DNA of 64,000 nt. Origin: Aggregatilineales bacterium. GTDB taxonomy: Bacteria; Chloroflexota; Anaerolineae; Aggregatilineales; Phototrophicaceae. The notes beneath the pieces were generated by a model. That model saw only the letters and a program-made list of their open reading frames with translations. It made no database searches and was not told the origin of the DNA. Position 1 is the stretch's first letter; each line of letters opens with the position of its first letter. This document shows, piece by piece, positions 1 through 64,000 of this stretch. Location: contig JBBSQD010000006.1 in NCBI GenBank assembly GCA_038258185.1, positions 279-64,278 on the forward strand, in the 5' to 3' direction. The position numbers were made by a program, and so were the translations under genes.

Positions 1-579
1 GCGGATCCGACTGACCAACGCGGGAACACCGGTTGTCAGGGCCACAAAGGTCAGGGTAGCCAGCGGGACTTCAATGCCAGACGTGGTAGCCAGAAACACA
101 ATGGAGAGCATAGTTAAAATGCCTACAAGGATGGTTTCTTTCCACCCCAGAAGCAGACTGGCAAACAATACGCCTAAGGACAGGAAAAAGTAACTGGTCT
201 CCGAAATTCCTGTGAGGCTGTTAACATTTGCCAGAAGGATGGCGATATAAGGCGTGGCGATAATGAAATACGCCGCCCAGACATAATAGCGGCTACGGCT
301 GAGAAAGTAGGAAACCGCAATGACTACAAGGCCAGCAATGCCGCCTATATTAACGGTAGCACCAGCCTCCCCCGATAACATCGTCGCAATAGGGGCCTGA
401 AAAACGGTGATAATTGCCAATGGCAGTAAGACAAGCAGGAAAGTAGACAGATTGATTGCTTTGCGCCGGTCATCGCCCTCTAATAGGGGTGACGGGGCAA
501 CCAGACTGTCCCACAGGTCACGCCAGGTACGGCCAGAATCCGAATTGGTTTGTAGAGGTAAAATCCCCTGTTTTTCCAT
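1..579 (-). CDS. Polytopic membrane protein, N-terminal part (gene runs off the left edge)
   Basis: Manual translation of the minus strand from ATG at 579-577 (MEKQGILPLQTNSDSGRTWRDLW...) stays open to position 1. It contains several hydrophobic helices. This ORF is absent from the supplied track because it is edge-truncated. Confidence 0.55.
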   Translation of the reverse strand, partial: MEKQGILPLQTNSDSGRTWRDLWDSLVAPSPLLEGDDRRKAINLSTFLLVLLPLAIITVFQAPIATMLSGEAGATVNIGGIAGLVVIAVSYFLSRSRYYVWAAYFIIATPYIAILLANVNSLTGISETSYFFLSLGVLFASLLLGWKETILVGILTMLSIVFLATTSGIEVPLATLTFVALTTGVPALVSRIR

Positions 580-860
580 ACGTCATGTTCTCTTCATAAT
601 GAGTGGTCGAAAATGAACAGGGCCAATTTTTTACCCCATCCCAATAAGTATTGTAAATCAATTTTCTATGGCAAACGTTAAGATTATTACCTGTATGAAC
701 TTATATGGAGTAATAGATATGACCAATGTACTAGATTGATATTGTTTAAGGTCAGATTTTTACAGAATTATTTGCGTTATTGTAATATTGCAAATGTTGT
801 TTTTGTTGTGCTTCTTATTTACAATCTGTGCAACATCGGCCTATAAACTGGGATAATTGC

Positions 861-2234
861 ATGGAAAACAAGCTCAAATTATCGACCAATCGTTTTGAGT
901 GGCTCATTGCCGCCTTGTTCGCACTTGGCATTTTTGTCGCCTTCACCTTCTGGAGCGGCGTCCCCACTGATGAACGTGCCAATATATTCTGGCTCTTTGT
1001 CGTACTGCTGCTTATTTTTTCCACTGGGTTTGTTGCTATGTCATGGCATTTGATGTTTCGTCCCCTGCCAGAAAGACAACGCGCGGCGCCTGCTTTGGAG
1101 CTCTCTGTGGGTACGCGCCAGTTTTTATCCCTGCTGCTGGCTATCGGTGGCCTGTGCCTGGTCGTAGGGCCTTTCTGGGATGAGATCTGGCACCGGCAGT
1201 ATGGTATTCCATTTGGCGAGGATTTTTTCTGGCGGCCTCATCTGTTGCTTTATTTTGGTTTTGGCGCCGGTGTGATGGTCGGTTTCTGGGCATTGTCCTA
1301 TGTGGCGTTTCGCTCTAAAGGCAGCTTCCAGCAGCGTATGCGCGCCACACCGCTGATCGGCCTCGTGATCCTCAGCAGCCTTTTCCTGATGTATGTGGTA
1401 CCCGCCGACCCGGTCTGGCATATGGTCTATGGCCGTGACTTGTCCGCCTGGAGTATCCCGCATATTTTGCTTCTTATCAGCATTGCTATCGTGATGCTGA
1501 TGGCGGCTATCGTCCACCTTTCGACTGTACCTGTACGTCAATGGCAGGGCATCCACAAGATCAGCGCGCAGGATATCCTGCCGCTGCTGATGTTTGCCGC
1601 GATGATGATGCCCTGGTTACAAATTCTGATTCTGGACTGGGATCAGGCTTTTGTTGACCCCGCGCGTTTGGAGAATCGCTTCCGCCCTGAATGGCTGATG
1701 GCCGCGAATATTGTTTTCACGGCGACTTTCGCAGGGGTGATTGCGAATCGCAGTTTACGGCGGGTGGGTGCCGCGACTGTGACCGGTATCCTCGCGCTGA
1801 TAATGCGTTACCTCATGATTCAGATTTTCGGCGTGCAGGAGACTACTCATTATGATGCGTGGATATTGGCTCTGGCACCCATGATCGCTATTGACGTATG
1901 GATGGCTTACAAAATCCTGATCTCTAAGTCCGAGGTGCCGTGGTATACAACCGGGATCGCGGCGGCTGTCGGTATGCTGATCGCCGCTCCGCTGCTGACG
2001 GCGCTGTATCCGTTCCTGCCGATTGTCAATATTGTGGTGTTTGCGGCGGCGGTGCTGGTCGCGGGCCTGTCTGCCAGTTGGATCGGCACAAATGTCGGTG
2101 AGTATGCTGCTGTGGAAAACAAGCAACTCGCAGAACAAACCGCTTTCTACATGCCCGGTATTGCCATCGGCACATTGGTGACATTTCTGATTTTCGTGGT
2201 GATCTTTATCAATACGGCTCCTCCACCCGTATGA
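861..2234 (+). CDS. Multi-pass integral membrane protein of unknown function
   Basis: Long ORF 828..2234. The likely start is MENKLKL at 861. It has more than 10 hydrophobic segments, a repeated W-H-x-x-Y-G motif (WDEIWHRQYG, DPVWHMVYG), and a terminator downstream. Confidence 0.7.
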   Translation: MENKLKLSTNRFEWLIAALFALGIFVAFTFWSGVPTDERANIFWLFVVLLLIFSTGFVAMSWHLMFRPLPERQRAAPALELSVGTRQFLSLLLAIGGLCLVVGPFWDEIWHRQYGIPFGEDFFWRPHLLLYFGFGAGVMVGFWALSYVAFRSKGSFQQRMRATPLIGLVILSSLFLMYVVPADPVWHMVYGRDLSAWSIPHILLLISIAIVMLMAAIVHLSTVPVRQWQGIHKISAQDILPLLMFAAMMMPWLQILILDWDQAFVDPARLENRFRPEWLMAANIVFTATFAGVIANRSLRRVGAATVTGILALIMRYLMIQIFGVQETTHYDAWILALAPMIAIDVWMAYKILISKSEVPWYTTGIAAAVGMLIAAPLLTALYPFLPIVNIVVFAAAVLVAGLSASWIGTNVGEYAAVENKQLAEQTAFYMPGIAIGTLVTFLIFVVIFINTAPPPV

Positions 2235-2265
2235 CGAACCGCCTCTGAACAGGCTGGATGATTAA

Positions 2266-2300
2266 ACAGGGACATGGCCGAGTCGTGTCCCTGTTTTTTT
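2266..2300 (+). terminator. Intrinsic terminator after the membrane protein gene
   Basis: The stem acagggaca/tgtccctgt has an 11-nt loop and is followed by a T7 run (2294-2300). Confidence 0.75.
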
Positions 2301-2403
2301 GCCTTATATGCTGGTTAGGCTAAATTCCATGAGCAAGTGGCCGGTAGCGGACATGAACGATATTATGTGCTGCGAATATTGGGTCAGCGAGACAGGGCAA
2401 GCG

Positions 2404-3120
2404 ATGGACGAGAAACCCGCATCGAACGAGATTTATGATCAGGTTGCCGAGCGTTATGCGGAACTGGTCAAAACCAAACCGCACAATGCCTTTCTGGAAC
2501 GGCCCGCTATTCGGGCACTGGTACCGGACATTCGCGGCGGTCGGGTCCTGGATGCAGGTTGTGGATCAGGTGTTAATCTGCAATGGCTGATTGACCAGGG
2601 CGCGCACGAGGTGGTTGGGATTGATGTCAGCGCAAAGATGATCGAGATTGCCGCGCGCGAGGCCATTCCCAATGTATCGCTGTTCATCGCGGATATGAGT
2701 CACCCGCTTGATTTGCTGGAAACAGACTCATTTGATCTGGTGTTGTCATCGCTGGTCGTGCATTACATTGAGGATCAGCAGGCGTTTTTCGCAGAGATGG
2801 CGCGGTTACTGCGACCAGGTGGCCGCTTCGTATTTTCGACTCACCATCCACAGAGTGATTTTAGCTGGCATCCGGGTAATTATTTCGAGACGGTTTATGT
2901 CACTGATGAATGGCGCGGCTTTGCGGATGAAGCGATTAAGGTGTCTTTTTATCGTCGTCCACTGAGTGCCATTACTGAAGCGCTCACCGACGCGGGCTTT
3001 ATTATCGAGCGCCTGACCGAGCCTCAACCCACTCAGGATTATCTAAAGGCCGACCCGGCAGGCTATGAAAAAGCGCGACAGCAGCCCGCATTTTTATGTA
3101 TACGGGCTCACTTACGTTAA
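2404..3120 (+). CDS. Class I SAM-dependent methyltransferase
   Basis: SAM-binding motif I is VLDAGCGSGVNLQWL, with motif post-I/II (VVGIDVS, DLVLSSLVVHY). The start is placed at MDEKPAS (2404) because the ORF track start at 2299 overlaps the upstream terminator. Confidence 0.85.
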   Translation: MDEKPASNEIYDQVAERYAELVKTKPHNAFLERPAIRALVPDIRGGRVLDAGCGSGVNLQWLIDQGAHEVVGIDVSAKMIEIAAREAIPNVSLFIADMSHPLDLLETDSFDLVLSSLVVHYIEDQQAFFAEMARLLRPGGRFVFSTHHPQSDFSWHPGNYFETVYVTDEWRGFADEAIKVSFYRRPLSAITEALTDAGFIIERLTEPQPTQDYLKADPAGYEKARQQPAFLCIRAHLR

Positions 3121-3150
3121 AGTCTACCCTCAGATAGCTCTTCTAATTCC

Positions 3151-4065
3151 TCACTCAGCCAGGGGGACTGTTTCAACGACTTCTGTTGTTTGACGCAGGT
3201 TATTGAATACAGTCTGTGGCACGTGCAGGCGGTCATCACTGTTGTAAAGTATTTGCAACTTGTCAAATGTTTCATCGGGTATCTGTGTCAATGCCGCAAG
3301 CTGATCATAGAAGCTGAGCTGTTCTTCGGTGAAAGTAGCGTCTGGCATGGGGGTGGCGCCCCACACGTCCCATGGAAGCATCTCCATTTTATTGAGCGAT
3401 GCCGCGTCACGCACCAGATTGCCTGCAATGAACCACAGACCCTTCATGCCCTCATAGAATCCGATGCCAAATTGTTCCGGGCTTGCTTCCCCATTACGGC
3501 AGCGCATCCAGGCATCTGCTGCAACCCAGAATTGATCACGAGATACGTCCAGCACATCCCACTGAATCGCGAGTTTTTCCTGCCACACTTCGTCCATCTG
3601 AGCATCTACTAATACCCAACGCCCCTCAGTAGCGTTCCAGTACTCGCAGACCCAATGGTCTTCATAGCGACCTGGGCCAAAGTAGGCGGCGAAACCGCAG
3701 CGCGCTCGTGCCGGGATACCCCTGGCTCGCAGCAGCGTTACGATAAGTTTGGTGAATGCGTGACAGCGGCAGCCGATCCGATGTTCGGGAACGCGCTCGG
3801 CGGTCAGTGGTTGATCGTCCACTGCAAACAGTGCATCCAGCATTGCTTCAACTGAACGCAAGTGAATATCGGCAGCACGCTCATCGGAGAGGGTGATGCC
3901 GTAGAAATCGTTTGCAACAACATCGTAGATACCCAACTCGTGCACCACCTGTACCAGTTGATCCACGTTGTCAGGGAGGTCTTTCAGACGTCGAGCATGT
4001 TTTCCTGGGTGGGTCAACGGACCAGCGGCAGCATAATAGTCCAGAATATTCTTGTGGTTAGTCAT
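3151..4065 (-). CDS. Transglutaminase-like cysteine protease superfamily protein
   Basis: Cys-His-Asp core pattern: CRCHAFTKLIVTLLRARGIPARARCGF, then EDHWVCEYW, then VLVDAQ. The gene lies 4 nt downstream of the MerR gene, so the two are probably an operon. Confidence 0.75.
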   Translation of the reverse strand: MTNHKNILDYYAAAGPLTHPGKHARRLKDLPDNVDQLVQVVHELGIYDVVANDFYGITLSDERAADIHLRSVEAMLDALFAVDDQPLTAERVPEHRIGCRCHAFTKLIVTLLRARGIPARARCGFAAYFGPGRYEDHWVCEYWNATEGRWVLVDAQMDEVWQEKLAIQWDVLDVSRDQFWVAADAWMRCRNGEASPEQFGIGFYEGMKGLWFIAGNLVRDAASLNKMEMLPWDVWGATPMPDATFTEEQLSFYDQLAALTQIPDETFDKLQILYNSDDRLHVPQTVFNNLRQTTEVVETVPLAE

Positions 4066-4069
4066 GATA

Positions 4070-4897
4070 TTATTCCTTTTTGTGATCTAATTGCGCATCA
4101 GAAACGGGAAATTGAAGCTCGGTCAGAAACTCCGATGGGTTGCTTGTGTGAGCTGGACTGCGATGGTAAATTTCGTACACAGGCCCAATGCGTTGGTAAC
4201 CGCTGTGATACATCCAATTGCCTAATGCCATCCCAGTCTGCCGAATCGTACGATAGTCACCGCGATGCAGCACACTGGCAACAGCGGCCCCGGCTATAAT
4301 GCGCTGACATTCGAGATTGCCTAAGGATGAGGGGAGAGCCATCACTGGCGCACCCACGAACAGGTCGATCCCATCGGATTCGACTTCGAAGTACAGATGC
4401 ACCAGGGGTTCGCCGGGGACAATGAGTTTCTTTTGCAGTTCTTTGAGCACAATCTGAACGAACGGCGCAATAGAGGCCTGGTCAGGTAAGGTTTGGCGTT
4501 GCCCCACCAGGGTATAGGCTTCGGTCTGTTTGAGAACAAAATCGTAATGCACATCATCTGCCATGACTTTTAACTGCTGGCTGCGGGCAAGTAAACGTTG
4601 CAGCCGCGCTTGCTCCTTGTTCACGACCTGTTGCTGATCCACAATTCGCTCTGTGACCAGTGCCATGACTGCCTCGCTATCGTGGGTGGTGAGCAGGCTT
4701 TCAATCTCATCCAGCGCAAATCCACAGTCTTTGAGTGCCATGATACGCATCATGTCTGCCAGTTGGTCGATCTTGTACAGTCGGTATCCATTCTCCGGAT
4801 CAGTCATGGCCGGCATCAATAGCCCGATTTTGTCGTAGTGTCTCAGGGTTTTAATCGAAACCTGAGCAATGCGTGCAAACTCACCAATTTTCAACAT
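4070..4897 (-). CDS. MerR-family transcriptional regulator with a GyrI-like effector-binding domain
   Basis: N-terminal MerR helix-turn-helix MLKIGEFARIAQVSIKTLRHYDKIGLL. A coiled-coil linker follows, then a C-terminal ~150 aa GyrI-like region. GAGGAGG lies just upstream of the ATG at 4897. Confidence 0.85.
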   Translation of the reverse strand: MLKIGEFARIAQVSIKTLRHYDKIGLLMPAMTDPENGYRLYKIDQLADMMRIMALKDCGFALDEIESLLTTHDSEAVMALVTERIVDQQQVVNKEQARLQRLLARSQQLKVMADDVHYDFVLKQTEAYTLVGQRQTLPDQASIAPFVQIVLKELQKKLIVPGEPLVHLYFEVESDGIDLFVGAPVMALPSSLGNLECQRIIAGAAVASVLHRGDYRTIRQTGMALGNWMYHSGYQRIGPVYEIYHRSPAHTSNPSEFLTELQFPVSDAQLDHKKE

Positions 4898-5026
4898 AAG
4901 CCTCCTCACGACTTTGAGCATAAGGCATACCCTAAGGGGAGAGTCAAGAAATTTTTCGTCTGATTTTAAAGGTTTTTGTCAGGGAAGTGAGGGTGATGAG
5001 GTTCAAAGCATGACTGTAAACTAAAC

Positions 5027-5460
5027 TTAATACGGCCAGTTGCGATAACGCACATGCTCTTTGAGGTGGCGCAGCAACAGCGGGAAATCCGTCAGATGGG
5101 CGGCGCGGCATTCCAGCACTTTGCGTTGGTTGGCATCCCAGATCGTCAGCACACGCTGCTCTGGACGATGGTCGAAATACCAGTTGTCCAGATGATCAAA
5201 CGCATAATAACGCGGCACATGCACCCGTCGGACAATGCCATGCGGCAGGATATCAATGCCTTCCTGCCAGACATACAGCGCGGGTAACCCCATAAATGCC
5301 AGTGGGATTAACAAGCGCACATCCAGCCAGATGCCGGATTCGCGCCAGCGAAGCATCAGCGTCAGCAGCAGGATAAAGATTGGCGCCAGCCACAGCACAG
5401 TCAACCCCACGCGATAGATGCCCGGCAGGCGGTGGCGGCTGATGATGGGTGATTCAGTCA
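5027..5460 (-). CDS. Small membrane protein, unknown function
   Basis: ORF 5027..5527. I place the start at MTESPIIS (5460), which has GGAGG 9 nt upstream. The longer N-terminus in the track is encoded by the terminal repeat of the adjacent IS. Two hydrophobic helices are present. Confidence 0.6.
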
Positions 5461-5502
5461 TGGCAGATAACCTCCAACTAAGTCTCTGGCACGCTTCTGT
5501 AA

Positions 5503-6460
5503 ATTTAGTATCTATCCGAGAAATCAATTAGGACTTGAAAAGACAGATGAAACTCGCTGAAATTGGAATTGTCCAAAACCCCAAAGGAGCGAGTTCATCA
5601 TGTCTAAGAATGATAATGAAAAACCGAAAAATGTCGATTACTTTAAAGTACCAAAACCGTTGTGGAAACGGATTAAGAAGTTGTTTCCTGACCAAACCAA
5701 GAAACGGGGCAAGGGTCGCCCACCAGCCAATAATCGTGCGATATTAAACGGGATTTGGTATGTATTGTGGACAGGATGCCAATGGAAAGCGGTCAAACGC
5801 AAATGGTTTGGTGTGGCAAGTAGCGTCTTACATGAACGTTTTCAAACATGGCAAGCAAATGGTTTGTTTGAAAAAATCATGAAAATCATGCTCAAGTTCT
5901 ATCACAAACGGCGCAAAATAAAGTGGAAATGGCAAGCGATTGATAGCAAATCATGTCCCTCACCACTTGGTGGCACTCAAACGGGTAAGAATCCAACGGA
6001 CAGAGGCAAAAAAGGTGCAAAGTTACATCTATTGGTTGACAAACGTGGTGCACCTCTGGCAATTCATGTCACAGGCGCAAATGAGCATGACAAATGGTCA
6101 GCAGATGATTTGATTATTTCAGTTGTTGTGCCCCGACCCAAAAAGAAAAAGCAACATCTGTGTGCCGACAAAGGCTATGATTCTCAAGATGTACGTGATT
6201 TTGTTGAAAAAGAACGGTTCATTGCACACATCAAGCATCGTAGACGACGCGGTGAACCTGTTGTTGAAGAATGCCCCATACCCGGTGAAACACAACATCC
6301 TGCCCGACGATGGGTCGTGGAGCGCACATTGGGCTGGCTCACAAAACGACGCAGTATTCGCGTTCGCTGGTGCAAGAAATTTGAAAATTGGAAAGCTTTT
6401 ATTCAATTTGCTTGCACCCATATTTTGTTTAATTTAGCATTTTACGGATAGATACTAAAT
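5503..6460 (+). mobile_element. IS5-family insertion sequence (single transposase ORF, 16-bp perfect terminal inverted repeats)
   Basis: atttagtatctatccg at 5503-5518 is the exact reverse complement of cggatagatactaaat at 6445-6460. Together they bracket the transposase ORF. The element is visibly more AT-rich than its flanks. Confidence 0.85.
5600..6451 (+). CDS. IS5-family DDE transposase (DUF4096-type N-terminus + DDE_Tnp_1-type catalytic domain)
   Basis: N-terminal GRPPANNRAILNGIWYVLWTGCQWKAV. DDE candidates are AIDSK, CADKGYD and RWVVERTLGWLTKRR. The 283-aa ORF is uninterrupted. Confidence 0.9.
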   Translation: MSKNDNEKPKNVDYFKVPKPLWKRIKKLFPDQTKKRGKGRPPANNRAILNGIWYVLWTGCQWKAVKRKWFGVASSVLHERFQTWQANGLFEKIMKIMLKFYHKRRKIKWKWQAIDSKSCPSPLGGTQTGKNPTDRGKKGAKLHLLVDKRGAPLAIHVTGANEHDKWSADDLIISVVVPRPKKKKQHLCADKGYDSQDVRDFVEKERFIAHIKHRRRRGEPVVEECPIPGETQHPARRWVVERTLGWLTKRRSIRVRWCKKFENWKAFIQFACTHILFNLAFYG

Positions 6461-6545
6461 GATATATCAAATATCCTGTACTTTCATGTCGATTGGACTG
6501 ATGGTGCATGCCAGACAGATCAGCGGCTTACGGTAAAACAGGATT

Positions 6546-6866
6546 TTACGCTTCTGGTTTCAGTTCGACAATCACGCCTGAACCCCACTTGTATTTGACC
6601 ACCATCAACTGGCTGACTGCTGCGGACAATTCCGGTTCTTCATCGGCATCAATTACACGGCCACTACCTTGATAGGTTTGCTCACCCACACGAAACGTAA
6701 TCGCCGGGTTATGCTGGATATTCTGCACCCAGTCGGACTTTTCTCCACCGCCCGAAACCAGATAATAGCAACCGTCGTGTGCCACAAACCAGATCTCAAT
6801 CTCATGAGGATCGCCCGTTTTGCGTCCGGTTGTGATCAGATAAAGATATTGCGGTTCTTCCATCAC
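6546..6866 (-). CDS. PNPOx-like / deazaflavin (F420)-dependent nitroreductase family protein (DUF385-like)
   Basis: Motif pattern TTGRKTG...E.W......YYLVSGGGEKSDWVQNIQHNPAITFRVG is typical of the Ddn/DUF385 split-barrel family. The protein is short (106 aa). Confidence 0.65.
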   Translation of the reverse strand: MMEEPQYLYLITTGRKTGDPHEIEIWFVAHDGCYYLVSGGGEKSDWVQNIQHNPAITFRVGEQTYQGSGRVIDADEEPELSAAVSQLMVVKYKWGSGVIVELKPEA

Positions 6867-7031
6867 TAAAAGCCCTCATTAAAGCATGTTTACCAACTAT
6901 AACGGCTGCCTGTCCTGGCGACTACTGGACTTTGGTTGGGTAAAGGTGACCAATAATGCTGGCAACCACCACCAGAACACGGCACAATAGCCTTAATATT
7001 GACTCTTAAACACAAAGGAACAGAGAGCAAG

Positions 7032-8597
7032 ATGGCTATTGAAATTACTGGCCCACTCACGCCGCCGTTTGATGAAATTCTCACCCCGCAGGCGCTGGAT
7101 TTTATCGCGACGCTGCACCGCGAATTTAACCCACGCCGGGTCGCGCTGCTGGAAAAACGCGCCGAGCGCATGACCGATCTGCAGAATGGCAAACTCCCGG
7201 ATTTCCTGCCAGAAACCGCAGAAATTCGCGAAGGCGGCTGGCAGGTCGCCGCGACCCCGCCGGATTTGCAGAAGCGCTGGGCAGAAATCACCGGCCCGGC
7301 GGATCGCAAAATGATGATTAACGCCCTCAATTCTGGCGCGGATATGTTCATGGTGGATTTTGAAGATTCGCTGTCCCCCCATTGGGAAATCGTCGTGCAG
7401 GGGCAGATCAATCTGCGCGACGCGATCCGCCGCGAGATCAGCTTTGAAAACCCCGATGGTCGCCTGTACACACTCAATGACCAGACCGCTGTAATGCTGG
7501 TGCGTCCGCGCGGCTGGCACCTGACCGAAAAACATGTGCTGGTCGACGGTGCGCCGATTTCGGCCAGCCTGTTCGACTTCGGCCTGTATTTCTTTCACAA
7601 TGCACGTGTGCTGCTTGCCAATGGCAGCGGCCCGTATTTCTATCTGCCCAAGCTGGAAAGTCATCTGGAAGCGCGCCTGTGGAATGATGTCTTTAATTTC
7701 GCCCAGGACTCCGTCGGCATCCAGCGCGGGACGATTCGCGCCACCGTGTTAATCGAAACGATTCTGGCAGCCTATGAAATTGAGGAAATTCTCTACGAGC
7801 TGCGCGATCACTCCGCTGGCTGTAACGCGGGACGCTGGGATTATATTTTCAGCATGATTAAAAAATTCGCCCAGCGTGAGGATTTTATTCTGCCGGATCG
7901 CGCTCAGATCACCATGACAGTGCCTTTCATGCGGGCTTATACTGAACTGCTGGTGCGCACCTGTCATAAACGTGGCGCCCATGCTATCGGCGGGATGGCG
8001 GCATTTATCCCCAGCCGCCGTGATGCCGAAGTAAACGACCTGGCGATGTCCAAAGTGCGCGAAGATAAGCAACGTGAAGCCCATGACGGCTTTGATGGCA
8101 CCTGGGTAGCCCACCCTGACCTTGTGCCGATTACCCGCGAAATCTTCGAGAAAACCCTGGGTGATAAACTCAATCAGAAAGATCGCTTACGCGAAGATGT
8201 CAGCGTCAGCGCGGCGGATCTGGTCAACACCAATATTACCGACGCGGCCATCACCGAAGCAGGACTACGCAGTAATATCAGTGTCGGCCTGCAATACCTC
8301 AATGCGTGGCTGGATGGCAACGGCGCGGCAGCGATTTATAATCTGATGGAAGATGTCGCCACCGCTGAAATCTCACGGGCGCAGCTCTGGCAGTGGCGCT
8401 ACCATAAAGCCAAATTAAGTGATGGCCGTGCCATAGATCAGGCGCTGTACAGCCAACTGCGCGATGAAGAACTGGAAAAACTCGGTGGCGAGTCCGCCGA
8501 GCATTATGGGGATGCATCCGAGATTCTGGACAAGCTGGTCTTGTCGGACGAATTTGTAGAATTCCTGACCTTCATTGCCTACGATTATCTCGATTAA
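7032..8597 (+). CDS. aceB: Malate synthase A
   Basis: About 520 aa with hallmark segments: [55 protein letters not shown]-like ([12 protein letters not shown]) and HPDLV. The start is MAIEITG at 7032. Confidence 0.95.
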
Positions 8598-8636
8598 ACA
8601 GCCGGATATTACTGGTCCAGAAAAGGTGATTTGAAT

Positions 8637-9545
8637 ATGCAGCGGGCAACTAAAGAAACACTATATTTTGAAACAGGTGCGGATAATCCGGTGACGCTGC
8701 GGGTGCAGCCCGGTGAAACTTTTGAAATCGAAACCCAGATGAACGCCGGCCCGTGGCTGGATACCCACCCCAACGGCGCGGCATTGCGTCAGAAAATTCG
8801 CGGCGGCAATCCATCCAGCGGCTGTATCTATGTCGAAGGCGCGCAACCCGGCCAGATGCTGACCGTTTACATCGGCCCGATTGACCTTGATCCGATTGGC
8901 TATACCAGCTTTGGCGGTCAGAACGGTGCTATGCCCGGTTGGCTGGGCGGCTCCGGCATTGGCCGCCAGAGCCGCGTCGTCGAAATCAAAGACGGCCTTG
9001 TCCATTGGAGCGACCAGCTAAAACTGCCCGTCGCACCCATGATGGGATTTGTCGGAGTCGCGCCTGCCCATGAGCGCTACCACAACGGCTGGGGTAGTTA
9101 TTGGGGCGGCAATTTCGACGTGCAGGAGATCACAACGGGCGCGTCAGTCCAGTTAGCCATCCACCATCCGGGGGCGCTGCTGCACATCGGCGATATGCAC
9201 GCCATTCAGGGTGATGGTGAAATCTGTGGAGCAGGTGGGATTGAGGCTGAAGGGCGCGTGCAGATCCGCTGTGAACTGAGCGATAAACCCGCGTCAATGT
9301 ACTGGCCGCGCATCATCAACGACACGCACATCATGACTGTTGCGATGGCGCGTCCTGCTGAAGATGCCTTCCGGCTGGCGCTGGAATCGCTGGTGCTGTG
9401 GCTGGAAGAAGATTATGGTTTCTCGCGCGGCGAAGCCTATCTCTACCTGGGGCAAGTGCTGGAGGCGCGCTGCACACAGTTCGTCAACCCGACTTTTACC
9501 TATGTCGCCAAGATCGCGCGGCGCTTTCTGCCGGAAATTGGCTGA
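8637..9545 (+). CDS. Acetamidase/formamidase family amidohydrolase
   Basis: GDMHAIQGDGEICGAGGIE is the FmdA/AmdA signature, and the ~300 aa size fits. ATG at 8637 is preceded by aaaagg. Confidence 0.85.
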   Translation: MQRATKETLYFETGADNPVTLRVQPGETFEIETQMNAGPWLDTHPNGAALRQKIRGGNPSSGCIYVEGAQPGQMLTVYIGPIDLDPIGYTSFGGQNGAMPGWLGGSGIGRQSRVVEIKDGLVHWSDQLKLPVAPMMGFVGVAPAHERYHNGWGSYWGGNFDVQEITTGASVQLAIHHPGALLHIGDMHAIQGDGEICGAGGIEAEGRVQIRCELSDKPASMYWPRIINDTHIMTVAMARPAEDAFRLALESLVLWLEEDYGFSRGEAYLYLGQVLEARCTQFVNPTFTYVAKIARRFLPEIG

Positions 9546-9550
9546 TTTTC

Positions 9551-9580
9551 CGGGGCGGAATCATCCGCCCCGTTTCTGTT
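9551..9580. terminator. Hairpin terminator between convergent genes
   Basis: Perfect 9-bp stem cggggcgga/tccgccccg with a 4-nt loop, followed by tttctgtttc. Confidence 0.7.
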
Positions 9581-9581
9581 T

Positions 9582-10385
9582 CTATTCAGCTTTGGGATAA
9601 CGATGGTGGCGGATGTAGGTCTGGTCATCAGTGATGCTGACGACATTAAAACCGGGGTCAGCATCCGGCTCATAAGTCGTATCGGTCTGACCCGGCCAGC
9701 CGTGAATCTGATACCAGCTGCTCAACACGCTGCAATAGAGAATGCCATCGCGCAGTACCTGCTGATTCTGATGAATGTGGCCGAAGAATACCCCGCGCAG
9801 ACGTTCCCGCGCAGGCAGTAAAACACGATGGAAATCCTCACCATTGGTCATCCGCATAAATTCATCCAGCCACGGCACACCCACCGCCAGCGCATTATGA
9901 TGCACTGCCACCACCAGCGAACGGTCATCGGGTTCTTTACACAGTTTTTGAAGCCAGTCGAGCTGTTCATCCACAATAAAACCCGCCGGGTCAGGTGCTG
10001 GCCCGTTGCTGTCCAGACAAACAATCTGCACGTTACCGGCATCAAATGTGTAATGGTAATAAGGCTTGATATTTTCTTCCTGCAAAAAAACCCGCTGCAA
10101 CATCTGCGAATCATCATGGTTACCGGGGATATAATGGACGGGATATTGAATTTCATTCAGGATTTCCCGCGCCAGCAGATAATTGGCTTCGGTCGCTTCC
10201 GCCGCGACATCCCCGGTATGCAGCACAAAATCCGGCTTGAACGGCAAGTTATTGATCTGACGTACCAGCGCACGGGCAGCTTCTGCCGGGGGGACGGCCT
10301 GATTGGCATTGGTAACAGACGGGTCAGCGGTAATGTGAGTGTCGCTGATGTGAATAAAACGGATAACAGGCTCAGCCATGCGCAT
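9582..10385 (-). CDS. Metallophosphoesterase (CpdA-like calcineurin-fold phosphodiesterase)
   Basis: Ordered motifs are IHISDTH, HTGDV, GNHD, VHH and GHIH. Confidence 0.85.
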   Translation of the reverse strand: MRMAEPVIRFIHISDTHITADPSVTNANQAVPPAEAARALVRQINNLPFKPDFVLHTGDVAAEATEANYLLAREILNEIQYPVHYIPGNHDDSQMLQRVFLQEENIKPYYHYTFDAGNVQIVCLDSNGPAPDPAGFIVDEQLDWLQKLCKEPDDRSLVVAVHHNALAVGVPWLDEFMRMTNGEDFHRVLLPARERLRGVFFGHIHQNQQVLRDGILYCSVLSSWYQIHGWPGQTDTTYEPDADPGFNVVSITDDQTYIRHHRYPKAE

Positions 10386-10510
10386 TCCTTTAATTTATAT
10401 CAACGTGTATAACATGAAGGTAGCGCAAAGTAGTTATCTCGAAAAGAGGCCAAAGCCAAATGTGCGCCCAATTATTCGGTTGATCACAGAGAATTGGCTA
10501 TAATTAAAGC

Positions 10511-11413
10511 ATGAAAACAATCATTTGCTGTCTCATCATTTTGATTATCGGATCGGCTTGCAGTAGCACAGGTGAGCCGGAAGCGATTGCTGACCTGCCG
10601 ACCGTGGTGGTTTTGCCAACGCTGCTACCCAGTGGAACGCCGACAGAAACTTCGGTTTTCACCGAGACTGCTACCGCGACAGAAACACTGACCCTCACGC
10701 CAACTCTGACGGAAACGGTCACCGTGACACCCAGCGCAACCATCACCGAAACCCCCTCACCAACGGTGACGGATACCGCCACACCCACGCCAGAACCACA
10801 GGCGGTTGGTTCGTTACTGGAACTGGCTATGCAGGCGACGATTTTACCATCCACTTTTCTGCCGCCAACAGTTCCGACTCAATCGCAGCCGGATCTGGTT
10901 TTCCCGACCCAGAATGTCCCCGTGACGTGTACTTATCCGCCGCCGGGTGGCTTCAACACCATTTTCGTCGGCAATCCTGAACTCAGCCAGCAGTTAGGCT
11001 GTCCGCAGGGAACACCACCGCAGCCGCTGGAAATTGTCGGCACGGCCCAGGAGTTTGAAGGCGGCTCGATGATCTGGCTGCAAGGGCCGATTTACGTGCT
11101 GTATAACGATGGCACTTTCCGCCGTTACGAGGATACGTTTGTCGACGGTGTAGACCCGGAAACACTCGGAGAAAATCCACCTGCCGGACGCAGCGAACCC
11201 CGCCGCGGTTTTGGCAAAGTCTGGCATGAGAATCCCGAAGTGCGTCAACGGTTGGGCTGGGCTTTTGCTGAGGAACTGGGCGGCCCGATCACCTATCAAC
11301 GGTTCGACCAGGGCCTGATGATCTATATTTCCCTGCGCACACAGATTCTCTCACTGGCGGAAGATGCCAGCGGCTTCAGCGGCACCTGGCGATCTTTTGT
11401 CGGCAGTTATTAA
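10511..11413 (+). CDS. Lipoprotein with a Thr/Pro/Glu-rich linker and a C-terminal globular domain, function unknown
   Basis: Lipobox-type signal MKTIICCLIILIIGSAC. Low-complexity TETATATETLTLTPTLTETVTVTP lies at about 10600-10810. A hairpin follows (12-bp stem 11423-11434/11441-11452). Confidence 0.7.
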   Translation: MKTIICCLIILIIGSACSSTGEPEAIADLPTVVVLPTLLPSGTPTETSVFTETATATETLTLTPTLTETVTVTPSATITETPSPTVTDTATPTPEPQAVGSLLELAMQATILPSTFLPPTVPTQSQPDLVFPTQNVPVTCTYPPPGGFNTIFVGNPELSQQLGCPQGTPPQPLEIVGTAQEFEGGSMIWLQGPIYVLYNDGTFRRYEDTFVDGVDPETLGENPPAGRSEPRRGFGKVWHENPEVRQRLGWAFAEELGGPITYQRFDQGLMIYISLRTQILSLAEDASGFSGTWRSFVGSY

Positions 11414-11481
11414 TTCAACGAGGAAGGGCTGTGATGTGTGTCACAGCCCTTCGCAATGCGACTTAAACACAGGAAAAATCC

Positions 11482-11763
11482 ATGCAATCCAAAAATCTGC
11501 TTCTGGTTACTTACACGCTGTATCCTCCCGCCCAGGATGAAGAACTGGTCGCCAAACTGGAAAAAGCGGATAGTTATGAACTGGACGAAAGCGCGTGGCT
11601 GATCTCCACGCCGGAGACTGCGGCCTATTGGTACAGTCAACTGGAAAAACTGATCTTTGAAGACGACGAACTGACGGTACTGCGCGTGGATATCCATGAT
11701 GTCGGTGCCGCTGAAGGTCTGAAAGAAGACATTGAACGCTGGTTGAAATCCCACTCTAGCTAA
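11482..11763 (+). CDS. Hypothetical acidic protein (93 aa)
   Basis: ORF with an AGGAAAAA-type upstream purine tract. I recognised no family. Confidence 0.45.
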   Translation: MQSKNLLLVTYTLYPPAQDEELVAKLEKADSYELDESAWLISTPETAAYWYSQLEKLIFEDDELTVLRVDIHDVGAAEGLKEDIERWLKSHSS

Positions 11764-11855
11764 ATACAGGCCGCACTCATAAGCGGCTTAACCAGTTGTG
11801 TTAAGCTCGGGTCACTAAGAACTGAATTGCAAGCAGAACTATAAGGGAGAATACC

Positions 11856-12158
11856 ATGCCACAGGTGACACCTTTAACAGAATCAGAAATTACCGAACAA
11901 CTCAAGCTGTATCCTGAGTGGGAACGCGTGGATAATCACATCACGCGGACATTTAAAGCGGATAGCTATATGGCGGGTCTGGCATTAGCCGCAGCCATCG
12001 GCACCACCTGTGATGTACTCGGTCACCATCCTGACCTGACCATCGGCTGGAAAAAGGTGACCGTCACATTTACCACGCATGATGCAGATAACAAACTGAG
12101 CGCTAAAGATTTTGAGGCTGCACGTAAGGTGAATAACCTGGGCTACAGCCGCGACTAA
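11856..12158 (+). CDS. phhB: 4a-hydroxytetrahydrobiopterin (pterin-4a-carbinolamine) dehydratase
   Basis: PCD/DCoH pattern LGHHPDLTIGWKKVTVTFTTHD. The protein is 100 aa, with GGGAGA upstream of the ATG. Confidence 0.85.
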   Translation: MPQVTPLTESEITEQLKLYPEWERVDNHITRTFKADSYMAGLALAAAIGTTCDVLGHHPDLTIGWKKVTVTFTTHDADNKLSAKDFEAARKVNNLGYSRD

Positions 12159-12163
12159 GCCGC

Positions 12164-12505
12164 ATGAAATGGCTGGTGAGAATTTTCGGCTGGCCACATG
12201 AACTGCTGCACGTATTTGCGCTGCTGCTCATTGGCCGCCGTCCGCAGGTCATCGCACAGACCTATGTGGATATTCCCGCTGATTTATCGACCGGACAGTA
12301 TATTTTCGTCGCGGGTTTTCCGGCTTTTATATTTGGCCTGAGTACACTCATTTGTCTGGTAGCCCTGCTGGATGCGCCGGATGTGATGCAGTTTGTGTTC
12401 CGCTTGTTTTTAATGAGTATTTTTTCGGTCGCGACTTTCGGCACGATGGGTGATCTGTACCTGATTGTTCAACGCCTGAACGAGCCACCGACACACAAAA
12501 ATTAG
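12164..12505 (+). CDS. Small membrane protein with an HExxH motif (DUF3267-like putative zincin)
   Basis: WPHELLHVFALLLIG carries HExxH at the start of a helix, and two further hydrophobic helices follow. Confidence 0.5.
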   Translation: MKWLVRIFGWPHELLHVFALLLIGRRPQVIAQTYVDIPADLSTGQYIFVAGFPAFIFGLSTLICLVALLDAPDVMQFVFRLFLMSIFSVATFGTMGDLYLIVQRLNEPPTHKN

Positions 12506-12514
12506 GATTACTCG

Positions 12515-13600
12515 GTGACAAAAATCAAAACCTTGCTCTTGCTGATAGTGTGTACAAATATTTTTGTGAACATCCCTATACGGGCTCAGGAACAAGTGAT
12601 TATCGATCAACCGTTACATGAACTGATCATTGATTCTAACATTACAGATATTGAGTGGCACATTAATGGTCGCACTCTTGGGGTAGCAACATCGGATGGT
12701 TTCAGAATCTACAGTGGGGATATGCAATTAATTACCGACATAAGTACGGGGCACAGCGTTCAGGCTTTTAGCTGGAATCCAGATGGCAATTTATTTGCTA
12801 CTACCCAGGAAGATTTCATTGAAATTTGGGCTTGGGGCGAAAATACTGAGCTGGCGAGTAAGTCAGTTACACTTGAAAGTGATGGCTTGCAAATGGCGTT
12901 GGATTGGAACACTGACGGGAGTATTCTAGCTTCGATTGCTCTAAATTTCCCTCAGTCAGTTTTTATGTCTCAAACTTCAAGTATTGGAAATATTCAATTC
13001 TGGAACACCACTACATGGACTTTACAAAGCCAGTCCACTGATTATTATCTTATCGACCTTCATTATTCGACCACACATTTAATTGACTGGCATCCTACAG
13101 ATAGCAAAAGTTTAGTTGCAATAGGTAACTCCGTTGAACTTGAAGATAATCAGTTTAAATTCACTTCGAATTTAATCGCTTACGTGCTTAACGCTGATAC
13201 GGGAGATCAAATCCAAGCAGTGACTTTAAAATCACCTTTGGCTTATTCGGTGTCATGGCATCCGGATAACGACATGATAGCTGTCGGAAGCGAACCAGGA
13301 ACTATATTATACGATATGGTCAACAGAGAAGAGATAAGTGCTTTAGGTAGTTACTCATTTGATATTGAAGCCCTCAGTTGGCATCCCGATGGGAATTATT
13401 TGCTTTCTGAGTCGGACATGATTGACATAAGATCAAGCTCTGTAATTGGCGCATTCCAAACGGTAGGTAAAATAAGCGACGTACAATGGAATCCTGATGG
13501 AGTTCGGATAGCCATTGGATATCAGAATGGAACAATAAGAATTGAAGATGCGACCTTACTCCCTGACTTTCATATACTCACAGCATTACCAACAGACTAG
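12515..13600 (+). CDS. Secreted WD40-like seven-bladed beta-propeller protein
   Basis: Signal-like N-terminus MTKIKTLLLLIVCTNIFVNIPIRAQE. About seven repeats of the W-x-P/H-D-G type are present (WHINGRTLG, SWNPDGNL, DWNTDGSI, DWHPTDSK, SWHPDNDM, SWHPDGNY, QWNPDGVR). The gene is visibly AT-rich. Confidence 0.75.
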   Translation: MTKIKTLLLLIVCTNIFVNIPIRAQEQVIIDQPLHELIIDSNITDIEWHINGRTLGVATSDGFRIYSGDMQLITDISTGHSVQAFSWNPDGNLFATTQEDFIEIWAWGENTELASKSVTLESDGLQMALDWNTDGSILASIALNFPQSVFMSQTSSIGNIQFWNTTTWTLQSQSTDYYLIDLHYSTTHLIDWHPTDSKSLVAIGNSVELEDNQFKFTSNLIAYVLNADTGDQIQAVTLKSPLAYSVSWHPDNDMIAVGSEPGTILYDMVNREEISALGSYSFDIEALSWHPDGNYLLSESDMIDIRSSSVIGAFQTVGKISDVQWNPDGVRIAIGYQNGTIRIEDATLLPDFHILTALPTD

Positions 13601-13611
13601 GTAAAAGTTTT

Positions 13612-14664
13612 ATGTCTCAGATCAACCGTGTCCGTTTGGGAATTATTAGTTTTGCACACGGTCATATTCACACCTATATCGACACAATAAAAGATTTTGC
13701 TGATGCGACCATCGTCGCTGCCTGGGATGAAGATGCGGACAGCGGACGCGCTCACTGTGCCAAATATGGCATCGACTTCGAGCCACACCTGGATGCGCTA
13801 TTGGCACGGGCAGATATTGACGCAGTCTTTATCACCAGCCCAACCAACCGCCATGCCGAACATACCATTGCGGCGGCGCAGGCTGGAAAACATATCCTGC
13901 TGCAAAAACCGATGGCACTGACTCTGGAGGATTGTGATGCCATGATTGCCGCGATAGCACAGGCCGGAGTAAAGTTCAGCCTGTGCTATCAGATGCGGGC
14001 TGACCCGGTCAATCAGCACCTCAAAGCGCTGCTGGATGCGGGTACAGTCGGCAAAATCGCGGTGGTGCGACGTCGGCACAGCATCAATGCCCTGTTGAAC
14101 GCCAACTTTGCACAACCATCAAACTGGCACATCGACCCGGTGCAGAATATGGGCATGTTCATGGATGACGCCTCACACGCGGCGGACTGGTTCTACTGGA
14201 TGCTGGGCAAACCCACCAGCGTGATCGCTGAAATTGATAATGTCGTGACCACAGCCGCAGCGGATGATAACGGCGTGGCGGTCTATCGGTTTGGACAGGG
14301 TGAAATGGGGATTCTGTTTAATAGTTCCACCACACTTGCAGCCGAAGCCACCACCGAAATTTACGGCGACAAAGGCACGATTGTCCACAATTATGGCGAT
14401 GGCCCCTCATCTGGTATTCCACGGCCAGCGGGTGGCGTGACCGTGAAAATTTTCCGTGAGGGCGCTGCCGAATGGGAATATCAGGATTTCCCGCACATCA
14501 CGCAACGTGAACGTATTGGCGGCGTACCCCGCGCAGTCATTGACTATCTGCAGGGGAAAGCCCCAGCATTAGCCACCGCTGACGAAGGCCGTATCTGTAT
14601 CGAGATGATTCTCGGCGCATATGAGTCATCGCGTGAGGGTCGAAGAGTAAAGTTTAATCAATAG
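13612..14664 (+). CDS. Gfo/Idh/MocA family NAD(P)-dependent oxidoreductase
   Basis: N-terminal Rossmann segment VRLGIISFAHGH, the EKP-like motif LLQKPMALT, and a size of 350 aa. Confidence 0.85.
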   Translation: MSQINRVRLGIISFAHGHIHTYIDTIKDFADATIVAAWDEDADSGRAHCAKYGIDFEPHLDALLARADIDAVFITSPTNRHAEHTIAAAQAGKHILLQKPMALTLEDCDAMIAAIAQAGVKFSLCYQMRADPVNQHLKALLDAGTVGKIAVVRRRHSINALLNANFAQPSNWHIDPVQNMGMFMDDASHAADWFYWMLGKPTSVIAEIDNVVTTAAADDNGVAVYRFGQGEMGILFNSSTTLAAEATTEIYGDKGTIVHNYGDGPSSGIPRPAGGVTVKIFREGAAEWEYQDFPHITQRERIGGVPRAVIDYLQGKAPALATADEGRICIEMILGAYESSREGRRVKFNQ

Positions 14665-14673
14665 GAGAGAGTT

Positions 14674-15375
14674 ATGGAACGCATTTTAATCACCGGAGCT
14701 AATCGCGGCATCGGTTTGGAACTGGCACGTCAATACAGTGAGCGCGAAAATACCCACGTCTTTGCCACCACGCGCAATCCGGAATCTGCCGACGAACTTC
14801 AGGCACTGGCGAAATCCCGGCCTGAGCGCCTGACGATTGTCCCGTTGGATGTCACCGATGAAGCCAGTATTCAAGCCGTAGTGGCCACGGTTAAAAAACA
14901 GGTCAATGCGCTGGATGTGCTGATTAACAACGCCGCCATCAATGTGTCCGAGGGCACCAGCGATCTGTCCGCGTTGGATGCCGAGCAGATCATGCAGGTG
15001 CTGCGGGTAAATGTCGTCGCGCCGGTATTAGTCGCCAGCGCCTTTACGGATTTACTCAAAGCCGGGGATCGGCCTCGTCTGATCAATATTTCGTCCGGTG
15101 CAGGGTCAATGACATTCCGCAAAAGTGGCGGTTCCTATGCTTATTCCACCAGCAAGGCCGGTGTCAATATGATGACGCGCAACCTCGCTTTCGACCTTCA
15201 GCCGGTGATTTGCATCGCGCTCGATCCGGGTTGGGTCAGGACGGATATGGGCGGCCCTGATGCACATTTGGCACCCCACGAATCCATTAATGGTATTTTA
15301 CAGGTGGTCGACCAGCTCTCGGCTGAGGATAATGGAAGCTATCGCAACTACAAAGGTGAGACGCTGCCCTGGTAG
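14674..15375 (+). CDS. Short-chain dehydrogenase/reductase (SDR)
   Basis: ITGANRGIG cofactor motif, NNAA, and catalytic YSTSK. Confidence 0.9.
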   Translation: MERILITGANRGIGLELARQYSERENTHVFATTRNPESADELQALAKSRPERLTIVPLDVTDEASIQAVVATVKKQVNALDVLINNAAINVSEGTSDLSALDAEQIMQVLRVNVVAPVLVASAFTDLLKAGDRPRLINISSGAGSMTFRKSGGSYAYSTSKAGVNMMTRNLAFDLQPVICIALDPGWVRTDMGGPDAHLAPHESINGILQVVDQLSAEDNGSYRNYKGETLPW

Positions 15376-15391
15376 CGGAAAGGTCATAGGG

Positions 15392-15778
15392 GTGAACCAC
15401 AAGGAAGACGGCGAAAAGTACCTGGCGGATAACGCAAAATATGATGATGTCCATGTGACTGACAGCGGCCTGCAATATATCATCCGCAAGCAGGGCGACG
15501 GCCCCAAACCCGGCCCAACGGATCATGTCGAAGTCAATTATCACGGCACGTTTATCAACAATAAGGCTTTCGACAGCACCTACAGCGATGATCCGGTGAT
15601 TTTAGACATGGATGATGTGATTGATGGCTGGCAGGAAGGTCTGCAACTGATGCCGGTGGGGTCGGTCTATAAATTTTATATACCCTACGAACTGGCTTAT
15701 GGCGAAGAAGGCCTGGAAGACGAGATTCCCCCTTACGCCATGCTGATTTTTGAGGTTGAATTACTGGCTATCCAATAA
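15392..15778 (+). CDS. FKBP-type peptidyl-prolyl cis-trans isomerase (short form)
   Basis: FKBP core GLQYIIRKQGDGPKPGPTDHVEVNYHGTFINNKAFDSTY...VIDGWQEGLQLMPVGSVYKFYIPYELAYG. I place the start at the in-frame GTG at 15392, just after the SDR stop. The start is uncertain. Confidence 0.75.
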   Translation: MNHKEDGEKYLADNAKYDDVHVTDSGLQYIIRKQGDGPKPGPTDHVEVNYHGTFINNKAFDSTYSDDPVILDMDDVIDGWQEGLQLMPVGSVYKFYIPYELAYGEEGLEDEIPPYAMLIFEVELLAIQ

Positions 15779-15800
15779 AGATCAGGGAAGAGGTCTGATA

Positions 15801-17072
15801 ATGCGATTTCTGGCACGCTTACTGGGTTTAACTTCGTTGCTGGCGGCGGGCTTAATTTATCTGCGGATTACATCTATGCGCACGGCGGTTCTGTGGCCGT
15901 TGAAGGTCGTTGCGACAGGTGCAGCATCCGTGGCTGCTCTTCTGGGCGGCATTGCTGCCCTGTTAGGCTGGCGGAATCGGGATGGTCAGGCGGTGGTAAT
16001 AGGCGCAGTCGGCGCGGCTATGACCACGTACTATATCGCCAAAGTCACCACGGAAACCGATAGTTATGATGAGGCTTTTGGCGATGACTGGCGCGCACGT
16101 ATCCCGGTGCTGCGCCGTCGTTACATGCTGCCGCACCGCCTGTCTGCCCGAATGCCAACCACCCACGACCCGCGTGTTGAGTTCGATGTGCCTTACTATA
16201 CACCGGACAAAAACGAGCCGCGCACCCTTCGTTGTGATGTCTGGCAGCCCCCGTGGGATGTACGCCCCAGCGGGTTGACCTATGTCTATACACATGGTGG
16301 CGGCTGGCATTACGGTTATAAAGACTTTAACACCCGCCCCTTGTTTCGCCATTTAGCCGCACAGGGACATGTGGTGGTGGACATTGATTATCGCCTCGCG
16401 CCGGAAGTCCAGCTTGAAACCATGCTGGCGGATATTAAACGCGCCATCATCTGGGTCAAAGCCCATAGTGAGAAATATGACATCAACCCGGAGCGCATCG
16501 TTCTCGCGGGTGGTTCTTCCGGCGCACATATCGCTTTGCTGGCCGCTTATACCGCTAATCAGGCGCCATTTGAACCGGATGATATGAAAGGTGATACCTC
16601 TGTGCGGGCGGTGGTCGCTTTCTACCCACCCGTGGATATTTACGCGTTGTATCAATATGGTGCCAGCGTCTACGATGACCGCTATCCCGGCAAAGATTTG
16701 CTGGTGTATATGCTCAAGCAGATAGGCCTGCTGCGGCCTGAAGAAATGTTCATCACCCCGCCTAACCTGATGTCTGGCTTGCTGGGTGGCACGCCAGATG
16801 ATGTGCCGGAGCGTTACGCACAGGCATCACCGCTGGCCTATGTGGGGGATCATTGCCCGCCGACACTGCTTTTACATGGGCAGGATGATAGTCTGGTCGG
16901 TGTGCATCACTCGCGCATCCTGCGCAATGCGCTGCAGGCCAACGGAGTGGATGTCGCACTGGTCGAATACGCATTGACCGATCATGGCTTTGATCTGGCT
17001 TCACCGGATATCTCGCCCTCAGCCCAGGCGGCCTTTTATGACCTTGAGCGCTTTCTCGCTTTGATGGAGTGA
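15801..17072 (+). CDS. Membrane-anchored alpha/beta hydrolase (esterase/lipase, HGGG type)
   Basis: Three N-terminal hydrophobic helices, then the oxyanion motif THGGGW and the nucleophile elbow LAGGSSGAH. C-terminal LLLHGQDD and DHGF follow. Confidence 0.8.
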   Translation: MRFLARLLGLTSLLAAGLIYLRITSMRTAVLWPLKVVATGAASVAALLGGIAALLGWRNRDGQAVVIGAVGAAMTTYYIAKVTTETDSYDEAFGDDWRARIPVLRRRYMLPHRLSARMPTTHDPRVEFDVPYYTPDKNEPRTLRCDVWQPPWDVRPSGLTYVYTHGGGWHYGYKDFNTRPLFRHLAAQGHVVVDIDYRLAPEVQLETMLADIKRAIIWVKAHSEKYDINPERIVLAGGSSGAHIALLAAYTANQAPFEPDDMKGDTSVRAVVAFYPPVDIYALYQYGASVYDDRYPGKDLLVYMLKQIGLLRPEEMFITPPNLMSGLLGGTPDDVPERYAQASPLAYVGDHCPPTLLLHGQDDSLVGVHHSRILRNALQANGVDVALVEYALTDHGFDLASPDISPSAQAAFYDLERFLALME

Positions 17073-17221
17073 GCCTGCCTGTAACGGCCTGCTCTGGACT
17101 TAAAAAACGCTTTCACGATCGTCTACAATAACCTACTGTAGGCGATCATTTTGTTTTAACCATGATCCCCCAATCTATCATGCTTATCCCCGATTTTATC
17201 TAATCGAGTCTGAGGTGCTGA

Positions 17222-18163
17222 ATGCCAGAGTCAACAGCGTTTCGCTGGCGTATTATTTTATCGTTTCTGGTTCTCTATATCGTATGGGGTTCCACGTATA
17301 TCTCCATGCAGATGGCCGTATCCACCATTCCGCCCTTTGTCATGGGCGCAGGCCGCTTTCTCATCGCCGGAGTCATCCTCATAAGCTGGGCGCTGCTGCG
17401 CGGAGTCCCCAGGCCAACCCTGGAAAACTGGTGTGCAGCGAGCATCAGCGGCGGTTTAATGTTTCTGGTGGCGACGGGTGGTGTGGCGTGGGCAGTTCAG
17501 TATGTCCCTTCCAGTATCGCGGCGTTGATGTCCGCGATGGTGCCGCTGTGGATGGTCGTCCTCAATTGGCTGTTCGTGTCACACATCCGGCCCAATCCGC
17601 TGGTTTTTATCGGGCTGGCACTGGGTTTTGGCGGCATCGTCATGCTGGTGAACCCTACCCAGGCTGACACCAGTCAAGCGTTATATCTGCCTGCGCTGGC
17701 GGTTCTGACGATCACCCCGCTGGCGTGGTCCGTGGGATCATTGTATTCGCTCCGCAGCAGCCTGCCAGAATCGCCGCGGATGACCACCGGTATGCAGCTT
17801 TTCAGTGGTGGACTTATGACCATCGTACTGGCACTGGCTACAGGCGATTTTGAAGGTTTCAGCCTCAGTCAGGTAAGCCTGCAATCTATTTTCAGCTTCT
17901 GGTATCTCATCATCGTCAGCTCGGTGATTACGTTTATGGCCTATGTCTGGCTTATCCGCGTGGTAAACCCGGCGCGAGTGGCAACTTATGCCTTTGTGAA
18001 TCCGGTCATCGCGTTTTTCCTGGGTGTGGTTCTGGCCGATGAACCCTTCACCGGGCGAACTGGTCTGGCAGCGGTGATCATTCTGGCTGGCGTGGTAATT
18101 ATCACGCTCTACAGTCACAAGCGAGTGCCCCTCCCCGAAAAGGAAATCCCCGTCGTACCGTAA
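17222..18163 (+). CDS. EamA/DMT-family transporter
   Basis: About ten hydrophobic helices arranged as two EamA-like halves. The N-terminus LVLYIVWGSTYISMQ is typical of the family. Confidence 0.8.
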   Translation: MPESTAFRWRIILSFLVLYIVWGSTYISMQMAVSTIPPFVMGAGRFLIAGVILISWALLRGVPRPTLENWCAASISGGLMFLVATGGVAWAVQYVPSSIAALMSAMVPLWMVVLNWLFVSHIRPNPLVFIGLALGFGGIVMLVNPTQADTSQALYLPALAVLTITPLAWSVGSLYSLRSSLPESPRMTTGMQLFSGGLMTIVLALATGDFEGFSLSQVSLQSIFSFWYLIIVSSVITFMAYVWLIRVVNPARVATYAFVNPVIAFFLGVVLADEPFTGRTGLAAVIILAGVVIITLYSHKRVPLPEKEIPVVP

Positions 18164-18272
18164 AATTTACAACAAACTGGTTCTAGCGGTGGATGCGTGG
18201 TCACTCTCTACGGGTTATAGTCGGGCTGATTTCAGACTCGATGTTTATAATCTATAGGGAGTGATTTTTGAA

Positions 18273-19583
18273 ATGCAGAAACGTAAAATAGTTTTTTTCT
18301 TATTGATATTCACTTTATTGAGTGGGGTTGCTGTGGCACAGGACAATTTTATTGCGCGTTTACGGCCTGACGCACCGGAGTTGGCCGCTTTGGGCGATTA
18401 TCAGATCGGTGTACGCACGCTTGAGCTTGTGAATCCCGGCCAACTGAATATTGCTGCCGCCCGTTCCGGCCAAGAAGCACCCGTTTATGACCGTCCACTG
18501 ACGGTTGAAGTCTGGTATCCGGCCACACTGGCTGAAGGCATCGAGCAGGGTGGAGAATATCAGGTGGTCACCCGCGACCCGGAGATTACCGCCACACTGA
18601 CCGGAATTGCAGTACGTGATGCCGACCCTAACACCGCCGAGGGCCCTTATCCGCTGATCGTGATCTCACACGGTTATCCGGGTAATCGCTTTCTGCTAAG
18701 TCACCTGGGCGAAAATCTGGCAACAAAAGGTTATGTGGTCGTCTCAATTGACCATACCGACAGTACCTACAGCGATCAGGGTGCCTTTGCCAGCACACTC
18801 TATAACCGCCCGATTGATCAGCATTTTGTGATTGATACCGTCACCGAACTAAACAGCGACAGCAGCAGTTTTCTGAGCGGCATCGTGGACACCGAGAATA
18901 TCGGCATTATTGGGTATTCGATGGGTGGCTATGGCGCGGTGATTGCCGTGGGTGGTTCCGTCAGCGATGCCAGCACGCGCTTTAATTATGGACCGCCCAA
19001 TGGCTTGCTGGCTAACCATCAGTCGGATAGTGAAGCGTATCAGGCTATGCTCGACCCGCGTGTGAAAGCCGTGGTTGCGTTTGCGCCCTGGGGCATGAAT
19101 GCCGGTTTCTGGGATGCGGCTGGATTGGCAGGGATCGAAACGCCGATGTTTTTTGTGGCGGGCAGCAAAGATGATGTGAGCGGTTACGAAAATGGCACCC
19201 GCGCGATTTTTGAAAATGTCGTCAATACAGATCGTTACTTGCTCACTTTCGCCAATGCTAATCACAATGCTGGCGCGCCAATCCCGCCACCCGTGGAGAT
19301 CAGCAGTGCGGAGAATATGGACGCTTACATGCATTACGTGGATGTGGTGTGGGATAACACGCGCATGAATAACATCTCACAGCATTTCGTGACGGCATTC
19401 ATGGGCATGCACCTCAAAGGTGAGGATTTTGGCGACTACCTTGATCTCGTGCCAGACGCATCTGAGGGTGTGTGGTCGGTCAATGACGCGGGAAACTTCA
19501 GGGATGATCACACTTACTGGAAAGGTTTCGGCAATCGTACCGCGCTGGGGTTGTCGCTGGAGTTTCTGCCAGAAGGCGAATAA
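18273..19583 (+). CDS. Secreted alpha/beta hydrolase (PAF-acetylhydrolase / dienelactone-hydrolase-like)
   Basis: Signal peptide MQKRKIVFFLLIFTLLSGVAVAQD, then PLIVISHGYPG and the nucleophile elbow GYSMGGYG. Confidence 0.75.
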   Translation: MQKRKIVFFLLIFTLLSGVAVAQDNFIARLRPDAPELAALGDYQIGVRTLELVNPGQLNIAAARSGQEAPVYDRPLTVEVWYPATLAEGIEQGGEYQVVTRDPEITATLTGIAVRDADPNTAEGPYPLIVISHGYPGNRFLLSHLGENLATKGYVVVSIDHTDSTYSDQGAFASTLYNRPIDQHFVIDTVTELNSDSSSFLSGIVDTENIGIIGYSMGGYGAVIAVGGSVSDASTRFNYGPPNGLLANHQSDSEAYQAMLDPRVKAVVAFAPWGMNAGFWDAAGLAGIETPMFFVAGSKDDVSGYENGTRAIFENVVNTDRYLLTFANANHNAGAPIPPPVEISSAENMDAYMHYVDVVWDNTRMNNISQHFVTAFMGMHLKGEDFGDYLDLVPDASEGVWSVNDAGNFRDDHTYWKGFGNRTALGLSLEFLPEGE

Positions 19584-19634
19584 TTTTTACCCCTGCATAA
19601 ATAACGTGAGGTAAGCGAACTACGAGCTGAACAC

Positions 19635-19889
19635 ATGAGATGGCAACAGAACCAAGATAACCCAAAGTTTGCACAAAGATACGCTTGGTTGTATTTAGAA
19701 GGCGTAAATGACCTTTATATCACTGACCATGCAGTTCAGGTGCCAGAAATAATACTTATAAGAGGTGTTGGTGTATTGCCGGACTTGCTGCATGAGGAAA
19801 TGTGTGCCAGCAGTGAGGAAGAGGTTTGGTCACTAAATTCGGTGATCTCAGACTCCTATTTCAGATTTCCTGAAGAAATGTGGCCTTAG
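19635..19889 (+). CDS. Hypothetical protein (84 aa) in an AT-rich islet
   Basis: ORF only, with no recognised motif. AT-rich context. Confidence 0.35.
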   Translation: MRWQQNQDNPKFAQRYAWLYLEGVNDLYITDHAVQVPEIILIRGVGVLPDLLHEEMCASSEEEVWSLNSVISDSYFRFPEEMWP

Positions 19890-19943
19890 AATAACAGAGA
19901 GTTGCCTGAAGTATAGTTGCTTCCCGCAACGAACCAAACAAAG

Positions 19944-20519
19944 ATGTTTATGAATTGGTTAATGTCCATAAAACAGGTCAGCGTAGCCATCATAGTATTA
20001 TTAGTTGTAGTTTTTTCTGGCATTGTATTGCTGCGAGGTGACATCGATTTTAATAACCTTTCAGAGAAGCAATTACTAGATGCAGATTATTATCTCTACG
20101 TCATCTCGCAGACCTATCAAGAACGAATGGGATGGCAAAGGAAGATTTCTATGAAATCCTTTGACTGGCATTGCAACCAAAATATGGATAGCCGAAGCGA
20201 CAGGTGGAACTACATCAATGTAAAGTATATTGATGAGAATAATAACAGTGTCTTGAATATCCGTATTTCACCCAATGATGCGTTATTTGACGAAGAAAGT
20301 GCAAAGAGTATACAAATAGGCGCGAATTTTGACGGGTTGTATGATCCACAGCATTATGAGGTGGAAAATATCAATAGGATTAAATTGGTAAATCCGCAAG
20401 ATATAGAGATAGTAGTAGTTTCTTACCAATCTCTAGAAGCCACTGAGGCGGCTTTAGATGCACTGACTCTTGTTGGAAACATCAGTGAACCAAACCCTTG
20501 GGATGCGAATTGTGAGTAG
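19944..20519 (+). CDS. Hypothetical N-terminally anchored protein in an AT-rich islet
   Basis: ORF 19917..20519. The ATG at 19944 gives MFMNWLMSIKQVSVAIIVLLVVVFSGIVLL, a signal anchor. The remainder is hydrophilic and I recognised no family. Confidence 0.5.
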   Translation: MFMNWLMSIKQVSVAIIVLLVVVFSGIVLLRGDIDFNNLSEKQLLDADYYLYVISQTYQERMGWQRKISMKSFDWHCNQNMDSRSDRWNYINVKYIDENNNSVLNIRISPNDALFDEESAKSIQIGANFDGLYDPQHYEVENINRIKLVNPQDIEIVVVSYQSLEATEAALDALTLVGNISEPNPWDANCE

Positions 20520-20630
20520 CCGTTTCGCATATTTGGAAAGTCCGTCACCTTCAGTTATGGTTGATGTAAGTGTTAAAAAGTTGATCTAGCTATTCTTCCA
20601 AGCAAAACTCCGTTAAATAACTTTGAATCA

Positions 20631-20668
20631 AAAACGGACAACCGTGTGGCTGTCCGTTTTTAATTTTT
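20631..20668. terminator. Bidirectional intrinsic terminator
   Basis: The stem aaaacggaca/tgtccgtttt has a 10-nt loop, with A-runs and T-runs on either side. It sits between the convergent 19944..20519 gene and clpB. Confidence 0.8.
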
Positions 20669-20677
20669 GTCTACACT

Positions 20678-23289
20678 TTAACCGATGGCTTCACCGGTTT
20701 TTTCGAGCGTATGAAAGCTCATGCCTTCACCATCCAGGTTCAGGTCAGCGATGATATGGTCGCCATCCCCGACCTGACCTTCCAAAATATGCAGCGCCAG
20801 CGGGTCCTGCAATTCGCGCTGAATAGCCCGCTTCAACGGACGCGCACCATACACCGGGTCAAAGCCCTTTTCGGCCAGATAACGCCGCGCCGGGGCGGTC
20901 AGTTCCAGTGTCAGGTGCCGTCCGGCCAACAAACGTTCCAGATGCTGCAACTGGATATCGACGATATGGACGATATCTTCCTGAGTCAGGCTGTGGAACA
21001 TGATAATCTCATCCAGCCGGTTAAGAAACTCTGGCCGGAATTGTTGATCCAGTTCCTGCAAAACCGCCTCACGCAATAGTTTCTTATCCGCGTCTGGCCC
21101 CATCTGCTTGATGATGTGGCTGCCAGTGTTGCTGGTCATGATAATCACCGTATTGGTGAAATCCACCGTGCGCCCCTGTCCATCGGTCAGACGACCATCA
21201 TCAAAGACCTGCAGGAAGATGTTGAACACTTCCGGATGAGCCTTTTCGATCTCATCAAACAGCACCACACTGTAAGGCCGCCGACGCACGGACTCAGTCA
21301 GTTGGCCGCCTTCTTCATAGCCGACATAACCGGGAGGCGCACCGATCAGACGGGCGACACTGTGACGTTCACCATATTCGCTCATGTCGATGCGTACCAT
21401 CGCGTCTTGATCATCGAACATAAACGCCGCCAGCGACCGTGCCAGTTCAGTTTTACCGACACCCGTCGGCCCCAGGAACAGGAACGTTCCCACCGGACGA
21501 TTGGGGTCTTGCAGACCTGCTCGGCTGCGGCGGACTGCCGCCGCTACGGCATGAACCGCATCTTCCTGGCCGATCACGCGCGCATGCAGGCGATCTTCCA
21601 TCTTCAGCAGCTTCTCGATTTCACCTTCCAGCAGACGCGCAACCGGCACGCCTGTCCAGCGCGAAACCACATTAGCGATCTCGTCAGAGTCGACTTCTTC
21701 CTTCAGCATCGCGCTGTTGTCTTGCAAATCATGCAGCGCGGTTTCCTTCTCGATCAGCTTTTTGCCCAGTTCCGGCAAAGTGCCATAGCGCAGACGGGCG
21801 GCATCTTCCAGATTCGACTGGCGTTCGGCCTGTTCCAACTGGATACGGGCTTCGTCTAACTGGGACTTGATGTCCCGAATGGCGTCAATCGCGCTTTTCT
21901 CAGTTTGCCAGCGGGCGGTTAAACCGTTCAATTCCTCACGCAGATTCGCCAGCTCTTCCTCGATGCTCTCCAGACGCTGTTGCGAGGCGCGGTCACGTTC
22001 TTTTTTCAACGCTTCGCGCTCAATTTCCAACTGCATAATCTGACGATCCACCCGTTCCAGGGTCGCTGGCTTGGAGTCGATCTGCATTTTCAGGTTGGCG
22101 GCTGCTTCGTCGATCAGATCAATCGCCTTATCCGGCAACTGACGATCCGGCAGATAACGATCGCTGAGGGTTGCCGCAGCGATCACCGCGCCATCCTGAA
22201 TACGCACACCATGATGCACCTCGTAGCGTTCTTTCAGTCCACGCAGGATGCTGATGGTATCCTCAACACTCGGTTCATCCACGAAAACCGGCTGAAAACG
22301 CCGTTCCAGAGCGGCATCTTTTTCGATGTATTTGCGATACTCATCCAGCGTGGTCGCGCCAATCGCGTGGAGTTCACCGCGCGCCAGCATCGGCTTGAGC
22401 ATATTGCTGGCATCCATCGCACCTTCGGCAGCACCCGCGCCGACGATGGTGTGCAGCTCATCCAGAAACAGAATAATCTGGCCGTTGCTGTCCGCCACTT
22501 CCTTGAGAACCGCTTTCAGGCGTTCCTCAAATTCACCACGGAATTTCGCACCAGCCACCAGTGAACTCATATCCAGCGAGATAATCTGCTTCTCGCGCAG
22601 ACCTTCTGGCACATCGCCATTAATGATGCGCTGGCTCAGACCTTCGGCAATCGCCGTTTTACCGACACCGGCTTCACCGATCAGCACCGGATTATTTTTG
22701 GTACGGCGGCTGAGTACCTGAATCACACGGCGGATTTCCTCGTCACGGCCAATCACCGGGTCGAGCTTGCCCTGACGCGCCAAAGCGGTCAGATCACGCT
22801 CATATTTCTCCAGGCTTTGATAAGTGCCTTCCGGGTCCTGGCTGGTGATACGTTGGCCACCACGGATCGCCGTCAGCGCCTGCAAAATCGCGCTGTGGCT
22901 GATACTGTGTTTTTCCAGCAGCGTACTGACCGAACGTTCCTCGGTGAGCGCCAGCAGCAGATGTTCCGTGCTGACATATTCATCCCGCATTTTCTTCGCT
23001 CCTGCTCCGCCCGGTTCAGCACTTGCTGACTGGCACGGCTCAGGCCAATTTGCGCATTACTACCGCTGACACGCGGCAGTCCATTAAGAGTCGCTTCCAG
23101 GTCTGCGAGAAAGGCCTGCGGACGTGCGCCAATTTTGGCAACCACCTCCGGTACAACCCCTTCAGACTGCTGCATCAACGCGACGATAATGTGAATCGGC
23201 TCAATAGCGGTGTGTCCATATTCCGTTGCCAGAGATTGAGCCCCCAGCAGCGATTCCTGTGCTTTATTGATATATCTTTTTAAGTCCAT
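20678..23289 (-). pseudogene. clpB: ClpB disaggregase (AAA+), reading frame broken by a 1-nt indel after the first ~95 codons
   Basis: ORF 22873..23316 encodes the Clp N-domain (MDLKRYINKAQESLLGAQSLA...LNRAEQE). ORF 20678..22990 continues in another frame ([17 protein letters not shown], two Walker A GxxGxGKT motifs, and a coiled-coil M-domain). The junction reads gcggagcaggagcgaagaaaatg, and one extra G (GAG GCG AAG AAA ATG) would restore a single frame. Confidence 0.85.
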
Positions 23290-23506
23290 ACATAAATCCC
23301 CCGATCTTTCTTTCAAGATTACTTACAGTGTAAATCATGGGGGTATAAATTACGTCAGAGGAATATCAGAGGGGCGTTGGCGAGAAGTGAAATAAAATAC
23401 ATTAAGCCATAAATTTTTTCTAATTTGTCAAAAGTTTCACTACTTAAAATCAACTTTCCAAAATCGTTCTTAATGTATAATTTAAATTGACAGAACTAAT
23501 ATTAAA

Positions 23507-24652
23507 ATGGAACTTTCTATGACTAAGTTTATTGTCTCCATGTTTACTGTGATCTTTTTAATTTTTGTTATTATCTTATCTCCAATTAATTCTCCTAATG
23601 ATCACAAAATGACTTTGCCTATTCTCGTAACAACTTTTTTAGTCTCTAATATTTTAATGATGTGGATTCTGTCTATCTGTAGATTGATCTTTCGAAATAT
23701 TAATAAAATTACCCCATATATTGTGATTAGAATTACTTCAATCCTACATGCAATAATTCTATATGCCATATTCTCATATAACTTGCAAGTATATTTAACT
23801 ATAAACCTTACCACTGTAGGAGTAGGATTGTTTTTGTATTGGCTTACAAGAGACTTATACTTTATTATCAATAATAAAGTTAATTCTACTTTTGCTTGGG
23901 AATTGCTTGCTCATAACAATCCATTAAATTTTTTCACTTATGAAAATGATTTCAGCCTTCGGGAGGAAATGATAGTAATTTTTATTTATCCTTTAATTCT
24001 CATTCTATATCCCTTTTACAAACTTTTTATGACTCCGGGAAAGTATTTTTTATCAGTATCAAAATGGATAGAAAGCAAATTCTCACCAGAAATCAATAAG
24101 GCATCAACAACTACAGATAATAACATTCAGTATGAAAAGTTTGTACCAAAACCATTTTCTGTCAGTAGCTATGAAATCAATACCCCCTCGACATATCAAG
24201 CAAGTTTTATAAGTGAAGATGTTCCACTCCCAAATAAATATTCCGAAAAAGACGTTCACCAATATGTCTATCAATCGCTCAAAATTGCATTTGGATTTAG
24301 AACACAAGATATGGAAAAAGAATTTCCTATAACGATGGGAAGTAAACCTAAACGTGCTGATATAGTTATATTTCGATCAGGTAGCGCCCATCGTCAGGAA
24401 AACATTTTAATTATTGTGGAATGTAAAAGAGCTGACAAGAAGAATAATGCCAATGGCAAAGAGCAGTTATTGTCGTACATGTCAGCTTGTATCAATGCTC
24501 GATTTGGGGTTCTTGCTGGGGCAAATTGGCAAGTTTGGGAAAAGAATCTCGCCTATGATGGGTATAAGTTTCAATATCTTGAACACTTACCAAATGCTGC
24601 AGATCAAACTATCAATTTTCACTATGATCCTCCCGGTCAAATTTATGAATAA
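23507..24652 (+). CDS. Polytopic membrane protein fused to an HsdR_N-type PD-(D/E)xK nuclease-fold domain
   Basis: The N-terminal ~190 aa hold 5-6 hydrophobic helices. The C-terminus KRADIVIFRSGSAHRQENILIIVECKRADKK...GKEQLLSYM matches the D...E-x-K core of the type I restriction R-subunit N-terminal domain family. The gene is extremely AT-rich. Confidence 0.7.
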   Translation: MELSMTKFIVSMFTVIFLIFVIILSPINSPNDHKMTLPILVTTFLVSNILMMWILSICRLIFRNINKITPYIVIRITSILHAIILYAIFSYNLQVYLTINLTTVGVGLFLYWLTRDLYFIINNKVNSTFAWELLAHNNPLNFFTYENDFSLREEMIVIFIYPLILILYPFYKLFMTPGKYFLSVSKWIESKFSPEINKASTTTDNNIQYEKFVPKPFSVSSYEINTPSTYQASFISEDVPLPNKYSEKDVHQYVYQSLKIAFGFRTQDMEKEFPITMGSKPKRADIVIFRSGSAHRQENILIIVECKRADKKNNANGKEQLLSYMSACINARFGVLAGANWQVWEKNLAYDGYKFQYLEHLPNAADQTINFHYDPPGQIYE

Positions 24653-24684
24653 ATTTGTTGAGCTAATATACTTGAAACTCATAT

Positions 24685-24719
24685 AGGGCGACTCCGCGGA
24701 GTCGCCCTGTTTTATTTTT
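24685..24719. terminator. Bidirectional intrinsic terminator
   Basis: agggcgactc cgcg gagtcgccct forms a 10-bp stem, followed by gttttattttt. Confidence 0.8.
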
Positions 24720-26958
24720 AGTTACCACCCTCTAAATCAAGCCCGATCAGAACCGGGTCATGATCCGACACACGATAAAAGTCGGGACTGTAAAGCAGGT
24801 TGATCTGGCGTGGGGTTTTGAATTCGACATTGTAGTCCAGCACACTGGGTTCATCGGCGTTGATGTGGAACTCGCCCACACCCGTCACCTGTGCCATTAA
24901 AGTGCTGTTCGCCAGCGCATAATCCAGATAACCCCATGCCCCGTCAAAGACATAGCTATAGGCATCCACGCCGATAAATTGCGCGATCAGATTGGTGAAG
25001 CCATCCGCAGCCAGCATGGTGATCGGGTCTTCCTGCGCATAGGCGTTTAAATCACCGATCAGCAGCACATCGGGATCGGTTGCGAAATAACTGTTGGTAT
25101 TAATCCAGTTGAGCAGTGCGTCCGCTGCTTTCACGCGGTCAGCGTTCCAGCAACCCTGACCATCACCGCTGTCCGCATTGGTACCGCTCGATGGACAACT
25201 CCCCTTGGATTTCATATGATTGACCACAACATAGAATTGCTCCCCGGTCGCGATTTCCGTCCACAGTTGCGCCAGTGGCGGACGTGTATTGCGCGTGTAC
25301 GGATCAACATCATCCAGCACAGCGAAAGCATGACTCGGCGTGACCGTGGCCGGCTTATAAATCAAGCCAACGCGGATGGCGTCCCTGCCGATGCGTCCGG
25401 TGTCGATGAACTGATACGTTCCCGTGCCAGCCACAGCATTAATACCCGCCACCAGATCCGCTATCGCCTGATTAGCATCATCGTCGTTTTCCAGCTCGAC
25501 TAGCCCGATAATGTCCGCGTCTAAGGCGATAATCGCGCTGACGGTTTTGGCGCGCTGGCGATCATATTCTACCTGACTATTCGCGCCCCGGCAGTTCCCC
25601 GGCGCGGTATTGCCGCCAATGAAACAGCCGGTGGCATCATTGGTAAAGGTGTTGAAATAATTCAGGACATTGAAACTCGCCACCGTGAGAGTCGCCGCGC
25701 CCACATCGGGCAATGCCGTTGGCCGAGGATTCGGCGTACTGTCGAAGTTCAGCGGATTTATCACGCGCACGCGATAGTTGACCGTCGTTTCGCCATTATT
25801 TTGTGCCCTCCCCCGTGACTGCGTGAAAATCCCCGTCACGCCCGTCACGCTGTAACCACCTCGTACGGTACTCTGCGCGGTCAGTTCCGGCGCTGGGAAG
25901 ACAATCGGGTCAGGATTTTGTGTCAGGTAGGTATCATCAATAATGATCCGATTAAGGGAATTGGCCGCCAGCACAGCCTGCGCCGCTGCGCCGGGGGCCG
26001 CGATGTTGGTCGGCTGCGCTAAACGTCCACCGCTGGAAAGCACCAGTTCGCCATGTCGCCCAAGCTGGAACAATTCCGTGACCGAAAGGGACTGCGGCAA
26101 CGTTACCAGCATACTTTCATAGCGTTCCTGCGCATCAACCGCCGAAAACGGCAGGCTCACCTCAATTGGTGCAGGCAGCAGATTCCCCGTACTGCACACG
26201 ATCACGCTCTGAGCATCAGCCACTCTAAGCTGAGTCTCTGACGCACCGCTGGCCGGGAATTCTGAGATTGTGCCGGTCACCTGCACCCGATCCCCCGGGT
26301 TAACAAAACTGCTGGTGGCATCTGTAAAGACGAAAATACCATCGGATGTGGCCGGGTCGCCATCTCCAGCATCCTGCACATAAAAACCGCGCAGATCAAA
26401 CGTATCCGCGTTAGCATCATCTTCAAAATCACCGGTAACGATGCCTTCAATGGTCTGTGTGCCACTGAGGGCGAAACTCGCGCCGCTGCCCTGAATAGCA
26501 CCGATGGCAGTATCGGGCATGTCACACGCGCTGGATATCACCGGAGGGGTCACTTCAGCAGTCGGCTCAGGGGTGGCTTCTCCGCCCAACGCCGTGAACG
26601 ATAAACTTACACTAACCAGAAAATCACTTTCATCGGCGGTGCTGTCGGCGCCATCCATAAACACACTGACGGTACATACATCACCGGCAATCAGCGCTGT
26701 CGCAGGTGTAAAGGTATAGATATCACCCGAACCGCTCACCGTAAAATCCACCGTGCCCATCTGCTGGCAGTCCAGCCCAAAGCCAGTTGCATCCAAACGC
26801 GTGGCGGTAGCTCCATTGAGCGTCAGCGTAATCGACCCCCCGGCTTCTAGCTGGAGTCCCGGCGCATCGGGTTGTGGCAGAACAGAACCGACTATGCCAA
26901 AAGTGAGCAGCAGCGTAATCAGCAAACTTATTGGTCGAACAAAATGGATACGAAGCAT
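24718..26958 (-). CDS. ExeM/NucH-family extracellular nuclease (endonuclease/exonuclease/phosphatase fold)
   Basis: Signal anchor MLRIHFVRPISLLITLLLTF. The N-terminal segment TIEGIVTGDF...GFYVQD...DGIFVF is typical of ExeM/NucH. EEP motifs are TVASFNVLNYF, IIGLVELEN and SDHDPVLIGL. Confidence 0.85.
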   Translation of the reverse strand: MLRIHFVRPISLLITLLLTFGIVGSVLPQPDAPGLQLEAGGSITLTLNGATATRLDATGFGLDCQQMGTVDFTVSGSGDIYTFTPATALIAGDVCTVSVFMDGADSTADESDFLVSVSLSFTALGGEATPEPTAEVTPPVISSACDMPDTAIGAIQGSGASFALSGTQTIEGIVTGDFEDDANADTFDLRGFYVQDAGDGDPATSDGIFVFTDATSSFVNPGDRVQVTGTISEFPASGASETQLRVADAQSVIVCSTGNLLPAPIEVSLPFSAVDAQERYESMLVTLPQSLSVTELFQLGRHGELVLSSGGRLAQPTNIAAPGAAAQAVLAANSLNRIIIDDTYLTQNPDPIVFPAPELTAQSTVRGGYSVTGVTGIFTQSRGRAQNNGETTVNYRVRVINPLNFDSTPNPRPTALPDVGAATLTVASFNVLNYFNTFTNDATGCFIGGNTAPGNCRGANSQVEYDRQRAKTVSAIIALDADIIGLVELENDDDANQAIADLVAGINAVAGTGTYQFIDTGRIGRDAIRVGLIYKPATVTPSHAFAVLDDVDPYTRNTRPPLAQLWTEIATGEQFYVVVNHMKSKGSCPSSGTNADSGDGQGCWNADRVKAADALLNWINTNSYFATDPDVLLIGDLNAYAQEDPITMLAADGFTNLIAQFIGVDAYSYVFDGAWGYLDYALANSTLMAQVTGVGEFHINADEPSVLDYNVEFKTPRQINLLYSPDFYRVSDHDPVLIGLDLEGGN

Positions 26959-27178
26959 CTGAATCCTCCTTTATCCTGATCTTTTGGGGTATGGCTAAAC
27001 ACGATAACATATTTCTTCAGAATCACGCTCAAATATAACAATTTTGATTAACGGGTTTTTAAGCGCATCGTACCGTTTCAGATTTTTAAACAGCCCGAAT
27101 GTCGAAATTAACTGTGCTCAGTCCCATACCATAGTACAATGCAGAAAAGTTATATTTGTCACACATAAGGAGTCTGGT

Positions 27179-27379
27179 ATGGATAAGTGGGAATATCTGG
27201 TCGTTTACCTTAAAGATGTCGACCTGGGAGAGGAAAACAGCGAAGCCGATACATTTGCGGATGCGGATATATTTACGGAGCGCCTGAATACCTACGGTCA
27301 GGCGGGCTGGGAACTGGTCAGCTTCCAATGGACAGATAACGGCGCTAAGGCCGCCCTCAAGCGGTCATTAAAACGTTAA
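27179..27379 (+). CDS. DUF4177-like small protein
   Basis: MDKWEYLVVYLKD...LNTYGQAGWELVSF. AAGGAG lies 6 nt upstream of the ATG at 27179. The longer ORF-track start at 27044 has no support. Confidence 0.65.
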   Translation: MDKWEYLVVYLKDVDLGEENSEADTFADADIFTERLNTYGQAGWELVSFQWTDNGAKAALKRSLKR

Positions 27380-27524
27380 CCTTTAAGGCTGGTTTAGGAC
27401 AGCGCGGATCAATACAGCCGTGGCGCTTTAAGTCTGGCGCTGTCTGGGTGCCAGTGATAGCATTAATGCGCTGTCCTGACAGCATCAACATCAGCCAACC
27501 ACAGCACAGAGAAAGTAAATCCAG

Positions 27525-28367
27525 ATGCCCCGTAAACCTCTGATCGTGCTGCCGGTAGAAGCACCGGTACACCAAGCGGCTTTTGACCTTGTCACAACCC
27601 TGATTGAATCTGTTCAAAAGAGTGATGCTCACCTGGAACAGGGTGATATCGTGGCGATTTCCAGCAAGTACGCCGCCATCAGCGAAGGCCGGGTGGTCAC
27701 CATGACCGATATCCAGCCCACCCCTGAAGCACACGCGCTGGCCCAGCGTTATCACATGAACCCCATTATCGTCCAACTGGTTATGCAGGAAGCCGATCAT
27801 ATCTTCGGCGGCATTGAAGGCTTTTTGCTGACGATGAAGGATGGCATCCTGTCACCCAATGCCGGTCTGGATCGCTCGAACATTCCGAATGGTTCCGTGG
27901 TGCTTTTCCCCGCAGACCCGTATGCACTGGCGGCAGACATCCGCCAGGAAATCAAAGCCCGTTTAAGCATCGAAGTCGGCGTGATTCTGACCGATAGCTG
28001 GTTGATGCCGGGACGCCTGGGAACATCGGGTGTCGCACTGGCAACCGCTGGCTTTAATCCCATCCAGGACGAGCGTGGCAAAGCAGACCTGTTTGGCAAC
28101 CCCATGCAGGTGACCCAGCGCGGTATTGCCGATTCGATTTGTGTGTGTGCGCAGATGGTCATGGGTGAGCGCGATGAAGCCACGCCGATTGCCATTGTCC
28201 GCAACACCGGTGTGCAGATGTCCGACCAGCCCGTCACCGTCGATGATGTAGCCATCGACTGGAAAATGTGCATCTATGTCGAGTCGCTCACTACAGGATT
28301 GTTAGCCAACGGACTGGAAGATTCACGTGAAGTGAATCGCGCCAGACGCGCGGCCCTCGGCAAATAA
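27525..28367 (+). CDS. cofE: Coenzyme F420-0:L-glutamate ligase-like protein (CofE family)
   Basis: DIVAISSKYAAISEGRVV and SPNAGLDRSNIP match the CofE/FbiB N-domain signatures. The protein is 280 aa. Confidence 0.8.
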   Translation: MPRKPLIVLPVEAPVHQAAFDLVTTLIESVQKSDAHLEQGDIVAISSKYAAISEGRVVTMTDIQPTPEAHALAQRYHMNPIIVQLVMQEADHIFGGIEGFLLTMKDGILSPNAGLDRSNIPNGSVVLFPADPYALAADIRQEIKARLSIEVGVILTDSWLMPGRLGTSGVALATAGFNPIQDERGKADLFGNPMQVTQRGIADSICVCAQMVMGERDEATPIAIVRNTGVQMSDQPVTVDDVAIDWKMCIYVESLTTGLLANGLEDSREVNRARRAALGK

Positions 28368-28522
28368 GTTACCCTCTCAACCAACCGCCCTTTCCTGTTT
28401 CGGAAAGGGCGAGAATTATCCAACTCAAAGCAACTCAGACAACCTTAATTTTAGGATTACGCAATGCCCGTTGTATAATATGCCCATAATTGTATGTGGT
28501 TTATGTACAGGAATTCAGGCAA

Positions 28523-29233
28523 ATGTCTACTCCAAGACCATTCAAGCAATTCTCAGGCACTGATCACGAAACATGGCGTTTATTGTATGCGCGCCAATGG
28601 CCGCAGGTACAGCAATATGCCCATCCTATGTTTTTTGAAGGCATGGACGCGCTGCAAATCCCCCACGATCACATCCCTGATTTTGAAAATTTAAGCACCC
28701 GTTTGGAAACACTGGTAGGCTGGAAACTGGTCAGCACCGATGTGCAGTATTCCTCTGGTCAGGACTGGTTTGAAGCGCTGGCGCGTAAGGAATTTCTGAT
28801 CACAGAATATATGCGCGAGCGTCAGGACATGGATTACACGCCCCTGCCGGATATCTGGCACGATGCGTTTGGTCATCTGCCGTTTATGGCTATCCCGCGC
28901 TATGCGGATTACATCCATGCCTTCGCGCTGAAAGCCATACAGTTTCCGGTGGAAAAACGCAAAGCGCTGGGGAGTCTGTGGTGGTATTCGATTGAGTTCG
29001 GTTTTATGCGTGAGCAGGGGGAAGTCAAAGCCTTTGGCGCCGGTCTGATGTCGGGTTATACCGAGTTAGAACGCGCTTATCAGGGGCTAACGCCGATTGT
29101 ACCCTACAGCCTGGATGAAATCGCGCAGATCGACCCCAGCCCGCATGAATATCATCAAAAAATGTTTGTGTTTGAATCGTTCGATCAATTAGATCAGGCG
29201 CTACATGATTGGCTGGCAGTTGCGAAGTTGTAA
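28523..29233 (+). CDS. phhA: Phenylalanine 4-hydroxylase (pterin-dependent aromatic amino acid hydroxylase, short bacterial form)
   Basis: The iron-ligand region PDIWHDAFGHLPFM matches the H-x4-H motif. WWYSIEFGF and GAGLMSGYTE are also present. The start is placed at MSTPRPF (28523). Confidence 0.85.
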   Translation: MSTPRPFKQFSGTDHETWRLLYARQWPQVQQYAHPMFFEGMDALQIPHDHIPDFENLSTRLETLVGWKLVSTDVQYSSGQDWFEALARKEFLITEYMRERQDMDYTPLPDIWHDAFGHLPFMAIPRYADYIHAFALKAIQFPVEKRKALGSLWWYSIEFGFMREQGEVKAFGAGLMSGYTELERAYQGLTPIVPYSLDEIAQIDPSPHEYHQKMFVFESFDQLDQALHDWLAVAKL

Positions 29234-29257
29234 CTCCACAATTTATCCCAAAACGTA

Positions 29258-29292
29258 AAACAGGAGCGAGTTTGTCGCTCCTGTTTGATTTC
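29258..29292. terminator. Hairpin terminator between convergent phhA and the FGE-domain gene
   Basis: aaacaggagcga gtttg tcgctcctgttt forms a 12-bp stem, followed by gatttcc. Confidence 0.7.
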
Positions 29293-29315
29293 CGGTCAAC
29301 ATTCAATCTGAAAGA

Positions 29316-30794
29316 TCAGCCGCCGGGTGGCAGCGTCGCTAACGGATCCTGTGGTGCGCTGGTCGTCGGTGTCACGTTCGAGCCGGGAGGTGGCGGCAAC
29401 GTCGGTTGGCTACCGGCGGTATTTTCCTCAGCGCCGGTGCCGGCTGCATCAATAGTGGGTTGCGCCTGTGAATTCAAGTCTACGCCCCCCGCGCCAGTGT
29501 TCGTGGCCGGATCAGCCGCACAGCGGAAACCCACGGTGATGCTGGATTGATCTGGTTCGAGACTGCGGCGGTGCATCGTGCGTGAGAAGAACGGCATCGC
29601 CGCCCATGACCCACCGCGCAGCACTTTTTGCGTGCCCACAGGCGGCCCTTGCGGGTTCAGGCCAATAGACTCCGGCTGGCGATAATACGTCTCGCTGTAC
29701 CAGTCTGCCACCCATTCTTCGACGTTACCGGCCATATCCAGCAGGCCGTTCTCACTTGCGCCAGTAGGATAGCTGCCAACCGGTACAGCGCCCCGCTGTT
29801 CGGTGTCCACCACCGGACGGCTGGTTTTGGAGTTGTTCACATTGCGGTCATTACCCCAGGGGTAAATACGACCCTGGCTGCCTTTACCAGCACGTTCCCA
29901 TTCAGCTTCGGTGGGCAGACGGCGGCCAATTGCCTCGCAATAAGCCTTAGCACCGTACCATGTCACACCGGCCACCGGGTAATTTTCCAGGAACGGCTGA
30001 ACGCGGTAATTAGCGCTGTCAAAGCTGACGTTGCTCGCATCCGTCTCATTCTGCGTGGCAATACACTGGAAACCTTCACAGCCGTTCAGATGGCTGCGCG
30101 GCCCCAAGAAGTTCAGGAAGGTCAGATACTGCCCGTAAGTCACTTCATCCCGCTCCATCTGGAAGGGGTCCAGAGTGACCGAATGCGGCGGTGACGAATC
30201 TTCGCCGTAGGCCAACTGACAATCACCACCATCGGCCACACAGGCATCTACTGCCGTGCGAACTTCCGCCGCAGTCGTGCCCATTTCAAACGTGCCACCG
30301 GCAATATCAATTGCGGGACTTAAAAGTGAGGTCAGTTCTGGGGGAACCTGCCCCGAATTTGACGCGCCTGCAATTTGTGATCCACCCGTATTCTGGCCGC
30401 CCCCATCCCCCTCATCTGAGTTGTTGGATGGCGCCAGGAATGTCGTCGCGCTTGGCTCGACCTGAATTAAGCTCTCTGGCGTGGGAGGAAGCTCAGTCGG
30501 TGTCGGCGGGGCGATATCGATCTGCTGTGATGTCGCCGTCGCCAGTGGAGCCTGCGTCGGAATCTCAGTCGGCGTAACCGGCGCAGGCGTTGCTGTAATC
30601 ACCTGAACCAATGCCGTCGGTGTTTCTCTGCCCGGTGCGCCCTCTACATCAAGATACAGAAATCCCGTCGCAATAGCGGCCAGCACCAGTGTAATAGAAC
30701 AGCCTAAGCCTAATATGGTGCCGAGTACAAACCACTGCCAGGCACCCCCACCTGAACGGCGATTGCCACCCAGTGAACCGTAATTTCTACCCAT
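29316..30794 (-). CDS. Membrane-anchored formylglycine-generating-enzyme (FGE/SUMF1) domain protein
   Basis: N-terminal anchor WQWFVLGTILGLGCSITLVLAAIATGFLY, then a Thr/Pro-rich linker. The FGE-sulfatase motifs are PVAGVTWYGAKAYCEAIGRRLPTEAEWERAGKG, GNVEEWVADWY and VLRGGSW. Confidence 0.85.
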   Translation of the reverse strand: MGRNYGSLGGNRRSGGGAWQWFVLGTILGLGCSITLVLAAIATGFLYLDVEGAPGRETPTALVQVITATPAPVTPTEIPTQAPLATATSQQIDIAPPTPTELPPTPESLIQVEPSATTFLAPSNNSDEGDGGGQNTGGSQIAGASNSGQVPPELTSLLSPAIDIAGGTFEMGTTAAEVRTAVDACVADGGDCQLAYGEDSSPPHSVTLDPFQMERDEVTYGQYLTFLNFLGPRSHLNGCEGFQCIATQNETDASNVSFDSANYRVQPFLENYPVAGVTWYGAKAYCEAIGRRLPTEAEWERAGKGSQGRIYPWGNDRNVNNSKTSRPVVDTEQRGAVPVGSYPTGASENGLLDMAGNVEEWVADWYSETYYRQPESIGLNPQGPPVGTQKVLRGGSWAAMPFFSRTMHRRSLEPDQSSITVGFRCAADPATNTGAGGVDLNSQAQPTIDAAGTGAEENTAGSQPTLPPPPGSNVTPTTSAPQDPLATLPPGG

Positions 30795-30960
30795 AACGTT
30801 ATAATCTCCTCATATTGAGGCATCAACCCTAAAATCGAAACGGCATTTTACCATATCCTGCCCACTTGTGAACATCAACCCACACGTCAGGTTGCCATAA
30901 ACGACACAGACCCCACGATTGTGAGGTCTGTGCCGATAAGATAATGACGGATAATAACGC

Positions 30961-31152
30961 TTAGATAGAGTTGAGGATATTGCCGTAAATATTGCTCAGT
31001 CCTGGTCCCAGGATAAGAATAAGCGCGACCATGATTACAGCAACGAGAATAAGGAGCATAGCGTATTCGACTAAACCCTGTCCACTATCAAACGATCCAT
31101 CGCGCAGTTTTCTATAAAAGAAATCCTGCATACCTCGGATGGAGAAAAGCAT
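30961..31152 (-). CDS. flp: Flp-family type IVb pilin
   Basis: The G-x4-EY processing motif (SGQGLVEYAMLLILVAVIMVALILILG) is followed by a hydrophobic helix. GGAGG lies 5 nt upstream of the ATG at 31152. Confidence 0.75.
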   Translation of the reverse strand: MLFSIRGMQDFFYRKLRDGSFDSGQGLVEYAMLLILVAVIMVALILILGPGLSNIYGNILNSI

Positions 31153-31423
31153 ATTGGCCTCCATATTAAATTGGAATACCACGAACTGATGACCACCCCA
31201 ATCTCATCCTTACTTAAGACTGGATGAAAAAGACATAAGCCATACCACAATTCTAACATGTAAATTAATTATATTGCAGTAAAATTCGTAAAAAATTGAT
31301 GTCTGGATTACTTGACAATTATGGAGCCAATCGCGTCGTCTGGGTTTAATTAATGTAGTAAGTCCTGTAAAATAAAAATACTTCATTTTTTGATCCGTCC
31401 GACCTTTCAAAGGACGATATCTT

Positions 31424-32440
31424 GTGACCAGTGTAAGCCTCCCCGAAAATTCAACCTTTGCCCATGAAGGATTGCGTCCGGTTAATCTCAGAACGGATCT
31501 CGCCCCACTAGCCGATTTAATCGAACTCGTTTTTGCAGACAGCATGGATCAGAATGGTGCAGCAGCCGTAAGAGAGATGCGCTATCTCAGCAAAATGGGT
31601 GTCGGTCTTAACCTGCTGCCCGGTTTTAACGATCTGGTGCAGGGCATTAGCCTGGGTTATGTCTGGATTGCCAACGATAAACTGGTGGGGAATGTCTCCG
31701 TCTATCCGGCACGCTGGCCGGACAGCCAGCAGCGCGTCTGGATTATTGCAAATGTCGGTGTGCATCCCGACTATCAGCGGCGCGGAATCGCCACGCAACT
31801 GATGCGTGCCGCGCTGGATATGGTGCGCGACAAAGGCGGACACATGGCCGTGCTCCAGGTCGACAATCAAAACGAAACCGCTCAGAATATTTATAAGCGA
31901 ATGGGATTTGTTGCCGAGCGTACCTGGACGACCTGGCGACGCAGCGCCACCACCCGCATTCCGGCACCTTTAGAGAATCGCGTGCTGCATATCAGCCGGC
32001 GCCGGCGTGAAGAATGGCAGGCGGAATATAATCTGGCCGCGCAGTTACGGCCTGCGGATAAAGGCGGGCTGGGCTGGCAGCGTCCGCTGAATCAGAATTT
32101 CTTCAGCAAACCCTTCTGGCAGCAGATTGGGGATATCATCAGCATGCGTGCGTGGGAACGCGTCGTGATACGCTCTGCTGACGAGCAGCAAATCCTGGCT
32201 TCTCTGTGGATCGAAAATGGATTTCTGGCGTCCACAACGCAACTCACCCTGCTGGTTCACCCGGATTATCAGGGAGACTATGATGAAATTCTGCTCAATC
32301 AGGTCACGCGTCGTTACGATACCAAAGGTGCCTTAGTGTTGGAACATCCGAGTGATGAAACTGTGACGGCGGAAGTGTTGCGTCGTTATCAATTCCGCCC
32401 ACAGCGTGAAGTGATTCATATGCGATGGGACGTGAAGTAA
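31424..32440 (+). CDS. GNAT-family N-acetyltransferase with a second, degenerate GNAT-like half
   Basis: Acetyl-CoA motif VHPDYQRRGIATQLMRAALDMVRDKG. The C-terminal half repeats LLVHPDYQGDY. The GTG start is uncertain. Confidence 0.75.
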   Translation: MTSVSLPENSTFAHEGLRPVNLRTDLAPLADLIELVFADSMDQNGAAAVREMRYLSKMGVGLNLLPGFNDLVQGISLGYVWIANDKLVGNVSVYPARWPDSQQRVWIIANVGVHPDYQRRGIATQLMRAALDMVRDKGGHMAVLQVDNQNETAQNIYKRMGFVAERTWTTWRRSATTRIPAPLENRVLHISRRRREEWQAEYNLAAQLRPADKGGLGWQRPLNQNFFSKPFWQQIGDIISMRAWERVVIRSADEQQILASLWIENGFLASTTQLTLLVHPDYQGDYDEILLNQVTRRYDTKGALVLEHPSDETVTAEVLRRYQFRPQREVIHMRWDVK

Positions 32441-32441
32441 A

Positions 32442-33119
32442 ATGAGTGACACGATTCTGCTGGTCGATGACGAGCAGCATATTATTGATTTAGCCCGCAT
32501 GTATCTGGAACAAGAGGCGTTTCAGGTCATCAGTGCGACCGATGGCAAAACCGCGCTGGAAATGATTCTTAATCAACGTCCCGCGCTGGTCGTGCTGGAC
32601 TTGATGCTGCCGGAAATGGATGGCTGGGATGTCTGCCGGCGGGTACGTGCAGAATCTGATGTGCCGATTATCATGCTGACCGCCCGCAATGATGATATTG
32701 ATAAAATCGTCGGGTTAGAGTTGGGTGCGGATGATTACCTCACCAAACCATTTAACCCACGTGAGCTGGTCGCCCGTGTCCGTGCGATTTTACGGCGCAG
32801 TAATAAGCAGGATCTGCCCGTTGAAGGCGATGCCATCAATCTGGGGAATTTGTCGATAGAACCGGATAAACGCCGCGTACGCGTAGGAACCCGCGAAATA
32901 AACCTGCGCATGAAAGAATTCGATTTACTGCTGACACTGGCTGAAAATCCCGGTGTGGTCTTCACACGGGAAAAACTGCTGGACATCGTTTGGGGGTTTG
33001 ATTTCGCCGGGGAAACCCGCACCGTTGATGTTCATATTGCCCATCTGCGCCACAAACTATCGGGCATGGGGCCGCTGATCGAAACCGTATGGGGTGTGGG
33101 TTATAAACTGGACGGCTAA
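32442..33119 (+). CDS. OmpR/PhoB-family response regulator
   Basis: The receiver domain has LLVDDE, VLDLMLPEMDG and MLTA. The winged-helix output domain has VWGVGYKL. Confidence 0.95.
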   Translation: MSDTILLVDDEQHIIDLARMYLEQEAFQVISATDGKTALEMILNQRPALVVLDLMLPEMDGWDVCRRVRAESDVPIIMLTARNDDIDKIVGLELGADDYLTKPFNPRELVARVRAILRRSNKQDLPVEGDAINLGNLSIEPDKRRVRVGTREINLRMKEFDLLLTLAENPGVVFTREKLLDIVWGFDFAGETRTVDVHIAHLRHKLSGMGPLIETVWGVGYKLDG

Positions 33120-33122
33120 TTG

Positions 33123-34628
33123 ATGAGTTTACGCAGACGGCTCCTGCTCTCGTATATTGTGGTGATCGCCATCACGCTGCTGATTATCTCCGGGGCGCTT
33201 ACGCTCTTTCTGGGGGTGCGACAGGCGCCACCACAACAAACCTATCGCGACTTGACCACGTTTGCCGCTGCAAATGTGCGTCCGCTGCTGGACTTAACCC
33301 GTCCACGCATCCTGAGCCGTAATGCGCCGACTACCGATGCGATGATTACGGAAATCAGAGGCATTGCGGAGAATACCGGTATCCGTGCGTTGATCGTCCA
33401 CAAGGATAATCAACAGGTGATTTTTGACAGCGCTGGTCTGATTGACAGCGGCACCCCGCTTGAGTTGAATATCGACAACGATGCACAAGCACCCTCTCTG
33501 CCGCCCAATATGCAACCGCCCGGACAACGCAACCGCACCACGATTTATTATGGCAGTTTCATAGGCAGCGGGCCGGGTGAGTGGTTGTTTATGGCTATTG
33601 AAAACAATGGCGCAAATGCGCCGGATAATATCGTGCTGTTTGCCGAGCCGCGTCCAGACCAATCCCTGCGCAGTGTTCTCGAATCCTATGGCACCTCATT
33701 GATCCGGCCTATTTTGCAGGCAGCCGCGATTGGGTTGCTGGTCGCGGTGGTGATGGCCGCGATTATCAGCCGGACGATTGCCCAACCGTTGCAGGAGATC
33801 GCCACCGCGACGCGTGTTGTCGGGGCAGACGAATATTCCCAGCAGGTTCCGGTCACTGGCCCGCCTGAAGTCCGCGCTGTCGCTGAGGCAATTAATCATA
33901 TGCGCGCAGAAGTCCATACCTCGCAGGCCATCCAGAAGGATTTTATCATCAATGTCAGCCATGACCTGAAAACCCCGCTGACCTCGATTCAGGGCTATTC
34001 GCAGGCCATTATGGATGGCGCGGCACCTGACCCGGTTAAAGCCGCCCGGATCATCCACGAAGAGGCAGCACGGCTGAACCGGATGGTGGTTGAGCTGACG
34101 GATCTCGCTCGTTTGCAAAATGGTCAGCTTTCGATGCAGATCGTGCCGCTGGAAACCAGCCAGATCGTCAATGCCGTGGGGCAGCGGCTGGCGATTGTCG
34201 CTGAGAAGCGCGGGATTCAGCTCAAAATTGATGCACCCTCCATGCCGCAGATCAACGGGGATGGTGATCGGCTGGCGCAGGTCATCACCAATCTCATCAG
34301 CAATGCCATTAAGTACACGCCTAACGGGGGTTGTGTGCAGGTGCGGACTCAGGTCAATAATGGCGGTGTCGAATGGATTGTGCAGGATAACGGCATTGGC
34401 ATCCCGGCGGATGATCTGCCGCGTATTTTTGAGCGGTTCTATCAGGTGGATAAAACGCGTGGGCCGCGACGCGGTACCGGGCTGGGGCTGGCTATTACCC
34501 AGGAAATTGTGCAGGCGCACAAGGGGACTATCAGTGTCACCAGCGCTGGGCAAAATCAGGGGACGACCTTTAGTGTGTGGCTACCTGCGCCGAACTTAAA
34601 AACGGTCGTGACCGGCAAGCGGTCATAA
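33123..34628 (+). CDS. Sensor histidine kinase (2 TM + HAMP + HisKA + HATPase_c)
   Basis: H-box [17 protein letters not shown]-box [11 protein letters not shown]1 DNGIGI and G2 GTGLGLAI. It directly follows the response regulator gene. Confidence 0.95.
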
Positions 34629-34633
34629 TCTGC

Positions 34634-35644
34634 CTAGAAAGGCAGTGTGGTCGCCTGGAAAGCGTTGGCATAAGCGATGATGCCATCCAGAAACAGGGTG
34701 ACGCTATAGTGCTCTAACGCGCCCATTTCGACCAGATCAACCACCAGCGGTCTGCCAATTTCTGAATTCGGGTCGCGGTAATTAAACTGTTCCCCGTTGC
34801 TTTCGTTGATCACTTTAATGCGCAGGTCAAATGGGCCAGCATCCAGCGAACTGCGGCTGGAGTTAAAGTAAAAAACCATCTGCTGCGCATCCAGCATAGC
34901 CCGATCCACATACACCCATTCACGGTTAAACAGGCTGTAATCACTGCGGATACCAATGCGATCTTCCCATTGATCGCGCACGGTTGGCGGCAGAATAAAG
35001 CGCAGCGTTTCGTATTCCGCTTCAGACCGGCACCAGATATATCGCAGGCTTCTGAGATTGATACGATCACGAATCACGACTTCGGCATGGCGATGGAAAA
35101 TGATGCGGTCGCGTTCTTCTTTTTCAAAACGCGCATCGTGATAAACCAGATCAAACGGCAGCTTTTCAAACGCGTCACTGGTGTCATAAACCAGTGTTTC
35201 TGGCCGGGCGAGACTGCCATAACTGAATGCGGCATCTTCGCGGCAGATCAGTCCTTCAAAGTCGAAGAACAGATAAACCGGCATCGGGCAATGCGCTCCA
35301 CCCAAAACCCGGCGTTTGACCGGGCGAAAGCCCTCGTTACGGTACAGTGTGGGCGTGCGCGGGCGGAAATAAAAACGGACAAAATTCTTCCATTTTTCCT
35401 CCGTCTGGTCGATCACATCCGGGCTGGCACTGTCGGTAAAGCCTTCATATTCCGCCGCGACTGCCGCCCGTGACAGCAACACATCATTCTTGAGAATCGA
35501 CACGACATTCTGCAAATCGGCAAAATGATACAGAAAATACGGCCACCAGCGACGCGACCCTAAGCGAGTGCGCTGACGTAATGTGCTGAGACGCCGCCGA
35601 AAAATTTCAGCATCGCGTTTTTCATGGATGGTGCTTGCGCTCAT
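34634..35644 (-). CDS. DarT-like (DUF4433) ADP-ribosyltransferase with an Arg-rich N-terminal extension and an extra ~100-aa C-terminal domain
   Basis: Motifs appear in DarT order: FLYHFADLQNVVSILKNDVLLSR, FVRFYFRPRTPTLYRNEG, AFSYGSLA, and HRHAEVVIRDRINLRSLRYIW (candidate catalytic Glu). The start ATG overlaps the stop of the upstream macrodomain gene (ATGA). Confidence 0.7.
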   Translation of the reverse strand: MSASTIHEKRDAEIFRRRLSTLRQRTRLGSRRWWPYFLYHFADLQNVVSILKNDVLLSRAAVAAEYEGFTDSASPDVIDQTEEKWKNFVRFYFRPRTPTLYRNEGFRPVKRRVLGGAHCPMPVYLFFDFEGLICREDAAFSYGSLARPETLVYDTSDAFEKLPFDLVYHDARFEKEERDRIIFHRHAEVVIRDRINLRSLRYIWCRSEAEYETLRFILPPTVRDQWEDRIGIRSDYSLFNREWVYVDRAMLDAQQMVFYFNSSRSSLDAGPFDLRIKVINESNGEQFNYRDPNSEIGRPLVVDLVEMGALEHYSVTLFLDGIIAYANAFQATTLPF

Positions 35645-36543
35645 AAACTCACCCTGATTGCCGTAATGTCTTCACTGACAGGTGGGATAAAATGCAGACC
35701 CACACGCCGCTGCCCCTGCATGCGCGACAGGTACACCGGTTGAATGTAATCCAGATGCGTCAGCAGCGCAACCACCTGGGGCGCGTAATTATCAAGGCCA
35801 GAGGGTAAATTCTGCGGCATACAGTAACCGCTCACACGCACATAATGCCACAGGTCAGACAGGGTACTTTCGGAAAGCACCGTCAGCATTTCGCCCTGAT
35901 GATCAAACAGACTAATGCGTTCCTCAAAATCATCCAGCGTGGCCGTAAAAACAGTATTTTCGTCCAGCGTTTCGAAGCGTGTCTGGCGCTGCACCACCGC
36001 GATCATCTCATCGCGGAAGCGGGTAAATGTCGGCACCTGCGGCAGACCATTCAGCCAGGTTTGCTGAGTCTTAAAATCGGTTTTGAGCGCGAACTGATTT
36101 TCCGGCTCATACAGATGGATGTAGATATTAATCGGCAGATCGTGCAGGTAACGCTCCATAACGGGACGCACGACCGTTTCCCAGTCTAACCCGCCCAGGC
36201 CTGCCCCCAACATGGGAAATGAAACTGAAGTCAGACCTTTATCCGCATACGTCGCGACGAATTTTTCCAGCCCCTGTTCCAGATATTCCAGCCGTGAGGG
36301 GTCACGCCAATCGGCTTTGGTGGGGAAGTTCAAAATCCATTTATGGGGCGTTTTATACAGCCACAACTGACCAACTTTGAACTGCTGCTGATCGCATAAA
36401 ATCCGATACTGGTCATTCATCTGCGGATAAAACTGGCGAAACTGGTAAGCGAGTCCTTTGCCCATCGTGCCGACCGTATTCACGGTGTTGACCAGCACTT
36501 TGGCCGGGCTATAGAAAATGTCGCTGACAACATAGGTAATCAT
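35641..36543 (-). CDS. DarG-like macrodomain protein (N-terminal macrodomain + ~150-aa C-terminal domain)
   Basis: SDIFYSPAKVLVNTVNTVGTMGKGLAYQFRQFYP, ILNFPTKADWRDPSRLEYLEQGL and SFPMLGAGLGGLDWETV form the DarG/TARG1-type macrodomain pattern. The start is placed at MITYVV (36543, AGGA 6 nt upstream). An alternative GTG lies at 36612. Confidence 0.75.
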   Translation of the reverse strand: MITYVVSDIFYSPAKVLVNTVNTVGTMGKGLAYQFRQFYPQMNDQYRILCDQQQFKVGQLWLYKTPHKWILNFPTKADWRDPSRLEYLEQGLEKFVATYADKGLTSVSFPMLGAGLGGLDWETVVRPVMERYLHDLPINIYIHLYEPENQFALKTDFKTQQTWLNGLPQVPTFTRFRDEMIAVVQRQTRFETLDENTVFTATLDDFEERISLFDHQGEMLTVLSESTLSDLWHYVRVSGYCMPQNLPSGLDNYAPQVVALLTHLDYIQPVYLSRMQGQRRVGLHFIPPVSEDITAIRVSL

Positions 36544-36682
36544 GAAATATCCTGTCTGGGAGGCTTCCGCCTCAGTGTAACATGCTTTTGGCTGGCTTAC
36601 GGTTAAGTCCACAGGGTGTTTCGACCAATATAGCCATCATCTGCATTGTTTTTCCGCTTCAGGCCATATACAATCAACATAT

Positions 36683-37108
36683 ATGACAATCAAAACAAAT
36701 GATGTTGACTTAACCAAAATCAGCGCCTTAGCCGTCGAAGATGATGCCGGTGGTATGGCGATTATCGGCGTGATGATGCGCTACTTAGGCATAAAAGCCT
36801 ATATTAACACGACCGGTGAAGGTGTGGTGGAAATGGCGCACGCTATGAAACCGCTACCCAAGGTCGTCTTTCTGGATATTGCACTGCCGCGCACCAATGG
36901 CTATGACATCCTCAAATCGATTCGCGCTGATGAAAAGCTGAAAGATGTGCTGGTCATCGCGGTCACGGCACAGGATGCCGATAACGAAATCCCCAAATGC
37001 AAGGAGGCCGGTTTTGATGGCTTCATCGGCAAGCCTATCAGCCGCGGACGCTTTCCCCGGCAGGTGCGACGCATCCTCAGCGGCGAATCCGTCTGGGAAA
37101 CCTACTAA
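36683..37108 (+). CDS. Stand-alone CheY-like receiver domain protein
   Basis: LAVEDD, VFLDIALPRTNG, AVTA and GFIGKP. The protein is 141 aa with no output domain. Confidence 0.85.
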   Translation: MTIKTNDVDLTKISALAVEDDAGGMAIIGVMMRYLGIKAYINTTGEGVVEMAHAMKPLPKVVFLDIALPRTNGYDILKSIRADEKLKDVLVIAVTAQDADNEIPKCKEAGFDGFIGKPISRGRFPRQVRRILSGESVWETY

Positions 37109-37206
37109 TCGCAACCGATTTTCTGCGTTTGAACAGCCTTTTTACAACCTCAGCCCAAAATAACCGTAAACTGAATAAGAACGCCATTTATCTGAGGCTT
37201 TGATTG

Positions 37207-38619
37207 ATGCGCTATCCCCTGTTGTATTACGTCATTGCGATTCCCATAGTGGCTTTGATGAGCTTAATCTTTTTAAGCCCGCTAGTGATCTCACTGGCAG
37301 GAACATCATCCAGCACCAGCAATAACTGGAAACTTTACCGGGTGCAAGCAGATGCCAATACGCCGGGAACGGTTGCTGTGCTGCTGACGGATAGATGTTG
37401 CGACGAAAATACGAATACAGGAATAATTTACGAAACCCGGGATTACGGGGTTAGCTGGGAACTCCTAAGCGATAAAACCAGTCAATGGAGTTTTCAGGAA
37501 GAAACCAGTCGCGAATTTTATTTTGCTAATGGTGACTTACGCTACCAAAATCAATGGATCTGGACGTATCCTCGGTACATGTTTCGGACGTTTTTCTGGG
37601 GTTGGGGGAATGTTGACAACAGCTCGTTTCTAGACATTGAGGCAGGCGTTCACACGGCGGACACCACTTACGTTGCTTTGGGCAGGGACGGCTTGCTGAT
37701 CGGCCCCTATCCGACTGATAGTGATGCACGCTCATGGACACTGGTCAGCGAGCCTTTTCCACAATTAAATCCGCGACCGCTGACGATACGTAACCCATTG
37801 CATCTGCTTCTGATTACTGCACTCGGCCTGCTGATTCCGCCATTGCCGTTTATCCATGCGTGGCTGCTGGCGCAGGTGTGGCGTTACGCTGTGCCGGGTC
37901 ACGATATGGAGGAAGCCTTGCGTCCAGCATGGCGTGTCTCACTGCAACTGACGATCATCGCGGCAGTGGCGGTGATCCTATGGCTCACCAACATCAATAC
38001 GCGCTTTTACGCCATTGTCGGCGGGATGGCAATCGTGGTTGTCGTCGTTGGCCTCATCAATGCCTGGGAGATCGCCCAAAAGGCCAATATGGGGCGCGCT
38101 TTCACCATCAAGTTATTAGCAGGCACAGCCCTGGTATCGCTGATCGTCCCGGCAGGTGTGGCAACAACGCAGTTTGGCTTCGGCTGGACAGTTATCATCA
38201 CCCTGATTACAGGCTTTATGAGCTATCGCCACACCCTGGAAGATGAGATACAAATCAATTCTCATCAGGGAGAGATTGATCACTTATCGTTGGAAGTGCT
38301 CGGTGGAATGTTGTGCACAATGGCCTTGCTGAGCGGCGTGGTTCCGCTACAGCTTGGCGTGGTCGTTGTCGTGACAGCCTACATTGCCGGACGTTTAACC
38401 TGGATAGCCATTCACACTCATGATGACACAACTAAAAAAACCAAAAATGAATCTTCGTTTTCGTATCTTGCGCTTTTATTGAATGGGAACTGGTGGGGAA
38501 TGGGATTTTTCATGACGATTGGATGGTTTTTCGCATCCGGGGCTGTGTCGACCCTGATCTTTTTCACGCAGCTTGCCGCCTGGGGGTATTTCTATCAGGT
38601 CGGCATGGGGAATTTGTGA
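37207..38619 (+). CDS. Membrane protein with an N-terminal BNR/sialidase-like extracytoplasmic region and a C-terminal multi-TM region
   Basis: BNR-like ETRDYGVSWELL near the N-terminus. More than 8 hydrophobic helices lie in the C-terminal half. I recognised no family. Confidence 0.6.
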   Translation: MRYPLLYYVIAIPIVALMSLIFLSPLVISLAGTSSSTSNNWKLYRVQADANTPGTVAVLLTDRCCDENTNTGIIYETRDYGVSWELLSDKTSQWSFQEETSREFYFANGDLRYQNQWIWTYPRYMFRTFFWGWGNVDNSSFLDIEAGVHTADTTYVALGRDGLLIGPYPTDSDARSWTLVSEPFPQLNPRPLTIRNPLHLLLITALGLLIPPLPFIHAWLLAQVWRYAVPGHDMEEALRPAWRVSLQLTIIAAVAVILWLTNINTRFYAIVGGMAIVVVVVGLINAWEIAQKANMGRAFTIKLLAGTALVSLIVPAGVATTQFGFGWTVIITLITGFMSYRHTLEDEIQINSHQGEIDHLSLEVLGGMLCTMALLSGVVPLQLGVVVVVTAYIAGRLTWIAIHTHDDTTKKTKNESSFSYLALLLNGNWWGMGFFMTIGWFFASGAVSTLIFFTQLAAWGYFYQVGMGNL

Positions 38620-38714
38620 TATCGCAGATTTATCCCAATTATATCCCAAAATTTAAAGTGGTCTTTATAAATCAGGCAGAGTTGGTGCTGTTCAAGGAAA
38701 TAAATAAAACAGAA

Positions 38715-38742
38715 GTACGGACATGGCATGCCATGTCCGTAC
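38715..38742. terminator. 28-nt perfect palindrome, bidirectional terminator candidate
   Basis: gtacggacatggca|tgccatgtccgtac lies between convergent genes. It is flanked by A-rich sequence (upstream) and T-containing sequence (downstream). Confidence 0.65.
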
Positions 38743-38792
38743 ATATTAATGCTTTTAACTGATTTATCTGCTTAACTAGCGTGATGCTGATT

Positions 38793-39620
38793 CTACTCCA
38801 GCACTTTCACCGGGTTAGATAGTTCGCCCAATCCATCAATTGTGATTTTGACGACATCGCCGTCTTTCAGATAGCGCTTGGGCTTCATACCTTCACCCAC
38901 GCCATCCGGTGTACCGGTCAGGATGACATCACCGGGTTCCAGTGTGAACATCTGTGAGCAGTAGGAAATCAGATGACGGACGTTGAAGATCATGTCTTTA
39001 GTGTGGCCGTCCTGTACAACTTCGTCATTGACCATCGTCTTGATGTTCAGATTCTGCGGGTCTTCAATCTCATCACGAGTGACCAGATACGGCCCCATCG
39101 GGCAGAAGGTATCCAGGCTTTTGCCGCGTGTCCACTGGCTGTCGATGCGGATCTGCAGGTCACGCGCGGAAACATCATTGGCGATGGTATAGCCATAAAC
39201 ATGATTGAGCGCATCTTCTTCGGTGACGTTGCGGGCGCGTTTGCCAATGACGACCCCCAGCTCACCTTCCCAATCGACTTCATTGGTTATGGCCTTGCTC
39301 CAGCTGATATCCTCACCGGGGGCAATGACCGCGCTGGGGAACTTGGCGAAAATGATCGGCGCGGTGGGGACATCACTGCCGGTTTCTTTGGCATGATCGG
39401 CATAGTTGCGGCCAATGGCAATAATCTTACCCGGGCGCAGCGGAGCCAGAATACGAATATCATCGAGTTTATAGGACATGCTGACGCGGCTGGGGGTAAT
39501 ATTGCGCCGCACCACCTCGTTCATGGTCATCGTGTCGGAGCCCGACAGCATATAAATTTCATCACCATCAATCTCACCCAGTAAGGTGCGGCTATTATGT
39601 GCAAAACGTACCAGTTTCAT
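38793..39620 (-). CDS. Fumarylacetoacetate hydrolase (FAH) family protein
   Basis: KIIAIGRNYADHAKE, WEGELGVVIGKRA and GDVILTGTPDGVG. Confidence 0.9.
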   Translation of the reverse strand: MKLVRFAHNSRTLLGEIDGDEIYMLSGSDTMTMNEVVRRNITPSRVSMSYKLDDIRILAPLRPGKIIAIGRNYADHAKETGSDVPTAPIIFAKFPSAVIAPGEDISWSKAITNEVDWEGELGVVIGKRARNVTEEDALNHVYGYTIANDVSARDLQIRIDSQWTRGKSLDTFCPMGPYLVTRDEIEDPQNLNIKTMVNDEVVQDGHTKDMIFNVRHLISYCSQMFTLEPGDVILTGTPDGVGEGMKPKRYLKDGDVVKITIDGLGELSNPVKVLE

Positions 39621-39851
39621 TTATTGACCACCTTTGAATATTGCAGAAATATCGTAAAACTCTATTTTACCGTATCTTGCCACGATACTGGCGACCAATT
39701 GTCCCCACATGGTCTGTACCACCCCGGTGATTTGTCTTTATACTCAATCCAGTCGATACTGGTAGATAATTTCAAACGCCAATCGCAACCCCAATCAATT
39801 GCCAGGGGATGATCTGACGCTGGTATAGTGCGAAGAAAGCTGGGTGTGAGC

Positions 39852-40550
39852 ATGGATAAACGGTTTCAAATTTTACGCGAACAAATGGTGCGGACTCAGG
39901 TAGAAGCACGGGGTATTGATGACTTTCGTATTCTGGAAGCCATGCGCCAGATTCCGCGGCATGAGTTTGTCCAACCGCAGTACAGCTTCAAAGCCTATGA
40001 AGACACCACCATCCCGTTGCTGGAAAAACAGACGGCTTCCCAGCCTTATGTGATTGCCCTGATGCTGCAAACCCTGGGGCTGCGCGGTGATGAACGCGTG
40101 CTCGAAGTGGGGACCGGTTCTGGTTATCAGACGGCGCTGCTGTGTCATCTGGCCGGGGAAGTTTACACGCTGGAACGTCATGCTCGTTTGGCAGATCGCG
40201 CAGCTCGAACTCTGGGGCGCTTAGGTTATGACAATGTCGATGTGCATATTGGCGATGGCAGTCAGGGATTAGCGGATATGGCACCCTTTGACGCCATTAT
40301 CGTCACAGCAGCCGCTCCCGCGCTGCCTTATCCTCTGCGGGCGCAATTGCATCCCCAGGGTGGCCGTATGATTTTGCCGATTGGCGATTTATACCAGCAA
40401 TATCTGGAATTGGTGACGCGGTTTGGTAAACGGTGGGAAATCGAGCAGATGCGCCGGGTGCGTTTTGCGCCGCTTATCGGACGTTATGGTTTTAAGTCGC
40501 ACGATAAACGGCCCAATAACGATCAGGATGATCGCCTCGCCAGTGTCTGA
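39852..40550 (+). CDS. pcm: Protein-L-isoaspartate O-methyltransferase
   Basis: ILEAMRQIPRHEFV, ASQPYVIALML, VLEVGTGSGYQTALL and DAIIVTAAAP. Confidence 0.9.
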   Translation: MDKRFQILREQMVRTQVEARGIDDFRILEAMRQIPRHEFVQPQYSFKAYEDTTIPLLEKQTASQPYVIALMLQTLGLRGDERVLEVGTGSGYQTALLCHLAGEVYTLERHARLADRAARTLGRLGYDNVDVHIGDGSQGLADMAPFDAIIVTAAAPALPYPLRAQLHPQGGRMILPIGDLYQQYLELVTRFGKRWEIEQMRRVRFAPLIGRYGFKSHDKRPNNDQDDRLASV

Positions 40551-40552
40551 AG

Positions 40553-41410
40553 TTAATCGAGCTGGTGAACGAAGTCGCTGATAAAGCCACCATCATCTGT
40601 AGCCACCAACACCCCGGATAATTTGTGTACCACCAGTTCACCCACATAATTCAGTTGATTTTTGATCTGCTCACGTACCACCAGCATTACTGATTCCCAG
40701 GCAATTCCATCCGGTAGCTGGGGTTCGCGCAGGCTGCGCGTGCTTTCCAGATAAGCCATCACCGGTTCAGCATCATTAAACACAAATGCTCCCGGCAGAT
40801 CATGGCGCACCACCGCATAAAAATGGCGGGAAAGCTGACGCGTGCCACTTTCCAGCGAGAACAGATTGCTGGTGGGCATAGGCACAGTAAACGGCCTGCC
40901 CGGGGCAGTCAGCACCAGAATCGCCCGTTTATACAACTCACGGAACTGTGGCATATTCTCCACGCTGTTGGTGGCCGTGATGAGGATGCCACCCGGTTTG
41001 AGCACACGCCGGAACTCACGAATCGCCCGATCAATGTCGGGCACATGGTAAAGCATATGATTCGCCATGACCACATCGAAAGTGTGCTCGGGGAACGGGA
41101 TTTCCTGCACATCTGCCAGCGCCAGTGAGCGTTGCAGGGGGTGTTTGAGCACCATGCCGGCAGAAAAATCCAACCCGTAATAGCCAATATCCGGGAAGCT
41201 GTTTTTTAATGTCTGGGCATATAAACCGGGGCCACAGCCGACATCCAGCACACGCTCATCCCCGCGCCATGCAATGCGCCGGATGGCCCAATCCCGAAAA
41301 TCAATCTTCGGCACTGAATACTGTTCATGGATGCCATGTCGTACCAGATAGTTTTCGTCATCAGCATACGCTTGTTGACGGAGTGTTTCAGGATCAGTCA
41401 TTGGAAACAT
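40553..41410 (-). CDS. Class I SAM-dependent methyltransferase
   Basis: VLDVGCGPGLY motif I, FDVVMANHMLYHV and LKPGGILI. Confidence 0.85.
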   Translation of the reverse strand: MFPMTDPETLRQQAYADDENYLVRHGIHEQYSVPKIDFRDWAIRRIAWRGDERVLDVGCGPGLYAQTLKNSFPDIGYYGLDFSAGMVLKHPLQRSLALADVQEIPFPEHTFDVVMANHMLYHVPDIDRAIREFRRVLKPGGILITATNSVENMPQFRELYKRAILVLTAPGRPFTVPMPTSNLFSLESGTRQLSRHFYAVVRHDLPGAFVFNDAEPVMAYLESTRSLREPQLPDGIAWESVMLVVREQIKNQLNYVGELVVHKLSGVLVATDDGGFISDFVHQLD

Positions 41411-41539
41411 AAATTTTTCACAGGTTGATGACGGTCTTCGCTATAGTCATAATCTTACAGTGGTTTTATAACAATGCAAATGGCAGGGCTCAGAAATCAG
41501 CAAAATTCATGCCCTATTAGCCAAAACCGCCGCAAGTTA

Positions 41540-42568
41540 TTACTTCACTGCCACAGAAGCCGAGGCTTCTGAAGAGGTATCCGGTTGCGTATTGCTGCTT
41601 TTCATCACATCCCCCAGCGAAACACCCAGCGCGACCAGCCCAATCGTCCCCCAGATAGCATATCCCAGAACGGTGATGCCATGAAACAGAAAGCCCAGCG
41701 GCAGCGACAATGCCGCTGGCAAGCCGACTGCATCACCAGAGAGGCGAACCGCGCCTTCAAATGGCCCGATGGATGCGACACTCACAGGGATGGCGATGGC
41801 GAACGAGGCCAGCGTGATCGACAGCACGGTCATCAGGAAAAGCTGCTCATCAGCACCCAGCGCGCGCGCCATACAATAGAAGGTGCACAGCGAAAGTGTC
41901 CACGAGATAATCGTCCAGCCAATAGCATGCGCCGCGCCGCGCCAGTGCGCCATCGGCTTAATGCCTTCCAGCACACTTTCCAGCAGGCTGTTTAACGGCA
42001 GGCGCTTGAGGAATGGCAGCAGATTTTCGAGGAATTTTAAGATGCTGCGCGGCAACTGTGGCCTGCGGGCAAATACCAGCAGCAGCACCATCGCAATCAC
42101 ACCCGCCGCGCCGAACAATAACGCGGCATTCGACATCTGTGTGGGGACATCCGGCAATTGAGTCAGCGCCAGCGCTAACCAGATGACCACCAGCAGCACA
42201 TCCAGCAACCGTTCCACCAGAATGCTGGTGGCAGCAGTCACAAAAGATACGCCAGACCGCGTGACCAGTGCACTGCGGGCGACTTCTCCCGCACGCAGCG
42301 GAAGCTGATTGATGAGCATGGCGATATTAAGCATGTGAAACGCCTGCATGGTTTCGATGCGGTTATCCAGCAAACCCCGCCAGCGGATCGCGCGTGTCCA
42401 CAAGCCACCCGTGATAAAAATCAGGCTGATGAAAATCCAGCGCAGGTCGGCCTGACGGATGCTATCGATAATCTGTTGGCGGGTTTCGGGTGTGACATCG
42501 CGCAGTGCCAGCCATAAGAATAAGGCACTCACGAGAATACTGGCGATGAGAAACAAGGCACGGCGCAT
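41540..42568 (-). CDS. Flippase-like membrane protein (UPF0104 / lysylphosphatidylglycerol-synthase TM-region family)
   Basis: About 8 hydrophobic helices. The N-terminus RRALFLIASILVSALFLWLALRDV and WTRAIRWRGLL are typical of this family. Confidence 0.7.
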   Translation of the reverse strand: MRRALFLIASILVSALFLWLALRDVTPETRQQIIDSIRQADLRWIFISLIFITGGLWTRAIRWRGLLDNRIETMQAFHMLNIAMLINQLPLRAGEVARSALVTRSGVSFVTAATSILVERLLDVLLVVIWLALALTQLPDVPTQMSNAALLFGAAGVIAMVLLLVFARRPQLPRSILKFLENLLPFLKRLPLNSLLESVLEGIKPMAHWRGAAHAIGWTIISWTLSLCTFYCMARALGADEQLFLMTVLSITLASFAIAIPVSVASIGPFEGAVRLSGDAVGLPAALSLPLGFLFHGITVLGYAIWGTIGLVALGVSLGDVMKSSNTQPDTSSEASASVAVK

Positions 42569-42620
42569 AGGATTACCCTTTAATGGCTAAATTCTGAACA
42601 GATGCTGCACAAGCTTTCTT

Positions 42621-42738
42621 ACCCCTCACCCCTTAATCCCCTCTCCCACAAGAGGCGAGGGGACTTTCAAGTCCCGTTATGAACCGACTAATTCTCCCTT
42701 TCTCCCCTGGTGGGAGAAAGGGTTGGGGATAGAGGGGC
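42621..42738. repeat. Two adjacent GC-rich hairpin repeat units (PSPxGEG-type short interspersed repeat family)
   Basis: Unit 1 is acccctcaccccttaatcccctctcccacaagaggcgagggga. Unit 2 is ctccctttctcccctggtgggagaaagggttggggatagagggg, with an 11-bp stem ccctttctccc/gggagaaaggg. Related copies lie at 55349-55386 and 55568-55626. Confidence 0.75.
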
Positions 42739-42855
42739 AAAATAAACAACTCGCCATCATGCTAACAGCTTAATGTCCCCGGCTTACACTTGCCTAAACA
42801 GCTCTGGCTCACAAAACTTGCTGAATAACGCTGTTCGCGCTTACGCTGGAGATGG

Positions 42856-43251
42856 TTAATCCTGGAGCAACCATTGAATTGCGCTGCTTTCGGAGGCGAA
42901 CACATCGCGCTGGCGGTAATGGTTGGAACTGCGTATCACCAGCGAAATCACCTGTGCGGCCAGACGGCTGCCAATCAGGATGCTCAACCGTCCACGGACT
43001 TCAGGTCGCATCTGTGATAGTTCCCGTGCGCGGCGCAGCCCATAGGCGCTGACGATGTTGCCATGCAGCGAGATATCCAGCAGCATGCGCCAGGTCTGAT
43101 CCGGCGGCCAGTCGCTCAACTCCGCTGCAATATCCACCGCCCATAAATCAATGGTTGTGGGAGATGTGTTTTGGAAGCGATAACAGAGGATGCGCCCATC
43201 TGAAATCCACTCTTTGCGATAAGCTGTGCTGGCTTCGATTTCAGACATCAA
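42856..43251 (-). CDS. Hypothetical protein (131 aa) co-transcribed with a response regulator
   Basis: The ORF overlaps the upstream response regulator stop by 11 nt. I recognised no family with confidence. Confidence 0.55.
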   Translation of the reverse strand: MMSEIEASTAYRKEWISDGRILCYRFQNTSPTTIDLWAVDIAAELSDWPPDQTWRMLLDISLHGNIVSAYGLRRARELSQMRPEVRGRLSILIGSRLAAQVISLVIRSSNHYRQRDVFASESSAIQWLLQD

Positions 43252-43960
43252 ATTTATAACCTACGCCCCAGACTGTCTGGATAAAAAGCGGCTTGGCCGG
43301 GTCAGGCTCGATCTTTTCGCGCAGGCGGCGCACATGCACTGTGACCGTGCTGGAATCGCCATAAAACTCGTAACCCCACACCTGATCCAGCAATTGATCG
43401 CGCGTGAAAACCTGGCGCGAATTGGATGCCAGAAACCACATCAGGTCAAACTCTTTGGCTGTCAGAGAAATCGGGCGATTATCCACCAGAACTTCACGCG
43501 TGCGCGGGTCGATATACAAGCGTTCGAATTGCAAAGGGCGCTCGGCAGAACCTGAGGAATGCGCGTAAGTGCGGCGTAAAACTGCCCGCACGCGTGCAAC
43601 CAGTTCCTGCGGGCTGAAGGGCTTGGTCACATAATCATCCGCGCCTAATTCAAAGCCCTGAATGCGATCATATTCCCCGGTACGGGCGGTCAGGATGATG
43701 ATGGGCACTTCATGTTCGGTCACCAGCGTGCCTGAGCTATCACCTTCACGCAGCCGACGCGTAATGGTCAGACCGTCAATACCGGGCAGCATGATATCCA
43801 GCACCAGCAGATCGGGCGGCTCTTTGCGAATGAGATCGAGCGCAGTCGTGCCATCTGCCGCTTCCATAACCTGATAACCATCCCGTTCCAGATAGCGGCG
43901 CACAACTTCGCGGATAGTGGGTTCATCATCAACCACCAGAATCGTGTGGGATTGCCTCAT
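43241..43960 (-). CDS. OmpR/PhoB-family response regulator
   Basis: ILVVDDEP, LVLDIMLPGIDG, ILTA and a winged-helix domain with VWGVGYKF. No kinase gene is adjacent. Confidence 0.95.
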   Translation of the reverse strand: MRQSHTILVVDDEPTIREVVRRYLERDGYQVMEAADGTTALDLIRKEPPDLLVLDIMLPGIDGLTITRRLREGDSSGTLVTEHEVPIIILTARTGEYDRIQGFELGADDYVTKPFSPQELVARVRAVLRRTYAHSSGSAERPLQFERLYIDPRTREVLVDNRPISLTAKEFDLMWFLASNSRQVFTRDQLLDQVWGYEFYGDSSTVTVHVRRLREKIEPDPAKPLFIQTVWGVGYKFDV

Positions 43961-44122
43961 CAGAAAGTTTACTCACTTTTACCCATAGATTTATTTTCAG
44001 CCCAAATCAGGCTCTCGTAACCTTCACGTAAGCATTTACTGTTTCAATTCATCTTGATTGTGCGAGAGTACCTGACTATCGATATTGTAGTATATATCAC
44101 AATAAATTGTCACTATCTGGAG

Positions 44123-44767
44123 ATGATGATGCGAAAATTTTTGACCCTGGCCGTTCTTTTGACTTTGCTTGTAACCGCCTGTGCCCAGCAATCAACTCCT
44201 GCGACTGAGTCAATCGTTGAAGTCACATTGCCGCCAACCGAAATCCCGCAGGATACCGATCCCGCAACGCCTACGGCTGAAATCGCGGCTGCGCAGGAAG
44301 CGGAGCAACCCGTCGCCAATATAGATATTCCGGCGATCCAGAACGTATCGTTGGTAAATGCCGCCACGGGCGAAACTTTTACACTGGCGGATTTCGAGGG
44401 CAAGACCGTGCTGGTAGAGCCGATGGCGACCTGGTGCACCAACTGTCGCGCACAGTTAGGCAATGTCATCCGCGCGAAAAGTCAGTTGGGCAGCGATTTT
44501 GTCTTTGTCGGTTTGAGCGTGGGCGAAAATATCACGGATAGCGATCTGGCCACTTATGCCACCCGTCAGGGTTTTGATCTGGTGTTCGCGGTGGCGACTT
44601 CCGAAATGCTCACTGAGCTGACCAGCAACTTTGGTCGTGCCTCCCTGACGCCGCCCTCTACACCGCATTTTATCATCCGGCCTGATGGCAGCATGACCGA
44701 CTTGTTTACAGGCTCTAAAAATTCAGATACGCTCGTGTCACTGCTCAATGAAGCTGCTGGAGCTTAA
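44123..44767 (+). CDS. TlpA-like thioredoxin-fold lipoprotein (thiol:disulfide oxidoreductase)
   Basis: Lipoprotein signal MMMRKFLTLAVLLTLLVTAC. The CxxC active site is ATWCTNCRAQ. It lies upstream of ccdA. Confidence 0.8.
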   Translation: MMMRKFLTLAVLLTLLVTACAQQSTPATESIVEVTLPPTEIPQDTDPATPTAEIAAAQEAEQPVANIDIPAIQNVSLVNAATGETFTLADFEGKTVLVEPMATWCTNCRAQLGNVIRAKSQLGSDFVFVGLSVGENITDSDLATYATRQGFDLVFAVATSEMLTELTSNFGRASLTPPSTPHFIIRPDGSMTDLFTGSKNSDTLVSLLNEAAGA

Positions 44768-44769
44768 GT

Positions 44770-45564
44770 GTGTCCGAGTTATTGACTGCATTCACGCTGG
44801 GGAACGCCGCCATTCTGACGAATGTCTGTATGCTGCCCCTGTATCCCGGCCTGATCGCGTTTCTGGCCGGGACAGCCGATAGTCAACGCTCCCGGCTGAC
44901 CACCGGCTTGCTGGGTGCGGTGGTGCTGGCGGGTATCCTCAGCATGATGATCCTGATCGGGTTGGTGCTGCATGTGACTCAGGCGTTTTTCGGGAGCATT
45001 TTTAATATCCTGCTGCCGGTGATTTACATCATCGTGATCGTGCTGGGTGTGCTGCTGCTGATTGGCCGCAGTCCGTTTGCAAAATTGCAGACCGCCCAGG
45101 CACCGATGCTGCGCAATCCGTATATCACGGCTTACGTCTATGGCCTGCTGTTCGGGCCGATGACACTGCCCTGCACCGGGCCGATTATCGTCACGGCGTT
45201 TGCGACCGGAGCCGGAGACGCCGGGATGCTGCTGGATGGCATCGTCTATTTTCTGGCGTTTGGGCTGGGATTTGGCTGGCCGTTAGTGCTGCTCCCGCTA
45301 TTGGCGTTGCCCGTTCAGCGGCGTTTCGTCAGTTGGCTGACTCACAACCACCTGCTGCTTAATCGGGTGTCTGGCATTCTGCTGATCAGTGTAGGCATCT
45401 TCGGCTTTATCAGCGAACTGCTGCCGCTGTGGATTGACGGTTTCGAGCCGACCGGGGCGCTGATCGCACTCTACTGGCTGATCGTCATCCTGATCGCAGG
45501 CGCGGTCATCTACGTGACGCGCCGTGAAACTCACACCCCCGAACAAAGCATCAACGCCGCATAA
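44770..45564 (+). CDS. ccdA: Cytochrome c biogenesis / thiol:disulfide electron-transfer protein CcdA (DsbD transmembrane family)
   Basis: Two conserved membrane Cys motifs are present (NVCMLPLYPG and LPCTGPI), with six hydrophobic helices. Confidence 0.85.
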   Translation: MSELLTAFTLGNAAILTNVCMLPLYPGLIAFLAGTADSQRSRLTTGLLGAVVLAGILSMMILIGLVLHVTQAFFGSIFNILLPVIYIIVIVLGVLLLIGRSPFAKLQTAQAPMLRNPYITAYVYGLLFGPMTLPCTGPIIVTAFATGAGDAGMLLDGIVYFLAFGLGFGWPLVLLPLLALPVQRRFVSWLTHNHLLLNRVSGILLISVGIFGFISELLPLWIDGFEPTGALIALYWLIVILIAGAVIYVTRRETHTPEQSINAA

Positions 45565-45570
45565 CCCTCG

Positions 45571-45621
45571 ACAGCAGCTTTTCTCGATTGATGTGTGATG
45601 TCGGGGAAGTTGCTGTTTTAT
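45571..45621 (+). terminator. Candidate terminator after ccdA
   Basis: 10-bp stem acagcagctt/aagttgctgt with one G-U pair and a long loop, followed by tttatt. Confidence 0.4.
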
Positions 45622-45822
45622 TGGGCGAACAAATTGAGTTTGTCATAATTATTTTCAGTCCAGCAAAACTTATAGACAACCCTCCAAAATTCTGCTATGC
45701 TGTGAAGCATGATTTACTTCTCGTATCATAAAACACTCGCATTTATCCGTCTGTCGTCCACTTCAGGCGCTCCGGGGGATAGGTGCGCCTGCTAACTGGT
45801 ACGTAATGTAATTTGTAATTTT

Positions 45823-45857
45823 ACGGCTGTAGGCGTGACTGCTTGCAGCCGTTTTGA
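45823..45857 (+). terminator. Terminator-like hairpin inside the 5' leader of the ABC-F gene (attenuator candidate)
   Basis: 12-bp stem 45823-45834/45841-45852 with two G-U pairs and the loop gtgact, followed by ttttgattc. It lies about 80 nt upstream of the ABC-F start codon. Confidence 0.55.
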
Positions 45858-45930
45858 TTCTGGCATTGGGTGAATCTGGCATGGGCAATCACGCTTCCAG
45901 CCCATCATGGGATATTTTACGGAGGAACTC

Positions 45931-47583
45931 ATGCACATTATCAATATCAACACCATCACCGTCAACCACGCCGGTCGGCAAATCTTCAGCGAACTGACAT
46001 GGGCCATTGGCGATCATGACCGAGTCGGTCTGGTCGGCCCCAACGGTGTGGGCAAATCCACCCTGCTCAAAGCCATCATGGGCGAAGTCCAGCCGGATAC
46101 CGGCAGCATCAGCCGGATACGCGGCGTGACCGTGGGCTATCTGCCGCAGCAGGTGGAACTCACACCTGGGCGGCAACTCTTGCAGGAAGCCCTCACGCCA
46201 CCCCCCGAACTGGCCGCTGTCGAAGCCGAACTGACGCGCATCGAAGCGCAGTTAGGTGATCCTGATGTCTATAACAGTGAGAGCAAACTCACCCGCGTAC
46301 TGCGTCATCAGGAGAAGATTCTGCTGGAATATGAGCGTCTGGGTGGGCCGCGCCACGAAAGTCTGGTCAAGGAACTGCTGGCGCATCTGGGTTTTACAGC
46401 CGACGACTACGACTTACCCACTGATACCCTCAGTGGCGGTCAGAAAAAGCTGGTTATGCTGGCGCGTCTGGCGGCTGAGACTCCGTCCGTGCTGTTGCTG
46501 GATGAACCAGATAATCATCTCGATCTGGAAGCCAAGCATCATCTGGAAAATTTCATCAGGAGTTATGGCGGCTCCGTGATCATCGTGTCGCATGATCGTT
46601 ATCTGCTGGATGCCGTCGCGCTGGAAATTGCCGAAATGGAAGATGGCAAGCTCAACCTGTATCCCGGCAATTACACCGCGTATACCACTGAGCGTGAACT
46701 GCGCCGCATGCGCCAGCAGCAGATGTTTATCGCGCAGCAAAAACGCATCCAGCAGATTGAGGAAGCCATCAAAGAGTGGGAACTCAAAGCGCGTAATGAC
46801 CTCAATGAACGCCATGCACGGCAGGCGGCCAGTCGGCGCAAAATGCTGGCGCGGATGGAAGAAAGCGGCGATATGGTCGAGCGCGTCTATGAACGCCGCC
46901 AGATGGAACTTCAGCTTGAAGGCTGGCGCGGCAGCACCAAAGCGCTGGAAATCATTGATCTGTGCATGGGGTTTGGGGATGATCTGCTGTTCATGGATTT
47001 GAATCTGCTGGTGCGGCATGGTGAGCGCATCGGCCTGATTGGCCCCAACGGTGCCGGAAAATCGGTTTTGTTCCGCCTGATTCTGGGCCAGCATGAACCG
47101 TTAGATGGACTGATTAAAGTTGGCCCCAGCACACGCATCGGTTACTATTCACAGGAACATGAAACACTCAGCGATTGGTTGACGCGCACACCGCTGGATC
47201 GCATCCGTGATATCAAGCCCATGAGCGAGGGCGAGGCAGTCAGCTTTCTGCTCAAGTTCCAGTTGAAATACGACCAGTTACGCATGCCAGTCGGTACCAT
47301 GAGCGGTGGTGAACGCAGCCGCCTGCAACTGGCCGCGCTGATGCTGGAACAGCCCAATCTGCTGCTGCTAGACGAGCCAACCAATAATCTGGACATTCCC
47401 TCAACCGAAGCGCTGGACGCCGCGCTGGAGGACTTTGAAGGGGCTATCCTGACCATTTCTCATGATCGTTACTTTCTCGACCGCACGATTGACCGGGTGG
47501 TCGAACTGGACGAGGGTACACTGACGACCTATACTGGCGGCTACACGGATTATCTGACGGCTACCGGGCGCGCTTTTGCCTGA
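45931..47583 (+). CDS. ABC-F family ATPase (two ABC domains, no TM domain)
   Basis: Two Walker A motifs (GPNGVGKST, GPNGAGKS) and two signature motifs (LSGGQKK, MSGGERS). A long Arg/Lys/Gln-rich interdomain linker is present. GGAGG lies 5 nt upstream of the ATG at 45931. Confidence 0.9.
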   Translation: MHIININTITVNHAGRQIFSELTWAIGDHDRVGLVGPNGVGKSTLLKAIMGEVQPDTGSISRIRGVTVGYLPQQVELTPGRQLLQEALTPPPELAAVEAELTRIEAQLGDPDVYNSESKLTRVLRHQEKILLEYERLGGPRHESLVKELLAHLGFTADDYDLPTDTLSGGQKKLVMLARLAAETPSVLLLDEPDNHLDLEAKHHLENFIRSYGGSVIIVSHDRYLLDAVALEIAEMEDGKLNLYPGNYTAYTTERELRRMRQQQMFIAQQKRIQQIEEAIKEWELKARNDLNERHARQAASRRKMLARMEESGDMVERVYERRQMELQLEGWRGSTKALEIIDLCMGFGDDLLFMDLNLLVRHGERIGLIGPNGAGKSVLFRLILGQHEPLDGLIKVGPSTRIGYYSQEHETLSDWLTRTPLDRIRDIKPMSEGEAVSFLLKFQLKYDQLRMPVGTMSGGERSRLQLAALMLEQPNLLLLDEPTNNLDIPSTEALDAALEDFEGAILTISHDRYFLDRTIDRVVELDEGTLTTYTGGYTDYLTATGRAFA

Positions 47584-47646
47584 AAACAAACGCAGCCATC
47601 AGCCCGAAAATCCGTAAGCCACGCTTAATGCTGAAGGATAAGATTG

Positions 47647-48459
47647 ATGCCTGCGATTTATACAATGGGTGATATTCACGGTCATTATCAGCAGATGATG
47701 ACTCTGTTACGGGTTAATCACCTGATCGATGCTGAAGATCACTGGTGCGGCGGCACAGATGCCCTCTGGTTCGCGGGCGATTTTTTCGACCGTGGGCCAG
47801 ATGGCGCTCCTGTCGTGGAGGCCATCATGCGCCTCCAGCGTGAGGCGCAGGCCGCTGGCGGCGAGATCAAAGCCGTGCTGGGCAATCACGATGTGTTGCT
47901 GTTATCGGTGGTGCGCTTTGGTAAATACAATCAGGCCATCATCGACGCGGTAACCAGCGGCAAAATGCCCCGGCTCAGTCAGTTGGATTGGTTTACGGCA
48001 GGTTGGATTAATAACGGCGGTGTACCGAATGATCTGGGGCGCTTAACGTCTGTCCACATCGACTGGTTAAGCGCGTTACCGGCGATGTTTTTGCAGCACG
48101 GTTACCTCTTTTTCCATGCTGACTCGTCACTGTATCTGCATTACGGCACCCGTGTAGACGATGTCAATGCGGCATTTAAGGCTATTATTGAGAGCGATGA
48201 TCGCGAGGCGTGGGATTTGCTGCTCGATCAGTTCAGCGAGCATAAAGCCTTTATGAGCAATATGTCCAAAGTGCGGCTGTTTCAAACGGTCTTCGGCGGC
48301 AAGCAGATTATTCATGGGCATACACCCATCATGAACGCCACCAATCAACCGCCCAAAACCGTGACCGAACCCTACTTGTATGCCAGCGAGCGCTGCATCA
48401 ATATCGATCACGGCCTTTATCGCGGTGGGCCGGGGTTCATCTATCAGTTAAACGTGTAA
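47647..48459 (+). CDS. Metallophosphoesterase (PPP/ApaH-like Ser/Thr phosphatase family)
   Basis: GDIHGH, GDFFDRGPDG, GNHD and GHTP. Confidence 0.85.
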   Translation: MPAIYTMGDIHGHYQQMMTLLRVNHLIDAEDHWCGGTDALWFAGDFFDRGPDGAPVVEAIMRLQREAQAAGGEIKAVLGNHDVLLLSVVRFGKYNQAIIDAVTSGKMPRLSQLDWFTAGWINNGGVPNDLGRLTSVHIDWLSALPAMFLQHGYLFFHADSSLYLHYGTRVDDVNAAFKAIIESDDREAWDLLLDQFSEHKAFMSNMSKVRLFQTVFGGKQIIHGHTPIMNATNQPPKTVTEPYLYASERCINIDHGLYRGGPGFIYQLNV

Positions 48460-48485
48460 AACAATATCAGGCGCAGCAGGTTACC

Positions 48486-49583
48486 CTACTGCCATGACGC
48501 GGATTCGAGCAGGCCGCCGTTAATCCACAGGGCATTCAGGCTGCGGTTGATGGGTAGGGCGCTGGTGGGGCCCAGGTGACGATCATAGATTTCACCATAG
48601 TTGCCCAATTCCCTGATGACTGGCACGATAAAATTCGGTGCCAACCCCAGACGAATACTTGTCTCAACAGCCACATCCAACAGGCGTGCCCGGGCAATGC
48701 CGACCCTGTTCACGTAAGCCTCTTCATCTTCGCCTTCAATACGGGCAAAATCCATCACGTTGGAGCTGTTAATTCCCAACTCCTCCGCGTAGATCAGGCC
48801 ATTCATAGTCCAGTCGACAATGGCACTCCACTGCTTGTCGCCATAACGATAAACCGGGCCTTTACCAATGCGTGTGAATGGCACTTCCCACACCACAAAA
48901 TCATCAGGCACATCAGTGGTTTGTCGCCGGATTTCCAGCAGGGAACGCTCGGAGGTCTGCACATTGCAGCGTCCCGCCAGGAATGCTTCCTGCACAGCCT
49001 GTGCATCTCCAAAGGTCAACAGCTCAAAGCGCAGATTACGCACCGCCATCTCATTGCTGAGATTAGACGCGGCCAGCGTATCAGCAATCGCACAGATGGT
49101 TTCGCCAGAGAGGTCATCCCAGGTTTCAATTTCACTGTCGCGCCGTACCATGATGGATTGCCCATCAAAAAATGTCACTGGCCCAAAATCCAACCCGGCA
49201 TTACTATCCTGAGTCAGATTCAAAGCCAGATCATGCAGTAGGGCGACATCCAATTCCCCGCTTAACAGGTCAGACGGTGGTGTTTTCAGCGGTAAAAGGC
49301 GCAGATCCAGCGCTGTCGGGTCACCAAAAATTGCGGTGGCGATGGCCGTGCACAATTCCACATCAATACCAGTGATATCACCGGTGTTCGGATTAAGAAA
49401 ACCGAAGCCGAATACATCTTCGTTGACACCGCAGGTCAGTTGACCACGTGCCAGCACGGTCGCCAGCGTCGGGCCGATTTCCAGCTCTGCCGTGGGTGCA
49501 TCCTGCGCCAGCAGTAAAGTCGTTCCACTGAGCAGGATAAGCATAAACACAAGGGGAAGCAGTTTCAGTTTAATGGATGTCAT
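48486..49583 (-). CDS. Periplasmic amino-acid-type ABC substrate-binding protein (family 3, AapJ-like), orphan
   Basis: Signal peptide MTSIKLKLLPLVFMLILLSG. The size and the pattern GFDVELC-like (GIDVELCTAIA) fit the family. No permease or ATPase gene is adjacent. Confidence 0.7.
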   Translation of the reverse strand: MTSIKLKLLPLVFMLILLSGTTLLLAQDAPTAELEIGPTLATVLARGQLTCGVNEDVFGFGFLNPNTGDITGIDVELCTAIATAIFGDPTALDLRLLPLKTPPSDLLSGELDVALLHDLALNLTQDSNAGLDFGPVTFFDGQSIMVRRDSEIETWDDLSGETICAIADTLAASNLSNEMAVRNLRFELLTFGDAQAVQEAFLAGRCNVQTSERSLLEIRRQTTDVPDDFVVWEVPFTRIGKGPVYRYGDKQWSAIVDWTMNGLIYAEELGINSSNVMDFARIEGEDEEAYVNRVGIARARLLDVAVETSIRLGLAPNFIVPVIRELGNYGEIYDRHLGPTSALPINRSLNALWINGGLLESASWQ

Positions 49584-49591
49584 AGACTCTT

Positions 49592-49870
49592 TTATTCGCT
49601 ATTGGGGCGAAATGCCGCTACTTTCTGTTCGATAATTGCGCGAATCTCACCGGGCTCGGCGTGACGACCCAGCGCCTTCTTTGAAAAGACCAGTTCGCCA
49701 TTGACCATCACCTCGAAGACGCCGCCCTTGCTGGGAATTAACCGCCAGGAGGGGACATAGGCTTCGATCTCACGCTCGTTCAAAATTTCGTCCGTCAGAC
49801 TGACGGCACGGGGTGTGTGATGTCAAGCCGCGCAGTATTCAATACTGATATCTAACGCACCGATTTGCAT
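49592..49870 (-). CDS. SelW/Rdx-family thioredoxin-fold protein with an in-frame TGA at the CxxU position (putative selenoprotein)
   Basis: Manual translation from ATG 49870 (GGAGG 10 nt upstream) gives MQIGALDISIEYCAA-TGA-HHTPRAVSLTDEILNEREIEAYVPSWRLIPSKGGVFEVMVNGELVFSKKALGRHAEPGEI... The TGA lies at 49825-49823. The downstream part equals track ORF 49592..49783. Confidence 0.65.
49792..49806 (-). promoter_or_regulatory. SECIS-like hairpin downstream of the in-frame TGA
   Basis: On the mRNA, CCGUCA-GUC-UGACGG starts 17 nt 3' of the UGA. Its apical loop contains GU, and the CAGUCUG core resembles the CAGGUCUG apex of the E. coli fdhF SECIS as I recall it. Confidence 0.45.
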
Positions 49871-50040
49871 AAATCAAACTCCTCCATGATACACTGAAAA
49901 GAATTATTGTAATAACACCAGCATATAACAAAATGCTGCATGTATCTCCAACTATATCAAATTCGTCAAAAACCTCCAACCATTAAGGTCTGGCATCTTG
50001 CCTTTTGGCCCCGCAGCAGACACAATGAAATTATGAGGTT

Positions 50041-50796
50041 ATGCACTGGAAGATTATGAGCGCTATTGACGAACTTATCCATGAGTACAACCAGCTACGT
50101 GCCAGTGGCATGGCGGTCAAAGATGTCTTAAACACGCTGCGCACGAAAATAGAAACCCTGGATGAAAAGAGTAAGCAAGCGCTGGCGCGTCATCTTCACG
50201 GGCTGGAAGCTCAGAAAAAAGCGACAAACACCACGCGCCGCGTAGTGGTCACGCCAGATAAAATGACGCAAACCCCAACCCAGGAACTGACCTGGGTGAA
50301 TTGTCCCCATTGTGGAAAAAGCAATCAAAAGCATGAATTACTGTGTTACTCATGCGGGCGCCTGCTGGAAAGATCGCACAGTGAGTTTGAAACCCAGGCA
50401 TTAGCAGAAACCAACGACCTCACCTTCAGTAACGACTACTTTGGCCACGACTCGTTTCTGGTGTTAAAAGTACGCGGCTCTGAAGAAGCTTTTGAAGCGC
50501 AACCCCAGAAAACCGAGCAGGAACTGATTATTGGCCGTAAAGTTGAGGGAAGTGCGGTCTTCCCCGATATCGATCTGTCTGACGTGGACGGCGAAATTTA
50601 TGGCGTCTCACGCCTGCATATGTCGGTACGTTACCAGCCCAAATATAATACGCTGAGCGTGTTTGATCTGGGCAGTGCCAATGGATCATACATCAATGGT
50701 CAGCGTTTACATCCGCACGAAGTGAGGGTGCTGCGCCACAATGATGAGATTCGCCTGGGCAAGTTGGTGATGAAAGTGGCCTACCGCCACAGTTAA
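50041..50796 (+). CDS. Zinc-ribbon + FHA domain protein
   Basis: The zinc ribbon is CPHCGKSNQKHELLCYSCG. The C-terminal FHA has IIGRK, VSRLHMSV, DLGSANGSYINGQRL and NDEIRLG. Confidence 0.85.
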   Translation: MHWKIMSAIDELIHEYNQLRASGMAVKDVLNTLRTKIETLDEKSKQALARHLHGLEAQKKATNTTRRVVVTPDKMTQTPTQELTWVNCPHCGKSNQKHELLCYSCGRLLERSHSEFETQALAETNDLTFSNDYFGHDSFLVLKVRGSEEAFEAQPQKTEQELIIGRKVEGSAVFPDIDLSDVDGEIYGVSRLHMSVRYQPKYNTLSVFDLGSANGSYINGQRLHPHEVRVLRHNDEIRLGKLVMKVAYRHS

Positions 50797-51476
50797 CGCG
50801 CCAGCCCCTGCATAATACCGGAAATTTCGTCTACAACCTGATCAAAAAGGTTCTGCATCAGGCGGTCATCAATCTGATAGGGACCACCAAAACTGCCATC
50901 CCCCAACACGTCACGCACAGACTTGCCTTCTTCCAGATAACCCAGGTTCACCGGGGTTTTAACCTCCGCTGGCGAGTCGGCCACACGATTAAAGGTGAAA
51001 TTCTCCCCCCAATTGGCATGATCCGACTTCAGTTGATGTTCCTGCTCAAAAGCCGCGACCACCGGGCTGTCAAACCAGCTGTGCCATGCAATGCGCGCCA
51101 GCCCATCCAGCTTCATATCCTGCAACTGCCGTGGGAATGTGTTGCCACCGTGACCATTCAGAATTAAAAATCCGCCAAACCCCTGATGGAGCAAGGTCTG
51201 AAGAATTTCCACCATAACCATATCAAAAGTTGGTTTACTCAGGCTGATGGTGCCGGGAAAAGTAGCAAGAAAGGCACTCTGACCAAAATTAAGCGGCGGA
51301 GCCACTAAAACCTGCTCACGTTGCGCAACCGCCAGCGCGATGCGCGACGGAATGAGTATATCCGTAAGCAAACTGAGATAAGCATGTTGCTCGGTCGCAC
51401 CGGTAATCAGGATGATACGATCATCTGTCTGCAGGTAGCTCTCGACATCCATCCAATTGAGATCTTCCAAACGCAT
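50793..51476 (-). CDS. Creatininase-family amidohydrolase
   Basis: GATEQHAYLSLLTDILIP and LILNGHGGN match the creatininase-family metal-site regions. Confidence 0.75.
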   Translation of the reverse strand: MRLEDLNWMDVESYLQTDDRIILITGATEQHAYLSLLTDILIPSRIALAVAQREQVLVAPPLNFGQSAFLATFPGTISLSKPTFDMVMVEILQTLLHQGFGGFLILNGHGGNTFPRQLQDMKLDGLARIAWHSWFDSPVVAAFEQEHQLKSDHANWGENFTFNRVADSPAEVKTPVNLGYLEEGKSVRDVLGDGSFGGPYQIDDRLMQNLFDQVVDEISGIMQGLAR

Positions 51477-51675
51477 AACGGTTATCCTTCATTTAGTTCT
51501 GTAATATCACCAGAACAATACTATAACGTAACGAGTCCTGTATGCAAATGTAGCCACTATCTCCAAAAACGTCAGCCAGCCAGTCTGTTTTTTTAAGTCT
51601 TAGAGGGTTGCATTTGGGCGGGTATACAGGCCATAATGCTTCTAGAGTTCGGTCAGAATAGAGGAGTCATGGGTT

Positions 51676-52008
51676 GTGAATTTTTTAAAGAACCTTTTTG
51701 GTGGCGGCAATGGTCAATCCGGCGAAGTTGATGGGCGAAGTTTCTATCTGTATGTGCAGCCCAACCGCTGTGACGATGTGATTCGGGTGCGGGTTGACCT
51801 CAATAATGATCTCAGCCAGAATGATGATGGTTCTGGTTATTGGGTGCGCAAGATGGTCAGCAGCGGCAACTATAAATGCGCCCAGGTTGAGGTCAACCTG
51901 TATTTTGACAATGGCCGAAGATTACAGGAAAAGGAAACCCAGGGTGGCCAGGTTGTGACTCGTGAAGACTATGACCGCTGGCAGGAAACCCAGCAAACCC
52001 CCGATTAA
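51676..52008 (+). CDS. Hypothetical protein (110 aa)
   Basis: ORF with a GTG start preceded by gaggag. I recognised no family. Confidence 0.5.
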   Translation: MNFLKNLFGGGNGQSGEVDGRSFYLYVQPNRCDDVIRVRVDLNNDLSQNDDGSGYWVRKMVSSGNYKCAQVEVNLYFDNGRRLQEKETQGGQVVTREDYDRWQETQQTPD

Positions 52009-52011
52009 GGT

Positions 52012-52875
52012 TTAACGGGCCGCCACGACTTTTCCCAACGCCTGACGGAGATCGTCGCCTGTCTGGAAGGGGCCATCACTTGCTTCCAGTGAGGCGCTGG
52101 TCAGGCGCAGTGGGTCATCATCCACCATGTCACGGACTTTCTGGCGATCACGGACAGGGTAGAAATACTCGCGGGATTGTTGCAGACGTGCTTCCAGCCG
52201 TTCGCGGATACTGCGGGTCGCTTCCGGCGCGGTGATAATCAGGAAATCCTCTGCACCCAGATGCCCGATAAAGTCATCTTCGTGCCCAAATTCGCGCACT
52301 GCGTTGCGAATCATCAACGCGACTGCCCGCAGAACATCATCCGCCGCGACAAAACCATACATATCCCGGAAATGGCTAAGGTTGCTGATGGATAAAACCA
52401 GCGCAGACCATTTCTTATCACTCAGAATCAGCGCGTTGATCTGCTCTTCGACAAGATCGCCTTCTGGCAGGTCAGTCACCGGGTTCGCCACAGAAGGCAA
52501 TTCAGCCCTGCTGATGGCATTGCGTACCCGCAGGCGCAACTCCTGAATATCAAAGGGTTTGGTAATATAATCGACCACGCCCATTTCCAGCCCCTGCAGG
52601 CGATCCACACGATCACGCTTCTCGGTCAGGAAAATAATCGGCGTATCTTCAGTCTGGCGTTGGCTGCGCAACTGACGGCAAATCTCATAGCCATCAATAT
52701 CCGGCAGGCGAATATCCAGCATAATCAGATTCAAAGGTTCTTCTACGCTCAGGCGCAGCGCATCCGCCCCCCAGGCAGCCGTGACCACATCATAATTTTG
52801 CACCCGGAAATAAGCACTGAGCATTTCCGATAAATCGAGATCATCTTCGACAATGAGAATACGAGGCTTGTCCAC
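52012..52875 (-). CDS. Response regulator: receiver domain + degenerate GGDEF domain
   Basis: The receiver domain has ILIVEDD, IMLDIRLPDIDG and FLTE. The C-terminal GGDEF fold has HFRDMYGFVAADDVL, and GAEDF replaces GGDEF. Confidence 0.8.
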   Translation of the reverse strand: MDKPRILIVEDDLDLSEMLSAYFRVQNYDVVTAAWGADALRLSVEEPLNLIMLDIRLPDIDGYEICRQLRSQRQTEDTPIIFLTEKRDRVDRLQGLEMGVVDYITKPFDIQELRLRVRNAISRAELPSVANPVTDLPEGDLVEEQINALILSDKKWSALVLSISNLSHFRDMYGFVAADDVLRAVALMIRNAVREFGHEDDFIGHLGAEDFLIITAPEATRSIRERLEARLQQSREYFYPVRDRQKVRDMVDDDPLRLTSASLEASDGPFQTGDDLRQALGKVVAAR

Positions 52876-52880
52876 GTAAA

Positions 52881-53519
52881 CTAACTCCCTAACTGCCCAA
52901 TCGGTTTTCTGTTAACGGCAAAAACACATTTATCATGACCCGCAGCCCGGCAGGATTGCTCGTAAACATGATATTCATAGCCCCCGGTTGCGTCGTGCAA
53001 CACCCCCTGCATCATGCCGACAAACGCATGACAGGCGGGTTTGTCGCTTGTGCGCTCCCATATCATCGGGCTAACAGAGATGATGAAATAAAAACAGGCA
53101 GCGTCCTGCTCGACATGGTTTTTCTGGTCGCTGTGGCTGGCAAAAACTGCCGCCAGCGCATCCAGGCTCATTTCGGCACGTTTATCCAGCGACAGTGCCT
53201 GAAAAGCCGGATGCTGGAAACCAGCCAGAATACCAAAGGTTTTTAACCCCTCAGTAAACCATGACCGCCCGGTACGAAGCGCCATACTGCGCCCACCGCG
53301 CACCCCATACATATCTTCCAGGGCGATATTCATCGCTGCAAGATAGGCAAAATCAAACTGCCGCTTGAGATTATCCGGCGGCAATTGGCCCTCAAAATCA
53401 CGCAGTCCGGCAAGGCTGACCACCGCATCCAGGCTGCCTTTGCCTAATGCATCTTCTATAGCCAGCATGAACAGCCGCCCAAAACGGTTCGGATAATAAA
53501 GACCGCTAAGACCCGACAC
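52881..53519 (-). CDS. V4R (4-vinyl reductase) domain protein
   Basis: C-terminal CHAFVGMMQGVLHDATGGYEYHVYEQSCRAAGHDKCVF shows the V4R Cys pattern C...G...E..C.A.G...C.F. Confidence 0.65.
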   Translation of the reverse strand: MSGLSGLYYPNRFGRLFMLAIEDALGKGSLDAVVSLAGLRDFEGQLPPDNLKRQFDFAYLAAMNIALEDMYGVRGGRSMALRTGRSWFTEGLKTFGILAGFQHPAFQALSLDKRAEMSLDALAAVFASHSDQKNHVEQDAACFYFIISVSPMIWERTSDKPACHAFVGMMQGVLHDATGGYEYHVYEQSCRAAGHDKCVFAVNRKPIGQLGS

Positions 53520-53543
53520 GGCTGCGCGACCCCGGCCAGGACG

Positions 53544-53915
53544 CTAAACGAGCTTTTCGAGGTCTTCGACGGTGCGGTTCACATCCAGGAAGATCAAACC
53601 CAATTTCGCTTCCGGGCGTGCCAGCACAGTCAAAACGGCTTCTTCACCGACACTGGTGAGGATAACATAGCCGCGTTCCCCTTTAATAAAGACCTGTTCC
53701 AGAGTGCCCCGCCCCAGTTCGCCCGAGATACGCTCGCCCAGTGAGAGCATCGCAGCAGACATCGCGCTTACCCGGTCTTCTTCCACATTACCAGGCAGTG
53801 CCGAGGCCATACTCAATCCATCGACACTGACGATCGCCGCGCCTTCGACATCCCCCGAGCTGGCTTGCAGGTCGCGCAGACGTTCTACCAATTGTTCAGT
53901 ACGTGACTTAGCCAA
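53544..53915 (-). CDS. Roadblock/LC7 (MglB-like) domain protein
   Basis: GAAIVSVDGLSMAS...RVSAMSAAMLSLGERI...LEQVFIKGERGYVILTSVGEEAVLTVL. I place the start at the in-frame TTG at 53915, with AGGAG 8 nt upstream. The track ORF extends to 54074. Confidence 0.75.
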   Translation of the reverse strand: MAKSRTEQLVERLRDLQASSGDVEGAAIVSVDGLSMASALPGNVEEDRVSAMSAAMLSLGERISGELGRGTLEQVFIKGERGYVILTSVGEEAVLTVLARPEAKLGLIFLDVNRTVEDLEKLV

Positions 53916-54183
53916 GCAATCAACTCCTATCCAAAAAGCACTTATCGCATCTTTTGGATTGTAGCACAGAATTGCCCCATACAATATAAATCTTATGCCA
54001 CGATTTGCTGCCAGTATATTCAAGCACAAAGTTGGTGACAAGTTAACGTAGGGTAGGCGAGTGGTAATCGGCATATTTTCCCAGCCTCGAAAAAACCGGA
54101 GGCAAGGGTTATAGTTGCCTGCGCTCAGGGAAATGACCTGGCGTTCATCCCTATGAGCACCTGCCAGAATGCAAAAAGGTTAA

Positions 54184-57100
54184 ATGATGCGAGCACGTTT
54201 ACCGGATATTGGCATTATCGCGCTGTTATTCCTGCTGCCGCTGGTCATCTTCTGGCCGCAGACACTGGGCGGACGCACCTTGCTGCCGACTGAAAACCTG
54301 TACCAGTACGAGCCGTATGCGACGTATCGCGAAGTGGTCAAAGCGCCGACCGTGCCGCACAATCATCTGGTTTCCGACCTTGTGCTGCAAAACATGCAGT
54401 GGAAAATCTTCACGCGTGACAATCTCGTCCAGGGTGAAATCCCTCTGTGGAATCCCTATCAATTCAGCGGTATTCCCTTTCTGGCGGCAGGTCAGCAATC
54501 CGCGCTGTATCCATTCAGCCTTCTTTATTATGTACTGCCGCTGCCCGCCGCTTATGGCTGGTTCACGGTGGTGCAGATGTGGCTGGCGGGCGTGTTCATG
54601 TATCTGTTTCTGCGCGGGCTGGGATTTATCGGGCGTTTTGGCGGGATGGTGAGCGCGGTTACTTATCAGCTCTCGGCATTTTTCGTCATTAACGCCGTTT
54701 TTCCGATGATTATGGCCTCAGCGGTGTGGCTGCCGCTTCTGCTGTTGATGGTCGAATTTATCATCCGCCAGCGCCCACTGCTGGGACGCGCATCGAGTGT
54801 GCCGTGGGTCGCGGTCGGTGCATTGGCGCTCGGCTGCAATATTTTCGCCGGTCATGTCGAAATCACCTATTACACGCTGCTGATTAGCGGCTATTATGCC
54901 GCAGCACGTTTAGGCATCGAGTGGTGGCGCAACCGTCAATCCTCAGCTCCCGCTTTGGAATTCAACCGTTTCCTGTTGACACGCGCCGCGTGGCTGGCCG
55001 CGATGGTCGCGTTAGGGATCAGCCTGGGAGCTGCGCAGTTTATCCCGCTGTTCGAGTTCGCCAGCATGAACTGGCGCGGAGAACGCGACAGCATCGACCA
55101 GGTGCTGAGTTATGCGCATCCAGCGCGGGACGTGCTGCAATTCGCCATGCCCAATTTTTACGGCAGCCCCGCCCATCATACTTATTTCGACTGGTTCACA
55201 TTCCAGACCACCCCGGTCACCATCAATGCCTTTGGTGATGCCATTACCAATACCGAGTGGGGAATGAAAAATTATGTCGAGTCGGCGCTGTATGTGGGCA
55301 TTCTGCCACTGGCACTGGCCCTTTTTACTTTAATAACCGCTTTTCGTTCCCCTCGCCCTGAGGGAGAGGGGTCAGGGGTGAGGGTCTATGTCCTCATTTT
55401 CACGCTGTTGGCGCTGTTCGGCCTGACATTTATGTTTGGCCTACCCACTTACCGCCTGATCTATCTGCTGCCAGGGATTAACCAGCTCAATTCACCGTTC
55501 CGCTGGATTTTCGCGGTGACGGTCAGCGTGGCCGTGCTGGCGGGAATCGGCGCAGATGCGCTGGTAAGACCCCTCCCCAACCCCTCCTCCCGCAGGGACG
55601 CTCCGCAGCCGCCAGCAGAGAGGGGCAAATTATGGGCAAAACGATTTGGCTTGATTCTAGCTGGCACAGGGTTGCTAACACTAGTGGGTCTTGTCCTCAG
55701 CCGCGTGTTGTATCCACAGCTTGAGCCGCTGGTCGAACGGGTTTTGAACAGTATGGCCACCCCCGATGGCAGCACCGCCGCCAGTCGATTTGCCAGCCCA
55801 CAGATGTTTTACAGTTACCAATTCACCAATGTGCTGATGTTCGGGCTGTTTACGCTGGGCGCAGGAAGCATATTCTGGTGGGCAACCAGAGATGCTAATT
55901 CTGTACGGACAGGGCATGCCCTGTCCGTAGGAGCGATCACGTTAATCGCCCTCGATCTGATGGTCGCCTCGTGGGGCTTTAACCCGGCCTCTGACCCGGC
56001 GCTGCTGGATTTTACGCCGCCTTCGATCCAGTGGTTGCAGGAACAGCCCGGTCACTGGCGTTATACGACCCTGCAAGATCCTAATCAGCCGCCGCTGTTC
56101 AACGCCAATATGACATGGCGTTATGGCCTGCGCGATGTACGCGGCTATGAGAGCATCATTCCACGTGCGTATGTCGAAACGATGCGCCAGTTGGCCCCAC
56201 AGCCCCAACTCGATTTTAACCGGGTCGCGCCGTTGTACACCGATTATGCGCCGCTTGGAATCGACTTTGATTACCGCACCGCGCTGGAATCGCCGATTTT
56301 ACAGCAGTTAGGCATTCGCTATCTCATCACCGCGTCGGACTTTACGCTGCCAGAAGACCTGACCACCCCCTACGATGAGCGATTTATGCCAAGCTGGGGG
56401 CTGGCCTATGAGGATGAAGCGGTGCGCATCTGGACGAATGGCAATTTCGCCGGGGCGCATATTGTCTATGAGCTGGACAGCTTTGCAGGCCCAGGCGCTG
56501 CCGAAATCACCTATGACAGCGGGCGTGTGAAAATCCTGGAAGCACAGATCAACCAACCGGTCTGGCTGTGGCTGTCTGAAACCTATATGCCCGGCTGGCG
56601 AGCTTATATCCGTCCGTGGGGAACGGAGCAGGACGCGGAAATGCCGTTGACAGTGGAAAGGGTGCTGGGCAACTGGCAGGGTGTTCATATCGCCGATGTC
56701 AACAGCCTGATTGACCAGACGATTGAAGCGGGAACAGCCCCGCAGACCTTCTATCTGAATGCCATCCACACCGCGATTGAGGCCGGAGATGCGCAACGGG
56801 TGGAAACACTCATTAATCAATTGGCGGATTTCATCAGCACCAACCCACCGGAGATTTTCGGCGATCTCAACGAGCAGATTCAAACGGCCATTGATGCCTG
56901 GGGGAATTCGTCTAATACTGACCTGACACAGCGTGACCGGGAAAGTGGTTTGACTCAGCTTCGCCAGGCCAATTGGATTATCCGGCTGGTCTACAGCCCA
57001 CAGAGTTTCCAGCTTGGCATTTTTGCGTCGTTCATCAGTCTGGTGCTGGTGATGTTTATGGTGGGTGTGTGGTTGTGGCGGCGTTATATCGCGCCCGATA

Positions 57101-58608
57101 CCGACGATGCCAGCGCTGTGTCACGGGTAGCCCGCAACAGCATCGCACCGATCATCCTCAATCTGTTTAACCGGGGGATTGATTTCGCTTTTGCGGCCTT
57201 CATGCTGCGCACATTGGGGCCGCAGGAAGCCGGTTTATATCAGTACGCGATTGTGATTTTCGTCTGGTTTGATATTTTCACCAACTTCGGCCTGAACACC
57301 TTTTTAACCCGTGAGGTCGCACGTGATCGCAGCCGCGCGGGTTATTACTTCTGGAACACCAGCCTGCTCCGCTTGATTTTGATCGTGGTCGGGGTATTGC
57401 CGCTGGTGCTGTTTTTGGGGGCACGCCAATCGCTAGTGCAGCCTGCGCTGGATTCCACGGCGCTGCTGGCGCTCGGCCTGCTCTACATCGGTCTGCTGCC
57501 CAACAGCCTTAGCACTGGCATGACCGCATTATTTTATGCGTTTGAGAAAGCCGAATATCCCTCTGCAGTATCGACTATCGCGACCATCAACAAAGCCGTT
57601 TTCGGTGTGCTGGTACTGGTATTGGGCTATGGCATTATCGGGCTGGCCTCAGTGAGCATTATCACCAACCTGCTGACGCTGGTGATTTTGCTGGTGGGTG
57701 GTCGGAGTTTGTTAGCTTCACATCCAGACGCCGTTGCACCAACCACGCGCCTCAGTCCAGCGCTGATCCGCTCGCTGGTGGGCGAAAGCTGGCCGTTAAT
57801 GATTAATCATTTTCTGGCGACGATCTTTTTTCAGATTGATGTCGTGATTATCGAGTTCATCCGTGGCGCACGGATGGTCGGGCTGTATAGTGTGGCTTAT
57901 AAATGGGTGGCCGCTATTAACGTCATACCGGCCTTTTTCACGATGGCGATGCTGCCTGTTATGTCGCGTCAGGCCAGCGAGGATAAGGAATCGCTCAAGC
58001 GCACCTATACCCTGTCTATCAAGCTGTTGACCGGCATTTCGATACCGGTAGCGGTGCTGTTCACTTTCCTGGCCTATGATCTGACGTGGCTGCTGGGTGG
58101 GGCGGAATATCTGCCGGACAGCGCCATCGCCACGCAGCTCATGATCTGGAGTATTCCGTTTGGCTGGGTCAACAGCCTGACACAATACGTTCTGATTGCA
58201 CTGGATTTACAGCGGCGTATCACCTGGGCATTTATCGTCGCGGTGACCTTTAACATCGTCACCAATATTCTTCTGATCCCGCAATATGGCTATCAGGCAG
58301 CAGCCTTCACAACAATTGCTTCAGAGATGCTGCTGCTTATTCCTTTTGGGGTGCTTCTGACACGTGCTATTGGGCGCTTAAACTGGCTGGATATGGTCTG
58401 GCGGCAAGCTCTGGCGGGTGGTGCCATGATTGGGGTGATGTGGATCAGCCAGCCGCTGCCTATCCTGTTGGGGTCGATATTGGGACTGCTGGTATATATG
58501 CTGGTATTTGTGTTTTTACGGCCTCTCAGCGCTGAGGAAAGTCAGCGTTTGTTGCCATTATTACCAGCAAAAATCAGACCAGCAAGCGCTCGTATACTGG
58601 AACGTTAG
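54184..58608 (+). CDS. Giant fusion membrane protein: YfhO-like (GT-C type) N-terminal ~960 aa + Wzx/MOP-type polysaccharide flippase C-terminal ~500 aa
   Basis: The N-terminal LVSDLVLQNMQWKIFTRDNLVQGEIPLWNPYQFSGIPFLA is the YfhO pattern, followed by a large extracytoplasmic domain. From about residue 975, VARNSIAPIILNLFNRGIDFAFAAFMLRTLGPQEAGLYQY plus about 12-14 helices is typical of Polysacc_synt flippases. The ORF is continuous. Confidence 0.75.
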   Translation: MMRARLPDIGIIALLFLLPLVIFWPQTLGGRTLLPTENLYQYEPYATYREVVKAPTVPHNHLVSDLVLQNMQWKIFTRDNLVQGEIPLWNPYQFSGIPFLAAGQQSALYPFSLLYYVLPLPAAYGWFTVVQMWLAGVFMYLFLRGLGFIGRFGGMVSAVTYQLSAFFVINAVFPMIMASAVWLPLLLLMVEFIIRQRPLLGRASSVPWVAVGALALGCNIFAGHVEITYYTLLISGYYAAARLGIEWWRNRQSSAPALEFNRFLLTRAAWLAAMVALGISLGAAQFIPLFEFASMNWRGERDSIDQVLSYAHPARDVLQFAMPNFYGSPAHHTYFDWFTFQTTPVTINAFGDAITNTEWGMKNYVESALYVGILPLALALFTLITAFRSPRPEGEGSGVRVYVLIFTLLALFGLTFMFGLPTYRLIYLLPGINQLNSPFRWIFAVTVSVAVLAGIGADALVRPLPNPSSRRDAPQPPAERGKLWAKRFGLILAGTGLLTLVGLVLSRVLYPQLEPLVERVLNSMATPDGSTAASRFASPQMFYSYQFTNVLMFGLFTLGAGSIFWWATRDANSVRTGHALSVGAITLIALDLMVASWGFNPASDPALLDFTPPSIQWLQEQPGHWRYTTLQDPNQPPLFNANMTWRYGLRDVRGYESIIPRAYVETMRQLAPQPQLDFNRVAPLYTDYAPLGIDFDYRTALESPILQQLGIRYLITASDFTLPEDLTTPYDERFMPSWGLAYEDEAVRIWTNGNFAGAHIVYELDSFAGPGAAEITYDSGRVKILEAQINQPVWLWLSETYMPGWRAYIRPWGTEQDAEMPLTVERVLGNWQGVHIADVNSLIDQTIEAGTAPQTFYLNAIHTAIEAGDAQRVETLINQLADFISTNPPEIFGDLNEQIQTAIDAWGNSSNTDLTQRDRESGLTQLRQANWIIRLVYSPQSFQLGIFASFISLVLVMFMVGVWLWRRYIAPDTDDASAVSRVARNSIAPIILNLFNRGIDFAFAAFMLRTLGPQEAGLYQYAIVIFVWFDIFTNFGLNTFLTREVARDRSRAGYYFWNTSLLRLILIVVGVLPLVLFLGARQSLVQPALDSTALLALGLLYIGLLPNSLSTGMTALFYAFEKAEYPSAVSTIATINKAVFGVLVLVLGYGIIGLASVSIITNLLTLVILLVGGRSLLASHPDAVAPTTRLSPALIRSLVGESWPLMINHFLATIFFQIDVVIIEFIRGARMVGLYSVAYKWVAAINVIPAFFTMAMLPVMSRQASEDKESLKRTYTLSIKLLTGISIPVAVLFTFLAYDLTWLLGGAEYLPDSAIATQLMIWSIPFGWVNSLTQYVLIALDLQRRITWAFIVAVTFNIVTNILLIPQYGYQAAAFTTIASEMLLLIPFGVLLTRAIGRLNWLDMVWRQALAGGAMIGVMWISQPLPILLGSILGLLVYMLVFVFLRPLSAEESQRLLPLLPAKIRPASARILER
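55349..55386. repeat. In-frame copy of the GC-rich repeat family inside the YfhO-like region
   Basis: The reverse complement of cccctcgccctgagggagaggggtcaggggtgagggtc aligns with 42622-42660 (ccctcacccct..cccctctccc..ggcgagg). It is translated as SPRPEGEGSGVRV. Confidence 0.7.
55568..55626. repeat. Second in-frame GC-rich repeat-like insert
   Basis: gacccctccccaacccctcctcccgcagggacgctccgcagccgccagcagagaggggc shares the gggttgggga..gagggg and agaggggcaaa cores with 42715-42741. It is translated as RPLPNPSSRRDAPQPPAERGK. Confidence 0.55.
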
Positions 58609-58943
58609 TTGGCTTTATCCGCATTAGTTTCGACGGTATTTTTTTCGCTGAGCGGGCGAATTTGCAGCGACAGGCTGTTCAGCATCCGACCTACATAGGG
58701 ATTAGCGAGAACCGGCATCTTTTCGCTTTCGCCGTCCAGTTCCAGTTCACAGTGATAAATCGTGACCAGACGCACACCGGCGTGCCAGTATTCTTCCAGA
58801 AAAACTGTTTCTTTCAACATCCACCCATCATTTAAACGCGTCATAAGGGCATCCCCACCCGCGTATTTTTCCGACTCTGCATGCCAGTGGCGGGTGACAT
58901 CCATATAATCGAAGTGGGCGTTCAGTGAGTCAAACATAACCAT
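58605..58943 (-). CDS. Hypothetical protein (112 aa)
   Basis: The ORF is convergent with the giant gene and overlaps its stop by 4 nt. I recognised no family. Confidence 0.5.
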   Translation of the reverse strand: MVMFDSLNAHFDYMDVTRHWHAESEKYAGGDALMTRLNDGWMLKETVFLEEYWHAGVRLVTIYHCELELDGESEKMPVLANPYVGRMLNSLSLQIRPLSEKNTVETNADKAN

Positions 58944-59477
58944 TGCATTGCTCCTTAACCTTATTTAACTTAATCGGGCGATTTTAGAGATTTGATTTGT
59001 CTAAAGTATATAACTGCCAGATTAACGCTGTTTTAAAAAGACTTTAGGACAGTCAATGATCTTGATTATCCTTATTTTACATCGGACGACACAGCAGGTC
59101 ATCTTCAGACGTTTACGAAAAACAAACTCTTTCTTGCAGCAGTTTTACCAAAAACTACCACAGCACCTTGCCCAACTGATCATTTCTATCTTATCTATAA
59201 TCGTATTAGAAATCTGTCTTTTTGTAAAAAATGCACATTAATTACTCACACTATATAACTATCTGCATTTCAATTTGCCTGTAACAGGGCGCAATTACGC
59301 TCAAAGAAATAGCAACCGTACAGATACCCATGAAATGTTAGATTGAGTTTAACACCACCATCGAGAAAAAGGCGGAATTTTCGTTCGAAATCACCAAACA
59401 AGTTGCTGTAGATAAACAGCCCATAAAAGCCCCTTTTCGCAGATTCTGGCAGGTCTTGAAAAGCAGGTCATGGGTCG

Positions 59478-59486
59478 TGCTATAAT
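59478..59486 (+). promoter_or_regulatory. Extended -10 promoter element (TGcTATAAT) upstream of asnS
   Basis: tgctataat lies at 59478-59486, about 50 nt upstream of the asnS start. A possible -35 ttgaaa lies at 59456-59461, but the spacer is 19 nt. Confidence 0.4.
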
Positions 59487-59535
59487 CAGGCGATATTCCC
59501 ATTCGGTTAAAATGTACGTAAAAGGATAGATAACC

Positions 59536-60873
59536 TTGACAACCCCCATCCTTATCGCTGATATTGCGAATTATGACGGTCAGGAAGTGACGCTGCGCGG
59601 TTGGGTCTATGATCGCACAGATAAAGGACGCTTACAATTCATCAAAGTGCGGGATGGTTCCGGCATTGCTCAATGCGTGGCCTTCAAAAAGGAAATGGCC
59701 CCGGAACAGTTTGATATCGCCAGCAAGCTGGGCCAGGAATCCTCGGTAATGATTACCGGTACCGTGCGCAAGGATGACCGCGCCCCCGGTTACCCCGGTG
59801 GCTATGAAATGGGCATCAGCAAGCTGGAACTGATCCAGCAGGCCGAGGATTACCCGATTACACCCAAGGAACACGGCACTGAATTCCTGATGGATAACCG
59901 CCATCTGTGGCTGCGTTCAAACCGCCAATGGGCCATCCTGCGTATCCGCGCGACGATTGTCAATGCCATGCGCAACTGGCTGGATGATCATGGTTATCTG
60001 CTGGTTGATACGCCGATTATCACCCCGGCAGCCGGTGAAGAAACCACGACCCTGTTCGAGATTGATTACTTCGGCGAACCGGCTTATTTAGCCCAGACCG
60101 GTCAACTCTATAACGAAGCCAATATGGGCGCGTTTGGTAAGGTCTACTGCTTTGGCCCCACCTTTCGCGCCGAAAAATCCAAGACACGCCGCCACCTGAT
60201 GGAATTCTGGATGCTGGAGCCGGAAATGGCTTTCTTCAATCTGGAAGACCTGATGGATATGGAAGAAGAGTTTGTCAGTCATATTGTCAGCCGCGTGCTG
60301 GAAAAACATCGGCCGGAGCTGGAGATTATCGAGCGCGATATCACCAAGCTGGAAAAGATCACCTCACCATTTGCGCGCATCAGTTATGACGAAGCGGTGG
60401 AGCGTTTGCAAAAGCTGGCGGCGGAAACCGATGACCCTGAGCAGAAAGAACTGCTGAAAATCGAATGGGGCGAGGATTTCGGCAGCCCGCACGAAACCGC
60501 CATTGCGGAGATGTTCGACAAACCGGTATTTGTCTATCATTATCCGACCGCGATTAAGGCCTTCTACATGCAACCCGTGGAAGGTCGTCCGGAAGTCTGC
60601 CGCAGTGTCGACCTGCTGGCGCCGGAAGGCTATGGCGAAATTACTGGTGGGAGTGAGCGCATTTACGATCAGGAACTGCTGGAAAAACAGGTCGCCACGA
60701 TTGGCCTGCCACGTGAAGCCTATGCATGGTATCTCGATCTGCGCCGTTTTGGTAGTGTGCCGCATGCCGGTTTTGGCATAGGTCTGGAGCGTACTGTCGC
60801 CTGGGTGTGTGGTCTGCCGCATATCCGCGAGACGATCCCCTACGCACGCATGCTCAACCGCAATTATCCATAA
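59536..60873 (+). CDS. asnS: Asparagine--tRNA ligase
   Basis: Class IIb architecture of about 445 aa. Motif 2 is FGPTFRAEKSKTRRHLMEFWMLEPEMAF and motif 3 is GFGIGLERTV. TTG start with aaagga upstream. Confidence 0.9.
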   Translation: MTTPILIADIANYDGQEVTLRGWVYDRTDKGRLQFIKVRDGSGIAQCVAFKKEMAPEQFDIASKLGQESSVMITGTVRKDDRAPGYPGGYEMGISKLELIQQAEDYPITPKEHGTEFLMDNRHLWLRSNRQWAILRIRATIVNAMRNWLDDHGYLLVDTPIITPAAGEETTTLFEIDYFGEPAYLAQTGQLYNEANMGAFGKVYCFGPTFRAEKSKTRRHLMEFWMLEPEMAFFNLEDLMDMEEEFVSHIVSRVLEKHRPELEIIERDITKLEKITSPFARISYDEAVERLQKLAAETDDPEQKELLKIEWGEDFGSPHETAIAEMFDKPVFVYHYPTAIKAFYMQPVEGRPEVCRSVDLLAPEGYGEITGGSERIYDQELLEKQVATIGLPREAYAWYLDLRRFGSVPHAGFGIGLERTVAWVCGLPHIRETIPYARMLNRNYP

Positions 60874-60973
60874 GGACATTCATGCGGGGGCTTGGTACAA
60901 AACAAGCCCCTGACGGATTCTTCACCTTAACATCCTCTACATCTAGCGCTTAAAGCGGACACTCAACCAAATT

Positions 60974-62878
60974 ATGCGTATTTATCGCCTCACACCCTTT
61001 GCCCTGCTTTCGCTGCTGCTCATTCTCATGGCAGCGGCGTTTGTGCGTTTCAGCTATCCCGGCACAGTCGAATTCAAACATGACGAGGCAACTCTCTCGC
61101 TGCTGGCACTGGATTGGCTGCATGGTGGCGCGTTCCCGGTCACCGGGATGCCCTCATCCGTCGGCATCCCCAACGCCCCGGCCAGCGTTTATGTGATAGC
61201 GCTGCCATTTGGCCTGGGGCTGGATGCGCTGGGGGCGACGCTGTTTATCGCGGCGTTGAATGTGGCGGGCGTGGGGCTGTTGTGGTGGCTGGCTTACCGT
61301 TATATCGGCTTCGCTCCGGCTTTGATCGCCGGTTTGATCTACGCGCTGAATCCGTGGGCGATACTGTACAGCCGCAAAATCTGGGCGCAGGATTTTCACA
61401 CACCGCTATTGTTGCTGGCGCTGATGCTGGGGCTGCTGGGCTTCTGGGAGCGCAAACGCTGGGCGCAAGTCTTATGTTTGCCCGTTTTTCTATTCGCGCT
61501 GCAGATCCATTTCGCCGGATGGGTGCTGCTGCCCTTATATGGTTGGCTGCTGCTTACATCGGGACGGCGTATTTCGCCATTAGCCCTGATGGTCAGTGCA
61601 TTGCTAGGCATAGGAGTGCTAATTCCATTTGGACTCGGTATCCAGCAAACAATGGAAAGCGAGCCGGAACGCATCACCAATGTTCTGAATCGCTCTGGTA
61701 GTGATGATGGATTGAGCCTCAGCCCCGACGCGCTGGTCTATACGCTGGCGCTATCCACCGGAACAGGAATCGAAAATGAGGTAGCCGCACCGCAGTTTGA
61801 ACCGTCTCTGCCACGACTCACCGAAATCTGGATTACATTGATCGGTGGCGCGGCAATCATTGGCTTGATCGCGGTCTGGTGGCGCGATTGGCGACTGGCG
61901 GGTCTGGTCTGGTTATGGGCAGCGCTGCCACTGTTGGCTTTTACCCCGCAGTGGACAGCGATTTATCCGCATTATTTTATCGCCAGCATCCCGGCCTATG
62001 CGCTGCTGGTCGGTATCGGCGTGGGTGTACCGTTTGCACAGATCAAGAGCTTGAGATTTATCCGCGGCGCGGTAATCGCGCTATTTTGCCTGCTGCCGCT
62101 ATCACAGGGACTCTACTGGTATGAATTAATCGCCTATCTGGATACGACTTATACGCCGGGTGGCTTTGGCCCACCACTGGCGGATTTACTGGCAGCCCGT
62201 GACGCATTGACAGGCGAGGATGATGTCGTCATTCTGAGTGATGGCTTTGAACGCCTTTACGATCAGGAGCCGGTGATCTGGTCGGTATTGCTGGATAGCC
62301 GCGCGGATTGTGTCCGCACGCTGGACGGCAACGACTCCAAAGCGCTGTTTCCCGCAGGCGCGTTTGCCGTGCTGACTGCGCCGAATGCCCCTGAAAATCC
62401 AGTTGGCGGCCTGTACGGTGCGGGTCAGCCAGAAATTTATCAGTTGCGCCCCGGTGAGGGGGATTACACGCTTCACAGATTTGCGGCTGCACCGGCCTGG
62501 GATGGCCCGGTGCTGGCACAGATTGCGCCGCTGCGTTTTGATAATGGCGCACAACTCACCGGTTATTATCTGTCGGGTAATCAGGTCTATCTGGACTGGA
62601 AGCTATCCGGCCCTGTTGACGCGGATTATCAGTTTTTCGTGCATCTGCTGGATGCCAGCGGCGAGCGCATTGCCCAGCAGGATAGCCGTTTCTGGCCGGG
62701 ACGTTTCTGGTGTGCCGGTGATCGTCTGATCACCTGGACAGCTATGGAAATTCCAGCGGGAACCGAGACATTGCGCGTCGGCCTGTATCGGCTGGTCAAT
62801 GGCGGTTTCGTCAACAGCAACCTGCTCGACTCTGCGGGGAATGTGCTCAATCCGTGGGCGGATATCCCCCTGAATTAA
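60974..62878 (+). CDS. Glycosyltransferase family 39 / ArnT-PMT-like GT-C membrane glycosyltransferase
   Basis: The first-loop acidic motif is FKHDEATLSLLALDWLHGG. About 11 hydrophobic helices are followed by a ~200-aa C-terminal soluble domain. Confidence 0.75.
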   Translation: MRIYRLTPFALLSLLLILMAAAFVRFSYPGTVEFKHDEATLSLLALDWLHGGAFPVTGMPSSVGIPNAPASVYVIALPFGLGLDALGATLFIAALNVAGVGLLWWLAYRYIGFAPALIAGLIYALNPWAILYSRKIWAQDFHTPLLLLALMLGLLGFWERKRWAQVLCLPVFLFALQIHFAGWVLLPLYGWLLLTSGRRISPLALMVSALLGIGVLIPFGLGIQQTMESEPERITNVLNRSGSDDGLSLSPDALVYTLALSTGTGIENEVAAPQFEPSLPRLTEIWITLIGGAAIIGLIAVWWRDWRLAGLVWLWAALPLLAFTPQWTAIYPHYFIASIPAYALLVGIGVGVPFAQIKSLRFIRGAVIALFCLLPLSQGLYWYELIAYLDTTYTPGGFGPPLADLLAARDALTGEDDVVILSDGFERLYDQEPVIWSVLLDSRADCVRTLDGNDSKALFPAGAFAVLTAPNAPENPVGGLYGAGQPEIYQLRPGEGDYTLHRFAAAPAWDGPVLAQIAPLRFDNGAQLTGYYLSGNQVYLDWKLSGPVDADYQFFVHLLDASGERIAQQDSRFWPGRFWCAGDRLITWTAMEIPAGTETLRVGLYRLVNGGFVNSNLLDSAGNVLNPWADIPLN

Positions 62879-62967
62879 ACACCCTACGAATCGACTACGG
62901 TCTGCCCAAAACCATGGTTTGCTATCTATAATAGTCTTTCAATCTTCGTGACAACGAGGTAATCAAA

Positions 62968-64000
62968 ATGAAAATGAGCTTTCTAAAAGTATGTTTGCTG
63001 CTGGTTCTGGCTTTAAGTGTCAGCGCGGTAGCAGCCCAGGATGATCCACTCACACCCGCGCAGGCGACAATTAACGCGCAGGTTGAGGCGCGTTTTACCG
63101 CAACTGCCGCCGCGGCAGATGTCGACGAAGCCCTGCAAGCGACAGTTGACGCGGCTTTCTACAGCGCGTTAACCGCCACGCAGCAAGCCATGAGCGAATC
63201 AACTGCTGATCTCACCAGCGCGACCTGGACAGTGACACCTACGCCCAGCATCACGCCAACACCGGATGCGGACGCACTGCGTTTCCTGGCCAGCAATGTC
63301 GCAGTGATTGATGGTGGCCTGTTCCAGATGGGCACGACTGCCGGAGAAGTCGCGGCAGCGGTCAGCCTGTGTATTGATGAGCAGAATGGCAATTGTACGC
63401 TGGCGATGGGTGAAGATTCCGCGCCGATCCACAGTGTCACCCTGAATGCCTTTGAGATCGAAGTCACCGAAGTGACCTATGCGCAATATGTCGCTTTTCT
63501 CAATAGTATGGGTGCTGGCAGTCATTTAGGCGGCTGTGACGGTCAGGCCTGTTCACTCACCAGTAATGAGGATGAAAACGCGGCGGTCACGCTGCAAGGG
63601 GAACAATATGTCTTCCCGGAAGCCATCCGCAACGTGGCCGTGAGTAATGTCACGTGGTATGGGGCGAAGGCTTACTGCGAGGCCATTGGCCGCCGCTTAC
63701 CTACCGAGGCCGAATGGGAACGCGCTGCCCGTGGCGGTGATGCCCGGATTTACCCCTGGGGTGCCGACTGGGATCCGATCTACGCCCGTACCAGCATCCC
63801 CGAAGATGGCAATATCGGCGCACTGCCCGTAGGCAGTTATCCGTTTGGAGCAAGTCCCTTTGGTGTGCTCGATATGGCCGGAAACGTGGCGGAATGGGTC
63901 AGCGACTGGTACAGCCCGGATTATTACCGCAGCCCGAATGCCAGCGGCTTAAACCCAATTGGCCCCGCGGCTGGAGATCAGAAAGTCGTGCGCGGTGGCT
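62968..64000 (+). CDS. Secreted FGE/SUMF1-domain protein (runs off the right edge), paralog of 29316..30794
   Basis: Manual translation from ATG 62968 (GAGG upstream) gives the signal peptide MKMSFLKVCLLLVLALSVSAVAAQD. It continues VTWYGAKAYCEAIGRRLPTEAEWERAARGGDARIYPWG, GNVAEWVSDWY and VVRGG, and stays open to 64000. Confidence 0.85.
   Translation, partial: MKMSFLKVCLLLVLALSVSAVAAQDDPLTPAQATINAQVEARFTATAAAADVDEALQATVDAAFYSALTATQQAMSESTADLTSATWTVTPTPSITPTPDADALRFLASNVAVIDGGLFQMGTTAGEVAAAVSLCIDEQNGNCTLAMGEDSAPIHSVTLNAFEIEVTEVTYAQYVAFLNSMGAGSHLGGCDGQACSLTSNEDENAAVTLQGEQYVFPEAIRNVAVSNVTWYGAKAYCEAIGRRLPTEAEWERAARGGDARIYPWGADWDPIYARTSIPEDGNIGALPVGSYPFGASPFGVLDMAGNVAEWVSDWYSPDYYRSPNASGLNPIGPAAGDQKVVRGG

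Follow-up and report, generated by a model that had tools for sequence, protein, structure and literature searches.

A SelW-like Rdx gene from Chloroflexota whose in-frame TGA, followed by a SECIS-like hairpin, is very probably a selenocysteine codon

Gene model, protein family, and gene neighbourhood

We analysed a 64-kb stretch of DNA (hereafter, the window) that carries a SelW-like ORF on the minus strand at 49870..49592. The ORF reads MQIGALDISIEYCAA-TGA-HHTPRAV...PNSE and gives a frame of 92 codons when the TGA is read through. Translation of this frame yielded MQIGALDISIEYCAA*HHTPRAVSLTDEIL...PNSE*, in which the part after the TGA (49825-49823) runs HHTPRAVSLTDEILNEREIEAY...PNSE and is closed by a TAA (49594-49592). 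An earlier note, made from the letters of the window, had proposed a frame that starts at the ATG at 49870 and is interrupted by this TGA, and the translation confirmed it. The same note had stated that the ORF track starts the gene at the TTG at 49783 and thereby loses the redox motif. Both the ORF list and the structural model agree with this statement: the mechanical list contains only a 63-aa piece from that TTG, and in the predicted structure a start there deletes β1, the CxxU motif, and α1. The coordinates of all features are summarized in Table 1.

In regard to translation initiation, the note correctly placed a Shine-Dalgarno sequence upstream of the ATG, but its reading as GGAGG with a 10-nt spacer is better replaced by GGAGGAG (49885-49879), with a spacer of 8 nt to the ATG. 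In the closest relative (L001), AAGGAG stands at an identical distance. Contigs of three runs were available for comparison, namely X1 (soil metagenome), X2 ('organism A'), and X3 (freshwater sediment). The strain in run X1 carries two adjacent substitutions at 49884/49885, which change GGAGGAG to TAAGGAG on the coding strand and leave the AAGGAG core intact, as in L001.

Table 1. Features of the SelW-like locus in the window, with the basis of each assignment.
Feature	Position	Strand	Basis
Complete gene of the predicted SelW-like (Rdx family) selenoprotein, 92 codons including Sec16, stop TAA 49594-49592	49592..49870	-	Translation; Pfam Rdx; TIGR02174; AlphaFold model compared with 3dex and 2fa8
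Start codon ATG	49870-49868	-	Read from the sequence
Shine-Dalgarno sequence GGAGGAG, 8 nt before the ATG	49879..49885	-	Direct reading; spacing in L001
Cys13 codon TGC, first residue of CxxU	49832..49834	-	Translation; EYC motif kept in homologues
In-frame TGA, very probably the selenocysteine codon (U16) at the second position of CxxU	49823..49825	-	Alignment with Cys in homologues and in Rdx proteins of the PDB; conservation; three runs
Internal TTG, false start of mechanical or automatic ORF calling	49781..49783	-	ORF list; model; database entries P0032 and P0036 start at the same position
SECIS-like hairpin, core: CCGUCA (49806-49801), GUC (49800-49798), UGACGG (49797-49792); loop G at 49800	49792..49806	-	Fold; pairing; invariance of the loop G
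SECIS-like hairpin, extended stem: CGU/ACG around the core, G49807 bulged, begins 12 nt past the UGA	49789..49810	-	Minimum-free-energy structure
Family-3 solute-binding protein gene with signal peptide, 8 nt after the stop of the SelW-like gene	48486..49583	-	Pfam SBP_bac_3

For the comparison with family profiles, position 16 of the read-through product was set to Cys instead of selenocysteine (Sec). The product matched Pfam Rdx (PF10262) over residues 8-81 with an E value of 2.6e-16 and 60 bits (cut-off, 22.6), and it scored 47.9 bits against TIGR02174 (CXXU_selWTH; cut-off, 34.2). These two matches bear out the proposed membership in the Rdx/SelW family. The best-scoring NCBIfam model was the equivalog NF041051 (SelTWH_Campy), with 77.4 bits over residues 8-80; since this is under the curated cut-off of 88, the gene lies outside that equivalog. 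Sequence matches in the PDB were 3dex (2e-08) and 2fa8 (4.6e-07), and the CxxC of both proteins aligns to C13 and position 16.

The AlphaFold model (pLDDT 74.7) has a thioredoxin-like fold, which consists of β1 (residues 7-13), the CxxU turn, α1 (19-30), three further strands, and a C-terminal helix. Foldseek matched this model to 3dex, 2fa8, and 2p0g at TM scores of 0.73-0.79 and rmsd values of 1.4-1.6 Å, and listed mouse SelW (2npb) and then thioredoxins at lower ranks. The C13-A-A-U16 motif sits between β1 and α1, both in the model and in the alignment with homologues, 3dex, and 2fa8.

A homologue of the solute-binding protein gene lies directly downstream of the SelW-like gene in 40 of the 81 loci with enough flanking sequence, and in the window the two genes are probably co-transcribed. 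The solute-binding protein gene of the window (48486-49583, minus strand) has no permease or ATPase genes after it and is followed by a convergent metallophosphoesterase gene (47644-48459, plus strand). Genes for ABC permeases (BPD_transp_1) come after the homologue in L002 and L088, joined in L002 by an ABC ATPase gene. On the other side, a gene for an FHA-domain protein (50041-50796, plus strand) is divergent from the SelW-like gene, an arrangement that recurs in 27 of 78 related loci; the FHA homologue of L088 also has a weak zinc-ribbon match. A mechanical search of the window for other UGA-interrupted ORFs gave 106 candidates, none with a redox motif or a plausible gene context.

Several differences from the window were seen elsewhere in the contigs of the runs. 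At about 38700-39000, the contigs of X1 and X2 both break with several different loose ends, and the depth in X1 doubles to 21.6 at 38672-39338; a repeat may lie here, or a segment that is mobile or variable. The X2 strain has 57 other letters in place of 172 nt at 42591-42764 and gave no matches of ≥97% over two multi-kb stretches (about 36300-39700 and 44250-47400). These differences in X2 point to strain-level variation around response-regulator and ABC-F genes.

The codon at the second redox position

A protein database search retrieved 486 homologues, which form two populations. The full-length homologues (90-100 aa) read EYCAPCGY or EYCAVCKF and have a Cys exactly opposite the TGA, whereas the many fragments (63-80 aa) begin just past the motif and are nearer to the query (70-87% identity). 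The DNA behind two of the fragment entries contains the same in-frame TGA, and the upstream ATG and the N-terminus are conserved there. The UGA is thus aligned with the catalytic Cys of homologues: it falls on the second Cys of the CxxC motif in the full-length proteins and in the solved structures, which is the position that the earlier note had assigned to it.

We then consider the genomes. When one genome was scanned for each prokaryotic species, 80 loci were obtained, nearly all from Chloroflexota MAGs (Anaerolineae, Aggregatilineales, Phototrophicaceae, Caldilineaceae, and Thermoflexales), with the best relative at 78% protein identity. A plasmid search gave no near match, and for the neighbouring protein no identical sequence turned up. 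The aligned codon is TGA in 77 of these loci, including the closest relatives (L001-L003), and TGC in the other three (L036, L052, and L057). The only sense codons found at this position in relatives are those of Cys (TGC and TGT), and TGG never occurs. The Cys-type gene of L088 is 63% identical and stands in the same neighbourhood as the gene in the window (Creatininase, divergent FHA, Rdx, and SBP_bac_3), which indicates that it is an orthologue. Two bins labelled Cellvibrionaceae (L077) and Pleurocapsa (L041) contain a gene of the Chloroflexota type, probably by binning contamination and less likely by horizontal transfer.

The TGA might be a true stop codon, in which case the locus would hold either a decayed pseudogene or a 63-aa Rdx fragment that starts at the TTG at 49783. 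Mechanical ORF calling reads the locus in this way, and dozens of database entries are annotated likewise. It also accords with this interpretation that SelA, SelB, and SelD of E. coli, used as tblastn queries at E ≤ 1e-3, had no match either in the window or in 82 related loci (1.34 Mb). However, the ATG, the 15 codons before the TGA (MQ...EYCA), and the Shine-Dalgarno sequence are kept as coding in about 80 genomes from several orders; a dead 5' end would not be kept. Furthermore, the 63-aa piece lacks β1, the redox motif, and α1, the internal start is not conserved, the truncated database calls begin at differing positions, and the hairpin that follows the TGA covaries (see below). We consider a true stop highly improbable.

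An error of sequencing or assembly, with TGA in place of TGC or TGT, has in its favour only the prior consideration that TGA and TGC differ by a single base. The contigs of X1, X2, and X3, which come from three independent runs and leave out rare variants, span 49823-49825 without a difference, though they differ from the window at other nearby positions, and the TGA is also found in L001-L003. In a fourth run, a related strain reads ...YCAV-TGA-G. The TGA described in the earlier note was thereby corroborated, and an error at this codon is barely conceivable.

TGA terminates 10 of the 47 long ORFs in the window, which indicates that the standard genetic code is used. An alternative code, in which TGA would specify Trp or Gly, was ruled out on the same ground.

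The hairpin downstream of the TGA

The hairpin described in the earlier note, CCGUCA-GUC-UGACGG with GU in the loop, is present in the sequence. Its distance from the TGA, given as 17 nt, needs a small refinement: 16 nt (49822-49807) intervene, and the core stem starts from the 17th nucleotide. In the minimum-free-energy fold of the region, the core hairpin occupies the centre. Outside the core, the stem is less well conserved, and relatives differ in the form of this extension. The fold of the single sequence gave a z value of -1.44, and 20 of 200 shuffled sequences folded as well, which is not significant alone; in a 136-nt context the z value was +0.35 with a different minimum-free-energy fold. 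Because folding of one sequence is not significant, the case for a SECIS rests on the comparison with other genomes.

For this comparison we used an ungapped alignment (A2) of 71 distinct sequences that extends from TGA-3 to TGA+56. The six core pairs are paired in 94.1% of the cells, and this value falls to 17.6-52.8% when the 3' partners are slid by 1-3 columns. Compensatory double changes occur in four of the six core pairs and amount to 19 cells; shuffling of the columns gave 2.0 ± 1.3, and none of 500 shuffles reached the observed value. RNAalifold independently found the lower four pairs. In L063-L066, the compensation is doubly synonymous, an Ala codon changed from GCC to GCG being paired with a Thr codon changed from ACG to ACC. 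Coordinated amino-acid swaps were also seen, from Val/Thr to Ile/Met in L012, L048, L054, and L071 and to Thr/Val in L024 and L073; such swaps are predicted by RNA pairing and not by protein conservation. The first loop nucleotide is G in 71 of 71 distinct sequences, and the loops are mostly GUU, GUC, or GGU. Judged by this comparison of sequences, the hairpin past the TGA behaves like an RNA structure under selection. The description of the hairpin as SECIS-like in the earlier note is borne out by the covariation and by the invariant G that opens the small apical loop.

The Cys-type genes of L036, L052, L086, and L088 have unrelated sequence and no hairpin at the place of the SECIS. The structure is kept among the Sec forms, in which it covaries, and lost in Cys forms, with a partial hairpin in one of the latter: L057 (10001-10267), which carries TGC, keeps a short GCCGUC-AC-GACGGC hairpin at the SECIS position. 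This hairpin may be a remnant of a recent conversion from Sec to Cys, or it may be due to chance. We also tried hairpin energy alone as a discriminator between Sec and Cys forms. This failed, as the Cys form L086 reaches -10.7 kcal/mol through another stem; the two forms are told apart by the position and register of the hairpin and by the loop G.

The core pairs are broken in six sequences (L058, L059, L061, L069, L078, and L079), which form a subgroup of Caldilineaceae and Anaerolineales. These six can form a GGGC-CGUGA-GCCY stem-loop about 4 nt upstream (TGA+15 to +30), which looks like a variant SECIS.

We searched the whole window against Rfam at the gathering thresholds and obtained no match, and a search of 49500-50000 at E ≤ 10 gave chance matches only (e.g., mir-4436). 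To our knowledge, Rfam does not contain a general model of the bacterial SECIS. Bacterial SECIS elements have been described as stem-loops that follow the UGA and whose small apical loop includes a guanosine (PMC1088965). The hairpin in the window has these properties, as it lies 3' of the UGA and combines a 6-bp stem with the loop GUC.

Selenocysteine decoding and comparison with known systems

ARAGORN detected no tRNA in the window. Likewise, no tRNA-Sec was found in the window, and among the 82 related loci only L054 contains one. The tRNA-Sec of L054 (5338-5430, minus strand) is bona fide, with 73.5 bits against Rfam RF01852 (gathering score, 47). It lies 5 kb from the TGA-containing SelW-like gene of the same locus (L054:251-520) and is flanked by genes unrelated to selenium (ThuA, DUF4276, AAA ATPase, and DnaX). 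When the contigs of X1 and X2 were compared with the L054 tRNA, each run yielded one tRNA-Sec-like contig, and the two contigs share an identical set of differences from it. Their depths are 9.26 (X1) and 8.48 (X2), compared with 8.4-12.3 (X1) and 5.9-9.6 (X2) for the organism of the window. This match in depth fits an organism that carries selC itself and is only suggestive, the assemblies being metagenome-like. The L054 tRNA-Sec and the contigs of X1 and X2 provide indirect support for the existence of the Sec machinery in the lineage.

The UGA could also be read through without Sec, either by near-cognate insertion of Trp or Cys or by a local recoding, with the hairpin acting only as a stimulator of read-through. 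Two full-length gene calls (P0001 and P0012) have Trp at the homologous position, and the Sec machinery of this genome is a prediction. However, the DNA of P0012 (L085:41-319, on a short contig) reads TGA, which indicates that the gene caller applied a table with TGA as Trp; the Trp is thus an artefact of that table in P0012 and presumably also in P0001. In the window TGA is an ordinary stop. In addition, the position belongs to the catalytic CxxC/CxxU site, at which only Cys or Sec works in this family, and the relatives never show TGG there. The geometry of the hairpin and its loop G are typical of a SECIS that binds SelB (PMC1088965), and L054 has a tRNA-Sec in linkage with the gene. Read-through with another amino acid is therefore very unlikely.

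The reading of the TGA at codon 16 as a Sec codon of a SelW-like Rdx gene with a SECIS hairpin, which the earlier note had proposed, is supported by the alignment with Cys, the conservation of TGA in 77 of 80 loci, the covariation of the hairpin, and the base call. We regard it as very probably correct. In this case, the single minus-strand gene (49870..49592) would encode a 92-residue cytoplasmic SelW-like selenoprotein of the Anaerolineae group of Chloroflexota. UGA at codon 16 would not act as a stop, and the hairpin within the ORF would work as a bacterial SECIS. By analogy with the E. coli model, the apical loop would bind the SelB-GTP-Sec-tRNA(Sec) complex and bring it to the ribosome that reaches the UGA, where Sec would be inserted. 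As in other members of the family, the Cys13-x-x-Sec16 centre would cycle between the selenolate/thiol and selenylsulfide forms, and the product would presumably be a thiol-dependent oxidoreductase.

The main value of the finding lies in the correction of annotation, as truncation is routine in this group of Chloroflexota. The public gene calls of the closest relatives are 63-80 aa long or contain Trp at the Sec position, just as expected from the earlier prediction that automatic annotation would truncate the gene. In public Chloroflexota MAGs, annotation as a fragment or with Trp applies to the gene and most of its relatives, whose redox centre is thereby hidden from downstream analyses. A correct call would mark the organism as a selenium user and predict that selA, selB, selC, and selD, and perhaps further selenoproteins, are encoded elsewhere in the genome. 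The finding also extends a well-known selenoprotein family to a large and environmentally abundant lineage and offers a clean example of an RNA structure that constrains the peptide encoded by it; the understanding of Sec decoding and of SelW function is left unchanged.

A more far-reaching interpretation would combine these observations. It holds that the SelW clade is Chloroflexota-wide and almost obligately uses Sec (77/80), that about half of the loci couple it in an operon to the gene of an exported family-3 solute-binding protein (with only 8 nt between the two genes in the window), that its role is the redox handling of an imported amino-acid-type substrate (e.g., one containing a disulfide or selenium), and that the A-V-S-L-T-D/E segment is dictated by RNA structure and not by protein function. 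We put forward this combination as a speculation that is unlikely to hold as a whole.

The fdhF SECIS of E. coli is the paradigm of SelB-dependent UGA decoding. Its upper stem-loop, which is the functional part, begins about 11-12 nt past the UGA, compared with 12 nt for the extended stem in the window. Both hairpins lie directly 3' of the UGA inside the ORF and have a bulged base in the stem and a loop with G followed by U; the apical loop G is essential in fdhF. In contrast, the loop is GGUC in fdhF and a 3-nt GUC or GUU here, the two stems are unrelated in sequence, and the host genes differ. The SelB site of the hairpin described here is putative.

The fold of the window protein is common to the solved Cys-type Rdx proteins 3dex (SAV_2001), 2fa8 (Atu0228), and 2p0g (the SelW-related protein of Vibrio cholerae). 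These proteins carry Cys where the window protein is predicted to carry Sec, and the identity is only 24-32%.

The mechanism and the family are established, and bacterial SelW-like selenoproteins with CxxU have been known since 2005. In the Sargasso Sea data, no selenoprotein family was more abundant than the SelW-like proteins, of which 48 genes carry the CXXU motif, and an interaction of these proteins with glutathione has been reported (PMC1088965). A survey from 2006 catalogued SelW-like proteins in bacterial genomes, with Sec forms that have few Cys homologues, and listed only three selenoproteins for the whole phylum Chloroflexi in Table 2 (PMC1794560). No Chloroflexi are among the SelW-like-containing organisms named in the available portions of the two surveys (PMC1088965, PMC1794560). 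Our literature search, which is weak evidence in this respect, found no description of an Anaerolineae-type SelW clade.

The bacterial SelW-like selenoproteins described in these surveys resemble the window protein in their length of about 90 aa, the thioredoxin-like fold, the Cys-x-x-Sec motif just past β1, and the stem-loop within the ORF after the UGA with a G in the apical loop; Sec forms dominate and Cys-type forms exist in both (PMC1088965, PMC1794560). The clade of the window differs from the described selenoproteins in its occurrence in Chloroflexota (Anaerolineae, Aggregatilineales, Caldilineales, and Thermoflexales), in its own highly uniform SECIS, which encodes A-V-S-L-T-D/E, and in the family-3 solute-binding protein gene that often stands next to it. 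The additions made here to the known family are the lineage, its uniform SECIS, a use of Sec that is nearly universal, and the finding that public annotation truncates the gene systematically.
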